Shown one piece after another: positions 1 through 64,000 of a DNA stretch of 64,000 bases (within the stretch, counting starts at the first letter, position 1; every line of letters starts with the position of its first letter). The translations under genes and the position numbers were made by a program. The stretch spans positions 145,002 through 209,001 of the forward strand of contig CAWEUF010000010.1 of NCBI GenBank assembly GCA_963812105.1, given 5' to 3'. The stretch comes from an uncultured Alphaproteobacteria bacterium. GTDB lineage: Bacteria > Pseudomonadota > Alphaproteobacteria > Rhizobiales > Methyloligellaceae. Under the pieces are notes generated by a model. The model had not been told where the DNA came from and searched no databases. It saw only the letters and a program-made list of their open reading frames with translations.

Positions 1-120
1 CGCCTTATCAATGAGTTTCGGCAACGCCTTCACGATCTGATTCTCGGCGTAATAGACGTCCTGCAAGGTGTGCAGGAACAAATCCTCCATCGATGTGATG
101 TCCTTACTGAACAGCCCCAT
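1..120 (-). CDS. Ferritin-like DUF892/YciF family protein, 5' part (runs off the window edge)
   Basis: Manual translation from ATG at 120: MGLFSKDITSMEDLFLHTLQDVYYAENQIVKALPKLIDKA, matching the DUF892 N-terminal pattern L.DLF...L.D.YYAE.QI.KALP; GGAAAGGA RBS upstream. Confidence 0.85.
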   Translation of the reverse strand, partial: MGLFSKDITSMEDLFLHTLQDVYYAENQIVKALPKLIDKA

Positions 121-196
121 GGGGTTGGCGTCCTTTCCTGGTCTTGGGTCATAGCTGCAATCAACTCCGACTAAGAAGCGGAGCGTTCAGGGACAT

Positions 197-221
197 AATT
201 TCGAACAAAGACGGAGGTTCC
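197..221 (-). promoter_or_regulatory. Possible sigmaEcfG (general stress) promoter for the DUF892 gene
   Basis: Minus strand GGAAC-N16-AATT versus consensus GGAAC-N16/17-CGTT; DUF892 genes are typical general-stress targets. Confidence 0.45.
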
Positions 222-272
222 AAACGGGCCGGGGCTCTGCTTGAGCGGGCGCGAATCGGATATGCTCGGGAC

Positions 273-509
273 ATGTTCCCTCGCCCCCATCCAAGCGACG
301 TCAAACGCAAGCTGATCGAGTTCGCTCCCGAGATCTGGCTGGCGCTCGAGCTGCTGGCCAAGGACAGCGGCAGAGACATCCAGGAGCTCGCCGAGGAAGC
401 CTTCGCCGACCTGCTCGGCAAATATCACCGTCCGGCCTCGCTGAAAGAGGCGCTGCGGGAAAGCGCTCGCCGGCTGCCGGCCAATGACGACATGCCGCCG
501 CCGCGCTGA
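273..509 (+). CDS. Small hypothetical protein, ribbon-helix-helix-like
   Basis: KRKLIEF strand followed by two helices (EIWLALELLAKDSG; IQELAEEAFADLLGKY); start uncertain. Confidence 0.55.
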   Translation: MFPRPHPSDVKRKLIEFAPEIWLALELLAKDSGRDIQELAEEAFADLLGKYHRPASLKEALRESARRLPANDDMPPPR

Positions 510-637
510 GGCTAGACCGGTCGCAAACTCCGGATAATCGGCGGCACCGCCGCCCAAAGTGGCCCCGCTGCAACGACTTGGCGCGTGACCCGTGGGGACG
601 CTAGAACCGTCTCTTCGCGTCAGGCCTGAGGATCACC

Positions 638-2017
638 GTGCCAATAGACAGCGCCGCAGCAGCCGCGTCCGCACATTTCGACGGCACCGGCGCAAGCTTC
701 GCCTGGTCGATTCCCTTTGTCGGACTCATTCTCTCGATCGCCTTCCTGCCGCTGATCGCGCCGCGCCTGTGGGAGCATCATTTCGGCAAGGTCGCGGCGT
801 TCTGGGCGATCGCCCTGCTCATTCCTTGCGCCGCGGTATTCGGCATCACCGCCGCCGTCACCGAGGTGCTCGACACGATCCTGCTCGATTATTTGTCGTT
901 CATCCTGCTGCTGTTCGCCCTGTTCGTGGTGGCGGGCGGGATCCGCGTGAGCGGCAATCTCGTCGGCACGCCGGCCACCAACACGGCGATCCTCGCCGTC
1001 GGCACGGTCTCGGCGAGCTTTCTCGGCACGACCGGCGCATCGTTGGTGCTGATCCGCCCCATGATCCGGGCCAATCAGGATCGCGCCTACAATGTCCACG
1101 TCTTCGTGTTCTTTATTTTTCTGGTGTCCAATATCGGCGGCTCCCTCACGCCGCTCGGCGACCCGCCGCTGTTTCTCGGCTTTTTGAAGGGCGTCGATTT
1201 TCTGTGGACGCTCGAGACCATGCTCAAGCCCATGCTGCTCGCGGGCGGTCTCCTGCTTGCGCTGTTCTATATGATCGACCGGCTGGCCTGGAACCGCGAA
1301 TGCGACGAAGTGAGAGCCAAGAGCCGGGTGCCGCGTCAGCTCCGCATCGAAGGCCTGCACAACGTGCTCTATCTCCTGGTCGTGGCGCTCACGGTGCTGG
1401 TGAGCGGCATCTGGAACAAGGACGCGACCATCGGGCTCGGGCTCGGCCTCGAAATGCCGGTCAACGGCTTGATCCGGGACATCATCCTCATCGCCGTTAG
1501 CCTGTTGTCGTGGTGGACCACGGCGCGGGCGATCCGCGTGGAGAACGCGTTCACTTGGGCGCCGATGCAAGAAGTGGCCATGCTGTTCGCCGCCATCTTC
1601 ATCACCATGATCCCGATGCTCGCGCTGTTGCAGGCGGGCAGCGAAGGGCCGTTCGCGCCGCTCCTAAGCCTGGTCTCGACGCCGGACGGGCAGCCACACG
1701 AAGCGGCCTATTTCTGGCTGACGGGCGGATTGTCGAGCTTCCTCGACAACGCGCCGACTTATCTCGTGTTCTTCAATCTGGCCGGCGGCGACGCGCAAAC
1801 GCTGATGGGCCCCCTCGCGCTCACCCTGCTCGCCATCTCGGCCGGCGCCGTGTTCATGGGCGCCAACACCTATATCGGCAACGCGCCCAATTTCATGGTG
1901 CGGTCGATCTGCGAGGAACGCGGCATCAGAATGCCGAGCTTCATCGGCTACATGCTGTGGTCCGGCGCGATCCTGTTGCCCCTGTTCGGGCTGGTCACCT
2001 GGGTGTTCTTCTTGTGA
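638..2017 (+). CDS. IT-superfamily membrane transporter (putative Na+/H+ antiporter or citrate transporter)
   Basis: 459 aa, many TM helices; motifs SNIGGSLTPLGDPPLFLG, SSFLDNAPTY, GANTYIGNAPN. Confidence 0.85.
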   Translation: MPIDSAAAAASAHFDGTGASFAWSIPFVGLILSIAFLPLIAPRLWEHHFGKVAAFWAIALLIPCAAVFGITAAVTEVLDTILLDYLSFILLLFALFVVAGGIRVSGNLVGTPATNTAILAVGTVSASFLGTTGASLVLIRPMIRANQDRAYNVHVFVFFIFLVSNIGGSLTPLGDPPLFLGFLKGVDFLWTLETMLKPMLLAGGLLLALFYMIDRLAWNRECDEVRAKSRVPRQLRIEGLHNVLYLLVVALTVLVSGIWNKDATIGLGLGLEMPVNGLIRDIILIAVSLLSWWTTARAIRVENAFTWAPMQEVAMLFAAIFITMIPMLALLQAGSEGPFAPLLSLVSTPDGQPHEAAYFWLTGGLSSFLDNAPTYLVFFNLAGGDAQTLMGPLALTLLAISAGAVFMGANTYIGNAPNFMVRSICEERGIRMPSFIGYMLWSGAILLPLFGLVTWVFFL

Positions 2018-2024
2018 CCGGGCT

Positions 2025-3068
2025 TTAGCCTTTGAGCCGCGCGAGGATGGCTTCGAGCGCCGCCACGGCCTCGGCCTTGTCGTGCTTCTGCAAATCGAGC
2101 AGGACCTTGAAGCCGTCCGCCTCCTCGCGGATCACGGTGCCTTCGCTGGCGAGATCGTCGTAAAGGCCGAGCACCTTGTAGCAGCGAACCGGCTCGGCAA
2201 AGCCCTTGGCCTTGATCGGCGTCTGCTCCTCCGCGGCCACCTCGTCCTTGACCAGGGAATAGGTCTCGTGGCCGATCAGGATGCCGTCGATCTCCGAGCC
2301 GGATTGGAGGCGCGCCGTCAAGTTCACTGCGCTGCCGATGATGGTGTAGTCCATGCGGTCCTCACCGCCGAAATTGCCGACGGTGCAATATCCGGTGTTG
2401 ATGCCGATGCGCAGATGAAAGGGCTGCTCGGCACCGAGCTCCACCCATTCTTCCCGCAGCTCGCGCAGACGCCGCAACATGGCGATGGCCATGCGCACAC
2501 AGGCCCGCGCATCCTCCTTGACCCCTCTGGTTTCCGGATCGCCGAAGAACACCATGATGGCGTCGCCGATATATTTGTCGATGGTGGCGCCGTGCTCGAG
2601 GGCGATATTCGACATCTCGGTGAGGTAGCGATTGAGCAGATTGGTGAGGTCCTCGGATTCGAGCTTGTCGGTGGTCTGGGTGAAATTCACCACGTCGGAG
2701 AAGAAGATGGTCAGCTTCTTGCGGCTGGAGGTGATCTCGACATTCTGCGCGCCGGTGAAGATCGAGTGGTAGATCTGCGGCGAGAGATATTTCGAGAGCT
2801 TGGTCGACAGCGCGTCGAGCTCCTTGTTCTTTTGCGTGATGATCTCGTTGGCGTGCCGCTGCTCCTTGCTGAGCGCGTTGAGCTGCTGCTCGTTCCGGTC
2901 GCTGAGTTTCATCAGCCGGCGCGTGGTGCGGAACAGCTTTTGATAGTCCTTGAGCAGCTCCTGATAGAGCTTGCCGGCGGCGGGGTCGGCCAAACGGCCC
3001 TGATCGAGCAGCCGTTGCGCGGCGGCGATGACCTGCTCCTCGGCCGCGAATAGGTCATCGGATGACAT
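2025..3068 (-). CDS. Class III adenylate cyclase with SiaD-like N-terminal coiled coil
   Basis: IFFSDVVNFT, DKYIGDAIM (adenine-specifying Lys), RIGINTG, DYTIIGSAVNLTARLQ; N-terminal helix YQKLFRTTRRLMKLSDR; ATG overlaps the siaC stop (TGATG). Confidence 0.9.
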   Translation of the reverse strand: MSSDDLFAAEEQVIAAAQRLLDQGRLADPAAGKLYQELLKDYQKLFRTTRRLMKLSDRNEQQLNALSKEQRHANEIITQKNKELDALSTKLSKYLSPQIYHSIFTGAQNVEITSSRKKLTIFFSDVVNFTQTTDKLESEDLTNLLNRYLTEMSNIALEHGATIDKYIGDAIMVFFGDPETRGVKEDARACVRMAIAMLRRLRELREEWVELGAEQPFHLRIGINTGYCTVGNFGGEDRMDYTIIGSAVNLTARLQSGSEIDGILIGHETYSLVKDEVAAEEQTPIKAKGFAEPVRCYKVLGLYDDLASEGTVIREEADGFKVLLDLQKHDKAEAVAALEAILARLKG

Positions 3069-3457
3069 CAGTCGGGCATTTTCTCTAGATGGAACTTGGC
3101 GTTTTCGAGATCCTCACCGAATTCCTCGCCAAGCTCCTGCATGGTGTCGTCTTCCTTGTCGTAATACCAATAGACGTCGACCGCCGCGCCGTTCTTGGCG
3201 GCGGCATCGAGCTTGTCCATCAGCATCATGACCGCCTTGGCGCTCGAGCTGTTGAGATAGATCAGCTCGAAATCGAAACGGCAGGTACCGCTGCCGAGAC
3301 CGCCGAGATAGGAGTCGAGCGCGGAGAACACCGGGCCATAAAACTCGGTGACGTCCTCGGGATAGGACTCGCCGGTGAGCTTCAGGTGGTTGGTTCGGAA
3401 ATCGAAGGCGACCGCCGGAGTGCGCGAAGTGGCCTCAATGTCGAATTTGTCTCGCAT
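3068..3457 (-). CDS. siaC: SiaC family (DUF1987) phosphoprotein
   Basis: IEATSRTP.V.FD, L.LTGESYPED..EFY.P, ELIYLNSSSAK, WYYDKEDD...ELGEEF. Confidence 0.9.
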   Translation of the reverse strand: MRDKFDIEATSRTPAVAFDFRTNHLKLTGESYPEDVTEFYGPVFSALDSYLGGLGSGTCRFDFELIYLNSSSAKAVMMLMDKLDAAAKNGAAVDVYWYYDKEDDTMQELGEEFGEDLENAKFHLEKMPD

Positions 3458-3467
3458 GTCCCGGCCT

Positions 3468-4043
3468 TCAGATCGTTGCTTTGAGCGCGAAAAACGCGCT
3501 GCCGTTGCCGAGGTCGATGAAATCGAACTCCAGGGGTTTGGAGGCGCGCCGGGCGATCTCCATGAAACCGAGCCCTGCCCCCTTGCTGCCGACTTCGGGC
3601 TCGGATCGCAGCTGCTCCTTATAAAGCACCTTCAGCTCATCCTTGCTCATGTCCCTGATCCGGGTGAGCCGCGTGTTCAATCGGTCGATGTCCCTGGGCT
3701 CGATAAGGTTGCCGGCGCATACGACGTAATCGTCCCCTTCCTTGCCGATCGTTAATATGCCGTAGCGGATTTCCTTGAGCGCGCTGGCCTCCGAGGCAGG
3801 CGGCAGCGCGGCGTGCGACTTCTCGGCGGAGTAGCGAATGATGTTCTGCATCTGCTCGACGAAGACGGCGAACACGCTTCGAAGCGTCTTGGTGTCGGCG
3901 TCGTCGATGGTGAGCTTCTGCTTGAGCGCTTCGCCGACGCCGCTCAGGACCGGTTCGGTGACATAGCCGCTATAGGCGAAGATGACTCCCTGGTTGTGGA
4001 GCATCGCTCGCATGTCCATGAGTTGGGAAGCGAGCATGGGCAT
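3468..4043 (-). CDS. siaB: SiaB family GHKL-like Ser/Thr protein kinase
   Basis: IFAYSG, VFVEQMQNIIRYS, LYKEQLR, SKGAGLGFMEIARRAS; lies between a PP2C gene and siaC. Confidence 0.88.
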   Translation of the reverse strand: MPMLASQLMDMRAMLHNQGVIFAYSGYVTEPVLSGVGEALKQKLTIDDADTKTLRSVFAVFVEQMQNIIRYSAEKSHAALPPASEASALKEIRYGILTIGKEGDDYVVCAGNLIEPRDIDRLNTRLTRIRDMSKDELKVLYKEQLRSEPEVGSKGAGLGFMEIARRASKPLEFDFIDLGNGSAFFALKATI

Positions 4044-4046
4044 CTC

Positions 4047-6923
4047 CTAAGAGTGGGGGACGAAACCCAACACCGTGAGATCGTCGCGGCGGAGTTGCTG
4101 ACCCTGGTAGGTGGCAATGGCGTGGCGCAGGGATTCCTCCTGCTCGCTCATGGGAACGCCGCGGTTTTTCTTGAGCAGTTCCTGGAAGCGCCGCTTGCCG
4201 AACGAGCGGCCGCGCGGGCCGCCGATCTGATCGATCAACCCGTCGGTGGTCAGATAGAAGGTGTCGCTGCTGTCGAACGGCAGGGCGATGTCGGTGAAGG
4301 TCGTTTCGAGCGGGTAGCGGCGGTAACCGAGCCCCTTGCGATCGCCCTTGATCTCGATCACGCCCTTCTTATTCGCCCGCCACAGCGAGAACCGCGCGCC
4401 GGCAAACGTCATCGTGCGCTTCTTGGGATTGATGAAGCAGATGCCGGCTTCAAGCCCGTCGTCGGTCTCGCCCCGTTGCGCGTCCTGGCCGAGCAGGCTT
4501 TGCACTCCGCGATGCAGCCCGGTCAGCACCTGACTCGGATTGTCGGTATCGGCGCTGCGCAGCATGCGGTCGAGCAGGCCCCAAGCGATCAGAGTCATAA
4601 AGGCGCCCGGGACGCCGTGACCGGTGCAATCTCCGACCATCACGGCATAGCCGTCGCTGATGGGCTGGAACCAGAAGAAGTCGCCGCCGACGATGTCGCG
4701 CGGCTCCCAAATGAGGAAATGGTCGGCGGCCACCACGCCGAGCTCCTCGCGCGCCGGCAACACGGCCGCCTGGATGCGGCTGGCATAGCGCAGGCTTTGC
4801 AGGATCAGTTGATTGGCGGCGGCGGCCCGCTGCTCGCTGTCCTTGACCTCGGTCAGGTCGCTATAGACGGCGACGGTGCCGCCGGTCTCGGTGCGCCGCT
4901 CGCTGATCTGCAGCCAGCGTCCGTCGGAGCGGCGCTGCAACAGAGGCAGGCCGGGATGGCGATGCTCGGCAAGCCGCTGCCGGATCCAGCCCTCCTCCCG
5001 GCCCTTGGCGTCGTGGATGAGGCCATGCGCGACCGCGCTGCGGATGATCTCCTCGAACGTCGTGCCCGGCTTCGGCGCACCGCCGCCGAGGTCAAATAGC
5101 TCGGCATATTTGTGGTTGCCGAGCACCAGCCGATCCTCGTTGTCGTAGAGCGAAAAGCCTTCGGAGATGGTATCGATGGCGTCGGTCAGGCGCTGCTCGC
5201 TTTCCGCCAAGGCGGCCTGCTCGGCCGTCTTGCGCGCAGTGACCTCGCTCCAGGAGCCGATCACTTCGAGCGGATTGCCGTTCTGGTCCTTGACCAGGTG
5301 CTGCTCGTCGCTCACCCAGCAATAGATGCCGTCGGACTTGCGGAATCGGTACTCGGCGACGTTCCGGCCTTGCTCGAATAGCTTCGCCTGGCCCGCCTCG
5401 ACCTCGGCGAGGTCCTCGGGATGGACCCGCGAACGCCAAAACTCCGGGTCCTTCAAATATTGGTCGGGCTCGTAGCCCAACACCCGCTTGATGTTGTCGC
5501 TGACGAAGGTTGGCGCATAGGAACCGCCGGCCTCGAAGCTATAGACCACCGCCGGGGCGCCATGAAGCAGCAGGTCGAACCGCGCCCGCGCTTGGTTCTC
5601 GGCCTGCTCGGCCTGCTTGCGCGAGCTGATATTGCTCCATGAGCCGACGATCTCGATCGGCTCCCCGTCGTCGCCGCGCAATAGATATTGCTCGTCGCTC
5701 ACCCAGATGTAATTGCCGTTGCGCTTGCGGAAGCGGTACTCGGCGGCGTGTCTGCCCTTCTCGAACAGCTTCGCCTGCTCGGCCTCGACCGCGGGCAGAT
5801 CCTCGGGGTGGACGTTGTTGCGCCAGAAGTCGGCGTGCTCGAGATATTTCTCGGGGCAATAGCCGAGCAGGCGCTTGATGTTCTCGCTGACGAAGGTCGG
5901 CGCGTAATCGCCGCTTGCCTTGAAGCTGTAGATCACCGATGGCGCGCTTTCGAGCAGAGCCGATAGTCGCGCACGGGCGGCGTCCTCGGCCGCTTCGGCG
6001 CTCTTGCGGTCGGTGACGTCGCTCCACGAGCCCACGATCTCGAACGGCTCGCCATTCTCGTCGCGGATGAGATGCTGCTCGTCGCTCACCCAGCGATAAT
6101 GTCCGTCTTTCTTGCGGAAGCGGTATTCGGCGGTGTGGCGGTCGCGTTCGAACAGGAGCGCCTGTTCCGCCTCGACTGAATCGATGTCGTCGGGATGCAC
6201 GCGGGCGCGCCAGAAGGCCGCATCCTTGAGATATTCGTCCGGGCAATAGCCGAGCAGGCGCTTGATGTTCTCGCTGACGAAGGTCGGCGCGTAATCGCCG
6301 CTCGCCTTGAAGCTGTAGATCACCGATGGCGCGCTATCGAGCAGAAGCGCAAGCCGTTCGCGGGCCCGGTCCTCGGCCAATTCGGCGGCCTTGCGCGCGG
6401 TGATGTCGCTCCACGAGCCCACCACCTCCGACGGCGCACCCTGCTTGTCACGGATGAGATGCTGGTCGTCGTTCACCCAGCAATAGGAGCCGTCTTTGCG
6501 CCGGAAGCGATATTCGATCGCGTGGTGGCCCTGTTCGAACAGGGCGTCCATCTCGCCCTCGATGCGCGGAAGATCGTCGGGATGCACGCGCTCGCGCCAG
6601 AAATTCGGATTTTCGAGATATTCGCTCGCGGCATATCCGAACAGCCGCATGATGTTCTCGCTGACAAAGGTCGGCGCGAAATCGCCCTTGGCTTCGAAGC
6701 TATAGATCACCGCCGGAGAGGCTTCGAGCAGCCGGGACAATCGGATCGCGGCCGCAGCCTCGACTTCAGCCAAATGCTGGCGTTCGTCCTCGTCTCGCTC
6801 GCGCGTCGCGTCGGCCAAGACACTCTCGAAGATATCGGCCACTTTGCCAGAATCGGCGTCGGCTCGCAGCATTTTACCAAGCGCCGTGGCAGCAATCTCG
6901 GCGTATTTTCTGGACGAGGTCAT
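4047..6923 (-). CDS. SiaA-like PP2C (SpoIIE) phosphatase with four tandem PAS/PAC domains plus a fifth PAS; no TM helices
   Basis: Four repeats of FVS(E/D)NI...GY...Y....FW...VHP(D/E)D...EYRFR..(D/N)G.Y.WV.D; C-terminal YASRIQAAVLP, PRDIVGGDFFW, GDCTGHGVPGAFMT, TTDGLIDQIGG, RRDDLTVLG; start uncertain. Confidence 0.88.
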   Translation of the reverse strand: MTSSRKYAEIAATALGKMLRADADSGKVADIFESVLADATRERDEDERQHLAEVEAAAAIRLSRLLEASPAVIYSFEAKGDFAPTFVSENIMRLFGYAASEYLENPNFWRERVHPDDLPRIEGEMDALFEQGHHAIEYRFRRKDGSYCWVNDDQHLIRDKQGAPSEVVGSWSDITARKAAELAEDRARERLALLLDSAPSVIYSFKASGDYAPTFVSENIKRLLGYCPDEYLKDAAFWRARVHPDDIDSVEAEQALLFERDRHTAEYRFRKKDGHYRWVSDEQHLIRDENGEPFEIVGSWSDVTDRKSAEAAEDAARARLSALLESAPSVIYSFKASGDYAPTFVSENIKRLLGYCPEKYLEHADFWRNNVHPEDLPAVEAEQAKLFEKGRHAAEYRFRKRNGNYIWVSDEQYLLRGDDGEPIEIVGSWSNISSRKQAEQAENQARARFDLLLHGAPAVVYSFEAGGSYAPTFVSDNIKRVLGYEPDQYLKDPEFWRSRVHPEDLAEVEAGQAKLFEQGRNVAEYRFRKSDGIYCWVSDEQHLVKDQNGNPLEVIGSWSEVTARKTAEQAALAESEQRLTDAIDTISEGFSLYDNEDRLVLGNHKYAELFDLGGGAPKPGTTFEEIIRSAVAHGLIHDAKGREEGWIRQRLAEHRHPGLPLLQRRSDGRWLQISERRTETGGTVAVYSDLTEVKDSEQRAAAANQLILQSLRYASRIQAAVLPAREELGVVAADHFLIWEPRDIVGGDFFWFQPISDGYAVMVGDCTGHGVPGAFMTLIAWGLLDRMLRSADTDNPSQVLTGLHRGVQSLLGQDAQRGETDDGLEAGICFINPKKRTMTFAGARFSLWRANKKGVIEIKGDRKGLGYRRYPLETTFTDIALPFDSSDTFYLTTDGLIDQIGGPRGRSFGKRRFQELLKKNRGVPMSEQEESLRHAIATYQGQQLRRDDLTVLGFVPHS
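5854..6344. repeat. Intragenic direct repeat between PAS2 and PAS3 (387-nt period)
   Basis: 5854-5957 and 6241-6344 are identical apart from two substitutions by eye. Confidence 0.85.
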
Positions 6924-6980
6924 TAAAGGATTGTGTCGAGCGGTGTTAAAGGGCGGAGGGAACGGCTTACAGCGTAAACG

Positions 6981-7009
6981 ATATTTTCGAGCCTACCAGC
7001 GTCTGTCAA
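6981..7009 (-). promoter_or_regulatory. Possible sigma70 promoter of the sia-cyclase operon
   Basis: Minus strand TTGACA-N17-AAATAT about 60 nt upstream of the ATG. Confidence 0.35.
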
Positions 7010-7256
7010 TGGCACGACTTGGCCATAGCCCCGCGAGTCATGTGACGGTTGGATGAACGCGGCAGAAGGTCTGCCCAGTAGGCCGGCCTGCAGAACGCCG
7101 GAGAGCCGATCGTCCGCCGGCAACGCGAGGCAAACGACCCCCGTGCCCCGGCCGGGTGCGATCCGGAGCACGGAGGGGTATCCTAACTATGGGCCGCGCC
7201 TGATTTGCGCCGCGCTCCAGCGCGGACCCGCCATTCGCGACTGAGGAGTGCAGTCC

Positions 7257-7466
7257 TTACTGCGCAGGTGCCTCTGGGGCCGGTGCCTCTGGCGCCGGTG
7301 CTTCAGGCGCTGGTGTTTCAGGCGCCGGTGGCGTTTCGGCGGCCGGCATTTCCGATTTGCCGAGCACGCAATTGATCAAAGTCCCGTCGTACTTGCAGTC
7401 CCGGCTTTGCGCCCGAACCACAACAATAACGGCGGCAATAACAATCAAAATTAGAAGAATTCGCAT
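7257..7466 (-). CDS. Small membrane-anchored or secreted protein with a Cys pair and a (PEAPA)n tail
   Basis: N-terminal hydrophobic stretch, C-x8-C, Pro/Glu/Ala pentapeptide repeats; GGGAGG RBS. Confidence 0.65.
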   Translation of the reverse strand: MRILLILIVIAAVIVVVRAQSRDCKYDGTLINCVLGKSEMPAAETPPAPETPAPEAPAPEAPAPEAPAQ

Positions 7467-7728
7467 TCAAGCACCCTCCCTTTTGCGCTGGCGTAAAGTA
7501 TACGAACGGGCGGCAAACAAAAAGGGCTCCGGGCCGGATTTCATGATGTCGTCATCCGCCCTGTCCGGGGCTCGGCAAGGCCCGTAAAAGGGCGCTAGCC
7601 GCGGTTTCAGCCCCGTTCCCGACCCTATTGGCCCTAATAAAGGGGGCGTGGCCCGATCGCGGCCCCGTACCCCAAGCCCCAAGCACCGCTGTTTGTACTT
7701 CACGCAGAGTCTCCTTAGATCAGTGCCG

Positions 7729-8706
7729 ATGATGGATCGTGAGCGAAGATCGCCATTTTGCCGCGTGGTCTCGCGCCAGGACGTCCTGCGCGCCGCGCTG
7801 ATGCTGGCAGCCGCTCCCTTGCTACGCTTCGTGCCGGCACAAGCAGCCGAGGGGATGGCGGTCAGCGAGGTCGCGCCTGGCATATTCGTCCATCAGGGAC
7901 GCTACGAGTTGCAGTCGCCCCAAAATCGCGGCGACATGGCCAATGCGAGCTTCGTGGTCGGCAGCGACGCGGTCGCGGTGATCGACACGCTGGGCAGCGC
8001 GGTCGCCGGGCGCGAGCTCAGAAATGCCATTCGCGCGGTGACCGACAAGCCGATCCGCTACGTGATCAATACCCACATGCATCCCGACCACGTGTTCGGC
8101 AATGCGGCCTTCAAGGAGGACAATCCGGCGTTCGTGGGCCACTACAAGCTGGCCCGCGGGCTGGCCACGCGGGCCGACCGCTATCTCGCCATCAACAAGC
8201 AGATGCTGGGCGACGAGGCGTTCGAGGGGACTGAGATCATCTTGCCCACGCTCGCCGTCGAGAACACCACCACGCTCGATCTCGGCGGCCGCACGCTCAC
8301 GCTGGAGACGCAGCCGACCGCCCATACCGACAACGATCTCACCATCACTGACAGTGCGACCGACACGCTGTTCCTCGGCGATCTCCTGTTCTCGGTCCAT
8401 GTGCCGACCCTCGACGGGTCGATCAGAGGCTGGCTGGCCTTGCTCGACCGGCTGGCGAGCAAGAACGCCGCGCGCGTCATTCCCGGTCATGGGCCGCACG
8501 CCATGGAGCTGCCCGAGGCGATCGAGCCCGAGCAGCGCTACCTCGCCGCCATCGCCGGCGATGTCAGGCGCTTGATCGAAGAGGGCAAGACGCTCGAGGA
8601 GGCCACCAAAACCGCGGGATTTTCCCAGCGCGATTCCTGGAAATTGTTCGATCACTATCATGTCCGCAACGTCACGGCGGCCTTCGCAGAACTGGAATGG
8701 GAGTGA
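7729..8706 (+). CDS. Quinoprotein relay system zinc metallohydrolase (MBL fold, SoxH-like), exported
   Basis: NTHMHPDH, AHTDND, GDLLF, PGHG; C-terminal RNVTAAFAELEWE; signal peptide; adjacent to a SoxYZ-like gene. Confidence 0.85.
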   Translation: MMDRERRSPFCRVVSRQDVLRAALMLAAAPLLRFVPAQAAEGMAVSEVAPGIFVHQGRYELQSPQNRGDMANASFVVGSDAVAVIDTLGSAVAGRELRNAIRAVTDKPIRYVINTHMHPDHVFGNAAFKEDNPAFVGHYKLARGLATRADRYLAINKQMLGDEAFEGTEIILPTLAVENTTTLDLGGRTLTLETQPTAHTDNDLTITDSATDTLFLGDLLFSVHVPTLDGSIRGWLALLDRLASKNAARVIPGHGPHAMELPEAIEPEQRYLAAIAGDVRRLIEEGKTLEEATKTAGFSQRDSWKLFDHYHVRNVTAAFAELEWE

Positions 8707-8707
8707 T

Positions 8708-9544
8708 ATGATGGGACGAAGCCAACACAGGACGGTGCCATGCCCCTGCCCTTCAAGCGTCCTAGCCTATGCCGCGCTGGCCGGACTGCTGCTGTTCTCG
8801 GTCGCCGCGAAGGCCGACGAGGACGTCTGGCCGATGCTCAAGAGCCAAGCGTTCGGCGACCGCGCCATTGCCGAAGACGGCATGGTGGTGCTCGAGATTC
8901 CGGGTACGGCCGAAGACGCGGCGCTGGTGCCGCTGACCGTGCGCGTGCCGCCTTCGGTCAAGCAGAACCTCAAATCGCTGACCCTGTTCATCGACAAGAA
9001 CCCCGATCCCAAAGTGGCGACCCTCAATTTCGGGCCGGCGGCGGGCAATGGCGGCGAGCGTAGCTTCTCGACCCGGGTGCGGATCGACAATTTCTCCTAT
9101 GTGCGCGCCGTGCTCGAAACCGAAGACGGCACGCTGCATATGGCGAGCAAATTCATCGCGGCGGCGGGCGGCTGCGCCGCCATGCAGGCCAAGGATCCCG
9201 ACAGCGAGACGGTCGATCTCGGCAAGATGATCGTCAGGACCTTCCCCCCTGCCCTCGAGTCGAGCCCGATTTGGTCGGCTCAGGTGATGATCAAGCACCC
9301 GAACGCCAACGGCATGCAGCTCGACATCAACACCGCAAATTTCATCCCCGCGCGTTTCGTCAGATCCATGACGGTCAAGCGCGGCGGGCAGTTGGTGTTT
9401 GACATGCAGAGCACGTTCTCGCTGTCGACCAACCCGAATTTCCGCTTCACCTTCGGGCGCGGCGCCGACAACAGCCTCGATGTCGCCATCACCGACACCG
9501 ACGACACGCGGTTCACCGCGCAGTCGGAGCCGAGCGGGTCGTAG
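8708..9544 (+). CDS. Quinoprotein dehydrogenase-associated SoxYZ-like carrier (fused SoxY-SoxZ)
   Basis: AEDAALVP, IDKNPDP, STRVRID, swinging-arm AAGGC, IKHPN..G.Q.D, SLSTNPNFRF; signal peptide. Confidence 0.85.
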   Translation: MMGRSQHRTVPCPCPSSVLAYAALAGLLLFSVAAKADEDVWPMLKSQAFGDRAIAEDGMVVLEIPGTAEDAALVPLTVRVPPSVKQNLKSLTLFIDKNPDPKVATLNFGPAAGNGGERSFSTRVRIDNFSYVRAVLETEDGTLHMASKFIAAAGGCAAMQAKDPDSETVDLGKMIVRTFPPALESSPIWSAQVMIKHPNANGMQLDINTANFIPARFVRSMTVKRGGQLVFDMQSTFSLSTNPNFRFTFGRGADNSLDVAITDTDDTRFTAQSEPSGS

Positions 9545-9826
9545 TTATTCGGCCGCTGACGGCTTGCTGGAATAGAAGATGTGCGCCTTGAGCAGGAACT
9601 CCTCGGGCTTCTTGAGGAAGAGCTGCTTGGCGGTCTCGTTGCCGAAGCAATAGGTGCTGCCGGCATAGACAGTGTTGATCGAGCAGTCCGTCTTGATTTC
9701 CTTGCCGAGCGCGAGCCCCATCACGCAGTCATTATCGAACTCGCCTTCCGTTGCGGCGAAAGCCGGCAGGCTGAGGCTGAGGCTGACCATGGCCGCAATC
9801 GCGGCCAACCGCATCGTTTTCGGCAT
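9545..9826 (-). CDS. Small exported YHS-like domain protein
   Basis: Signal peptide ending AFA; GSTYCFGNETAKQLFLKKPE resembles the YHS G..Y.F....K..F...PE pattern; GAGGA RBS. Confidence 0.7.
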   Translation of the reverse strand: MPKTMRLAAIAAMVSLSLSLPAFAATEGEFDNDCVMGLALGKEIKTDCSINTVYAGSTYCFGNETAKQLFLKKPEEFLLKAHIFYSSKPSAAE

Positions 9827-9849
9827 TAATTTTTCCTCGCAGCGAAGGC

Positions 9850-9925
<76 letters not shown>

Positions 9926-10028
9926 TAGATCCGCCTCTGTGTGGGAAGGCGCACCTTGAGGGTGTCGCCACCCAAGGGTGCTCCCCTTAACACTGCGCTC
10001 GCTTGCCTGTCCAGGGTCGGCCCGCCGG

Positions 10029-11186
10029 TCACCAAAACGGGCCCATCTCCTCCCGCCTCAGCCGGACGTCCCGGTTGACATGGGCGTTCAGCACGAAACC
10101 CAGGCCTACCATCATGGTCAGCATCGAGGTGCCGCCATAAGACACCAGCGGCAGCGGCACGCCCACCACCGGCACCAGCCCGGTCACCATCGCCACATTG
10201 ATGAACACATAGGCGAACAGGCACAGACCCATGCCGGCGGCCACCAGCCGGGTGAACGTGCTGCGGCATCTGAGCGCCATATAGGTGATGAACAGCAGCG
10301 CGAGAAGGTAGAGCACCAGCAGCACGGCGCCGCCGATGAAGCCCATCTCCTCGGAGAACATGGTGAAGATAAAGTCGGTGTGCTTCTCGGGCAGGAAATT
10401 CAGCTGGGCCTGGGTTCCCTGCATGAAGCCCTTGCCGGTGAATCCGCCGGAGCCGATGGCGATCTTCGACTGCAGGATGTGGTAGCCGGACCCGCTCGGA
10501 TCGCGCTCGGGATCGATGAAGGTCAGAATCCGTTCCTGTTGATAGTCGTGCAGCCGCTCCCACACATGGGGCAGCACCGCAATGACGCCGACAAACGCGG
10601 CGAGGAAGTAAATCCAACTCACGCCGGCGAGAAACAGCAAGCCGCAGCCGACGATGCCGAACAGCGCCGCGGTGCCGAGATCGGGCTGATCCAAGGCCAG
10701 AATGATCGGGGCGCCGATCATCAGCAGCGGCGGCAGCACGGCGTAAGGCCACGACACCTGCTTGGGCGACAGCCACTGGTAATAGCGGGCGATAGCCAGA
10801 ACGAGCGCGATCTTCATCAATTCGGAGGGCTGGAAGCTGAACTCGCCATAGCCCAGCCAGCGCTTGGCGCCACCGCTCTCCACGCCGAACAGGATCACCG
10901 CCGCCAACATCAGCAGCGCAACCACATAAAGCGGGTAGGCAGCGCGCAGCCACCAGCGGATATCGGACAGCGCGACGGCGAACAGCAGCCCCAGGCCCAG
11001 GCAATAGCGCACCACGTGGCGGCTGGCCCACGGCTCAAGCGCGCCGCCCGCCACCGAATAGAGCGCCGCCACGCCGATCATGGTGATGGCGGTGATGAGC
11101 AACAGGAAAGGCCAGTTCAGCGCGATCAGCTTGGCCTTGAGCTTGAGCTGGGGCTGCTCGAAGCCCTCCGCGAACAGCGTCTTCAT
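10029..11186 (-). CDS. rodA: Rod shape-determining SEDS protein RodA
   Basis: GAKRWL, FQPSELMK, QPDLGT, GYHILQSKIAIGSGG, PEKHTDFIF, PLVSYGGTS. Confidence 0.95.
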   Translation of the reverse strand: MKTLFAEGFEQPQLKLKAKLIALNWPFLLLITAITMIGVAALYSVAGGALEPWASRHVVRYCLGLGLLFAVALSDIRWWLRAAYPLYVVALLMLAAVILFGVESGGAKRWLGYGEFSFQPSELMKIALVLAIARYYQWLSPKQVSWPYAVLPPLLMIGAPIILALDQPDLGTAALFGIVGCGLLFLAGVSWIYFLAAFVGVIAVLPHVWERLHDYQQERILTFIDPERDPSGSGYHILQSKIAIGSGGFTGKGFMQGTQAQLNFLPEKHTDFIFTMFSEEMGFIGGAVLLVLYLLALLFITYMALRCRSTFTRLVAAGMGLCLFAYVFINVAMVTGLVPVVGVPLPLVSYGGTSMLTMMVGLGFVLNAHVNRDVRLRREEMGPFW

Positions 11187-13084
11187 CGGGGTCGTTCCGC
11201 GGCGGCGATCACCGCCGGATTGCGCAGCAGAATTTCGGTCATCACGTCGCGCACCACCGGCGCCGCGGCGCGCGACCCGCCGCCGCCATGCTCGACCACG
11301 CAGGCGGCCGCGTAGCGGGGCGCGTCTGCCGGCGCGTAGGCGATGAACAGAGCATGGGTTTCCCCTTCCCAGCCCTTGAGCTTGTGCTGGTTCTTGGCGC
11401 TGATCACCTGCGAGGTGCCGGTCTTGCCCGACATCTGCACGCCGGGAATCGCCAGCGCCGAGCGGACGGCGGTGCCTTTCGGCTCATTGACCACGCCGAA
11501 CATGCCGGCGCGCACGATCTCGAGATGGACCGGATCGATGTCGAGCAGCGGCGGGGGCTCGACGACGCGCTCGCCGGGCATCAGCAAGCGCGGCGACACC
11601 GCCCTTCCCGTGGCAATCCTCGCCGTGGCGACGGCAAGCTGGAGGGGCGTGGTCGCGACATAACCCTGGCCAATGCCGCAGCTAATGGTTTCGCCCTCAT
11701 ACCAAGGCTGATTGAAGTACCGGCGCTTCCAAGCCTTATCCGGAACGATGCCACGCTTTTGTCCGGTGAATCCGATGTCGTGAATCTGGCCGAGGCCGAG
11801 CAGGCGCGAGGTGACGGCGAGGCGATCGATGCCCACGCGCTTGACCGTCTCATAGAAATACGTGTCGCAGGACTGCTTGATGGCGTTGTGCACGTCGATG
11901 CCGCCGCCATGGGTCTTCCAGCAGCGGAAGCGGTGGCGCGCGAACACGTAGCTGCCGGGGCAGTTCATGGTCTCAGTTGGAGTGATGACGCCGGTCTCGA
12001 GCCCGGCGAGCGCGGTGACCACCTTGAAGGTCGAGCCGGGCGGATAGACACCGCGCAGCGCCCGATTTTCGAGTGGATGGTCCTTGTTTCGCGCCAGCTC
12101 CCGCCACCGATCGCGGTTGACCTTGAAGGAAATCTCGTTGGGATCGAAGGTCGGATAGGAGGCCATCACCAGGATGCCGCCGGTCACCACGTCGAGCACG
12201 ACGATGGAAGCCACGCGCAGGCCCTCGATGCGCTTGAGCGCGATGTCTTGCAGCTCCTGATCGATGGTCAGCACCATGTCCTTGCCGCGCACGCTCGGGG
12301 TCGCGCCGAGCTGGCGGACCACGCGGCCATGGGCATCGACCTCGTATTTGATGTTGCCCGGCTGCCCTCTCAGCTCAAGGTCGAGGCCCTTTTCCAGCCC
12401 GGCCTTGCCGGTGCGAAATCCGGGCACCCGCATCAGCGGATCCTCGTCGACCTCGTCCTTGTCGGCCATGCCGACATAGCCGACCACATGGGCCATACCG
12501 CGGCCGTGGCTATAGCGGCGGTACGTCGCTCGGTCGGTGCGGACGCCGGGCAGCTGCGGGGCCAGCACGCTCAGCAAAGTGAACTGCCGCCAGGTCAGCC
12601 CCTCGGTGACGAGCACGGGGAAATATCCGCTCTGGCGCCGCGCCGCCCGCCTGACGCGATCCTTGTCGGCGGCAGAGATGGGGATGATCTTTGCAACAGC
12701 GGCGAGCGTCGCCGACAGGTCTTCGCAGAACGCCGGGATGACGATGACGCGGAAATTCTCCTTGTCGGCCGCCACCGTCCTGCCGAAGCGGTCATAGATC
12801 GATCCGCGCGCCGGCGCCACCAGCTGCATGGTGATGCGATTTTCGTCGGATAGCAGCCGGTATTCCGAGGTATCCAGGATCTGCAATTGGCGCAATCGCC
12901 ACAACAGCAATCCGAACAATCCCGTCTGGCCGGCCCCGATCAGCACGGCGCGCCGCGAGAAGCGGTGGCGCAGCTTCACCGCAGGATCCCGCGGCTTGGC
13001 GTTGCCGACGAGGTATTTGAAGGTTTTCCGCGCCGAGAACTGACGCCGAGGCGATGGCTTATAAGGAGACGGCGGTCGCTTCAC
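11183..13084 (-). CDS. mrdA: Penicillin-binding protein 2
   Basis: PARGSIYDRFG, PPGSTFK, SCD, KTGTSQV, EHGGGGS; GTG start at 13084 overlaps the mreD stop (GTGA). Confidence 0.93.
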   Translation of the reverse strand: MKRPPSPYKPSPRRQFSARKTFKYLVGNAKPRDPAVKLRHRFSRRAVLIGAGQTGLFGLLLWRLRQLQILDTSEYRLLSDENRITMQLVAPARGSIYDRFGRTVAADKENFRVIVIPAFCEDLSATLAAVAKIIPISAADKDRVRRAARRQSGYFPVLVTEGLTWRQFTLLSVLAPQLPGVRTDRATYRRYSHGRGMAHVVGYVGMADKDEVDEDPLMRVPGFRTGKAGLEKGLDLELRGQPGNIKYEVDAHGRVVRQLGATPSVRGKDMVLTIDQELQDIALKRIEGLRVASIVVLDVVTGGILVMASYPTFDPNEISFKVNRDRWRELARNKDHPLENRALRGVYPPGSTFKVVTALAGLETGVITPTETMNCPGSYVFARHRFRCWKTHGGGIDVHNAIKQSCDTYFYETVKRVGIDRLAVTSRLLGLGQIHDIGFTGQKRGIVPDKAWKRRYFNQPWYEGETISCGIGQGYVATTPLQLAVATARIATGRAVSPRLLMPGERVVEPPPLLDIDPVHLEIVRAGMFGVVNEPKGTAVRSALAIPGVQMSGKTGTSQVISAKNQHKLKGWEGETHALFIAYAPADAPRYAAACVVEHGGGGSRAAAPVVRDVMTEILLRNPAVIAAAERPR

Positions 13085-13587
13085 GACCACCTCCCATAGA
13101 GCGTACGGCCGGTTCTGAGCTTGCCTCGCCTGATCCACAACAGGCCGCGCAATACCACCGGGAAGAGCGCGATGGAGACCAGCGCGCCAAACCCGATCGG
13201 CCACCAGTCGATCCAGCGAACGAAATAGAGCGAGGCGAGCACCCAGCCGAACGAGGCGATGACGGCGGCAACGCCGGCCCAGACCAGCCAAAGCTGGTTC
13301 TGGTCCTGGCCGTCGGCGAGCGGCGGGACGCGACCGCCGGCGGTTGAGCCGATCAAGCACATGAGCGCCCAAAATCCGAGCGGGCCCCCGCTCACGATGT
13401 CGGTCAGCAGGCCGAGCAGCATGGCCAAGTAGGGCGGCAACACCGTGCCGGGAAGAGCACGCCAGCAAAACACCATCATCACCACCACCAACGGCAGGAT
13501 GAAGGTTGCGTCCGCCGGAAGGCCCCACGGTACTGCGGTCGCCAGCACCGCAAAGAGCACCGACAGAGCTGGCAGAGCTGCGGTCAT
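13081..13587 (-). CDS. mreD: Rod shape-determining protein MreD
   Basis: Hydrophobic 168 aa with LGLLTDIVSGGPLG; position between mreC and mrdA. Confidence 0.85.
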   Translation of the reverse strand: MTAALPALSVLFAVLATAVPWGLPADATFILPLVVVMMVFCWRALPGTVLPPYLAMLLGLLTDIVSGGPLGFWALMCLIGSTAGGRVPPLADGQDQNQLWLVWAGVAAVIASFGWVLASLYFVRWIDWWPIGFGALVSIALFPVVLRGLLWIRRGKLRTGRTLYGRWS

Positions 13588-14603
13588 GGCTGGGCTTGCG
13601 CTACGCCTTCGCCGGGTGAAGCGCCGTCGGCCGCGCCGGCATGCTTGATCGGGGCGTCAATCGGCAGCGGATCGACCGCCGCGGTCGGCGTCGGAGGCGG
13701 CGCCTGACCGTTCTCGGGCAGTGGCGACAGCGGGCTTGCCACCGGAACGGCCGGCGGATCGGTTCGCGTCAGAGCCGGCGTATCGAAGAACAGCACGCTC
13801 ACCACATCGAGCGAACTCAGCTCGGCATGAGGACGTACCTTCAGCGCGCCTAACGATCCGGTCACCTCGCCGACCCGTAAGCCGCGCGGCAGCACGCCGT
13901 CGGCGCCCGAGGTGTAGACCTCGTCGCCGGCATGAGGCGAAGCGCCGTCCGGGAAGAATTCGAGCTTCAGCTCGCGGCTGTTGTCGCCCGATGCGAGCGC
14001 CCGCACTCCCGCGGTGCCGACCAGCACCGGAATGCGGCTGTTGAGATCGTTGAGCAGCAGCACGCGCGACACCGAGCCGCCGGCATCGACGGTACGTCCT
14101 ATCAGGCCGTCGCCGTTGATCACGGCGTAGCCGATGCGCACGCCGTCGTCCCGCCCGAGATTGATGAGCGCGCTGCGCAAGAACGGACCCCGCGCATCGG
14201 CAATGACGCTGCCGGTGACGAAATGCAGGGCCGGCTCATCGACGGCGTTGAGCAGCGAGCGGAGACGGGCGACGTTGCGCTCGAGCAGCTTGGCCCGCCA
14301 TTCCCATTGCTTGAGCTCTTCGTTCTGCGCCTTCAGCCGATCGATCTCGCCGAGCATCCCGACATAGGAGCGCACGCGCGCCAGGCCATGCCGACCCATG
14401 ATGACCGGCGCCGAGGCCGCTTCCAGCAAGGGGGCGCTCAGATCGACCAAGCGGTCGCGCACGTCGGCGACCGCGCCGTGGCCGATGCGGCTCAACACCA
14501 AGAGGACGGCACAGAGGAAGTAGAGCGTGAAATTGAGCAATTCGCCGGGCGCCCGCCAGGATCGGCGTGGCCGCGGTTTGAACGGTGAATGGCCCGCGCG
14601 CAT
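13584..14603 (-). CDS. mreC: Rod shape-determining protein MreC
   Basis: TM plus coiled coil (RLRSLL), GLIGR, SRVLLLND..SRIPV, GDEVYTSG.DGVLPRGL. Confidence 0.92.
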   Translation of the reverse strand: MRAGHSPFKPRPRRSWRAPGELLNFTLYFLCAVLLVLSRIGHGAVADVRDRLVDLSAPLLEAASAPVIMGRHGLARVRSYVGMLGEIDRLKAQNEELKQWEWRAKLLERNVARLRSLLNAVDEPALHFVTGSVIADARGPFLRSALINLGRDDGVRIGYAVINGDGLIGRTVDAGGSVSRVLLLNDLNSRIPVLVGTAGVRALASGDNSRELKLEFFPDGASPHAGDEVYTSGADGVLPRGLRVGEVTGSLGALKVRPHAELSSLDVVSVLFFDTPALTRTDPPAVPVASPLSPLPENGQAPPPTPTAAVDPLPIDAPIKHAGAADGASPGEGVAQAQP

Positions 14604-14692
14604 TGTTCGCGTCTTCCTTGCAGGAAACGCCTCCAGCGTTTCCTCGTCATTTTAGGGTTTGCGCAGCCGGCAAACCCTCCGCTACGGCCGCC

Positions 14693-15733
14693 TCACGGCT
14701 TGACCAAAAAATCCGCCATGGTGTCGAGCTGCTCCAGGGCCTTACCAGTTCCTCGCGCGACACAGCGCAAAGGGTCCTCAGCAATCGTGAATTTGACTCC
14801 GGTCTCCTGCGTCAGTCGCGCATCGAGCCGGTCGAGCAAGGCGCCACCGCCGGTCAGGTAGATGCCGGAATCGCAGATATCGGCGGTGAGCTCGGGCGGG
14901 ACATCGGCCAGCGCCTGCCTGATGCCGCCCACGATCTGCTGGATCGGCAGGTTCAGGGCTTGCGGCATGTCGTCGGGCGTCAGGGTGATGTCGGCCGGGA
15001 AGCCGCGATGGAGATCGCGACCCTTGATGTGGATCGGCATGCGCTCGCCGTTGACCTTGGCGATGGCGCAACCGGACTCCTTCTTGATCGCCTCGGCGCT
15101 GGTGGCGCCGATCAGCAGATTATATTTGAACCGGACATAGTTGACGATCGCTTCGTCGAACGAATTGCCGGCGCTGCGCACCGAGCGCGAATACAGCACG
15201 CTGCCCATCGACAGCACGGCGATATCGGTGGTGCCGCCGCCGATATCCACGACCATGGAGCCACGTGCCTCTTGGATCGGCAAGCCGGCGCCGATGGCGG
15301 CGGCGATCGGTTCCTCGATCAGATAGACGCGGCGCGCGCCGGCCGACAAGCCCGCTTCATGCACGGCACGACGCTCGACCGGCGTGGCGCTGGCCGGCAC
15401 GCAGATCATGATGCGCGGACTGGTGAACAGCCGACGCTTGAGCACGCGGCGGATGAAATGTTTGATCATCTCTTCCGCGGCGGCGAAGTCGGCGATCACG
15501 CCGTCGCGCAGAGGCTGGATGGTTTCGATCTTGGTCGGGGTGCGTCCGAGCATCGACTTGGCTTCGTAGCCAACGGCAATGACCCGTCGCTCACCGTCCC
15601 GCTGTGTTGTGACAGCGACCACGGAAGGCTCGTCGAGCACGATCCCCCGTCCCGGCACGTAAACCAGGGTATTCGCCGTGCCAAGGTCGATGGCCATGTC
15701 CGTCGAGACAAAGCCTAAGACCCGCGAGAACAT
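14693..15733 (-). CDS. mreB: Rod shape-determining actin homolog MreB
   Basis: DMAIDLGTANTLVY, EPSVVA, PLRDGVIADF, VVDIGGGTT, LTGGGALL; ATG at 15733. Confidence 0.95.
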   Translation of the reverse strand: MFSRVLGFVSTDMAIDLGTANTLVYVPGRGIVLDEPSVVAVTTQRDGERRVIAVGYEAKSMLGRTPTKIETIQPLRDGVIADFAAAEEMIKHFIRRVLKRRLFTSPRIMICVPASATPVERRAVHEAGLSAGARRVYLIEEPIAAAIGAGLPIQEARGSMVVDIGGGTTDIAVLSMGSVLYSRSVRSAGNSFDEAIVNYVRFKYNLLIGATSAEAIKKESGCAIAKVNGERMPIHIKGRDLHRGFPADITLTPDDMPQALNLPIQQIVGGIRQALADVPPELTADICDSGIYLTGGGALLDRLDARLTQETGVKFTIAEDPLRCVARGTGKALEQLDTMADFLVKP

Positions 15734-16122
15734 ACGCCCGCCCCAATCTGGCTCCCCGCAACGAGCCATCAACGCCACTGAGCCGCGCTCAGCGGGCGAC
15801 GAGGTCTGGATGACAGATTTTTTGCCGCTGCCGAGCGCGGCGCTATGTTGCTGCAAATCTGAGTCGGGGGCAATGCGTTGGAGCCCCAATTTGAAAAAAA
15901 CAATTCGCTTGCGTCGGCCAGCGAGCGGCACCCAGTCGAATTGTGGCAAAGGCGCCGGCGATCGCCCCAGCGCCCCGGCCGAATTAAAGGGCACCGTGAA
16001 GGTTTGGGGCCAATCCGGCCTTCCAGCATCGAATTCCGGCGCGAACGGCGAGCCGGCCTCGCCCGGCCGGCCGCCTCGACCTTGGGCAATCGCTCGCGCC
16101 GCGCGATTCGGCCGCAGCCCAC

Positions 16123-17709
16123 TCAGGATGCGAGCATGGTTTCCGGCTTGCGGCGGGCCTCGCGCGCCAGCAATTTATTCAGCGCACTGACATAAGCCCG
16201 CGCCGAGGCGACCATGGTGTCGGTGTCGGACCCCCGCCCGGTGACGGTCTTGCCGTCGGCCTCGAGCCTGACGCTCACTTCGGCCTGGGCGTCGGTGCCT
16301 TCGGTCACGGCGCTCACCTGGTAGAGCGGCAGCCTGGCCTCGTGCGGCACGATCGCCTTGATCGCCCTGAACGTGGCATCGACCGGCCCGTCGCCGGTCG
16401 ACTCGTAAGTGTGCTGCTTGCCGTCGACATCGAGCGTGATGGTCGCCTTCTGCGGACCGCCGGTGCCGGCGATCACGGTCAACGCCACGACCTTGATGCG
16501 GTCGTGGGCGGATGCGATCTCCTGATCGACCAGCGCTTCGATATCCTCGTCATAGACGTGCTTCTTGCGGTCGGCGAGCGCCTTGAAGCGGACGAAGGCA
16601 TCCTCGAAGGCGTTGTCGCCGAGCTCATAGCCGAGATCCTTCAGCTTCTCGCGGAAGGCGTGACGCCCGGAATGCTTGCCCATCACCAGCGAGGATTCCT
16701 TCAGGCCCACGCTCTCGGGCGTCATGATCTCGAAGGTCTCGGCATGCTTCAGCACGCCGTCCTGGTGAATGCCGCTCTCATGGGCGAAGGCGTTCCGGCC
16801 GACGATGGCCTTGTTGTACTGCACCGGGAACGCCGTCACGCGCGACACGAGCTTCGAGGCGCGGGTCAGCATGGTGGTGTCGATGCCGGTCCAGAACGGC
16901 ATGACGTCGCCCCGCGTCTTGATGGCCATGACGATCTCTTCCAGCGCGGCGTTGCCGGCGCGCTCGCCAAGCCCGTTGATGGCGCATTCGACCTGTCGCG
17001 CCCCTCCGCCCACACCCGCCAGGGAATTGGCGACCGCCAGGCCGAGATCGTTGTGGCAGTGCGTGGAGAACACGATGGTGTCGGCGCCGGGCACGCGGCC
17101 GACGATCATGCGGATCAGGCTGGCGAACTCATCGGGCGTGGCGTAGCCGACCGTGTCGGGAATATTGACGGTGGTGGCGCCGGCCTTGATGGCGGCCTCG
17201 ACGCAGCGGCAGAGGAAGTCCGCTTCGGTGCGGGTGGCGTCCATCGCCGACCATTCGACGTCGTCGGTATAGCTCCGCGCGCGGGTGACCGAGGCGGTGA
17301 CCCGCTCCAGCACCTCGGTCTCGTCGATGCCCATCTGATATTTGCGATGGAGCGGCGAGGTGCCGATGAAAGTATGGATGCGGCCGCGCAGGGCGGGCTT
17401 GATCGCCTCGGCGCAGCGGTCGATGTCCTTGAACTGCGCCCGCGCCAGGCCGCAGATCACGGAGTTTTTGGCGCGGCGGGAAATCTCCTGAACGGAGTTG
17501 AAATCGCCTTCCGAGGCGATCGGGAAGCCCGCCTCGATGATATCGACGCCCATCTCGTCGAGCAGTTCGGCGACCTCGAGCTTCTCGTCGAAGGTCATGG
17601 TGGCGCCGGGGCATTGCTCCCCGTCGCGCAAGGTGGTGTCGAAAATGACGACGCGATCCTTGTCGTCGCGCCGCCCGGTGTCAGAGGCGTTGGCCTGGTT
17701 GGACTCCAT
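16123..17709 (-). CDS. leuA: 2-isopropylmalate synthase
   Basis: [33 protein letters not shown], regulatory-domain GDGPVDA. Confidence 0.97.
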
Positions 17710-17788
17710 CGGTCTCGTCCTTAAGCTTTGGGCGCCAGTCTAGCACGACCGGCAAGCCGCTTGAATTGTCTCGGGTTTAGATTGCCAT

Positions 17789-17835
17789 CCCCTGAACGCC
17801 CGCTCGCCTAAAGCGAGACTGCCCGCGCTCAGGGG
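17789..17835 (-). promoter_or_regulatory. leuA leader RNA structure overlapping the leader-peptide stop codon
   Basis: CCCCTGA...TCAGGGG outer helix with inner CTCGC-N5-GCGAG hairpin. Confidence 0.7.
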
Positions 17836-17939
17836 CGTCTAAGGACGAGGCCGAGCAGGAGCAGCGCGCGGGCGGACGCGGCCGGAAAACGCGAAATCGC
17901 GCCGGTCTCGATGCTTGTCTGCCCTATCAGTCGCTGCAT
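17829..17939 (-). CDS. leuA leader peptide (36 aa)
   Basis: Manual translation MQRLIGQTSIETGAISRFPAASARALLLLGLVLRRP*; six Leu within eight codons near the stop; AGGTG RBS. Confidence 0.75.
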   Translation of the reverse strand: MQRLIGQTSIETGAISRFPAASARALLLLGLVLRRP

Positions 17940-17999
17940 AGGTCACCTGTCGTTCAGGCGGAAAATAGTGCGAAGCGCCCTCCAGGGCAAGGGCGGTAG

Positions 18000-18185
18000 C
18001 CAGCTCCTGGCAGGGCCTCGTAGTGGACCCGGGGGGAGCCCGACGCCGCCCCGAGTGCTCACTCGCGTCGAGTGAAACCCGCAGGGACACCGCACCTCGT
18101 CTGCACCTCACGACGCCTCATGAGAACGCCCCTTAGAGGACGAGGTGGGCGGAGTCCAACCGCTGCTGGCCACGCGGGGATAAAG
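18000..18185. ncRNA. Candidate structured non-coding RNA or repeat element
   Basis: Helices CACCTCGTC(18093-18101)/GACGAGGTG(18139-18147), TCACTCG(18059-18065)/CGAGTGA(18069-18075), CCAG/CTGG(18000-18010); no credible ORF. Confidence 0.45.
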
Positions 18186-18309
18186 TCGGCGCAGGCCACA
18201 AGTGACATCGCATCCGGTCGGTTCTCTCCGAGACAGTTTTTACTGAACCTTTGTCGGCCCCACTGCGACCAACAAGCCTCACTGAAGCAATCTCGACAGG
18301 AGAACATCG

Positions 18310-18552
18310 ATGTTGAAAACAACCATGATGATAATCGCGACGATGGTGCTGGTTGGCGTGTCTGCATTGCAGGTGCAAGCGGCGACATCCCACGACGTCA
18401 CCCTCGAGACCAGCGACCGGTCGGCCGAACTGGAGGGGACGTGGCAGCTGGCCCATGTGTCGCAGTGGGGCCATCACCATGAATGCAATCCCAGCCCCTG
18501 CCGGAAGTTGAAAGATCGGCACAAGCACGGCACCGGATCCGTGACCGAGTAG
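18310..18552 (+). CDS. Small secreted His/Cys-rich peptide
   Basis: AGGAGA RBS, signal peptide ending VQA, GHHHECNPSPC and HKH motifs, downstream hairpin. Confidence 0.7.
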   Translation: MLKTTMMIIATMVLVGVSALQVQAATSHDVTLETSDRSAELEGTWQLAHVSQWGHHHECNPSPCRKLKDRHKHGTGSVTE

Positions 18553-18566
18553 AGGCTGCAATAAAT

Positions 18567-18592
18567 AGGCCCCGTCCCGCGGCGGGGCCTTT
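18567..18592. terminator. Intrinsic terminator-like hairpin between convergent genes
   Basis: AGGCCCCGTC-ccgc-GGCGGGGCCT followed by TT, A-rich on the other side. Confidence 0.6.
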
Positions 18593-18636
18593 CCCTGCCC
18601 TGTCTCGGTCGCGCGCAGGCCGAGGATAAAGGCGCC

Positions 18637-19048
18637 CTACTTGCCGCCCAGCAGTTTCATGGCCACGCGCGGTATCGAGGAACTCGACCAAAGAAACCAC
18701 TTGGCCGTTCTCGACTTCGAGGAACTGAGCGATTTCGGTGATGGACTCTTCTTTGGTGTCCGCCTGGCGCATGGTGGCGCGCCAGCGGACGGCGGCCTTG
18801 TTGCCGGCGACGAACAGATCGAGAATTTCAAAATCGCTAACCGCGAACTTGGCGATCATCGACTCGAACCGGGCCATGATGTTGGCTTGGCCCGTCACCA
18901 GCGCCGTCAGCGCCCCCCAGGCGGGAGACCCCGCGATCCGAAAGGTGGCGTGGTTGGCGTAGCCGCGCCGAAGCGCGTCCATGTCGCCCGCGACCCTGGC
19001 GGCGCACAGCCCTCTGACCAGAGCTTCGATCTCGCCGCGATCACCCAT
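18637..19048 (-). CDS. SnoaL/NTF2-like protein with an apparent +1 frameshift near 18668
   Basis: GDMDAL, LFVAGNKAAVRW, NGQVVSLVEFLDTA; the natural end VAMKLLGGK* lies in the shifted frame; GGAGGG RBS. Confidence 0.8.
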
Positions 19049-19168
19049 GATCCCCTCCTATACGGCCGAGCCTATCTCACAACGCCTCATGGTGACTCCT
19101 CGGCGACCTAGGCGGTGGCCGCCTGGATGAGTTCCGCGTTCGACGAAAAAAATCCCCCTCGCAGGATC

Positions 19169-19193
19169 GGAACACGTCGCCGCGCTCGTCGTT
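19169..19193 (+). promoter_or_regulatory. sigmaEcfG/sigmaT general-stress promoter
   Basis: Exact GGAAC-N16-CGTT about 85 nt upstream of the DUF1236 gene. Confidence 0.65.
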
Positions 19194-19278
19194 TGACGAT
19201 CGATGAGCCGCTGCTCTGCTTAGCCGTTTCATACTGAGCGGCGAGAAGCGGCGGCATTACAACCCAAGGAGTAATGAC

Positions 19279-20019
19279 ATGCATGCTGCAAAACTCAATC
19301 TGTTCGGCGCGACTGCGTTGGCGCTCGTGCTGAGCTTGTCCGTGGCCCAGGCCGAACCACCGGCAGCGTCCGGCAATGCCGGCGGCGCTATCACCGGCGG
19401 CGCCCAGATGAACAAGGGCGGACCTGCCGGCGGTGCCCTGAATAACAGCGGACCGGATCTCGGCGTGCAAGGCGGCGCGAATGCCGGCGCCGATGTCGGC
19501 GCGGAGACGTCAGGCAAGGGCGCGAAAGCCGGTGCCAACGCCGGCGCGAATGCCGGCGCCGAGACGTCGGGCAAGGGCGCTAAAGCGGGCGCAAATGCCG
19601 ATGTCGACGGCAACGCCGGCAAAGCGGCCAAGAGCGACTCCGACATGACCACCGGCGGCAAAGCCGGCGCGAATGCAGACGGCCAGGCCAACACGGGCAA
19701 GAAAGGCGCCACCGCCGAGGGCCAGACCCAGACCGACGGCAAGGCGGGCGGCAAGACCAAGCTCGGCTCGCAGGAGGTCGGCAAGGTGCGCAGCTACTTC
19801 CATAGCAACAAGCCCCGCGCCAACCGCGTCGACAGGAACGAGGTCAACGTCTCGATCGGTATCGCTCTCCCCGGCACCATCGCGCTCTACGACCTTCCGC
19901 CCGACATCATCGTGGTCGAAGGCGCCTGCCCGATTAAGTATTTCGTGTGGGACGACGATGTCGTGTTGGTCAATTCCTGCTCGAGACAGGTGGTTGAGAT
20001 CATCGTCGACGTCGCGTAG
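19279..20019 (+). CDS. Secreted Gly/Ala-rich low-complexity protein with C-terminal DUF1236 domain
   Basis: AAGGAG RBS, signal peptide, GANAGAETSGKGAKA repeats, C-terminal VSIG..LP..I.LY.LP...YFV.DDDVVLV....RQVVEII. Confidence 0.8.
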   Translation: MHAAKLNLFGATALALVLSLSVAQAEPPAASGNAGGAITGGAQMNKGGPAGGALNNSGPDLGVQGGANAGADVGAETSGKGAKAGANAGANAGAETSGKGAKAGANADVDGNAGKAAKSDSDMTTGGKAGANADGQANTGKKGATAEGQTQTDGKAGGKTKLGSQEVGKVRSYFHSNKPRANRVDRNEVNVSIGIALPGTIALYDLPPDIIVVEGACPIKYFVWDDDVVLVNSCSRQVVEIIVDVA

Positions 20020-20042
20020 ATCGCGAATCGAGATCATCGGAG

Positions 20043-20072
20043 AGACGGCCGCTTCGGCGGCCGTCTTTTTTT
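20043..20072 (+). terminator. Rho-independent terminator
   Basis: AGACGGCCGC-TTCG-GCGGCCGTCT followed by a T run. Confidence 0.9.
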
Positions 20073-20390
20073 GCGCTCTGGTTCCCTCGGTCGCCCCGAT
20101 GCCGCGCCAATGGCGGCCCGGCGCCGTCTGGGTTTTGTGGAGAAGGGGCGCCGGGCCTGACCAGCCGGAGGAGCGCGAACTCGAGAGGCTGGCTGCATCA
20201 GCAACCAAACATCCGCTCCCCGTGTTCCTCATCCGACAAAAAAACGTTTTGCTGCGGCGACGCGCCACGCCATCTGTGACCGCGGGGGGCCAACATCGGC
20301 TTTAGGATCGACCTGCCGAGCGGCGCCCCCTACAATCCTGGCTGCTCGGCCGTTCCGAGCCAAGGCGGGTAGGCTGACGGGGAGTCTGGT

Positions 20391-22523
20391 TTGGAGCAAA
20401 GAGGGACTCTGGTTCTCTGGCAGGCCGCCCCCGACCCGCCGCCGAGCGACGCGCGGCGCAAATCTTGGGTCCCTGCCCTGCGCCTCGCGGCCAGCGTGAT
20501 CCTGATTGCCGTTCTGATCAGAGCGGTCCTGCTGCTGGCGATCGGCCTTGCCGCCCATAGCAGCCTCTGGCAGTTGCCCAACGGAGAGGTGCTCGAAGGG
20601 ATCCTGTCATCGTGCCAGTTCGAGCATGCGCGCCGGGACGGGACCGATGCCGAGCATATGATCTGCCCGACGCGCCTGCCGGCGCATGACTTTCCCAGCG
20701 TGCTGCGCGATGCCGTGATCGCCAGCGAGGATGAGCGCTTCTTTTCGCATGGCGCTCTCGATTTCCGCTCCAGCGTGCGGGCCGCGTGGCATTCGATGTC
20801 GGGCGACCGGCAGGGCGGCAGCACCATCACGCAGCAGCTCGCGCGGTCCCTCATCCTGAGAAAAGAAGACAGCTTCGAACGCAAGCTGTTGGAGGCCGTG
20901 GCGGCGATCCGCATCTTTGCGATGCTGCCGCGTGATGAGATCCTCACCCGCTACCTGAATGCGGTGCCGCACGCGCGCAACATGACCGGGTTCGACGATC
21001 CGGCGCGATACTATTTCGGCGTGGGCGTGCAACAGCTGACCCTGGCCGAGGCGGCCCTTCTGGTCGGCATGCTGCCCGAGCCGAACAATCGCGATCCCCG
21101 CAAGGCCCCGACCGACGCGTTCGACGCCGCGGTCGGCGTGCTCAAGCGCATGCTGCAGCAGCATAAGATCACGGCAGACCAGGCCGCGGCAGCGGAACAG
21201 GAGCTGAGGCGTCGCGTGCTCGGCGGCAATCTCCGCCGCGGCGATCAATCCTACGCGCGGATCGAATACCGGCCCTATCGCGATCTCGCTTTGCGCGAAG
21301 CGCGAAACAACGGCATCGCGCTTTCGGGCGACTACCGGCTGATCGTTCATCTCGATGCCGGCTTCCAGCAGAATTTGCTGGCGCAGATGTGCTCGATCAG
21401 CGGCTCGCATCAAGCCGCCGGCTTCTTCATGCGGCCGTCGGGCGAGGTGCTGGCGACGGCCGGGTCGTGCCGCTACACCGGCGCGTGGAACCGCGCGACC
21501 GACATCGAGCGGTCGATCGGCTCGACCGGCAAGTTGTTTCCGCTGATCGGCGCCCATGAGGCCGGGCTCAGCCTGAGATACCCGGTCTCAACCCGGCCGT
21601 TGCGCAAACCCAACTGGCCGGCCGAGCCCAATAGCAAGTGCTTGGCGCGGAGCAAGGTCAGGTTGGATTTCGCCCTGACCTATTCCTGCAACCGGCCGTG
21701 GGCCGCCATGGCCATGCGGATGGGACCGCGGCTCGACGACATCATCGCGCGATTCGACCTCGCCGCGCCGAAATCGGCGGCGCTGGTGCCGCTGGGCGGC
21801 ATCAACACCTCGCCGATGAAGCTGACGCGGGCCTATGCGACGCTGCAGAACGGCGGCGTGCTGCCGCAGGTGCGCTTTTTGCGGGCGGCGATCGGGCCCA
21901 AGGGCAACGTCATCGGCATGCCGGCGGCCAAGGCGGAACGGCGCGCGCTGTCGCGGGCCACCGCCTCGGCGACCCTTCAGGATTTGCGCGGGCCGGTGAA
22001 GCGCGGCACGGCGCGCGCGGCGAATTCGCCGCATGCGCTGGTCTATGGCAAGACCGGAACCTCCTCGCACAACATGGACGCTCTGTTCGTGGGGCTGACC
22101 CGGGATTTCGTCGGCAGTCTATGGCTCGGTCACGACCGGCCCGCCCCGATGCGAGGGGTCCATGGCGGGGGCGCACCGGCGCAGGCCTTCGCCAAGCTCA
22201 CTGATCTCTATTATCTGCGGCTGGCGCAAGCCCGCTTCGCCAGGCGGCAGGAGGAAGAGGCCGGCGGCGAGTGGGGCAAGCTCAGGGGTCTCGCGCCGAG
22301 CGAGCCGATGCTGCGCACACTGGCGGTGTTGGGCTCGATGGCGATGTCGTGCTGGTTGCTGGCGCTGATGTTTCGCCGGCGCAAATACCGGCCGGCGGAC
22401 GCGGCCGTCGCGGCGGACAGCCCCGTATCGGCACCGTGGCCCAATGCTGCGATCGAACCGAGCACGGTGGTCCCGTTCAACGATCGGTCGCTGGCGGGCG
22501 GCTCTCCCGATCATCGCCGCTGA
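20391..22523 (+). CDS. Class A penicillin-binding protein (transglycosylase plus transpeptidase)
   Basis: EDERFFSH, GGSTITQQL, RKLLE, YLN; STGK, SCN, KTGT; additional C-terminal hydrophobic helix; start uncertain. Confidence 0.88.
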   Translation: MEQRGTLVLWQAAPDPPPSDARRKSWVPALRLAASVILIAVLIRAVLLLAIGLAAHSSLWQLPNGEVLEGILSSCQFEHARRDGTDAEHMICPTRLPAHDFPSVLRDAVIASEDERFFSHGALDFRSSVRAAWHSMSGDRQGGSTITQQLARSLILRKEDSFERKLLEAVAAIRIFAMLPRDEILTRYLNAVPHARNMTGFDDPARYYFGVGVQQLTLAEAALLVGMLPEPNNRDPRKAPTDAFDAAVGVLKRMLQQHKITADQAAAAEQELRRRVLGGNLRRGDQSYARIEYRPYRDLALREARNNGIALSGDYRLIVHLDAGFQQNLLAQMCSISGSHQAAGFFMRPSGEVLATAGSCRYTGAWNRATDIERSIGSTGKLFPLIGAHEAGLSLRYPVSTRPLRKPNWPAEPNSKCLARSKVRLDFALTYSCNRPWAAMAMRMGPRLDDIIARFDLAAPKSAALVPLGGINTSPMKLTRAYATLQNGGVLPQVRFLRAAIGPKGNVIGMPAAKAERRALSRATASATLQDLRGPVKRGTARAANSPHALVYGKTGTSSHNMDALFVGLTRDFVGSLWLGHDRPAPMRGVHGGGAPAQAFAKLTDLYYLRLAQARFARRQEEEAGGEWGKLRGLAPSEPMLRTLAVLGSMAMSCWLLALMFRRRKYRPADAAVAADSPVSAPWPNAAIEPSTVVPFNDRSLAGGSPDHRR

Positions 22524-22542
22524 GCGCCAGCGTTCCTCGAGG

Positions 22543-23094
22543 TTATTTCTTGTCGTTGCGGCGGCGCTTGGGCGCGGCGCGGCGCGGCGGCTGCGGAACG
22601 CCGAGATCGCCGTCCGGCAAGGCGACGAAGATCAGCACGCCGAGCACCGCCATATAGAAGCGGAAGGCGGCGTCCTGGCCGTTCCAGGTCTGCGACTGCC
22701 ACATGGCGAACCACTCGCCGGCAACCACCATGAAGCCGAAGAACCAGACGAGGAACGCGAGGGTGCAGGCGGCGATGACCAGGGACTTGGCCTCGTTGAA
22801 CACCGCGCCGGGCGCGTTCCGCACCTGGATGAGGCGAATGGCCCCGGCGAGGAACAGAACGCCGGTTGCGCCTTCCGCGGCGATGATCAGCCCATAAGCG
22901 AGCTGCCACAGCACCGGATTGGTGATCGACCGATACATCAGCGCGTTGCCGGGAAAGGTCGTGTCCATGCTCAGCACGTGCTGCACGAACAGATAGTTGG
23001 TGCCGTAATCGGTGAGGTTGTCGAAGGCGACGACCAGGCAGAAGGCGGCGAGCGCGAGGCTCATTACGATCTTGGCGTAGCGCGCGATCAGCAT
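22543..23094 (-). CDS. DUF2165 family membrane protein
   Basis: NLTDYGTNYLFVQHVLSMDTTF, GEWFAMWQSQTWNGQDAAFR. Confidence 0.9.
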   Translation of the reverse strand: MLIARYAKIVMSLALAAFCLVVAFDNLTDYGTNYLFVQHVLSMDTTFPGNALMYRSITNPVLWQLAYGLIIAAEGATGVLFLAGAIRLIQVRNAPGAVFNEAKSLVIAACTLAFLVWFFGFMVVAGEWFAMWQSQTWNGQDAAFRFYMAVLGVLIFVALPDGDLGVPQPPRRAAPKRRRNDKK

Positions 23095-23116
23095 GGACTG
23101 CCCTCTCCCGCTTCCC

Positions 23117-23214
23117 TGTCATTGCCCGGCCTGACCGGGCAATCCAGTACGCCCTGCATTCGCAAATCAACGAAGACTAGTGATTACTGGATTCCCGCTT
23201 TCGCGGGAATGACA
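23117..23214. repeat. REP/RIME-like palindromic intergenic repeat
   Basis: TGTCATTGCCCGG-cctga-CCGGGCAATCCAGTA ... TACTGGATTCCCGC-tttc-GCGGGAATGACA; two hairpins closed by terminal TGTCAT/ATGACA. Confidence 0.8.
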
Positions 23215-23235
23215 CCTGGAGAATTGGAGCAACCC

Positions 23236-26651
<3,416 letters not shown>

Positions 26652-26661
26652 AGTCCCACTG

Positions 26662-26698
26662 AAAAAACCGGCCTCGCGCCTTCAGGTCCGCGGCCGGT
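26662..26698 (-). terminator. Terminator-like hairpin in the ilvB leader (possible attenuator)
   Basis: Minus strand ACCGGCC...GGCCGGT then a T run ending about 10 nt before the ATG. Confidence 0.55.
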
Positions 26699-27012
26699 CA
26701 GAGCTCGACGAATAGCGGAAAAGTCTAAATAAGGCGCGCACCCTAGGACTTGCAAGATAGAGGGTCAACGCCAAATGCGAATGAATGAGAAGATTCGTAC
26801 CTATTTTCTTTCCGAAAATTGCTTCTTTGTCGGAAACGAAGCTATTTTGTTACTCTCCCTGACCGCTGCCGGCATAACGGCCGGCACCGTTACTCCAGCG
26901 CCCTAGACAAGCCAAGCCGATCCGCCTATGTCCCATTCGCTTCAGGGACCGCGGCGCTGCTTTCGGCGTTTGACGCGACATCTTTCAACGCCACTCCCCA
27001 TCTTCCGTTTAA

Positions 27013-28932
27013 ATGCAGCAGTCCGCACGCTCAGACATTCCCGCCGCCAACGGCGCTGATACTCCAGCGCTGTCGCCGCGCACATTCTGGGCCCTCACCT
27101 TCGGCTCGATCGGCGTCGTTTATGGCGACATCGGCACCAGCCCGCTTTACGCGTTGCGCGTCGCGCTGTTCGCCGCCAGCGGAGAACAGGGCGCGGTTTC
27201 GCAGGCGGCGGTGTATGGCGTGCTGTCGCTGATCTTCTGGTCGTTGATCATCGTCGTCACGCTCAAATATGTGCTGATCCTGTTGCGCGCCGACAATAAC
27301 GGCGAAGGCGGCACGCTGGCATTGACCGCGCTAGCCTTCCGGGCGTTGGGCCGACGTACGCCGCTCGTGCTCGCGGTCGGCATCGTCGGCGCGTCGATGT
27401 TCTACGGCTCGACCCTGATCACCCCGGCGCTCTCGGTGCTGTCGGCCGTCGAGGGCCTGACCGTGGCGACGTCGGCGTTCGGGCCCTATGTGCTGCCGCT
27501 CACGGTGGTGATCCTGATTGCCCTGTTCTCGGTGCAGTCGCACGGCACCGCGCGGATCTCCGCGTTGTTCGCGCCGATCACCACGGTCTGGTTCGTGGTC
27601 ATCGCCATCGCCGGCGCGGTGGAGATCGCCGCCAATCCAACGGTGCTGGCGGCCATCAATCCTTATTACGGCATCAAATTCCTCCTCGCCCACGGCATTG
27701 TCGGGCTGGTCACGCTCGCGGCGGTGTTCCTGGTGGTGACCGGCTCGGAGGCGCTCTACAACGATCTCGGCCATTTCGGCCGGAAGCCGATTCAGACGGC
27801 GTGGCTCTATCTCGTGCTGCCCGCGCTGCTGCTCAATTATTTCGGGCAAGGCGCGTTGGTGCTGGCCCATCCCGAGACCATCCTGAATCCGTTCTATCTG
27901 CTGTTCCCGGATTGGGCGCTCTACCCGATGGTGGCGCTGGCCACCGCGGCAACCGCCATCGCCAGCCAAGCGGTGATCAGCGGCGCCTATTCCATCACCC
28001 GCCAAGCCATGCAACTCGGTTTCCTGCCGCGGATGGAAGTGCGTCACACCTCGGAGTCCCAAGCCGGGCAAATCTACATGCCGCGGGTCAATTGGCTGCT
28101 GCTGACCGGCGTGCTGTTGCTGGTGTTCATGTTCCGCTCATCGAGCGAACTGGCCGCAGCCTATGTGCTGGCCGTGGCAACGACCGAATGGACCGCCGGC
28201 GTACTCGGTTTCATCGTGATCTGGAAATTGTGGCGTTGGCCGCTATGGGCGGCCGCCGGTTTGATGATTCCGCTCGGATTTATCGATTTGACTTTTATGA
28301 TGGCGAGCACGCTGGAGCTGTTCGAGGGCGCCTGGATGCCGGTGCTGGTCGGGGCCGCCCTGGTGGTCATCATGTACACCTGGCGGCGCGGCACGCGGCT
28401 GCTGGCGCAGAAGACCAGGCGCGTCGAGGTGCCGTTCGCCCCGCTGGTCAAGAGCCTCGAAGATCGGCCCCCTCACATCGTGCCGGGCACCGCCGTGTTC
28501 CTCACCAGCGATCCCGAATTCGCGCCGACCGCGCTGTTGCACAACCTCAAGCACAACAAGGTCCTGCACGACCAGAACGTGATCTTGACCATCGTCAACG
28601 AGGACATTCCGCGGGTCGATCCCAAGGACCGCGTGGAGATGGCGCCGATCAGCGACCGGTTCATGGGTCTGGTGCTGCATTTCGGCTTCGTCGAGCGGCC
28701 GAACGTGCCCAAGGCGCTCGCCATCGCGCGCAAGCAAGGCTGGCAATTCGACATCATGTCGACGTCGTTCTTCCTGTCGCGCCGCTCGGTCAGGCCCGAC
28801 CCGCGCTCGGGCATGCCGCCATGGCAGGACCGCCTCTATATTTTCCTCGCGCATAATGCCGACGACGCGTCGAGCTACTTCCAGCTGCCCACCGACCGCG
28901 TGGTGGAGATCGGCACGCAGGTCACGGTCTAG
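27013..28932 (+). CDS. kup: KUP/HAK/KT family potassium transporter
   Basis: [57 protein letters not shown]. Confidence 0.93.
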
Positions 28933-29831
28933 CGCTGCGCACACTTGACCGCGGTGGCCGCGTCGGGTGCCCATTCCCAGTCCATCATGAACCGCCTGGC
29001 CCAAGTCATTTGCCTTTTGGCATAGCGGCGGGTCTCGGTCTTGGCCTTGGCGACCGCGTCTTCCAAGGTGCTCGCGCCGGCAAGATAAGCGCCAAGCTCG
29101 CGGACGCCATGCGCCCGCATCGCCGGCAGCCCGGGATCGAGCCCAAGGGCGAGCAGCGCCGTCACCTCCTCGAGCGCGCCCTCCCCGATCATCGACTCGA
29201 AGCGCGCGTCGATCGTCGCATAAAGCGGCTCGCGCTCAGGCGCGACCACGAGCTTCAGCACGCCATGCGGCGGAAGCGCCGGGGTGGCCGAAGCGCCCTG
29301 CCATTCGGCTAGCGAGACCCCCGTGGCATCGATGACTTCGAGCGCCCGGGCGATGCGCTGCGGATCGGTGGGCTTAAGCCGCGCCGCCATGGCGGGATCG
29401 CGGGCGGCAAGCTCGCGATGGAGGTGTTCGACGCCCTGCGCCTCGGCCCGTTCGCGCCAATGCTCGCGGATATCGGGGGGAATGTCGGGGATCGCCGCCA
29501 GGCCCTCGGTCAGCGCCTTGAAATAGAGGCCGGTGCCGCCGACCAGGATCGGCACGCGCCCGGCGGCCGAAGCCTCGGCGATGGCGCGGGCGGCATGGTC
29601 GAGCCAACTTCCGACCGAACAGGCCTCGGCGGCAGAGCTGGTGCCGTACAGTCGGTGCGGCACGCGCGCCATGTCGGCGGCCGAGGGCCGCGCGGTCAGC
29701 ACGGCCAGCTCGCGATAGACCTGCATCGAGTCGGCGTTGATGACCGTGCCGCGCAGTTTCTCCGCCAGCTCGAGCGCGGCGGCCGATTTGCCGCTCGCGG
29801 TCGGCCCGGCAATCAGAATGGCTGTGGGCAC
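28929..29831 (-). CDS. miaA: tRNA dimethylallyltransferase
   Basis: [33 protein letters not shown]. Confidence 0.95.
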
Positions 29832-29849
29832 GCGGGCGATGCGCCGGCC

Positions 29850-31332
29850 CTAGGTCGTCGGCACGGCGACGAAACGGAGCTCGCCCTTGGTATCGGACAG
29901 CAGCAGCAGCACCGAGCGCCGCCCGGATTTTTTCACCGCGAGCAATCTCGCCTTCACGTCCTGCGGCTGCTTGACCTTCTCTTGCGTCACCTCGACGATC
30001 ACGTCGCCGGGCTTCACGTTTTTCTGCGCCGCCGGGCTGTTGGGCTTCACCTCGGTGATGACCACACCCTCGATCGCCCGGCCGATCTTGTAACGCTCGC
30101 GCAACTCGTCGGTCAGCGGCGCGATCGACAGGCCGAGCAGGTCCTCCCGCTCAGGCTCGAGCGCCGGCGCATCCTCGCTCTTCACCGCGTCCTCGGCCTC
30201 CTCGCCTTCCGGCAGGCGGCCGACGATCACGGTGAGGTCCAAGTGCTTGCCCTTGCGCAACAGCTCGACCGCGACGTTCTTGCCGATGGACGTGGCGGCG
30301 ACCGCGCGCGGCAGGCTGCGCATGTTCTCGATCGGCTGGCCGTCGAAGGTGAGGATCACGTCGCTCGGCTGAAGGCCGGCGGCGGCGGCCGGGCTGTCGG
30401 GCGACACTTTGGCAACCAGCGCGCCCTTGGGCGCTTGCAGGCCCAGGCCGGCGGCGATCTCCTCGGTGACGTTCTGCACCTGTACGCCGAGCCAGCCGCG
30501 CCGCGTCTCGCCGTATTGCTTGAGCTGGTCGATCACCTGCACCGCGCTGTTCGACGGCACGGCGAAGCCAATGCCGATCGAGCCGCCGGTCGGCGAGATG
30601 ATCGCCGTGTTCACGCCGATGACGTGGCCCTCCATGTCGAACAGCGGACCGCCGGAATTGCCACGATTGATGGCGGCGTCGGTTTGCAGGAAATCGTCAT
30701 AGGGCCCGGCATTGATGTCGCGCTTGGTGGCGGAGATGATGCCCACGGTGACGCTGCCGCCCAGCCCGAACGGATTGCCGATCGCCATCACCCAGTCGCC
30801 CACCCGCATCTTGCCCGAGTCGCCGAAGGTGACTGCTTTGAGCGGCTTCTTGGGCTCGACCTTGAGCAGAGCGAGATCGGTCTTGGGATCATGGCCCAAG
30901 ATCTTGGTGACCTTCAGCTTGGTGCCGTCGGTGAAGTTGATGATGATCTCGTCGGCGCCCTCGATGACGTGATTGTTGGTGACGACCAGGCCGGAGGGGT
31001 CGATGACGAAGCCGGAGCCAAGCGAGCTCACTTTGCGCGACACGCCTTCGCTATCCTCGTCATCGAAGAAATCGTCGAAGAACTCCTCGAACGGCGAGCC
31101 CTTGGGGCCCGGGCCCGCTCGGCGCATTGTCCGCCGTCCCTTTGAGCGTCTGGGTGGTGGAGATATTGACGACGGAATCCTGGAGGCCCTCGGCGACATC
31201 GGCGACCGAATCGGGTCCGCGCGCGAAACTCGACGTGACGAGCAGCGGCGCGCCGGCGAGCAGCAGCGCCAACGACGCCGCGATCAGACCGAAACGCCGA
31301 ACGCTCGGGACGACTTGAAGGCGTGGTGGCAT
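29850..31332 (-). CDS. Do/DegP/DegQ family periplasmic serine protease, apparent +1 frameshift near 31105
   Basis: Signal peptide and SVVNIS in one frame; GSGFVID, TNNHV, TDLAL, AINRGNSGGP and two PDZ domains in the next frame. Confidence 0.92.
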
Positions 31333-31429
31333 CGATCGATTACTCCCGGCTCGCCGCCGATCAAACCTGGTGCGGTCATCTTAGCGGAAATCGGCAGGGG
31401 TGAGCAGATTCCGTGCGCCGAAAGGGCGA

Positions 31430-31615
31430 CTAACCGCGCACGATCCAGATGACGAGCACGCCCGCCGCGACCGCCATCGCCCCTGCCAAGCGCAAATTCG
31501 ACTCAGGCATGCCGGCGGTCGCCTCCAGGAACTTGCGGCCGAGACCCGGCGCGAGCGCCCATAGCGTCCCTTCAATGACGAGGACCAGTCCGAGAGCGAC
31601 GGCAAGGGTGTTCAT
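31430..31615 (-). CDS. DUF2065 family small membrane protein
   Basis: ALGLVLVIEG.LWALAP, LRLAG; usual position downstream of hflC. Confidence 0.88.
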   Translation of the reverse strand: MNTLAVALGLVLVIEGTLWALAPGLGRKFLEATAGMPESNLRLAGAMAVAAGVLVIWIVRG

Positions 31616-31651
31616 TGCGCCAGCGTCATAGCGACCCGCGCAGGCCTTAGC

Positions 31652-32701
31652 CTAACGGGCCTGCGGCGCTTGCGGCAGGCTGCTGTCAGCCGACACGTCG
31701 CGCTCAGGCGCCGACGTCCCCTCACCCAAAGCACCCTGCTCCAACGCATCGCCGGCGTCGTCGCCGGACGGCGCCTCCGGCTTCTCGGTCGGATTGGCCG
31801 GCGCCGGGGCAGGTTGGCCGGTGCCGGACTGACCGGTCTTGCCGAAAGCGTCGTTGAAAAAGCGGAAGAATTGCGAATCGGGGCTGAGCAGCAGCCTGGT
31901 GTCGCCCGCCTTGAACGCCATCTCATAGGCCTGCATGGACCGGTAGAAGGCGAAGAAGTCGGGGTCCTGGCCGAAGGCGTCGGCGAAGATGCGGTTCCGC
32001 TCGGCGTCGCCGGCGCCGCGGATGCGCTCGGACTCGCCGGTGGCATCGGCCTTGATCACGGTGACTTGGCGGTCGGCGGTACCGCGAATGCGGCGGGCGG
32101 CGCCCTCGCCTTCGGCGCGGAACTCGGCCGCCTCGCGCTGCCGCTCGGTCTGCATGCGCCGGTAGATCGCCTGCATATTGGCCTCGGGCAGGTCGACGCG
32201 CTTGATGCGCACGTCGACGATCTGGACGCCGAACGGGCTCGCTTCGTCGTTCACCTGGGCGGCGATCGTCTTCATCAACGACTCGCGCTTGTCGCGCACC
32301 ACCGAGGTGAAGGTCGAGCCGCCGAGCACGCGCCGGAGCGAGGCTTCGAGGATGGCGCCGATGCGGGCGCTAGCGATGCGCTCGTCACGCAGGCTTTGGA
32401 AGAACAGCAGCGGATCGACGATCTTGTAGCGGGCGAAGGCATCGACCACGAGCCGCTTCTTGTCGGAGGCGATCACCTCTTGGCTCGCGGTGTCGATGTC
32501 GAGGATGCGCTTATCGAAGAACTCGACGTTCTGAATGAACGGGACCTTGTATTTCAGGCCCGGCTCGGTGATGACCCGCTTCGGCTTGCCGAATTCGAGC
32601 ACCAGCGCCTGCTCGGTCTGGCTGACGGTGAACAGCGTCAGATAGGCGACGAAGGCGGCGAGCCCGAGCAGGACCAGCGTGAAGGTGAGGCTGCGGCTCA
32701 T
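31652..32701 (-). CDS. hflC: Protease modulator HflC
   Basis: SPFH domain, RMQTERQREA, DPDFFAFYRSMQAY; Pro/acidic C-terminal extension. Confidence 0.95.
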   Translation of the reverse strand: MSRSLTFTLVLLGLAAFVAYLTLFTVSQTEQALVLEFGKPKRVITEPGLKYKVPFIQNVEFFDKRILDIDTASQEVIASDKKRLVVDAFARYKIVDPLLFFQSLRDERIASARIGAILEASLRRVLGGSTFTSVVRDKRESLMKTIAAQVNDEASPFGVQIVDVRIKRVDLPEANMQAIYRRMQTERQREAAEFRAEGEGAARRIRGTADRQVTVIKADATGESERIRGAGDAERNRIFADAFGQDPDFFAFYRSMQAYEMAFKAGDTRLLLSPDSQFFRFFNDAFGKTGQSGTGQPAPAPANPTEKPEAPSGDDAGDALEQGALGEGTSAPERDVSADSSLPQAPQAR

Positions 32702-33813
32702 GGCTGGGCCTCCTCAGGCGGGGAGGGTTTCTTGACGGTGAACTCCGAGAGCGGCAGGAACGGCAGCACGCCGGGACCCGCTTTGTCGTCGATGATCACC
32801 TTGTCGGTGTCGCCCAGCACCTTCTCCATGGTCTCGATGAAGATGCGCTGCCGGGTGACATCGGGCGCCTTCTTGTACTGCTCGTAGACCTGGAGAAACC
32901 GGCTGGCATCGCCGCTGGCCAGGGCGATGACCTGGTCGCGATAACCTTGCGCGGCTTGCAGGATGCGCTCGGCCTCGCCGCGCGCCTCGGGGATGATGCG
33001 ATTGGAATAGGCTTCGGCCTCGTTCTGCAAGCGCTCCTGGTCGGCGCGCGCGGCCTGCACGTCGCGGAAGGCGTCGATCACCTGCGACGGCGGGTCGACC
33101 TTCTGCAATTGGACCTGGGTGACCTGGACGCCGGCGCCGTAGGAGTCGAGGATCTTCTGCATCAGCTCCTGCACCTCGGCCTCGGTCTTGGCGCGGGCTT
33201 CGGTCAGGATCGGCTCGATGTCGCTCTGGCCGACGATCTCGCGCATGGCGCTCTCGGCCACCGCCTTCACCGTGCCTTCGGGATTCTGGATGTTGAACAG
33301 ATAGTCGGGCGCGTCGGCGATCCGCCAGAACACGACGAAGTCGACATCGACGATGTTCTCGTCACCCGTGATCATCAGGCTTTCCTCGGGTACGTCGCGG
33401 ATCGTCGACGTGGCGTCGCGGACGTCGGAAGAGCCGCGCATGCCGACCTCGATACGGTTGATGCGGGTCACTTTCGGCAGCTCGACCTGCTCGATCGGAT
33501 AGGGCCAGCGGAAATTCAGGCCGGGCGGGAGCTGGCGGACATATTCGCCGAATCGCAGCACGATGCCGAGCTCGTCGGGGTTCACCCGCACGGTGAAGCC
33601 GAAAAAGCCGATCAGCGCGACCAGCACCACGGCGAGCAGGATGGCGAACGGGCCACCCATCCGGCCGCCCGGCATGGCCTGGCGCAGCCGGTCCTGGCTC
33701 CGGCGGAGGATCTCTTCCAAGTCAGGCTGTTGGCCGGGGCCTGGCCGCGGGCCCCATGGCCCACCGCCGCCGCCTTTCCAACCGCCGCCGCCGCTCTGAT
33801 TGCTCCAAGGCAT
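32698..33813 (-). CDS. hflK: FtsH protease modulator HflK
   Basis: MPWSNQSGGG, PDLEEILRR, MITGDENIVDV, AFRDVQAA, APDVTRQR. Confidence 0.96.
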   Translation of the reverse strand: MPWSNQSGGGGWKGGGGGPWGPRPGPGQQPDLEEILRRSQDRLRQAMPGGRMGGPFAILLAVVLVALIGFFGFTVRVNPDELGIVLRFGEYVRQLPPGLNFRWPYPIEQVELPKVTRINRIEVGMRGSSDVRDATSTIRDVPEESLMITGDENIVDVDFVVFWRIADAPDYLFNIQNPEGTVKAVAESAMREIVGQSDIEPILTEARAKTEAEVQELMQKILDSYGAGVQVTQVQLQKVDPPSQVIDAFRDVQAARADQERLQNEAEAYSNRIIPEARGEAERILQAAQGYRDQVIALASGDASRFLQVYEQYKKAPDVTRQRIFIETMEKVLGDTDKVIIDDKAGPGVLPFLPLSEFTVKKPSPPEEAQP

Positions 33814-33928
33814 GATGAAGGTGATCCCGAGATCTGATGAAGGGGTGGCGCCGACCGGCCGAGATGGTGAGACGCTAGCCGATCAGACTAGCCGCAACAA
33901 AATGGCGGTCCTGCGACAAGATTAGGGG

Positions 33929-33957
33929 GTTATAGGCCACTCATCCTTGCGGCGCAA
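33929..33957 (-). promoter_or_regulatory. Possible sigma70/RpoH-type promoter of hflKC
   Basis: Minus strand TTGCGC-N17-TATAAC, preceded by CC. Confidence 0.4.
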
Positions 33958-33972
33958 CGTGCCCAGCGGCGT

Positions 33973-34512
33973 TCACCTTACCCGCTCCAGCACCACGAAA
34001 CTGAAGGCGTGGTCGTCCTTGGGGCCGGCCTTGTGCGCCTCGCGCGATATCTCGCGCCATTCGTTCGGGTCGAGATCGGGGAACCAGGTGTCGGCCTTGG
34101 GCGAGGCATGGACCTCGGTCAGATAGATGCGGTCCGCTTGCGGCAAGACCTCGCGGAACACGTCCTCCCCGCCGATGATCATGATCTCGGAGGCGCCGGT
34201 CCGTGCCGCCGAAGCCCGCGCGGCGTCGAGCCCCTCCTTCAGGCTGTGGGCCATCACCGCATCGGGCGGCGCGACGAAGCCACGGTCGCGGCTGAGCACG
34301 ATGTTGAGCCGGCCGTCGAGCACGCGGGGCAGAGACTTGAAGGTGCGGCGGCCCATGAGAACAGGCTTGCCCATGGTGATCTCGCGGAAATAGCGCATGT
34401 CGCTGCGCAAGTGCCAGGGCAGCTCCCCGCCCCGGCCGATGGCGCCGTTCTCGGCCTTCGCCACTACCAGCGCGATGATCGGCGCATCCGCCGTTACCCG
34501 GCCAGCGCTCAC
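33973..34512 (-). CDS. folA: Dihydrofolate reductase
   Basis: NGAIG...[33 protein letters not shown]. Confidence 0.95.
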
Positions 34513-35303
34513 ACGGCCACCTGGGCGCTGATCGCGGGGTGCGGATCGTAGCCCACCAGCTTGAAGTCCTCATAGGCGAAGTCGAACAGCGAGCGGATCT
34601 CGGGGTTGATCTCCATGCGCGGCAGCGCGCGGGGCTGGCGCTTCAACTGCTCGTCGGCCTGATCGAGATGGGTGAGATAGAGATGGGCGTCGCCGAAACT
34701 ATGGATGAACTCGCCCGGCGCGAAGCCGGTGACCTGCGCCATCACCAGCGTGAGCAGCGCATAAGACGCAATGTTGAACGGAACGCCGAGGAACACGTCG
34801 GCCGAGCGCTGGTAAAGTTGGCAGGAGAGCCGCCCCTCGCCCACATAGAACTGGAACAGGCAATGGCAGGGCGACAGCGCCATCCGGTCGAGCTCGCCGA
34901 CATTCCAGGCGCTGACGATGTGGCGGCGCGAGTCGGGATCGCGCTTCAGTCCGTCCACCACTTGCGCGATCTGATCGATGTGCCGGCCGTCGGGCGCCGG
35001 CCATGAGCGCCACTGGCGGCCGTAGACCGGACCGAGCTCGCCCTGCGCGTCGGCCCATTCGTCCCAGATGGTCACGCCGTGCTCGTTCAGATAGCGCACA
35101 TTGGTCGAGCCTTGCAGGAACCACAGCAGCTCGTGGACGATCGACTTCACATGCAGCTTCTTGGTGGTGACGAGCGGGAAGCCCTTGGCGAGATCGAAGC
35201 GCATCTGATGGCCGAAGATCGAGAGCGTGCCGGTATTGGTGCGGTCGTCCTTGCGGATGCCGTGGTTTCGGACATTGGCGAGAAGGTCGAGATATTGGCG
35301 CAA
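34509..35303 (-). CDS. thyA: Thymidylate synthase
   Basis: [35 protein letters not shown]; TTG start. Confidence 0.97.
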
Positions 35304-35448
35304 AACGGGTTCATTCTCCTATGAGAGCCGGTCGCGGTTCGCGCCCGAGCCGGTCGCTTTCACGATAACATCGGCTCGCCGATTCGCGCCCGGCGTCGAG
35401 GCGGGATCAATCCTTTTTTTTGCCGCCGTGGCAGCCTATATTGAGTCT

Positions 35449-35790
35449 GCCGGCGCAAGCCGGATATGGCGATAAACAGTCTTCGTAATAAGCCCATTCG
35501 GACCCGGGGGCAGTACCCGGCGCCTCCACCAGGATTGAGAAGATGCGCGATCAACGGTCTTCGACTTCTCAATCGTGGCGGGGGCGAAATAGGCTCGACG
35601 AGGGTGTAAAGGTCGTGCTTTCGCCCGGCATGGTACCGCCGTTATCGGGCCAACCCTATAGTTGCCAATGACAACTATGCGGAGGCTCGTCTCGCCGCGT
35701 AAGCAGCGCGATAGCCTGAAAATAAAGTCCTAGCCGCTTCGCGGCGACTAGGCGCGGTTCGGAGGGCACCGGCCAACAGAAGCCCTCCAC
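35449..35790 (+). ncRNA. ssrA: Two-piece (circularly permuted) tmRNA
   Basis: Acceptor piece ends CGCCTCCACCA at 35531; coding piece starts GGGGGCGAAATAGG at 35580; tag frame 35664-35702 encodes ANDNYAEARLAA*; ends approximate. Confidence 0.95.
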
Positions 35791-35845
35791 TTTATGACGG
35801 GGTGGATGACTGCCTCACGTCGCAAGAGGGTAGGCGGCGGTTGCC

Positions 35846-36388
35846 ATGGCAGAAGACGAAATCAGATACGACCTTCTCACCCAGGACGCATTGCGCGGCG
35901 TGGTGCGCCAGGTGTTGACCCGCGTGCAGCGCGACGGCCTCCCCGGCGAGCACCATCTCTACATCGCCTTCGATACCGGCGGCGAGGGCGTGTCGGTGTC
36001 GAAGCGGCTCAAAGAGCAATATCCGGAAGAAATGACCATCGTGCTGCAGTACCAGTTCTGGGACCTGCAGGTGACCAACGAACGGTTCGAGGTGAAGCTG
36101 TCCTTCTCCAACGTGCCCGAGCGCCTGGTGGTGCCGTTCAGCGCGGTCAAGGCGTTCTACGATCCGTCCGCCCAGTTCGGTCTGCAATTCGGCAAGCCCG
36201 GCGCGGCCAACGACTCGGCCCGCCAGCATATGGCGGCGGCGCTGCCCGATCTGGTCGGTGAGCCGGACGAGCCGCGCGGCGCGATCGAGCCGGTCCATGA
36301 GGAGCCGAGCGAGGGGCAAAGCGCCGAAGTCGTGATGTCGCGCCCGCCCGCCGAGGTGGTGCATCTCGACCGCTTCCGCAAGAAATAG
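35846..36388 (+). CDS. sspB: ClpXP adaptor SspB (alpha type)
   Basis: LPGEHH.YI.F.T, YPEEMTIVLQYQFWDL, C-terminal VVHLDRFRKK; directly downstream of ssrA. Confidence 0.95.
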   Translation: MAEDEIRYDLLTQDALRGVVRQVLTRVQRDGLPGEHHLYIAFDTGGEGVSVSKRLKEQYPEEMTIVLQYQFWDLQVTNERFEVKLSFSNVPERLVVPFSAVKAFYDPSAQFGLQFGKPGAANDSARQHMAAALPDLVGEPDEPRGAIEPVHEEPSEGQSAEVVMSRPPAEVVHLDRFRKK

Positions 36389-36419
36389 CCGCCCGCCTGC
36401 TCCGTCCTTGGTCTTCCTT

Positions 36420-36436
36420 TGCCCAATATTTCAGCA
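36420..36436. promoter_or_regulatory. NtrC-like enhancer site
   Basis: TGCCCAATATTTCAGCA, i.e. TGC-N11-GCA with an AT-rich core, 50 nt upstream of a sigma54 motif. Confidence 0.4.
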
Positions 36437-36486
36437 TGGCACCGGTGAGTTCGTCATTGACCTTGGCCGGGACAACGATTTGGACA

Positions 36487-36501
36487 TGGCATGATTTCTG
36501 C
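36487..36501 (+). promoter_or_regulatory. sigma54 (-24/-12) promoter of the glutaminase gene
   Basis: TGGCATGATTTCTGC with exact GG-N10-GC spacing, 45 nt before the start codon. Confidence 0.6.
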
Positions 36502-36545
36502 CTAAAATTATCGCCGCGTCGGCCGTTTGGAGTTGGGGATCGCGT

Positions 36546-38429
36546 TTGAACAAGATTGATGCCGTTCGACCGGTGCGAGACACCAAGGCCCAGGCGGCGC
36601 TGGCGCCGGTGCAAGAGTATTTGGCGGAACTGCGCGAGCGCGTCTCCGAGCTGACCGGCGGCAAGCCCGCCGACTACATCCCCGAGCTCGGCAAGGTCGA
36701 CCCTGATCTGTTCGGCATCGCCATCGCCACCGTCGACGGGCAGACCTATGCCGTGGGCGACTCCGAGGTCGCCTTCACCATCCAATCCGTATCGAAGCCG
36801 TTCATGTACGGTTATGCGCTGCAACGCTACGGGCGCGCGGCGGTGCTGAAACGTGTCGGCGTCGAACCGACCGGGGAAGCATTCAACTCGATCGTGCTCG
36901 ACGAGGTCATGAACCGCCCGTTCAATCCCATGGTCAATGCCGGCGCCATCGCCGTGGCCGAGCTGATGGACGGCGAGACCCAAGACGAGCGCGTCGCCAA
37001 TATGCTCGGCCTGTTCTCCAGCCTCGCCGGGCGCGAGCTCGACATCGATCAGGCGGTGTTCCGCTCAGAGCAGGCGACCGGCCACCGCAACCGGGCCATC
37101 GCCTATATGATGCTCAACTCGGCGATGATCGAGCGCGACCCGAACGAGGTGCTCGATCTCTATTTCCGCCAGTGCTCGGTCAACGTCACTTGCCGCGATC
37201 TGGCGATCATGGCCGCGACGCTCGCCAATGACGGCAAGAACCCGCTCACCGGCGAGGCCGTGTTCGACATCCAATATGTGCGCGACATGCTGTCGGTGAT
37301 GAATTCGTGCGGCATGTACGACTATGCCGGCGAGTGGGCCTATGAGGTCGGCATGCCGGCCAAGAGCGGCGTGTCGGGCTGCATCATCGCCGTCATCCCC
37401 GGCCAGATCGGCATCTGCGTGTTTTCTCCGCCCATCGATTCGCAAGGCAACAGCCTGCGCGGCATCCGGGTGTGCCAGGAAATCTCCAACGAGTTCGAGC
37501 TGCATGCGTTCAACAACCGCACCAATGTGCGCAGCGTAATCAGGCGCGACTACCGCGCCGATCTGGTGCGCTCGAACCGGCTGCGCACGCCCGAGGAGCG
37601 CGCGATCCTGGCGGAGCGAGGCGGCAAGATCGCCGTGCTCGAAGCGCAAGGGCCGCTGTTCTTCGGCTCGGCCGAGCAGCTGCTGCGCCGGATGACGCAG
37701 CTCGCCGCTGAGGCGAGTTACGTCGTGGTCGACTTCAAGCGGGTGCATCTCGCCGATACCGCGGCGCGCAAGCTGATCGTACGCGCGGCCCGTGCCATGG
37801 CCGGCGGAGGAACCGAACTGCTGTTCGCATCGATGGCCGCGGACGGCCCGCTCGGCGCGCTGGTCCAGGCCCTGTCCGAGCGCGACAACGAGCATCTCGT
37901 GCGCATGTTCCGCGACACCGACGCGGCGCTCGAATGGTGCGAGGATAGGGTGCTCGACGACGGCGCGCGGGGCTCGATCGGGACCAAATTCGCGCTCTCG
38001 GAGATCAACCTGTTCAAAGGCTTGAACCCGGACGAGTGCCGCATGGTCGAGTCCATCGTCCAGCCGCTGATGTTCGAGAAGGGCGACATCATCATCCGCG
38101 AGGGCGCCGAGGCCAATCTGTTCTTCGTGCTGGCGCGCGGCACGGTCAGCGTCCAGATCCGCGTGCCCGGCCGGGGCGAGCGCCGGAAACGGGTGGCCTC
38201 GATCGGCCCGGGCTTGAGCTTCGGCGAGATGGCGCTGCTCGACGGCGGCAAGCGTTCGGCCGACATCATCGCCGACGAGCGGGTGATCTGCTACGGCCTC
38301 AGGGTCGAGCAGTTGCGGGAGCTGACAGCCGAGCACCCCAACATCATGATCACCATCCTCAGCAATCTGACGCGCGAATTCTCCGAGCGCCTGCGGCATG
38401 CCAACGAGGAGATCGGCGTGCTCGAATAG
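36546..38429 (+). CDS. glsA: Glutaminase with STAS and cNMP-binding domains
   Basis: ADYIPEL, FTIQSVSKP, NPMVNAGAI, PAKSGVSG; GPLFFGSAE and VVDFKRV (STAS); SFGEMALLDGGKRSAD (cNMP). Confidence 0.93.
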   Translation: MNKIDAVRPVRDTKAQAALAPVQEYLAELRERVSELTGGKPADYIPELGKVDPDLFGIAIATVDGQTYAVGDSEVAFTIQSVSKPFMYGYALQRYGRAAVLKRVGVEPTGEAFNSIVLDEVMNRPFNPMVNAGAIAVAELMDGETQDERVANMLGLFSSLAGRELDIDQAVFRSEQATGHRNRAIAYMMLNSAMIERDPNEVLDLYFRQCSVNVTCRDLAIMAATLANDGKNPLTGEAVFDIQYVRDMLSVMNSCGMYDYAGEWAYEVGMPAKSGVSGCIIAVIPGQIGICVFSPPIDSQGNSLRGIRVCQEISNEFELHAFNNRTNVRSVIRRDYRADLVRSNRLRTPEERAILAERGGKIAVLEAQGPLFFGSAEQLLRRMTQLAAEASYVVVDFKRVHLADTAARKLIVRAARAMAGGGTELLFASMAADGPLGALVQALSERDNEHLVRMFRDTDAALEWCEDRVLDDGARGSIGTKFALSEINLFKGLNPDECRMVESIVQPLMFEKGDIIIREGAEANLFFVLARGTVSVQIRVPGRGERRKRVASIGPGLSFGEMALLDGGKRSADIIADERVICYGLRVEQLRELTAEHPNIMITILSNLTREFSERLRHANEEIGVLE

Positions 38430-38432
38430 CGG

Positions 38433-40361
38433 CTAGGCCTCGGCCGCGGCCGTTTGCGGCTTTCTGCGCGGCTCTTTCGACGGCTCAAGCGGCACGTTCA
38501 ATTCCACATAGAGGCCGGTCGGCCTGAACTCGATTTTGCTTTCGCCGCCGAGATTGTGGCGGATGCCTTGGTCGATCAACCGCATGCCGAACCCGCCGCC
38601 GCGCCTGGTCGGAACCGGATTGAGGGTGGCCCGCTCCTCCCAAGTGAGCATCAGCCGGCCGCCGCGCGCGGTCTTCCAGTTGATGCCGAGCTGACCGCTA
38701 TTCGAAGACAGCGCCCCGTACTTCACCGCGTTGGTGGCGAGCTCGTGCAGCGTCATGGCGAGGATCGAGGTGCATTGCGGCGGCAAGAGCACGTCGTTGC
38801 CTTTGATCATGATCTTCGGACCGCCTTCGCGGCGATAGGGCTCGAGCTCGCGCTCCACCATGGCCTTGAGGCTGGCGCCCGACCATTGCGACTCGAGCAG
38901 CAGGTCGTGGGCGCGATGAAGCGCTTGGAGCCGCTCGGCGAGCGTCTGAGCCATGGCTTGCGCCGGCCGCGAGGTCGCCTGGCGCAGGCTCGCCTGCACC
39001 AGCGACTGCACGATGGCGAGTGCGTTCTTGACCCGGTGATTGAGCTCGCCCACCAGCATCGACTGGCGCTGCGCCGTGCGCCGCCGTTCGGTGACGTCGC
39101 GGAAAATGAGCACCGCGCCGGCCAGCGAGCCGTCGAAGCCGAGAATGGGCGCGCCGCAATGCTCGACCGGCAGCTCCTGCTTGTCGCGGGTGACCAGCAG
39201 CGCGCCGGACTCAAGCCGCGTCACCGCCCGCTCGCGCAGCGCCTTCAGCGCCGGGTCGTCGACCGGCTTGCGCGTGCTCTCGTTGATGACGCGAAACACC
39301 TCCCAGATCGGCCGGCCGCGGGCTTTCTGGCCCGACCATCCGGTCATCTCCTCGGCGACGGTGTTGAGCAGCAGCACGCTACCGTTGGGATCGGTGGCGA
39401 TGACGCCATCGCCGATACTGCCAAGGGTCGTGCTCAGCCATTCGCGCTGCCCGCGTAGCTCCATCAGCGCCGCGTTGCGGTCGCGGTCGGCGCGGCGCAC
39501 GGCGCCGATCGTCGTCCAGGCGAACAGAGCAAGCACCAGGATGCTGGCCACGGCGAAGATGGCGAGCGTGGCGGCGCTGTCATAAAAGGTCGCGGCCTCG
39601 GCCTGATGCGCGAACCAGCCGATCACCAGCGGCAGGACGATGATGCCGGGCAGCAGCCGGCGCAACATCTCGCCGGCCGGCGATTGCTCGACGATGGCGG
39701 CGGCGATGCCGTATTCGGGCGACGCCGCGAGCAGGCCGATGCCGAGCAGGAAGCCGCATAGCGCGCCGTATAGCGACATGTCGGTGAACGGGAACGGATA
39801 GTAATAGGTGGCGACGCCATAGGCGTAGCCGGCCAGCACGATCAGCACCTGCGACAGGATGATGAGGGCGATGATCTGGCTGAAGGCCGAGGAGATGCCG
39901 CCCTGCTTGGCGTAAAGCAGCGCCAGGCCGAACATGATCAGCAATCCGGTTACGCCGGGCGCGAGGTGCATCTCTTCGGCTTGGGCTGCGCCGGCGGCAA
40001 CGCTGTCGCTGCGCACCAGCGCTTGGTCGAGGCCGAGATCGAAGCCCAACAGATCCTGGCTGAGGATGGCCAGGCCGAGCACCACCAGGGCAAAGCCGAT
40101 CAGCCGCGCCAGCGGGCGGATGGCCCGGAAGGTGAGACAGAACAATCCGACGGCGCCGGCGACAATGCCCCCGGCCGCGGCGGGAGTCATGCTGGCGAGG
40201 CCGGGAAAACTCCCGGTCAGCCGTGGGATGGGGAGTTGCCAAACGAACAGAATGAGGCCGCCGATCAGCGCGACCAAGAATGCCGCGCAGCGCGCGATCA
40301 GCAATGACATGCGCTCCGCGCGTGGCGCGGGCAGCGCCATTCTCACTGGAACTTCAGCCAC
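38433..40361 (-). CDS. Membrane-bound PAS sensor histidine kinase, HWE family
   Basis: About seven TM helices, SIGDGVIATD PAS domain, ELNHRVKN, LHELATNAVKYGALS, LTWEE, GFGMRLI. Confidence 0.92.
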   Translation of the reverse strand: MAEVPVRMALPAPRAERMSLLIARCAAFLVALIGGLILFVWQLPIPRLTGSFPGLASMTPAAAGGIVAGAVGLFCLTFRAIRPLARLIGFALVVLGLAILSQDLLGFDLGLDQALVRSDSVAAGAAQAEEMHLAPGVTGLLIMFGLALLYAKQGGISSAFSQIIALIILSQVLIVLAGYAYGVATYYYPFPFTDMSLYGALCGFLLGIGLLAASPEYGIAAAIVEQSPAGEMLRRLLPGIIVLPLVIGWFAHQAEAATFYDSAATLAIFAVASILVLALFAWTTIGAVRRADRDRNAALMELRGQREWLSTTLGSIGDGVIATDPNGSVLLLNTVAEEMTGWSGQKARGRPIWEVFRVINESTRKPVDDPALKALRERAVTRLESGALLVTRDKQELPVEHCGAPILGFDGSLAGAVLIFRDVTERRRTAQRQSMLVGELNHRVKNALAIVQSLVQASLRQATSRPAQAMAQTLAERLQALHRAHDLLLESQWSGASLKAMVERELEPYRREGGPKIMIKGNDVLLPPQCTSILAMTLHELATNAVKYGALSSNSGQLGINWKTARGGRLMLTWEERATLNPVPTRRGGGFGMRLIDQGIRHNLGGESKIEFRPTGLYVELNVPLEPSKEPRRKPQTAAAEA

Positions 40362-40568
40362 TCGCCTTCCTCACCCAAGTTCGCGGAACGGAACCCGGAA
40401 GCTTTGGGCGCTCCTCGGCAGAAGGCCGCAACGCAGCGAACGAGCGCGTTCTCCCACCCCGTGAGCGTGTTATAGCGTAGCCCCCATAGTGCCGGTAGGA
40501 CATTCGATGCCAGCGGGATCAGGATAGAGTGTCCTGGTCGCCGACCGACATCGACAGGAGATTTGAGC

Positions 40569-41996
40569 ATGCCTCAGGACAGAGGTGCCAAGAGCGGGTC
40601 CCCAACTTCCACGCGCATCGAGACCGATGCCCTCGGACCGATCGAGGTGGCGCACGACCGCTATTGGGGCGCGCAGACGGAACGCTCGCGCCGGAATTTC
40701 AGGATCGGCGAGGAAAGCATGCCGAAGCCCCTGATCCGGGCGATCGCCCTGGTCAAGAAGGCTGCGGCCCTCACCAACCGCGAAATCGGCTTGCTGGAGG
40801 CGCGCCTGGCAGAGGCCATCGCCGCCGCGGCCGACGAGATCATCGAAGACAAACTTGATGCTCATTTCCCCCTGGTCGTGTGGCAAACCGGCTCGGGAAC
40901 CCAGAGCAACATGAACGTCAACGAAGTCATCGCCAACCGAGCAAGCGAATTGCTTGGTGTTGCTCTCGGCTCAAAGCGGCCAATTCACCCCAATGATCAC
41001 GTCAATCTCGGTCAATCCTCCAACGATGTCTTTCCCACGGCCATGCATATCGCCGCGGCTTGTGAAATCGCCTACCGGCTAAACCCTGCGCTGGCCCGGC
41101 TTTACCAGGCGCTCAAGGACAAAGCTGAGGCGTTTCAGGACATTCTCAAGATCGGCCGCACGCATTTGCAGGACGCTACTCCCCTCACTTTAGGGCAAGA
41201 ATTCGGCGGCTATGCGGCGCAGGTCGATCATGGCATCGAACGCATCAAACTCACCCTTTCCGGCCTCTACGCGTTGGCGCAAGGCGGCACGGCGGTGGGC
41301 ACCGGGCTCAACACCCACGCTCTGTTTGCCGAGGCGTTCGCCGCCAAGATCGCCGAGATCACCAAACTCCCGTTCGTCAGCGCCGAGAACAAGTTCGAGG
41401 CGCTGGCCAGCCACGACGCCCTGGTGTTTGCGCACGGTGCGCTCAACACCGTGGCCGTGTCGCTGTTCAAGATCGCCAGCGACATCAGGTTGCTGGGCTC
41501 GGGCCCGCGCACCGGCTTCGGCGAATTGCTGCTGCCGGAGAACGAGCCCGGCTCATCGATCATGCCGGGCAAGGTGAACCCCACCCAGTGCGAGGCGGTC
41601 ACCATGGTGGCGGCGCAGGTCATGGGCAACAACACGACCGTCACCTTTGCCGGCAGCCAAGGCCATCTGGAGCTCAACGTGTTCAAGCCGGTGATCGCCT
41701 ACGCCACGCTGCAATCGATCAGGCTGCTCACCGACGTCGCCGACTCGTTCCGGGAGAAATGCATCGTCGGCATCGAGCCCGACCGGGAGTGCATCAAAGC
41801 GCATCTGGAGCAATCGCTGATGCTGGTGACGGCGCTGGCGCCGCATATCGGTTACGACAAAGCGAGCGAGATCGCCAAGGCGGCGCATAAGCGCGGCACC
41901 ACGCTGCGCGAGGAGGCGGTGCGGCTCGGTCATGTGCGCGAGGAAGATTTCGACCGCTTGGTGCGGCCCGAGGACATGGTCGGCCCCAAGCACTAG
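40569..41996 (+). CDS. fumC: Class II fumarate hydratase
   Basis: [47 protein letters not shown]. Confidence 0.97.
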
Positions 41997-42005
41997 AGCT
42001 TGAAC

Positions 42006-42242
42006 ATGGCGCAAGCCCGCAACAAGCGCTCGCTCACCATCGCGCGGCACCGCACCTCGGTCACGCTCGAGGACGCGTTCTGGGAGGCGTTAGCGGACAT
42101 CGCCCGCGCCGAGGGCAAATCGGTGGCGGCGCTGGTCGGCGAGATCGACCAAAGCAGAAGCGCGCGAGCGAACGAGCAGCCTAGTCTGTCGGCGGCGATC
42201 CGGCTCTACGTGCTGGAGCGGACGCGCGGGCGGGCGGTCTAA
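42006..42242 (+). CDS. Ribbon-helix-helix domain protein
   Basis: KRSLTIA.HRTSVTLEDAFWEAL, LSAAIRLYVL. Confidence 0.88.
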   Translation: MAQARNKRSLTIARHRTSVTLEDAFWEALADIARAEGKSVAALVGEIDQSRSARANEQPSLSAAIRLYVLERTRGRAV

Positions 42243-42250
42243 CCGGCGCT

Positions 42251-45200
42251 CTAGCCGCCGCCGAGCATGGGGATGCCCTTCTTCCAGGCATCGGGCGGCT
42301 CGACCGGACGCTTCCTGACGCGCCGCTTGGCCGCCGGCTTTGGTTGGACCGGGGCCACCTCTTCGACCGCGGGCGGAGCGACTTCGGCGTCCGGCGTGAC
42401 CGCCGCCTCGGATTGCGGCTCGGCCGGCTTGGTGCTGTCCGCGGGCGCGGGCGGCGCCGGGGCCGGCAGGGCAGACGGCACCGGCTTGGCCGCAGCCGGC
42501 TCATCGACCGAAGCCGAGGTCGACGGCGGCGCCTGCGGCTCCTCGGAGGGAGGCGGAAAAGCCTCGGCCGCATCGGCCGGCTCGATCTCCTCCCCGCCAC
42601 CCTCCCGAAGAAGCTCGGTGGCGGACGGCAACACCTCGGCCGAGCGCGCCGCTTGCGGCATGGCCGTCGCGGGCGCTTCGATTTCGGCAGCCGGCGGCTC
42701 GGGCGCCGCGGCTTCGCCGATTGCGTCGAGTTCGGCCGGCGGCTCGACCGGCACGGCGGAGGTCTGATCGTCCGGCGGAATTTCGGCCGAGGGCATCGTC
42801 CTGCCGCTCACGTCAAGCGTCTCCAGTTGCTCGACCCCTTCCTGCATGCGCCGCATGGTGAGATAGGCCTCGATCGCCGCGGTATCGACCGCCGGCGAGA
42901 TGTCGCCGGCCTTGTCCAGGGCGCCGGTAAAGACGAGGCTCACCGGCGGCACGTCGTGGTTGCTCGCGCCGGCGAGGCTGACCGCCCATTCGCTGTCGAG
43001 CTTGAGGCTCGCCAACTCGACATAGAAGTTGATCTTGGTCTCGGCGTTGGCGCTGGTCAGCGTCGTCGGGGTGAGGCGCAAGGTGCCGTTCTTGATGTCG
43101 AAGGCAAATTGGGCCGGCGCGTATTTGTAGGTGCCCTTGGTGATCTTATCTCGCACGTTCTGGGCCTCGGCGGCGATCGCGTCCTTGTCGGCGTCGATGG
43201 TCTTCTTGGCGGCAGCGGCGGCCACCCGACGCAGCGGATCGGGCGACAGCGCCTGGAGCGCGCCGGCGCCAAGCGAGAACGCGCCCTGCCCGCTCAGTCC
43301 GGCGACCAGGCCCGGCGGGCTCAAGCCTTCGCCCTGAACGGTAAAGGCGAGATCGAACGGGCCCTTGGCGAGGCTCGAGCCGGTGAGGCTGGTGGCAAAG
43401 TCCTCGAGCTTGCCGCCCTTGAGGTCGGCACGCGCGGTCAGCTCCGCGCCGTTGCCGCGCGGCGACAGCGTGCCGGAAGCGGCAAACTCCCCGCCGAACA
43501 GGCGGCCGGTCAAGTCGGTGATCGACAATCCGTCCTTGCCGACCGAAGCCGCCAGCGTGGCGCCTTGAACCGTGAGCGCAGAGCCGAGGGTCAGCGTGTT
43601 GGCCTTGAGCGTGATCGAGCCTTCGGACTTTTCGACCGGCCCAAGCGCAAAGCCGCGCGACGGCCAAAACTCCGACACGCCGCTGCCGATCGAACCCAGC
43701 ATCTCCTCGGTCGAGGGCGTGCGGTGCCACGCCACCAACACGCCGAGCAGCGACGGCAGCGAAATGGTGTCGGCGCTGCCTGACAACGCGAAGCGCGTCT
43801 TGGCGCCACCGAGCTCGAAATGCGCGCTGCCGGTGACATCCTCGCCGGCGATCGCGCCGGTGATCGCCTTGAGATCGACGGCGGGGCCTTGCTTGACCAG
43901 CTCGAAGCGCAATTTCAGTGGCAGGCCCCCGGCGCTCGGCGGCGCCTCGAAACCGATCAGCGTCAGCGCCTGGCTCGCATCTTGGCTCACCATCGCGCCT
44001 TTGCCGGTGAAGGCAAATCCACCCGGTTGCAGCGACCCCTGGCCGGCGAAGGCGACGCCCATCGATCCGGTCTCGAGCGCGGCCTTGCCGATGATCTTGT
44101 TGTTCGGCACGCCGGAGAGCTTGACCGTCAGCTTGCCGCTATTCTGGCCGGCAGCGGTGAGGCGTTCGACCGGAAGGTCAGGGAACAGCAACACGAGAAT
44201 GGCTTGCGGCCGTTCGCCCGTGACGTTGCCGTCGATGGCGATATTCGCCTCGCCGGGCTTGGCGGGATTGCCTAGGGCGCGGGCCACGAGCGACACGTCG
44301 GAAGCGCCGGCCTTGCCGCCCAGTTTGATGGAAGCGCTGGTGGCCTCGCCCTCGCGCGAGGCGACCAGGCTGACCTTCACGTCGAGCGGCGCCAGCGCCG
44401 ATAGATGCTTCGACCGGCCCACGTTCTCGGGCAGTCCGAACAGATTGGCGGCGATGCGCACGCTGTCGGCGGTGGCGGCGGAAAGCGCAAAATCGACGCG
44501 GCCGGCGGGCGCTGCGCTCACCCGCTCGATGCGGCCTTTGCCGTTGATGGCAAGCGCGCCGGGCGCGGCGAAATCGAGTTGCTCGACATCGAGGGTGTCG
44601 CGCTGGAAGGCAAAGCGCGCATCGAGCTTGCCGGCGGGAATATTGGGCAGCAGCAGCTCCCCGACGCGCAAGGTTACGCGCATGTCATCGCCGCGGATCT
44701 GGCTGAACAGGCTCTGACCGGCATCGGCCGCGCCGCCGGTGCCGGCGGACGGCAGCCACGCCTGCCACAGCGGCCCGTCGCCGATCATTTCGCGCAAATC
44801 GAGCCGGTCGCTGTCGAGGTCAATTTCGATCGACCGGCGCTCGCCGCCTTGCAGCCGCAAGCCGCCGTGGAACTTGGTGCCGCTCAGCTCGCCCGATGCG
44901 TCGGCCAGCTTGAGCGCGCCGTCGCCGATGGTGGCGGTGGCCGTGAAGGTAAACTCGCCGACCGAGGCTTGTCCCGACATGTCGCGGTCGCCCACCGCCC
45001 AGCGGGTGAGCGGCTTGAGCTTCGCGCCGGCGAGCGTGACCGGACCGACAAACACCGGACCGAACTCGCCGCGGGTAAGGCGGCCGGCGGCCTCGATGCG
45101 ATTGTCGCCGGGGAGCACGGCCTTGAGGCGCTCGATCGCGAGCGCACCGTCCTTGCTGGCGAGTGCGAGATCGACTGCGCCGACCAGGTCGCCGCCAAGT

Positions 45201-46348
45201 CCGGCCTGCTCGATGGCGAAGGTCAAGGTGCCATCGCCGAACTCGGCCGCCTGGCCGAGCATCTCGTTGGCGAACATGTAAAGCACCGCGGCCGGGGTGG
45301 GCCGTTCCTCGGCGCCCGGCACCGCGAGCAGCGCATCGAGATCGACAAAGCCCGCTGCAAGCTCGGCCTTGGCCGAGATGCGGTCGGCAAAGTCGAGCAC
45401 CACGCTGCCTTTGAAAATCTGAGGATGACCGTTGGCCTGGATGGTGAGATCGAAATCGGGCAGTTCGGCTTGCTCGGGCGTGGCGGTGATCGCCCCCTTC
45501 AATTCGTAGCGGGAAATCTTGTCGCGCGAGGCGGTCGCGGCCGGCTGCTCGGCAGTTTCGGCTTCGGCCCCCTCTTCCGTTCCGTTGGCGGCGACGACGG
45601 TTGCGGCGCGCACCACGATGGCGCCGTCGAACCGAGGCTTGGCGCCGAGCCCGGAAACGCCGCCGTCGATGCTGTAGGTGGTGTTGCGGTCGAAGTCGCG
45701 CAGCGAAGATTTGATGCGGAACACTCCGGCCGCGTCAGGCTCGCTGGTCGAGAAGCGCAGCTCTTGCGGGCGGCCGGCAAAGAGGTAGCTGGCCGAAACC
45801 TTATAAGGTCCCGACAGCGACTGGGCGCTCAGTTCGCCGCCGACGTCGGTCAGGGTGAACTGGGGCAGCCCCTGCTTGGTGATCTCGATCCGGCCGCCCG
45901 ACACGCCGACCTCGTCGAGCAGCACGCCTTTCGGGGCGAAGGGCAGCGCCACGCCGCGGCGTCCTACGTCGCTCCAATTGCCGGTGCCGTCTTCCTTGAG
46001 ATCTAACCGCAGGATCGGATCGACCATGGCGATCTTGCGGGCCTCGATGGTGCCGCTGAGCAGCGCGCCGATATTGAGCCAGGCCTCGAGCGAGCGGGCT
46101 TCGAGGAACGGCCGGTCGAGTCGGCCCTCCTGATCGGCGACCCTGATGTCGTCGAATCTCAGCTCGGGAGACGGCAGCAGGACGAGATGGACCTTGCCGC
46201 CGACCTTGACCTGGCGGCCGAGCAGATTGGTGGCTTGGGTCTCGAACACGGACCGGTAGTCGTTCCAGTCGATGAAGAGCGGCGCGGCAAACAGCGCGCT
46301 CAAGACCAGAATCAACACTGCCGTCAACGTCAGTAGGAGCGAGTTCAC
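42251..46348 (-). CDS. AsmA family protein
   Basis: N-terminal TM followed by PLFIDWNDYR..FE......LGR.V; long beta-rich body; Pro/Glu-rich tail; GTG start. Confidence 0.85.
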   Translation of the reverse strand: MNSLLLTLTAVLILVLSALFAAPLFIDWNDYRSVFETQATNLLGRQVKVGGKVHLVLLPSPELRFDDIRVADQEGRLDRPFLEARSLEAWLNIGALLSGTIEARKIAMVDPILRLDLKEDGTGNWSDVGRRGVALPFAPKGVLLDEVGVSGGRIEITKQGLPQFTLTDVGGELSAQSLSGPYKVSASYLFAGRPQELRFSTSEPDAAGVFRIKSSLRDFDRNTTYSIDGGVSGLGAKPRFDGAIVVRAATVVAANGTEEGAEAETAEQPAATASRDKISRYELKGAITATPEQAELPDFDLTIQANGHPQIFKGSVVLDFADRISAKAELAAGFVDLDALLAVPGAEERPTPAAVLYMFANEMLGQAAEFGDGTLTFAIEQAGLGGDLVGAVDLALASKDGALAIERLKAVLPGDNRIEAAGRLTRGEFGPVFVGPVTLAGAKLKPLTRWAVGDRDMSGQASVGEFTFTATATIGDGALKLADASGELSGTKFHGGLRLQGGERRSIEIDLDSDRLDLREMIGDGPLWQAWLPSAGTGGAADAGQSLFSQIRGDDMRVTLRVGELLLPNIPAGKLDARFAFQRDTLDVEQLDFAAPGALAINGKGRIERVSAAPAGRVDFALSAATADSVRIAANLFGLPENVGRSKHLSALAPLDVKVSLVASREGEATSASIKLGGKAGASDVSLVARALGNPAKPGEANIAIDGNVTGERPQAILVLLFPDLPVERLTAAGQNSGKLTVKLSGVPNNKIIGKAALETGSMGVAFAGQGSLQPGGFAFTGKGAMVSQDASQALTLIGFEAPPSAGGLPLKLRFELVKQGPAVDLKAITGAIAGEDVTGSAHFELGGAKTRFALSGSADTISLPSLLGVLVAWHRTPSTEEMLGSIGSGVSEFWPSRGFALGPVEKSEGSITLKANTLTLGSALTVQGATLAASVGKDGLSITDLTGRLFGGEFAASGTLSPRGNGAELTARADLKGGKLEDFATSLTGSSLAKGPFDLAFTVQGEGLSPPGLVAGLSGQGAFSLGAGALQALSPDPLRRVAAAAAKKTIDADKDAIAAEAQNVRDKITKGTYKYAPAQFAFDIKNGTLRLTPTTLTSANAETKINFYVELASLKLDSEWAVSLAGASNHDVPPVSLVFTGALDKAGDISPAVDTAAIEAYLTMRRMQEGVEQLETLDVSGRTMPSAEIPPDDQTSAVPVEPPAELDAIGEAAAPEPPAAEIEAPATAMPQAARSAEVLPSATELLREGGGEEIEPADAAEAFPPPSEEPQAPPSTSASVDEPAAAKPVPSALPAPAPPAPADSTKPAEPQSEAAVTPDAEVAPPAVEEVAPVQPKPAAKRRVRKRPVEPPDAWKKGIPMLGGG

Positions 46349-46426
46349 CGCCGTCCAACCCAAGGCTCTGGCGCGTGCTGTTGAGCAGCTAAGCGCCGAG
46401 GACCCCGGCCCCCCTGCGACGCGCCG

Positions 46427-47821
46427 TTATGGTAACGCAAAAATCTTGCCAGGATTGAGGATATTCAGCGGATCGAGCGCCTTTTTTATGGCAATCATCG
46501 CCGAAATGCCTGCCCCATGCTCGGCGGCGAGATAGGAAATCTTGCCCTGGCCTACGCCATGCTCGCCGGTCGAGGTGCCGCCATAGGCCAGCGCCCGCTC
46601 AACCAGCCGATCGAGAAAGGCCTGCACCTTGCGCCGCTCCTCCGGATCGGCGGGGTCGATCAGCGGCATGACGTGGAAATTGCCGTCGCCGACATGGCCG
46701 ACGATCGGGGCGAGCAGGCCCAGCCGGTCGATGTCGGCACGCGTGGCGGTGACGCAGGCGGCGAGCGCCGAGATCGGCACGCAGACATCGGTGGACAGCA
46801 CTTCGGCGCCCGGCTTCAAGCCGCGCGCGGCCCAATAGGCGTCATGCCGCGCCTGCCACAGTCTGGTCCGGTCCTCGGGCCGCTCGGCGTAAGCGTAGTC
46901 CCCTCCCCCTTCGGCGCGGGCAATCTCGGCGAAGGCTTCGACCTGCTCGCGCGCCGAAGCTGCCGTGCCGTGAAACTCGAGAAACAGGGTCGGCGTCTCA
47001 GGCAGCGTGAGATGCGAATAGGCATTGCAGGCTCTGATCTGCACCTCGTCGAGCAATTCGATGCGGGCGAGCGGCAGCCCCATCTGCAGCGCGGCGATGG
47101 TGGCGTTGCAGGCGCCCTCGATCGACGCGAAGGGACAGACCGCGGCGAGAATGGTCTCGGGAATGCCGTGCAGCTTGAGCGTCAGCCTGGTGATGACACC
47201 GAGCGTGCCCTCGGAGCCGACCAGGAGGCGGGTAAGGTCGTAGCCGGCGGAAGATTTCCGCGCCCTGCCGCCGGTGTGGATGACGCTGCCGTCGGCCAGC
47301 ACCGCGGACAGGCCGAGCACCGCGTCGCGCATGGTGCCGTAGCGCACGGCGTTGGTGCCGGAGGCGCGCGTCGCCGCCATGCCGCCGAGCGACGCATCGG
47401 CGCCGGGATCGACCGGGAAGAACAGACCTCGGTCGCGCAAGTGGTCGTTGAGCTGCTTGCGGGTGACGCCCGGCTCGACCTCGCAATCGAGGTCGGCCTC
47501 GTGCACGACGAGGATGCGGTTCATGCGCGACAGATCGAGCGAGACGCCGCCGAACGGCGCATTGACGTGACCCTCGAGCGAGGTGCCGGTGCCGAACGCG
47601 ATCACCGGCACGCGGGCCTCGGCGCAGAGCGTCACGATGTCGGCGACCTCGGCTTCGCTCTCGGCGAACAGGACGGCGTCGGGCGGCTCGCGCTTGAGCC
47701 AGGTGAGCGTGTTGGCGTGCTGCTCGCGCAGCGCCTGGCTCACGGAGAATCGGTCGCCGAAGCGCGCGGCCAGTTGGGCGAACAGCGCGCGCTTGCCTTG
47801 GTCGGCCATGACTGCGGTCAT
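46427..47821 (-). CDS. FAD-linked oxidase (D-lactate dehydrogenase/GlcD family)
   Basis: FGTGTSLEGH, DPGADASLGGM, GSEGTLG, GHVGDGNFH, GEHGVG, LNPGKIF. Confidence 0.92.
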   Translation of the reverse strand: MTAVMADQGKRALFAQLAARFGDRFSVSQALREQHANTLTWLKREPPDAVLFAESEAEVADIVTLCAEARVPVIAFGTGTSLEGHVNAPFGGVSLDLSRMNRILVVHEADLDCEVEPGVTRKQLNDHLRDRGLFFPVDPGADASLGGMAATRASGTNAVRYGTMRDAVLGLSAVLADGSVIHTGGRARKSSAGYDLTRLLVGSEGTLGVITRLTLKLHGIPETILAAVCPFASIEGACNATIAALQMGLPLARIELLDEVQIRACNAYSHLTLPETPTLFLEFHGTAASAREQVEAFAEIARAEGGGDYAYAERPEDRTRLWQARHDAYWAARGLKPGAEVLSTDVCVPISALAACVTATRADIDRLGLLAPIVGHVGDGNFHVMPLIDPADPEERRKVQAFLDRLVERALAYGGTSTGEHGVGQGKISYLAAEHGAGISAMIAIKKALDPLNILNPGKIFALP

Positions 47822-47877
47822 GGGCCCAGTTTATAGGGTGCTTCGCCGGGATCGATGAAGCTTTTCGGACGGCGCGA

Positions 47878-48555
47878 TCAGGTCTCGACCAGGAAAATGA
47901 CCGCCGCGAAGTGGCAGCTTGCCGCCGACAGCACGAAGCCGTGCCAGATGGCGTTCTGATAGGGCAGCCGCTCCCACAGATGAAACACCACGCCGACGGT
48001 GTAGAGCACGCCGCCGATCGTGAGCAGCGTCAGCGCGACGCCCGGCAGCGCCGACATCAACGGCTGCCACGCGGCAATCACCGCCCAGCCTTGCACCAGA
48101 TAGAGCGCGGTCGACAACCCGTCGAGAAAGCCCGGCGCGAACAGTTTGATGGCGATGCCGATGGCGGCCATGGTCCACACCACGGCCAGCAGGCCGAACC
48201 CCCAGGGCGTTTGCATCTTGATCAGGATGAACGGCGTATAGGTCGCGGCGATCATCAGGAAGATGGCGGCGTGATCGAGCCGGCGCAGGACCTCCTTGAG
48301 CTTGGGGGGGCGGACCACCAGATGGTAGCCCGCGGAAAAGCCGAAGGTCGCCACCAAAGCGAGCCCGTAAATGGTCAGGCTCACGCCCCACGAGAGGGTC
48401 TCGGATTGCACGGCGAGGATGAGGAGCGCGGTCAGGGCGAGGAGACTGGCGGTGACCCCGACGGCGTGGATGCAGCCGTCGGCGATCCGCTCGCGGAGGG
48501 TGTAGTACGGCATTAGCGCGCGGGGCTTCAGCACGGCGATACGCTCTCGATCCAT
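47878..48555 (-). CDS. Hemolysin III / PAQR family membrane protein
   Basis: SAGYH, RRLDHAAIFLMIAATYTPF, NAIWHGFV. Confidence 0.9.
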   Translation of the reverse strand: MDRERIAVLKPRALMPYYTLRERIADGCIHAVGVTASLLALTALLILAVQSETLSWGVSLTIYGLALVATFGFSAGYHLVVRPPKLKEVLRRLDHAAIFLMIAATYTPFILIKMQTPWGFGLLAVVWTMAAIGIAIKLFAPGFLDGLSTALYLVQGWAVIAAWQPLMSALPGVALTLLTIGGVLYTVGVVFHLWERLPYQNAIWHGFVLSAASCHFAAVIFLVET

Positions 48556-48721
48556 TGCCTATAGGTAAGGTTGAACGCCACCTTACCAAGCCCTGTGGCG
48601 AGGATGAGGCGGCAAGCTTCACATTAGGCTAACGGTCGATCACGCTTCCGGGTTCGGCAACGCATCGCCGGCGCGCTTGGGGCGCGCCGGTCGATCCCGG
48701 GTCATGACAGGCTAACAGGCG

Positions 48722-49120
48722 TTATTGGCCGCAGACGGCCGAGCCCGTGGTGCAGACATACGGCACCACCACGCCGGTGAAACAGGTGGTGAAGAATCGC
48801 TCGGTGATGATGTCGGGCTTGAGCACGGCTTCCGGAGGGGGCGCGCCGGGACGAACGGCCTTCCAGAACGGATCGCCCTTCACCTTTTTGGCGTAGAGCG
48901 TGATGTAGCTCCATCGCTTGGAGCGTTTCAGCTCTGCGGCACTTTTCAACACCAACGCCTGCGAGCTTTTGGCCGCCTCGGCCTTGGAGCCGGCGCTGTG
49001 CGTGGCCTTGATCAACTGGCAGGCCGCCTCGGCGGGTTGAATTGCGCCTAAGCCGAACGCCGCAACAATAAGCGCAGCTATACCGATCCTCGAAACATCA
49101 AGCATATTCCCGTCTCCCAA
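48722..49120 (-). CDS. Secreted hypothetical protein with four Cys
   Basis: Signal peptide ending AEA-AC; C-terminal CFTGVVVPYVCTTGSAVC; true start may be the ATG of MLDVS. Confidence 0.7.
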   Translation of the reverse strand: MGDGNMLDVSRIGIAALIVAAFGLGAIQPAEAACQLIKATHSAGSKAEAAKSSQALVLKSAAELKRSKRWSYITLYAKKVKGDPFWKAVRPGAPPPEAVLKPDIITERFFTTCFTGVVVPYVCTTGSAVCGQ

Positions 49121-49251
49121 CCGATGGAGCTAAGCGTCTTTTGGCAGTGGCCTCAAACAACCGCAATGGGCATAGCAAAGTTTCCCTGCGGTTTTTTGTC
49201 AGACGCGGAGCTTGGCGTTGTCATGAGCGTGGCGTCAAGTCTTGGAGCCCA

Positions 49252-49527
49252 TCAATCGCCGTCGCCCTTGCAGGGCGGTCCTTCCGGGCACGCGCCGGGA
49301 CGGTGCCGGTGGACATCGATCGGCGCAATGTCCTGATCGTCCGACTCGATCTGGTCGGTCGCTTCGCCCGGGTCGTCACCCTCAGAACTTGCCGCGGACG
49401 GATCCGCGGTCGCATCGGTCGCACCGGCGTCTTCCGCTTTGCCTCCGGACTCAGACGGCCCGGAGGCCAGGCTTGCGCCGCTCAGGGACAGAATCAGGCA
49501 AAGCGCGATCGCAATGCGGGGGGTCAT
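49252..49527 (-). CDS. Small secreted acidic protein with C-terminal HRH...C-x5-C
   Basis: ATG overlaps the upstream stop (ATGA); signal peptide ending SLA; Asp/Glu-rich linker. Confidence 0.65.
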   Translation of the reverse strand: MTPRIAIALCLILSLSGASLASGPSESGGKAEDAGATDATADPSAASSEGDDPGEATDQIESDDQDIAPIDVHRHRPGACPEGPPCKGDGD

Positions 49528-50144
49528 GGCGATGGGTTTCCTTCCGGCTGGTTGGCGCACATGGTTTTGGCGAGGGTCACAAGGGGTGCGAAGCGCGGAT
49601 CGCTCTCGATCTCCTCGGCCACCTTCTCGAATTCGGCGAACGCTTCCGGCTGCTGAAAGTTCTTCCGCGTGCGCGCGATATAAAGTTTGATTTCAGGATA
49701 TTCGTAGGCCTCGACGATATATGCGCCGAAAAAGTGGCCGATCAGCTCCTCGCTCAGCGCGCCGCGCCGCATGAACAGGCCGAGGTCGGAGAAAAAACCC
49801 AGATACTCGTTGATGGCCACGTGGCTGAAGCTGCCGCCGTCGTTCTTGTAAAGCTTCTGGCACGACTCGATCGCGCCGGCGATTTGCAGGTAGGATTTCT
49901 CCTGAAAGTAGAACTCGCGGTAGAGTTCGCGCGCGAGTTTGATCTCCTCGGTCTCATGGGTGAGACGGGTGGCGCGGTAATGCAGCGTCACCACGATCAG
50001 CTGGGCGATGATGAAGCTGATCACGGCGAACAACAGCGCGGCCCATTCGCGGCTGAAGATCCCCTTGGGCGTCGGCGCCTCGGCCGCGGCAGCGGCGGCT
50101 TCGGCGCTGGCGGTGGCGTGGTCTAGCGGGCCTTCCTCGTCCAA
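49524..50144 (-). CDS. Membrane-anchored DUF4760-like protein
   Basis: One TM helix, then YLGFFSDLGLFMRRGALSEELI...YIARTR...FAEFEKVA pattern. Confidence 0.6.
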   Translation of the reverse strand: MDEEGPLDHATASAEAAAAAAEAPTPKGIFSREWAALLFAVISFIIAQLIVVTLHYRATRLTHETEEIKLARELYREFYFQEKSYLQIAGAIESCQKLYKNDGGSFSHVAINEYLGFFSDLGLFMRRGALSEELIGHFFGAYIVEAYEYPEIKLYIARTRKNFQQPEAFAEFEKVAEEIESDPRFAPLVTLAKTMCANQPEGNPSP

Positions 50145-50316
50145 GGGCAGAGACTCACCTAGCAGGGTTGCAACCGGGCCGGGCGAGCCCTAGCTGCGCA
50201 TTTGGCGGGCAAAATGACACGCTGTCATATGACAGGAACGGGCCAAGCCCAAGGGCTTTGCATCAGGCACCCTGCTTTTCTTTCCCAGCGCCGCCAATGG
50301 TATAGTTTTCGACTCA

Positions 50317-52653
50317 ATGACGAAGATTCGCTCCTCCGCCGCGGAAGCCCTGCCCCCACCAGATGAGGAGCAGCTGTCCACCTCACAGCGCGCCATGCGG
50401 CTCCGCCCTGGCCATTATCTCGACGCGCTCAACCCCGAGCAGCGCGAGGCGGTCGAGACCCTGGACGGCCCGCTTCTGGTGCTGGCCGGGGCCGGCACCG
50501 GCAAGACACGCGTGCTCACGACCCGCATCGGCCATATTCTGAGCCAGGGCCGGGCGCGGCCCGGGGAAATCCTCGCCGTCACCTTCACCAACAAGGCGGC
50601 GCGCGAGATGAAGGCCCGCATCGGCCAACTGATCGGCGGCGTGGTCGAAGGCATGCCGTGGCTCGGAACCTTCCACGCCATCGGCGTCAAGATCATGCGC
50701 CGCCATGCCGAGCTGGTCGATCTCAAGCCATCCTTCACCGTGCTCGACACCGACGACCAGATCAGGCTGCTGAAGCAATTGCTCGACGCCGAGAATATCG
50801 ACGAGAAGCGCTGGCCGGCGCGGCTGCTGGCGGCCATGATCGACGGCTGGAAGAATAGAGGGCTGGTGCCCAAGCGCGTGCCGGAGGGCGAGAGCTTCGC
50901 CTTTGCCAACGGCAAAGCGCGCGAGCTGTACGCGCTGTATCAGACGCGCCTCAAGGAGTTGAATGCCGCCGATTTCGGCGATCTGTTGCTGGAGAATTTG
51001 CGGCTGTTCCAGGAGCAGCCCGACGTGCTCGCCAAATATCAGCAGCGCTTTCACTTCATGCTGGTCGACGAGTATCAGGATTCCAACGTCGCGCAATATT
51101 TGTGGCTGCGGCTGCTGGCCCAAGGCAACGGCAATATTTGCTGCGTCGGCGACGACGATCAGTCGATCTATGGCTGGCGCGGCGCCGAGGTCGACAACAT
51201 TCTCAGATTCGAGACCGACTTCCCCGGCGCCAAGATCATCAGGCTCGAGCGCAACTATCGCTCGACCGGACACATCCTCGGAGCGGCGTCCGGCCTGATC
51301 GCCCATAACAAGGGACGGCTCGGCAAGACGCTCCGCACCGACGGCGATCTCGGCGAGCCGGTCGAGATCGAAGGCTGCTGGGACGACGAGGAGGAAGCGC
51401 GCGTCATCGGCGAGGACATCGAGCAGATCCAGCGCCGGGGCCATGCTTTGAGCGAGATCGCCATTCTGGTGCGCGCCTCGTTCCAGATGCGCGCCTTCGA
51501 GGACCGCTTCATCACCCTCGGCCTGCCCTATCGCGTGATCGGCGGCCCGCGCTTCTATGAGCGGCAGGAGATCAAGGACGCCACCGCCTATTTCGAGGTC
51601 ACCCTCAACCCCGCCAACGACCTCAAATTCGAGCGCATCGTCAACACGCCGCGCCGGGGCTTGGGCGAGTCGAGCTTGAAGTCGCTGCATCAGCTGGCCC
51701 GCGCGCAAGGCGTGCCACTGTTTCAGGCGGCGCGGCTGATCGTCGAGACCGAAGAGCTGAAGCCCAAGGCGCGCAAGTCGCTTGCCGATCTGATCGCGGC
51801 GTTCGACCGCTGGCGCTCGCTGATCGACACCATGCGCCACACCGAGCTCGCCGAGCTGATCCTCGATGAGTCCGGCTATACCGCCATGTGGCAGGCCGAG
51901 CGCTCGCCGCAGGCGCAGTCCAAGCTCGAGAACCTCAAAGAGCTGATCCGCTTCATGGAGGAGTTCGACACGCTGGCCGGCTTCCTCGAGCATGTCTCGC
52001 TCGTAATGGACGCGCAGACCGAAGAAGGCGCCGACCGCGTCAGCCTGATGACGCTGCATTCCGCCAAGGGGCTGGAATTCGACACCGTGTTCCTGCCCGG
52101 CTGGGACGAAGGGCTGCTGCCGCATCAGCGCAGCCTCGACGAATCGGGCCGCTCCGGCCTCGAGGAAGAGCGGCGGCTCGCTCATGTCGGCCTGACGCGG
52201 GCGAGGCTGCGCGCCAAGATCACCTTCGCGCAGAACCGCCGGAACCACGGCACGTGGCAGACCGCGCTCCCCTCCCGCTTCATCGACGAGTTGCCGGCCG
52301 ACCATATCGTCGTTGCCGAGGACAAAGGCCTGCGCGGCTACGGGCCGAGCCGGTTCGACAGCGCCGAGACTGTGTTCGCCAGCGGCTTCTACGAGACGCC
52401 GGGCTGGCAGCGCGCGCAGCGGAACCGGCCGCGCGGTGCGAACGCGCCCCGCTCGCGCGAGCCCATGACCATCGACGGCACGCTGGTGGCGGCGAGCACC
52501 GCCGAGGGCGCCGGGCTCGCCATCGGGGAACGGGTGTTCCACCAGAAATTCGGCTATGGCCGCGTGGCGCAGGTCGACGGCAACAAGCTCACGGTCGATT
52601 TCGACAAGGCCGGGCAGAAGAAGGTGGTCGACACCTTCGTCGAGCGGGTGTGA
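50317..52653 (+). CDS. uvrD: ATP-dependent DNA helicase UvrD/PcrA
   Basis: AGAGTGKT, VTFTNKAA, VDEYQD, VGDDDQSIYGWRGA, TLHSAKGLEF, C-terminal RVFHQKFGYG. Confidence 0.95.
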   Translation: MTKIRSSAAEALPPPDEEQLSTSQRAMRLRPGHYLDALNPEQREAVETLDGPLLVLAGAGTGKTRVLTTRIGHILSQGRARPGEILAVTFTNKAAREMKARIGQLIGGVVEGMPWLGTFHAIGVKIMRRHAELVDLKPSFTVLDTDDQIRLLKQLLDAENIDEKRWPARLLAAMIDGWKNRGLVPKRVPEGESFAFANGKARELYALYQTRLKELNAADFGDLLLENLRLFQEQPDVLAKYQQRFHFMLVDEYQDSNVAQYLWLRLLAQGNGNICCVGDDDQSIYGWRGAEVDNILRFETDFPGAKIIRLERNYRSTGHILGAASGLIAHNKGRLGKTLRTDGDLGEPVEIEGCWDDEEEARVIGEDIEQIQRRGHALSEIAILVRASFQMRAFEDRFITLGLPYRVIGGPRFYERQEIKDATAYFEVTLNPANDLKFERIVNTPRRGLGESSLKSLHQLARAQGVPLFQAARLIVETEELKPKARKSLADLIAAFDRWRSLIDTMRHTELAELILDESGYTAMWQAERSPQAQSKLENLKELIRFMEEFDTLAGFLEHVSLVMDAQTEEGADRVSLMTLHSAKGLEFDTVFLPGWDEGLLPHQRSLDESGRSGLEEERRLAHVGLTRARLRAKITFAQNRRNHGTWQTALPSRFIDELPADHIVVAEDKGLRGYGPSRFDSAETVFASGFYETPGWQRAQRNRPRGANAPRSREPMTIDGTLVAASTAEGAGLAIGERVFHQKFGYGRVAQVDGNKLTVDFDKAGQKKVVDTFVERV

Positions 52654-52661
52654 AGGCGCCC

Positions 52662-53150
52662 ATGCGGTGTTGCGTCGTTCTTGCCGTGGCGATGACCGGG
52701 CTGGCGCCGGTCGCCGGCGCCGAACCGCTCTGGACGGTCGAGGCCGCGCAGATCGCCTATCTGGTCTACGGCGAGCCCGGCAGGCCGGTGCTGTCGATCT
52801 CGTGCGGACAGGCAGAGGGAGAAACCGGACGCGACGAGACCCGCATCGAGGTCGAGGTCGAGAAGGGCAACAAGCCCGGCAAGCACAAGGTCGTGCTTCG
52901 CGTCGACGAGGACAAAGGCCACCAAGCCGTGCCGCTCACGCCGCTGATCTGCGGGGGCTCGAACGCATGCCAAAATCAGCCGGACGGCGAGGTCTATCGT
53001 TACGAGACGAGCGTACCGAGCAAGGATCTCGCGGTCGACATCGCCAGCAAGGCGAAAATGCTGTCGATCGATGCGCCCGGCGCCAAGATCACCGCGCCGG
53101 CCGACCCGGTCGCCTTCAAGAAATTCTCGATCGGTTGCCTGAATTGGTGA
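52662..53150 (+). CDS. Secreted hypothetical protein
   Basis: Signal peptide ending AGA; LVYGEP...LSISC ... FSIGC pattern; host-like codon usage. Confidence 0.7.
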   Translation: MRCCVVLAVAMTGLAPVAGAEPLWTVEAAQIAYLVYGEPGRPVLSISCGQAEGETGRDETRIEVEVEKGNKPGKHKVVLRVDEDKGHQAVPLTPLICGGSNACQNQPDGEVYRYETSVPSKDLAVDIASKAKMLSIDAPGAKITAPADPVAFKKFSIGCLNW

Positions 53151-53221
53151 GTGCTGCGGACCCTTCCCTGGCGAGAACAAAACGTGTACATTGGCGCTGG
53201 CGCAACAGAGGGAGATGGGTC

Positions 53222-53473
53222 ATGCGCGCTCTCGCCATTTCAGCCATGATTATGATTTCGTTTGCTTTTCTCGCTCCGCTAGGGCCATCGGCGGCGGTCG
53301 CCCAAGAGGTCTGCCGCTGCAAAGGCTGCGGCTGCAAAGGCGGCCCAGGCTGGCGCGGCCCTGACGGGATGTGCGTCTCCACCGCCAAGCTTGCGGAAAT
53401 CTGCGGCACGCCGGCCGGGACGCCGTGCAAGCAAGAGGCCGCCGCGCGGGTCTGCTTCGGCAAGCAGTCGTGA
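53222..53473 (+). CDS. Small secreted Cys-rich protein
   Basis: GGGAG RBS, signal peptide ending AVA, CRCKGCGCKGGPGWRGPDGMC...CG...C...C (8 Cys). Confidence 0.75.
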   Translation: MRALAISAMIMISFAFLAPLGPSAAVAQEVCRCKGCGCKGGPGWRGPDGMCVSTAKLAEICGTPAGTPCKQEAAARVCFGKQS

Positions 53474-53559
53474 GGCGCCGCTCCGTCGAGCGGAACTCAG
53501 GGCTCGAGCCCCTGACCCGCTCGACGAAGCCGCCTGTCAGCACACCGCGTTAGCAGCGG

Positions 53560-53970
53560 TCAGCACACCCAGACATAGCTGCAGCTCAGGCTGTCGCAGA
53601 GATATTCGTAGTGGCAGAAGCCGGCGTAGTTGCGCGAGGTCGGCTTGGCGCTGCGATTGGCGGCATAGCCGTCCGCTTCGACCACGATGGCGTCGACGTC
53701 GTAGAACACGGGCTTGCCGTCAGCACTCGCCTTGGGATCGGCCACCGGCGCGTCGATCGAAGCGAGGAGCCTCGCCGCGGCCATCAGCATGTCGGGGTCC
53801 TTGGCGGACCGGCCGATGACGATCAGCGTATTGGCGACGCCGGCCTTGGTCTGTCCGGCGGCGATTTGCGCCGCGCTCATCTTGGCGTCGTCTTCGGCGA
53901 AGGATTTGAGCGGAATGGCGGCGCAAACCAGCAACGCCGCGACGGCGCAAACAATTGACAGTGCTTTCAT
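53560..53970 (-). CDS. Secreted hypothetical protein with C-terminal four-Cys motif
   Basis: GGAG RBS, signal peptide ending SFA, ends CHYEYLCDSLSCSYVWVC. Confidence 0.72.
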   Translation of the reverse strand: MKALSIVCAVAALLVCAAIPLKSFAEDDAKMSAAQIAAGQTKAGVANTLIVIGRSAKDPDMLMAAARLLASIDAPVADPKASADGKPVFYDVDAIVVEADGYAANRSAKPTSRNYAGFCHYEYLCDSLSCSYVWVC

Positions 53971-54247
53971 GAGGATATTCTCCGGGTGATGCGAGCTCTT
54001 CTGACTTGAAAGCAGAGCAAGCAAGCGGGAGCCGACAAAAGCTGCGCCGACCTGTCTGCTCCCACCGCAACTCTCCTTCGGCTCGATGGAGAGTCAAGTT
54101 AACTCTAGGTAGGACAGACGCGTGCGGCACTACCCAAATGGGTAGGGACGACGGGCGCCGGCGGCGAAAATCTCTGGATTTGCGCGCGGGCGCCGCTCGG
54201 CCCTAAGCTCCCTCGCCATGCAAGCCTTCAGAGCGCGAGCGTAAGCC

Positions 54248-55162
54248 TTGGTCGAGAACGCGGCGGCGCCGTCACCAGCCATCATCCATCAGGCGAGCAT
54301 CGAGGCCGAGGCGTTGCTTGGCGAGCGGATCGTCCGCGCGCTGGAAGAGGCGGCGGAGCCCGCTCCGGTCGCGGTCGGACTGTTCGAGCGCGGACCAGGT
54401 CGCTGCGAAATCTTCGCCCATTACGATGCGCCGCCTCGGCGCGAGGCGCTGCTGGCGCTGATCGCGCAGGCCGGCGGAAACGGGAGCTCGTCCCTCACCA
54501 TCGAGGAAATCGCGCCCGCCGATTGGGTGACCCTGTCGCAAGGCCAACGCGGTCCGGTTTCTGCCGGACGCTTCGTGGTCCACGGCAGCCACGACCGGAG
54601 CAAAATGCCGCGGCGCCGCCATGTCATCGAGATCGACGCCGGCCAGGCGTTCGGCACGGCTCATCATGCCTCGACGCGCGGCTGCCTGCTGGCGCTCGAC
54701 GATCACCTCAAGCGCCATCGCCCGCGCCTGGTGATCGATATCGGCACCGGCACCGGCATCCTTGCCATCGCCGCCGCCGCGCTCAAGTTGAGGGTGGTGG
54801 CGAGCGACAGCGATCCGGTGGCGGTCATGACCGCGGCCGACAATGCACGACAGAACGGCGTGGCGCCGTCGCTGCGCGTGCTCCAGGCGCGTGGCTTTCT
54901 GCATCCCTTGCTGTGGCGGGCCAAGGCCGATCTGGTGCTCGCCAACCTGCTCGAGCGCGCGCTCTACGATCTCGCGCCAGAGCTCGCGCGCCATGTTCGA
55001 CCCGGCGGCACCGCGATTCTTTCCGGCCTCACCCTAACCCAGGCGCGTGCAATCGAGGCGCGCACCCTCGGCCATGGTTTCACCCTCAAAAAGCGAATCA
55101 TTCTCGAAGGATGGGCGACCCTGGTGATAACCCGTCGCAGCGCGCACATTGTGCGCGATTGA
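54248..55162 (+). CDS. prmA: Ribosomal protein L11 methyltransferase
   Basis: IDAGQAFGTAHHASTRGC, DIGTGTGIL, DLVLAN, ILSGL. Confidence 0.92.
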   Translation: MVENAAAPSPAIIHQASIEAEALLGERIVRALEEAAEPAPVAVGLFERGPGRCEIFAHYDAPPRREALLALIAQAGGNGSSSLTIEEIAPADWVTLSQGQRGPVSAGRFVVHGSHDRSKMPRRRHVIEIDAGQAFGTAHHASTRGCLLALDDHLKRHRPRLVIDIGTGTGILAIAAAALKLRVVASDSDPVAVMTAADNARQNGVAPSLRVLQARGFLHPLLWRAKADLVLANLLERALYDLAPELARHVRPGGTAILSGLTLTQARAIEARTLGHGFTLKKRIILEGWATLVITRRSAHIVRD

Positions 55163-55195
55163 TCGCAACGGAGCTTTGCGCTTACAACAGCCGGC

Positions 55196-57013
55196 ATGTA
55201 TCAAATTTTCGAAGACGTCAGTTCACCGGCCGCGAGCGGCGAGCGGGTCAAGGCGTTGCAACGGGAACTGAAGTCGAAGAGGCTCAAGGGCTTTCTCGTT
55301 CCCCATAGCGACGAGCATCAGAACGAGTTCCTGCCGCCTGCGGCCGAGCGCCTGGCGTGGCTGACCGGGTTCACCGGATCGGCCGGCGTGGCCGTGGTGC
55401 TGGACAAGTGGGCGGCACTGTTCGTCGACGGGCGCTACATCCTGCAGGCCCGGGCGCAGGTCGACCCGACTCTGTTCGAGGTGTTGCAGACGCCCGAGGC
55501 CAAGGCGTCGGCTTGGATCGCCGACAATCTTACCAAGGGTGCGGCGGTCGGCTACGATCCCGCGCTGCATACCATCAAAGAGATCGAGCGGCTGACCGAG
55601 ACGCTCGCCAAGTCGGGCATCAAGCTCAATCCGGTCGAGGTCAACCCGATCGATGCGCTGTGGCAGGACCGGCCCAAGCCGTCGCCCGCCCAGATCGTGC
55701 CGCACGGCGTCGAATATTCCGGGCGCAGCACCTTCGACAAGATCCGCGACGTGCAGGCGCACCTCAAGGAGAGCAATGTCGACGCAGTGCTCCTGACCCT
55801 GCTCGATTCGATCGCCTGGCTGTTCAATATCAGGGGCGGCGATCTCAAGCACACGCCGGTCGCGCTCGCCTTCGCCATCGTGCCGGCCACAGGGCGCCCG
55901 ACCCTGTTCATCGATCCGGCCAAGGTCGGCGACAACGTCAAAGGCGAACTGCGCGAGCTGGTCGATCTCGCCGAGCCGGCCGCGCTCACCGAGAGGCTCA
56001 AGGCGCTCGGCCAGGCCAAGGCACGCGTCAGGCTCGATCCCGACACCGCGCCGATCCGGTTCGCCCAATTGCTCAAGGCCGAGGGTGCTCAATTCGTGCC
56101 GGGCGCGGACCCGTGCATCGCGCCCAAGGCGATCAAGAACGAGGTCGAGATCAAAGGCGCGCACACCGCGCACCTGCGCGACGGCCTGGCCATGGCGCGG
56201 TTCCTCGCCTGGCTCGACGAGGTTGCCGAGTCCGGCAAGATCGACGAGGTGGCCGCAGCCATGAAGCTCGAAGATTGCCGCCGCGAGTCCGGCCAGCTCA
56301 AGGATATCAGCTTCGACACCATCTCCGCGGCCGGACCGAACGGCGCCATCGTCCATTACCGCCCGACCACCAAGGGCAAGCGCGCGCTGCAAACCGGCAC
56401 GCTCTATTTGATCGATTCCGGCGCCCAATACCGCGACGGCACCACCGACGTGACCCGCACCGTCGCCATCGGCACGCCGACGGCGGAGATGCGCCGGCAT
56501 TACGGGCTGGTGCTGAAGGCGCATATCGCCATCGCCACGGCGCGGTTTCCCAAGGGCACGCGCGGCCAGGACCTCGACCCGCTGGCGCGGCGGCCGCTGT
56601 GGGAGGCGGGGCTCGATTTCGACCATGGCACCGGCCATGGCGTCGGCAGCTATCTGTCGGTGCATGAGGGGCCGCAGCGCCTGTCGCGGCTCGGCACGGT
56701 CGAGCTCGAGCCCGGCATGATCCTGTCAAACGAGCCAGGCTATTATCTCGAAGGGCAATACGGCATCAGGCTGGAAAATCTGGTGCTGGTGACGCCGCCC
56801 GCGCGCATCCAAGGAGGCACGCGCGAGATGATGGGCTTCGAGACCCTGACGCTGGTGCCGTTCGACCGAAGGCTGATCGACCCGAAGCAGCTCGTGCCGT
56901 GGGAGCTCGCCTGGCTCAACGCCTATCACGCCCGGGTCAGGCGCGAGATCGAGCCGGTGCTGCTCAGCGACGACCGGGCCTGGCTCCGCCACGCCACCGC
57001 CCCGATCGGCTAG
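55196..57013 (+). CDS. Xaa-Pro aminopeptidase (aminopeptidase P, M24B)
   Basis: DEHQNE, TGFTGSAG, DSGAQYRDGTTDVTRT, HGTGHGVG..LSVHEGP, SNEPGYY. Confidence 0.95.
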   Translation: MYQIFEDVSSPAASGERVKALQRELKSKRLKGFLVPHSDEHQNEFLPPAAERLAWLTGFTGSAGVAVVLDKWAALFVDGRYILQARAQVDPTLFEVLQTPEAKASAWIADNLTKGAAVGYDPALHTIKEIERLTETLAKSGIKLNPVEVNPIDALWQDRPKPSPAQIVPHGVEYSGRSTFDKIRDVQAHLKESNVDAVLLTLLDSIAWLFNIRGGDLKHTPVALAFAIVPATGRPTLFIDPAKVGDNVKGELRELVDLAEPAALTERLKALGQAKARVRLDPDTAPIRFAQLLKAEGAQFVPGADPCIAPKAIKNEVEIKGAHTAHLRDGLAMARFLAWLDEVAESGKIDEVAAAMKLEDCRRESGQLKDISFDTISAAGPNGAIVHYRPTTKGKRALQTGTLYLIDSGAQYRDGTTDVTRTVAIGTPTAEMRRHYGLVLKAHIAIATARFPKGTRGQDLDPLARRPLWEAGLDFDHGTGHGVGSYLSVHEGPQRLSRLGTVELEPGMILSNEPGYYLEGQYGIRLENLVLVTPPARIQGGTREMMGFETLTLVPFDRRLIDPKQLVPWELAWLNAYHARVRREIEPVLLSDDRAWLRHATAPIG

Positions 57014-57268
57014 ATGGCGATCGAGGTCTTCGTCTCGGCCGCGGCGGCAACGCTCACCACGGCGGCGTTCCTGCCCCAGGCGCTGCACATCATCCGCTAC
57101 AAGGACACCCGCGCGATCTCGCTGATTATGTATGTGGCGTTCGCCACCGGGGTGTTGTTGTGGATGGTGTTCGGCCTGCTGATCGGCAATTGGCCGATCA
57201 TCGTCTCCAACGCCATCACGCTCGGGCTGGCGCTCGCCATCATCGCCATGAAGCTGAAATATGGCTGA
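57014..57268 (+). CDS. SemiSWEET family transporter
   Basis: LTT.AFLPQ, DTRAISL, LW..FG, PIIVSN; three TM helices. Confidence 0.92.
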   Translation: MAIEVFVSAAAATLTTAAFLPQALHIIRYKDTRAISLIMYVAFATGVLLWMVFGLLIGNWPIIVSNAITLGLALAIIAMKLKYG

Positions 57269-57271
57269 GGC

Positions 57272-59427
<2,156 letters not shown>

Positions 59428-61107
59428 TCATGCCGAGCGGGTCATCAGCCGATCGGCCGCTTTGCGCGCCTCGTCGGTGATGGTCTGGCCGGCCAGCATG
59501 CGCGCGATCTCCTCGCGGCGATGCTCGCCTTCGAGCACGGCGACGCGGGTGGCCATGGCCTCGCCGTCCGGGCCGCGCACCGCCTCCTTGGCGATCAGCA
59601 AATGGCCGGCGGCGACGGCCGCGACCTGGGGCGCGTGGGTCACCGCCAGCACCTGGGCGCCGGCGGCGAGCCGTGCCAGACGCTCGCCGACGGCCGCCGC
59701 GGTCGCCCCGCCAACGCCGGCGTCGGCCTCGTCGAACACCAAGGTCGGCGCCGAGCCGCGGGCGGCAAGCACGACTTTGAGCGCCAATATGAACCGTGCC
59801 AGCTCGCCGCCCGAGGCGACCTTCAGCAACGGGCCAGGCTCGGTGCCGGGATTGGTCCTGACCCAAAAGGCCACGCGGTCGATCCCGCTCGGCCCGCCTT
59901 CGGCGAGTTCGACGGTGTCGATATGGGTGATGAAGCTCGCTTTTTCGAGCTTGAGCGGGCCGAGTTCGCCCGCGACCTCGTGATCGAGCCGCTTGGCCGC
60001 GTGGTGCCGTGCCTTGCTCAGTCCGGTTGCCAAGGTCTCATAGACCCTGCGGGCCGAAGCGGCGGCCTTGGCCAGCTCGCCAGCCCGCGTCTCGCTGGTT
60101 TCGAGCGCCGCCAGCTCGGCTTCGAGCCGCGCGACCAAGGCCGGCAGATCGTCGACCATGACCTTGTGCTTGCGCGCCAGCGCGCGGAGCGCGAACAGCC
60201 GCTCCTCGGCCTGCTCGAGCTCCTTGGGCTCGAACGAGGTGGCGGCCAGCGCCTCCTCGATCTTGGCCTGGGCGGCATTGGCCTCGGTCAGCGCGCGTTC
60301 GAGCGCGGCAGCGACCGGGGCGAGCAGGTCGGGGATCGTCGCCGCCTGGCGTTCGATGCGGCGAAGCGCCGCCGCGAGGCGCGCACCGCTGGTGCCCTCC
60401 CCTTGCAGGGCATCGAGCGCCTCGGTGAGCTCGGCGGCAATTTTCTCGGCGTTCATCATCAGCTGGCGCCGGGAGGCCAAGGCCTCCTCCTCCCCGGCCT
60501 GCGGATCGAGCAGCCGAAGCTCCTCGAGCGCGTGGCTGAGATAGTCGGCATTGGCGCGCGAGGCGGCGATCTCGCGGTCATGGCGGGACCGTTCGGCCTC
60601 GGCGGTTTGCCACGTGTCGTAGGCCTCGGCGACGCGCGCCGCCTCCCCGCTCAAGCCGCCGAAGGCATCCACCAGGTCGCGATGGCCGGACGGATCGATC
60701 AGGGCGCGGTCATCGTGCTGGCCGTGGATCTCGACCAGCGCCTGCCCCACTTGGCGCAGCAGCTGCACGCTCACGCTGGTGTCATTGATGAAGGCGCGGC
60801 TGCGTCCGTCGGCGCCCTGGACCCGGCGCAAGATCAGGGCGTCATCGGTGGCGATGCCGTTCTCGGCCAGGAGCGCGAACACCGGATGGCTGGTGGGCAG
60901 GTCGAACACCGCCGTGACCTGGCCTTGGCTCGCGCCGCGGCGTACCAGCGAAGTGTCGCCGCGCCCGCCGATAGCGAGCGAGAAGGCGTCGAGCAGGATC
61001 GACTTGCCGGCGCCGGTCTCTCCGGTCAGCACCGACAGGCCTTGGCCGAATTCGAGGTCGAGTTTGTCGATCAGGACGATGTCGCGGATCGACAGGGCGG
61101 CTAGCAT
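59428..61107 (-). CDS. recN: DNA repair protein RecN
   Basis: LTGETGAGKS, EIHGQH, VASGGELAR, FDEAD.GVGG, VTHAPQVAA. Confidence 0.97.
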   Translation of the reverse strand: MLAALSIRDIVLIDKLDLEFGQGLSVLTGETGAGKSILLDAFSLAIGGRGDTSLVRRGASQGQVTAVFDLPTSHPVFALLAENGIATDDALILRRVQGADGRSRAFINDTSVSVQLLRQVGQALVEIHGQHDDRALIDPSGHRDLVDAFGGLSGEAARVAEAYDTWQTAEAERSRHDREIAASRANADYLSHALEELRLLDPQAGEEEALASRRQLMMNAEKIAAELTEALDALQGEGTSGARLAAALRRIERQAATIPDLLAPVAAALERALTEANAAQAKIEEALAATSFEPKELEQAEERLFALRALARKHKVMVDDLPALVARLEAELAALETSETRAGELAKAAASARRVYETLATGLSKARHHAAKRLDHEVAGELGPLKLEKASFITHIDTVELAEGGPSGIDRVAFWVRTNPGTEPGPLLKVASGGELARFILALKVVLAARGSAPTLVFDEADAGVGGATAAAVGERLARLAAGAQVLAVTHAPQVAAVAAGHLLIAKEAVRGPDGEAMATRVAVLEGEHRREEIARMLAGQTITDEARKAADRLMTRSA

Positions 61108-61117
61108 GGCGGGTGCT

Positions 61118-61996
61118 TCAGGCCGGCTTGCCGTCGCCCTTCCAGGTCTGGGTGATCCAAGACCCTTCGTGCTCCTGCGGCTTGAGGCCTTGTTTTCCCA
61201 AAAGCGCGTAAGCGTGCCGGTACCACTTGCTGTCCGGGAAGTTGTGGCCGAGCACGGCAGCGGCCGTTTGGGCCTCGTTGACGATGCCTAAGGCCATATA
61301 GGCCTCGGTGAGGCGCATCAAGGCCTCTTCCACCTGCTCGGTCGTCTGATAGTCGGTCACCACGCTGCGGAAGCGGTTGATCGCCGCGAGGAAATTGTTG
61401 TGGCGGAGGTAGTAGCGGCCGACCACCATCTCGTTGGCCGCCAGAAGATCGCGCAGAATACGCGCCCGGTTCTGCGCCTGAGCCGCGTAGCGCGACTCGG
61501 GATAGCGCTGCAACAGGGTGTCATAGGCGACCAGCGCCTTGCGGGCGGTGGTCTGATCGCGCTTCGGATCAAGCACCCGGTCGTAATAGGACATGGCGAT
61601 GATGTCCTGGGCGAGGTCCGATTCCTGAGTGCCGGGGTGAAGCGTGAGGTAGCGGTCGGCAGCTCCGATCGCCTCATCATATTTGGCGGCCTTGTAATAG
61701 GCGTAGGCCGCCATGAGGATGGCCCGGCGGGCCTCCTGCGAATAAGGGTGATTGATGTCGACTTGTTCGTAGGCCCGGGCGGCATCGCCGTATTTGCCGG
61801 TATCGACGAGCACTTCGGCCTTTTTATAGATGACATCCGGCGGGTCGTTATTCTCCGGGACCTCCGCCTTGTTGCCGCCGAGCCAGCCGAACGAGCTGCA
61901 GCCGGCGAGCAGACCGGCCATAACCACAACGCAGGCGACCCTGGCCGGCGCCCAAAGACGCGCCGACACGCGCTGCGGCTCAACCCAACCGGTCAT
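61118..61996 (-). CDS. bamD: Outer membrane protein assembly lipoprotein BamD
   Basis: Lipobox LLAGC, TPR helices, RDQT, VGRYYL, AAINRF, VLGHNFPDSKWY. Confidence 0.93.
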   Translation of the reverse strand: MTGWVEPQRVSARLWAPARVACVVVMAGLLAGCSSFGWLGGNKAEVPENNDPPDVIYKKAEVLVDTGKYGDAARAYEQVDINHPYSQEARRAILMAAYAYYKAAKYDEAIGAADRYLTLHPGTQESDLAQDIIAMSYYDRVLDPKRDQTTARKALVAYDTLLQRYPESRYAAQAQNRARILRDLLAANEMVVGRYYLRHNNFLAAINRFRSVVTDYQTTEQVEEALMRLTEAYMALGIVNEAQTAAAVLGHNFPDSKWYRHAYALLGKQGLKPQEHEGSWITQTWKGDGKPA

Positions 61997-62201
61997 GCGA
62001 CCCCTCAAAACCGTCCCCTCGCGCGCAGATGGTTGCCGCAGCCCGGAGGCTGCCGGCCAAAGCTAGCGCAGCTGTTACCACCCAACTAGCGGATTATGGT
62101 GATTTTTTGCCCCGTCACGCGCAGACGGCGCATTGCCGGGACTTAGCGGCGCCAAGCTGCACGCAAAGGTAGCTGGAAAGCAGTCCGACGGCCGTGTCCG
62201 A

Positions 62202-63152
62202 TCAGCTCCGCTCGGCGGCGAAGTTGGCGGCCGCAAGGCGATGGCTGAGCTCGGCATGACGAACCTCGCGGTAACGCGGGGCTTCGACCATGGTCCAGGC
62301 CTCGGCATCGGCGAACAGCGCCTTGAGCACCAGCGCATTCAGCCGGTGGCCGCCGCGATGAGAGCGGTAAGCGCCGAGGATCGGTGCGCCCGCCAGAGCG
62401 AGGTCGCCAACCGCATCGAGCGCCTTGTGGCGCACGAACTCGTCGGAGAATCTCAGCCCTTCGCGGTTGATGATGCGGTCGTCGCCGATCGCCACGGTGT
62501 TTTCCAGCGAGGCGCCAAGGGCGAGACCGGCGGCCCATAGCCGCTCGACATCTTTCATGAAGCCGAAGGTGCGGGCCCGCGCGAGCTCGCGGCGGAAGGA
62601 ACCGGGGTTCAGGTCGATTTCGATCTTCTGGGTGCCGATCAGCGGCGTGTCGAAATCGATCTCAACGTCGAGACGGAAGCCGTTATGCGGGGTGAGTTCG
62701 CCATAGGCGCCGGCGTCTTCCACCGCGACCCGCTTCAAGACTTTGAGGAAGCGGCGGGGAGCCTCAAGCTCGGCAAGACCAACCTCGTCGATCGCCTCGA
62801 CGAAGCGCGAGGCGCTGCCGTCCATGATCGGGACTTCGGCGCTGTCGATTTCGATCAGGGCGTTGTCGACGCCAAGACCGCGCAGGGCGGCCAGAAGGTG
62901 CTCGACCGTCGCCACGGAGGCGCCATTGCCGTCACCGATGATGGTGCAGAGCGTCACGCCGGTGACCGACCGCTGGTCGGCTACGACCTCGGTGCCCTCG
63001 CCATGACCGTTGGAAAGAAGGAAACGGATACCAGTGTCGCCATCAGCCGGACAAAGAGAGATGGAAACTGGCGCCCCGCTATGAACCCCGGTGCCGGTGA
63101 GTGAAATCTCGCTGGCAAGCGTAGTTTGGCGTGCCCCTATGAAACCCTTCAT
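62202..63152 (-). CDS. lpxC: UDP-3-O-acyl-N-acetylglucosamine deacetylase
   Basis: QTTL, GVHSG, TVEHLLAAL, EVPIMDGS, ARTFGF, HKALDAVGDL. Confidence 0.97.
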   Translation of the reverse strand: MKGFIGARQTTLASEISLTGTGVHSGAPVSISLCPADGDTGIRFLLSNGHGEGTEVVADQRSVTGVTLCTIIGDGNGASVATVEHLLAALRGLGVDNALIEIDSAEVPIMDGSASRFVEAIDEVGLAELEAPRRFLKVLKRVAVEDAGAYGELTPHNGFRLDVEIDFDTPLIGTQKIEIDLNPGSFRRELARARTFGFMKDVERLWAAGLALGASLENTVAIGDDRIINREGLRFSDEFVRHKALDAVGDLALAGAPILGAYRSHRGGHRLNALVLKALFADAEAWTMVEAPRYREVRHAELSHRLAAANFAAERS

Positions 63153-63456
63153 GGCCCCCGTCGGCCCCCGAGCCGTCTTCTGAGTTCCCTACTAGCCCGA
63201 GGAGAGAACCCCCGAGCCCCCCATTGATCAGCTCTCCCTGGCACTTTAAGCTGGACCTTATCGGTCCTTGGATTGTGCCTTTTTGGTCCTGCTGATCAAT
63301 CTAACAAGAAGCTTAACGCTGGGACTCAAGGGCGACAAATCACGGTTTCTTTCACTGTATTACCGGCCGGGCAACCTCATAACTCATTGATGTAACTCGG
63401 TTTCCATCGTTCGTCGGTGGTCTGACGAGCATTTTGGTTAACCGCTGGCGCTCCGT

Positions 63457-64000
63457 CTAGTTCGCCCGGCGGCGCAGGAAAGCTGGGATCTCCAAATCGT
63501 CATCCATCAGTGATTCGCTTGCCGCTTCAGCCATTTCGACCGGAACCGCCCGGACTTGCGCCTCGATCCGTTTAGGCGCCGCAGGGGCGGCCGGCTCGTT
63601 GCGCGGCCGCTCGATCCGGATGCCCCGTGGCGCCGCCGAGGGGGTTTGCAGCTGGGGTCTCGGCGCTTGAGGCTGGGGGGTCTCGCCCCAGGCCTGACCG
63701 AATTCCGGCTCGCGCTTGGACGGCATCTCGGCGTCAGGCTCTTTGCGGGACCGGCCGACATTGGCCAGCCGCTCGAGGAAGCCGACCTTCTTCTTCTGCT
63801 CCCTCAGTCCAAAGCCCGGCGATTCGCCCGACTTGGCCTTGATCGCGTTTTGCGCCACCACCGGCAGCTCTTCGATGCTCGGCATGCGCCGCACCGGACG
63901 CCTGACGGCAGAGGGCTGCGCCGGCTGGAACGGCCGAGACGGCGCTTGCGGCGCGGGCTTCTGCTGAGACATGCCAAGCGGCAAGCCAATCCCGGTTGCC
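63457..64000 (-). CDS. ftsZ: Cell division protein FtsZ, C-terminal part (gene starts beyond the window)
   Basis: Long Pro-rich linker ending DDLEIPAFLRRRAN*; ftsZ-lpxC-bamD-recN-ligA synteny. Confidence 0.92.
   Translation of the reverse strand, partial: ATGIGLPLGMSQQKPAPQAPSRPFQPAQPSAVRRPVRRMPSIEELPVVAQNAIKAKSGESPGFGLREQKKKVGFLERLANVGRSRKEPDAEMPSKREPEFGQAWGETPQPQAPRPQLQTPSAAPRGIRIERPRNEPAAPAAPKRIEAQVRAVPVEMAEAASESLMDDDLEIPAFLRRRAN

What the first reader, a model, noticed from the sequence alone, without database searches (positions are those of the whole stretch)
2025..6923. SiaABC partner-switch operon whose output is an adenylate cyclase instead of the diguanylate cyclase SiaD
Seen in sequence: four tightly coupled minus-strand genes (gaps of 3 nt, 10 nt and a TGATG overlap) encoding a PAS5-PP2C phosphatase, a SiaB kinase, SiaC (DUF1987) and a class III nucleotide cyclase. 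Established: in Pseudomonas aeruginosa siaABCD, SiaA dephosphorylates and SiaB phosphorylates SiaC, and unphosphorylated SiaC binds the N-terminal helical stalk of the GGDEF enzyme SiaD to trigger c-di-GMP synthesis and aggregation. Here the fourth gene has no GGDEF motif. It has both metal Asp residues (FSDV, IGDA), the adenine-selecting Lys (DKYIGD) and Thr (DYTI), and the Asn/Arg pair (AVNLTAR). Inference: this is a phospho-switch-gated cAMP signalling system, the Sia module rewired to a different second messenger. I am not aware of a characterised example, but cannot check the literature.
Basis: partly seen in the sequence, partly recalled or inferred. Interest (0 to 1): 0.88.

Follow-up and report, generated by a model that had tools for sequence, protein, structure and literature searches.

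The report
Phospho-switch operon controlling a cAMP enzyme
A conserved four-gene cluster in a Methyloceanibacter-like bacterium joins the phosphatase-kinase-phosphoprotein switch known from Pseudomonas biofilm control to a predicted cAMP-making enzyme that starts with a copy of the helix this switch grips in Pseudomonas, so the switch likely controls cAMP here instead of c-di-GMP.

Summary
Observation confirmed: siaA-like (4xPAS_3-PAS_7-PP2C), siaB, siaC and a class III cyclase lie head to tail on the minus strand. The cyclase has no GGDEF. It is 56% identical to P. aeruginosa CyaB's catalytic domain, with adenine-selecting K165/T242. In 56 of 57 siaC-bearing family genomes it directly follows siaC.

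The cyclase's N-terminal helix (RRLMKLSDRNE) aligns with the SiaC-binding motif of SiaD (KVARISDRYQ). The helix is absent from 16 of 16 close paralogues lying away from siaC. It co-occurs with siaC in 57 of 59 helix-bearing genomes, and it keeps a heptad spacing to the catalytic core. It also heads GGDEF, histidine-kinase, HD-type, PP2C and predicted guanylate-cyclase proteins.

Best reading: unphosphorylated SiaC likely clamps the cyclase's coiled coil and switches on cAMP synthesis.

Ten literature searches found no description. This scan reported the same wiring before on other genomes. Verdict: new variant of a known kind.

The parts
6981..7009 (-). Conserved sigma70-like promoter candidate: TTGACA (7009-7004), 17 nt, AAATAT (6986-6981), ending 58 nt upstream of the siaA-like ATG
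   Evidence: TTGACA kept in 14 of 15 aligned upstream regions whose mean column identity is 45%. The consensus scan did not flag it because the -10 matches only 3 of 6. Function untested.
4047..6923 (-). SiaA-like soluble sensor phosphatase, 958 aa: four ~129-aa PAS_3 repeats, PAS_7, SpoIIE/PP2C domain
   Evidence: PP2C matches P. aeruginosa SiaA 6k4e at E 1.4e-59. By my mapping of that alignment, D748, D765, G768, D894, G895 and D947 match SiaA D457, D474, G477, D600, G601 and D653 (named in PMC7647112). No transmembrane stretch (highest 19-residue hydropathy 1.17).
3468..4043 (-). SiaB-family kinase, 191 aa (probable start 4037, 189 aa)
   Evidence: NF038262 192.9 bits over cut-off 85. 6kko_A at E 2.2e-23. 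E63 matches the predicted catalytic E61; GAGLG box kept.
3068..3457 (-). SiaC phosphoprotein, 129 aa; predicted phospho-site S70 in YLNSSS (SiaC T68 in YLNTSS)
   Evidence: PF09345 137.9 bits. 6k4f/6kko/7e6g at E 4e-21. Y67, N69 and S70 invariant in 30 of 30. Ser at this site in 105 of 110 SiaC ORF matches in the fetched loci.
2025..3068 (-). Soluble class III cyclase, 347 aa, predicted adenylate cyclase (CyaB-like catalytic domain)
   Evidence: PF00211. CyaB 3r5g at E 5.8e-70. Foldseek 56% identity, TM 0.89 by target. AlphaFold monomer: helix 3-22, one long helix 29-94, catalytic domain.
2871..2957 (-). Predicted SiaC-docking helix, residues 38-66, core S56-D57-R58-N59-E60 (nt 2903-2889)
   Evidence: A profile of this helix aligns to both SiaC-binding motifs of SiaD in 7e6g, weakly (E 0.27). 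Profile-profile probability 94.9% against SiaD-type stalks versus 0.4% against paralogue linkers. Column conservation 0.80, against 0.56 for the following linker and 0.79 for the catalytic core.
2769..2798 (-). Cyclase transducer element-like segment LSKYLSPQIY (residues 91-100)
   Evidence: Aligns to the -FGRY- CTE region of 6fht (CTE described in PMC5995499). K93, Y94, L95, Q98 and Y100 invariant in 30 of 30. Lies 38 residues after S56; relatives show 24, 31, 38 or 45.
2175..2723 (-). Catalytic domain, residues 116-298: D125/D169 (metal), K165/T242 (adenine), N249/R253 (transition state)
   Evidence: Lys plus Asp-or-Thr marks adenylyl cyclases (PMC5967339). The roles of the Asp and Asn/Arg residues are from my own knowledge.

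Best explanation
This is a SiaA/SiaB/SiaC phosphorylation switch encoded directly in front of a soluble, predicted adenylate cyclase, and unphosphorylated SiaC likely binds the cyclase's N-terminal helix and likely switches cAMP synthesis on. Step 1 (inferred): the five cytoplasmic PAS domains set the activity of the PP2C domain in response to an unknown intracellular signal. Step 2 (inferred from homology, catalytic residues kept): the PP2C removes, and SiaB adds, a phosphate on SiaC S70. Step 3 (inferred from motif homology and co-occurrence): free SiaC binds the RRLMKLSDRNE site on the parallel coiled coil of the cyclase dimer. With one site per chain the complex would be 2:2 rather than SiaD's 2:4. 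S70 would sit against S56/E60, and a phosphate there would clash with D57/E60 and release it. Step 4 (inferred from heptad spacing): the clamped coil fixes the register of the transducer element 38 residues downstream and favours the active dimer. Step 5 (inferred): cAMP is read by CRP-family or other cNMP-binding proteins encoded elsewhere in the genome. Shown here: gene order, domain identity, catalytic residues, the motif, its co-occurrence with siaC and its spacing.
For: (a) Synteny: 56 of 57 siaC-positive family genomes; 62 of 80 loci with all four parts, including Tritonibacter, Pseudodesulfovibrio, Limnohabitans and Rhodospirillales records. (b) Motif homology: in the crystal structure SiaC T68 bonds SiaD S82 and Q86 (PMC8457831 section 8). 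The helix profile aligns that motif, and the S50 motif, to the S-D-R-N-E core. Of the 13 SiaD contact residues named there, my gapless mapping gives 3 identical, 5 conservative and 5 changed. Of 14 SiaC contact residues, 9 are identical, 2 conservative and 3 changed. The R103-D91 salt bridge is lost on both sides (T105, A65). (c) Profile-profile test: 94.9% against SiaD-type stalks, 98.4% against a wider GGDEF set, 0.4% against paralogue linkers. One of the stalks, L131, is a true SiaD by NF038266 (361.7 bits, cut-off 290). (d) Negative control: 16 of 16 paralogous cyclases, 57-73% identical in the catalytic domain, lack the helix and have no siaB, siaC or PP2C in the 4.8-9 kb fetched. (e) Among 401 phylum genomes: helix plus siaC 57, helix only 2, siaC only 12, neither 330; 48 of 91 helix hits lie within 150 nt downstream of siaC. 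(f) Spacing from motif to transducer element is 24, 31, 38 or 45 in 143 of 146 cyclase segments. Seven-residue periodicity governs coupling in engineered cyclases (PMC5995499). (g) In this genome the helix occurs once among 23,938 ORFs (92.9 bits; next best 8.3) and siaC occurs once. (h) cNMP-binding domains (12 matches, 10 over cut-off) and CRP-type HTH domains (6 matches, 5 over cut-off) exist in the genome.
Against: Direct similarity to SiaD is weak. Pairwise BLAST of the helix against a SiaD orthologue is not significant (E 0.075). In the PDB profile searches SiaD scores only E 1.5 and 0.27 and ranks below unrelated helical proteins. Five of 13 contact residues differ, including Y85N and M88Q, and there is one motif instead of two. 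The conserved SiaC surface also serves SiaA and SiaB, so its conservation does not single out the cyclase. The profiles were built from siaC neighbours and the SiaD-type segments were cut around the motif, so tests (c) and (e) are partly circular, and kin are not independent (108 of the 146 spacings share one value, mostly from close relatives). SiaA F612, suggested by simulation to enter SiaC's pocket, maps to R906 here. Nothing tested bears on the direction of control. 30 of 91 helix hits are more than 6 kb from, or on another contig than, a siaC hit.
Confidence: 0.68

Rival explanations
1. SiaC binds the same helix but inhibits the cyclase, or the phosphorylated form is the active binder, so the logic is inverted relative to SiaD.
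For: The sign of coiled-coil coupling in class III cyclases flips with a one-residue change of register (PMC5995499). The cyclase spacing (3 modulo 7 to the CTE Tyr) cannot be compared directly with the GGDEF spacing (0 modulo 7). The motif differs at Y85N and Q86E.
Against: Q86 to E60 adds negative charge beside the phospho-site, which should disfavour phospho-SiaC (inference). The only characterised case is activation by the unphosphorylated form.
Confidence: 0.17
2. The cyclase is co-regulated with siaABC but not bound by SiaC: the helix is only a dimerisation coil, and SiaC's target lies elsewhere in the genome.
For: Weak direct similarity to SiaD. The genome has 14 GGDEF matches and is only 85% complete. 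Earlier scan notes describe Bacteroidota cases where a cyclase beside siaBC looked like a separable neighbour (unchecked).
Against: Paralogues away from siaC lack the motif (16 of 16). The helix tracks siaC across 401 genomes and across unrelated output domains. No other ORF in the genome carries it. The motif is as conserved as the catalytic core while the flanking coil is not.
Confidence: 0.1
3. The switch controls the cyclase as proposed, but the product is cGMP or another cyclic nucleotide rather than cAMP.
For: Activity not measured. Three helix-bearing cyclases from other organisms (P0193, P0228, P0271) have Glu at the base-selecting site, so cGMP versions probably exist.
Against: This protein has K165/T242, the adenine-type pair (PMC5967339). 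The IDK and DYTI segments carrying those two residues match CyaB, the major adenylate cyclase of P. aeruginosa (10.1101/116954).
Confidence: 0.05

Closest known systems
SiaABCD partner-switch system of Pseudomonas aeruginosa (PDB 6k4e, 6kko, 6k4f, 7e6g; PMC7647112, PMC8457831)
   Same: Gene order A-B-C-output; homologous PP2C, kinase and SiaC with catalytic and phospho-site positions kept; output enzyme starts with a helix bearing the R-x-S-D-R motif.
   Different: Output is a class III cyclase, not a GGDEF enzyme; one docking motif instead of two; phosphatase is soluble with five PAS domains instead of transmembrane/HAMP; phospho-site is Ser; below the SiaA, SiaB and SiaC equivalog cut-offs.
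CyaB, class III adenylate cyclase of P. aeruginosa (PDB 3r5g)
   Same: Catalytic domain 56% identical, TM 0.89, same Lys/Thr base-selecting pair.
   Different: CyaB is membrane-bound through MASE2 and activated by the Chp system and FimV (10.1101/116954); this enzyme is soluble and has the SiaC-type helix instead.
Other partner switches that control diguanylate cyclases: HptB-HsbR-HsbA/HsbD (P. aeruginosa), BgrUWV/BgrR (Sinorhizobium meliloti), MtT/MtG (Moorella)
   Same: A Ser/Thr kinase-phosphatase pair controls a second-messenger enzyme through a small phosphoprotein (as described).
   Different: These use STAS proteins or stressosome parts and control c-di-GMP. None is reported in the passages read to control a cAMP enzyme, and no sequence homology to them was tested here.

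Membership tests
SiaABCD system | SiaA-type PP2C phosphatase with metal-binding Asp residues | tested here: met
   6k4e E 1.4e-59; D457/D474/G477/D600/G601/D653 equivalents present
SiaABCD system | SiaA equivalog: full-length, membrane-bound HAMP-PP2C (NF038263) | tested here: not met
   246.5 bits against cut-off 700, C-terminal part only; no transmembrane helix, PAS input
SiaABCD system | SiaB-family kinase with catalytic Glu | tested here: met
   NF038262 192.9 over 85; narrower equivalog NF038264 112.9 under 225; E63 matches E61
SiaABCD system | SiaC (PF09345) with a phosphorylatable residue in Y-x-N-[T/S]-S | tested here: met
   PF09345 137.9 over 24.5; YLNSSS aligned to YLNTSS; equivalog NF038265 99.3 under 150
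SiaABCD system | Fourth gene is a GGDEF diguanylate cyclase (SiaD, NF038266) | tested here: not met
   No GGDEF or SiaD hit; PF00211 instead
SiaABCD system | SiaC-binding motif on the output enzyme's N-terminal helix | tested here: met
   One motif; profile alignment to SiaD motifs (weak E 0.27) and profile-profile 94.9% against control 0.4%. SiaD has two motifs.
SiaABCD system | Unphosphorylated SiaC binds and activates the output; phosphorylation blocks binding | not testable with these tools
   Needs biochemistry
SiaABCD system | Co-transcription of the four genes | tested here: inconclusive
   Gaps of 3, 10 and -1 nt and a conserved upstream TTGACA fit one operon; no transcript data examined
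Class III adenylate cyclase, CyaB-like | Two metal Asp, Lys plus Asp/Thr for adenine, Asn/Arg pair | tested here: met
   D125, D169, K165, T242, N249, R253; invariant in 30 of 30
Class III adenylate cyclase, CyaB-like | N-terminal MASE2 membrane domain of CyaB proper | tested here: not met
   No MASE2 hit and no hydrophobic stretch
Class III adenylate cyclase, CyaB-like | Measured ATP-to-cAMP activity | not testable with these tools
   Needs an enzyme assay

The most novel reading that the evidence does not exclude
The ~30-residue helix (Y-x-K-L-x-x-x-x-R-R-L-x-R-L-S-D-R) is an unannotated, portable SiaC-docking domain. SiaABC is then a general phospho-switch that bacteria attach to adenylate cyclases, guanylate cyclases, diguanylate cyclases, HD-type phosphodiesterases, histidine kinases and PP2C phosphatases, always in heptad register with the catalytic dimer. 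This operon would be its cAMP form and, as far as the searches reach, the first partner switch with a cAMP output.
Probability: 0.7. Interest if true: 0.75.

Novelty: new variant of a known kind. Interest (0 to 1): 0.63.

Why it matters
The SiaC literature found here covers one output, a c-di-GMP enzyme in P. aeruginosa; the structure paper only speculates that DUF1987 proteins 'modulate the activity of adjacent proteins' (PMC8457831). This finding names the docking site and shows it on a cAMP-type enzyme. That makes the speculation directly testable with four soluble proteins in vitro or in an E. coli cya reporter strain. If true, it adds protein-partner, phospho-gated control to the known ways of regulating class III cyclases. 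It would also give a sequence tag for finding SiaC targets in any genome. The cAMP form is present in about half of the sampled genomes of a genus whose records are named Methyloceanibacter, and cultured strains carry the locus (two of them with frame breaks in the deposited sequence). It is a recombination of known parts by a known principle, not a new kind of chemistry.

Tried and rejected
Expression: no RNA holder was listed, which is no evidence either way.
Promoter/terminator scan: counts at chance level (1 vs 1.3; 5 vs 4.8).
Rfam over 1-12000: only a tRNA at 9853-9925, so no riboswitch match.
Single-sequence PDB search with the helix: no SiaD hit. Pairwise BLAST to a SiaD orthologue: not significant.
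The search for homologous proteins with the helix profile was swamped by close cyclase orthologues (228 hits, best 120 listed).
P0262, an apparent SiaC-helix fusion, rejected as evidence: the SiaC C-terminus runs out of frame into the next gene.
PF27241, shown as a precomputed domain on two orthologues, is not in the Pfam copy held, so I could not check whether it describes this helix.
ESM Atlas on a homologue's residues 1-95: 30 hits, none with a common Pfam family, top clusters named 'hypothetical protein'.
One origin for all helix-bearing cyclases was rejected (p-AU 0.0002, 28 vs 11 rows; long branches present).
A survey of siaC neighbours centred outside Pseudomonadota was not obtained. 
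Chen et al. 2020 EMBO J is not held, so its text and supplements were not seen.
Full report
1. Observation. Four minus-strand ORFs stand at the stated coordinates, 958, 191, 129 and 347 aa, with gaps of 3 nt and 10 nt and a TGATG overlap. Pfam and NCBIfam give PAS_3 x4 + PAS_7 + SpoIIE; DUF6272/SiaB-family kinase; SiaC; and Guanylate_cyc, with no GGDEF. The nearest solved structures are P. aeruginosa SiaA 6k4e (E 1.4e-59), SiaB 6kko (E 2.2e-23), SiaC 6k4f (E 3.8e-21) and CyaB 3r5g (E 5.8e-70; 56% identity, TM 0.89 by target). The three Sia proteins fall below the narrow equivalog cut-offs. GC content over the operon (0.60-0.65) is close to the rest of the window.

2. Are the enzymes intact? 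The cyclase has D125, K165, D169, T242, N249 and R253, all invariant in 30 of 30 orthologues that I chose for diversity. Lys with Asp or Thr at the two base-selecting sites marks adenylyl cyclases (PMC5967339, passages). By my mapping of the alignment, the PP2C keeps the six active-site residues named for SiaA (PMC7647112, passages). SiaA F612 maps to R906. SiaB keeps the predicted catalytic Glu (E63). SiaC has S70 at T68; Ser stands there in 105 of 110 SiaC ORF matches in the fetched loci. No protein has a transmembrane stretch.

3. Is the pairing conserved? Of 80 loci around SiaC relatives, 67 hold the cyclase and 62 hold all four parts. Of the 13 without it, two end at the contig edge, nine have a helix-led protein of about 690 aa (GAF + HD_5 in the five scanned), and two show no output. 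Several loci carry frame breaks, whose cause I cannot tell. Among 141 genomes of the family, 57 have siaC, all in the window's genus (56 of 116 plus its own). In 56 of those 57 the cyclase starts within 300 nt downstream; G867 is the exception and was not examined. Outside the genus the phosphatase's input changes (MHYT/HAMP, SBP_bac_3, MASE1, HAMP) while siaB-siaC-cyclase stays. A TTGACA hexamer 86 nt upstream of the first ATG is kept in 14 of 15 otherwise divergent upstream regions.

4. The link. In the SiaC-SiaD structure, SiaC T68 inserts between the two stalk helices and bonds S82 and Q86; phosphorylation prevents binding (PMC8457831, section 8 read whole). The cyclase's N-terminus is predicted as one long helix, 29-94 (mean pLDDT 79, monomer), carrying RRLMKLSDRNE. 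A profile of this helix aligns both SiaD motifs in register, S56 on S82. On its own this is weak: E 0.27 (1.5 with the cyclase-only profile), ranked below unrelated helices, and pairwise BLAST fails. Intermediate sequences bridge the gap. The cyclase-only profile finds 728 proteins at E<=0.001 in the representative library. Of the 82 proteins of 200 aa or more among the best 150, Pfam gives 34 histidine kinases, 19 GGDEF, 14 class III cyclases, 3 SpoIIE, 1 HD, 1 GAF only, 1 SiaC, 1 PEPCK and 8 with no family (my tally). Profile-profile comparison gives 94.9% against six SiaD-type stalks, 98.4% against twelve GGDEF stalks and 0.4% against eleven paralogue linkers. Those segments were cut around the motif, which favours a match. 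My gapless mapping of the contacts named gives 3 identical, 5 conservative and 5 changed residues on the helix, and 9, 2 and 3 on SiaC; the R103-D91 pair is lost on both sides.

5. Controls. Sixteen paralogous cyclases from the same family, 57-73% identical in the catalytic domain, have other N-termini, no helix score above 5 bits, and no siaB, siaC or PP2C in the 4.8-9 kb fetched; two of those stretches end at a contig edge. In 401 phylum genomes, 69 have siaC and 59 the helix: both 57, helix only 2 (weak hits), siaC only 12, neither 330. Two of the 12 carry two-motif SiaD-type genes that score under the threshold. Of 91 helix hits, 48 lie within 150 nt downstream of siaC and 61 within 6 kb. 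At most 14 candidates per genome were scored, kin are not independent, and the profile came from siaC neighbours, so I give no weight to the p-value. In 50 siaC loci from the class and phylum samples (1.5 kb flanks, own locus left out) the helix-led neighbour was GGDEF in 19, histidine kinase in 4 more, GAF-led in 5, class III cyclase in 3, SpoIIE in 1 and unidentified in 2; none was seen in 16 (my tally). The cAMP form is therefore a minority output overall but the rule in this genus. In the window's genome both siaC and the helix are single.

6. Mechanical coupling. The distance from the motif Ser to the Tyr of the transducer-like segment is 38 (108), 31 (29), 24 (5) or 45 (1) in 143 of 146 distinct cyclase segments. 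Two of the other three are mis-picks of a later residue (L042 and L045 align without gaps at 38), and P0254 was not checked. For GGDEF proteins the distance to the D-x-L-T motif is 21, 28 or 35 in 17 of 19, 49 in three more and 21 in SiaD itself. Length changes only in steps of seven suggest that the angle between the docking site and the catalytic dimer is under selection. Engineered phytochrome cyclases show the same seven-residue rule, and also sign inversion at one-residue shifts (PMC5995499, passages). The direction of control therefore cannot be read from sequence. Residues 50-63 are as conserved (0.80) as the catalytic core (0.79), unlike residues 64-83 (0.56).

7. Evolution. A tree of 39 catalytic domains (five rows dropped by the extraction pattern: P0193, P0197, P0228, P0271, L150) interleaves helix-bearing and helix-less cyclases: 4 changes, at least 2 forced by well-supported branches. 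One clade is rejected at p-AU 0.0002, with long branches present and no true root. The helix has thus been exchanged with other input domains more than once; gains and losses cannot be told apart. Three helix-bearing cyclases have Glu at the Lys site and are predicted guanylate cyclases.

8. Mechanism. Most likely the PAS domains tune the phosphatase, the phosphatase and SiaB set the state of SiaC S70, and free SiaC clamps the cyclase's coiled coil in a 2:2 complex and turns cAMP synthesis on (0.68). Rivals: inverted logic (0.17), no direct binding (0.10), another product (0.05). The genome has five further class III cyclases, 12 cNMP-binding matches and 6 CRP-type HTH matches, so receptors exist, but none is linked to this operon. 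The signal and the physiological output are unknown.

9. Prior description. Ten full-text searches (the first five and aimed at Sia or partner-switch links) showed no paper on a SiaC-controlled adenylate cyclase. What I saw of each paper: passages of PMC8457831 plus its section 8 and a term search of its three text supplements; passages and the Discussion of PMC7647112; passages of PMC12834913, 10.1101/2022.03.11.484041, PMC13712970 (cyclase only as a two-hybrid tool), PMC5995499, PMC5967339 and 10.1101/116954. The others were seen as listings only. PMC8457831 suggests in one sentence that DUF1987 proteins modulate adjacent proteins, and names none. Chen et al. 2020 EMBO J, most subscription papers and bioRxiv supplements could not be seen and may bear on novelty. 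PF27241 could not be looked up. Earlier notes of this scan report the same wiring and helix in other genomes. I had recorded the motif and its spread over other outputs before opening them, and I take them as unchecked.

10. Verdict. A real, conserved operon that works like SiaABCD but is not a member in the strict sense, since SiaD and the membrane-bound SiaA are absent. New variant of a known kind; interest 0.63.

Noticed in passing
window 4047-6923; L004, L005, L049: The phosphatase's PAS_3 units are near-identical ~129-aa tandem repeats. Orthologues of 958 and 829 aa differ by exactly 129 residues, which fits gain or loss of one whole repeat.
   Followed up: partly
L082:7311-11560 (G000:C8) and L081:5805-9991 (G000:C3): The same PAS_3 repeat type, with a similar N-terminal leader (58% identical), heads a hybrid histidine kinase followed by a REC-adenylate cyclase. 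It also heads a PAS-cyclase next to a CRP-family gene. One sensor type may feed three cAMP routes in this genome.
   Followed up: partly
P0193, P0228, P0271: Helix-bearing class III cyclases with Glu at the base-selecting site and a TKYGVVG-type segment: predicted guanylate cyclases, suggesting a cGMP form of the switch. Their gene neighbourhood was not checked.
   Followed up: partly
L059, L061-L063, L065, L066, L068, L073, L075: In Magnetococcales, Azospirillaceae and other records the gene after siaC is a ~690-aa helix-GAF-HD protein, a predicted c-di-GMP phosphodiesterase, which is the opposite activity to SiaD.
   Followed up: partly
window 638-2017 (+): CitMHS_2 putative citrate transporter converging on the cyclase with only 7 nt between the stops; found in 26 of 80 related loci.
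   Followed up: partly
window 7648-9544 (+): Quinoprotein relay zinc metallohydrolase (TIGR04559) and SoxYZ-like carrier (TIGR04557), divergent from the operon; found in 32 and 31 of 80 related loci. Probably genus-level synteny; a link to PQQ metabolism is untested.
   Followed up: partly
window 7257-7466 (-): Unannotated 69-aa ORF with a hydrophobic N-terminus, two Cys and a Pro/Glu/Ala repeat tail; probably a small exported or membrane protein upstream of the operon.
   Followed up: no
window 144-509 (+): Small antitoxin-like ribbon-helix-helix gene (PF20605, just under cut-off), found in 40 of 80 related loci.
   Followed up: no
window 9853-9925 (-): tRNA gene.
   Followed up: no
L064: Gene order siaA-siaC-siaB-cyclase with a very distant cyclase domain that still carries the helix, which points to an independent assembly of the same wiring.
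   Followed up: partly
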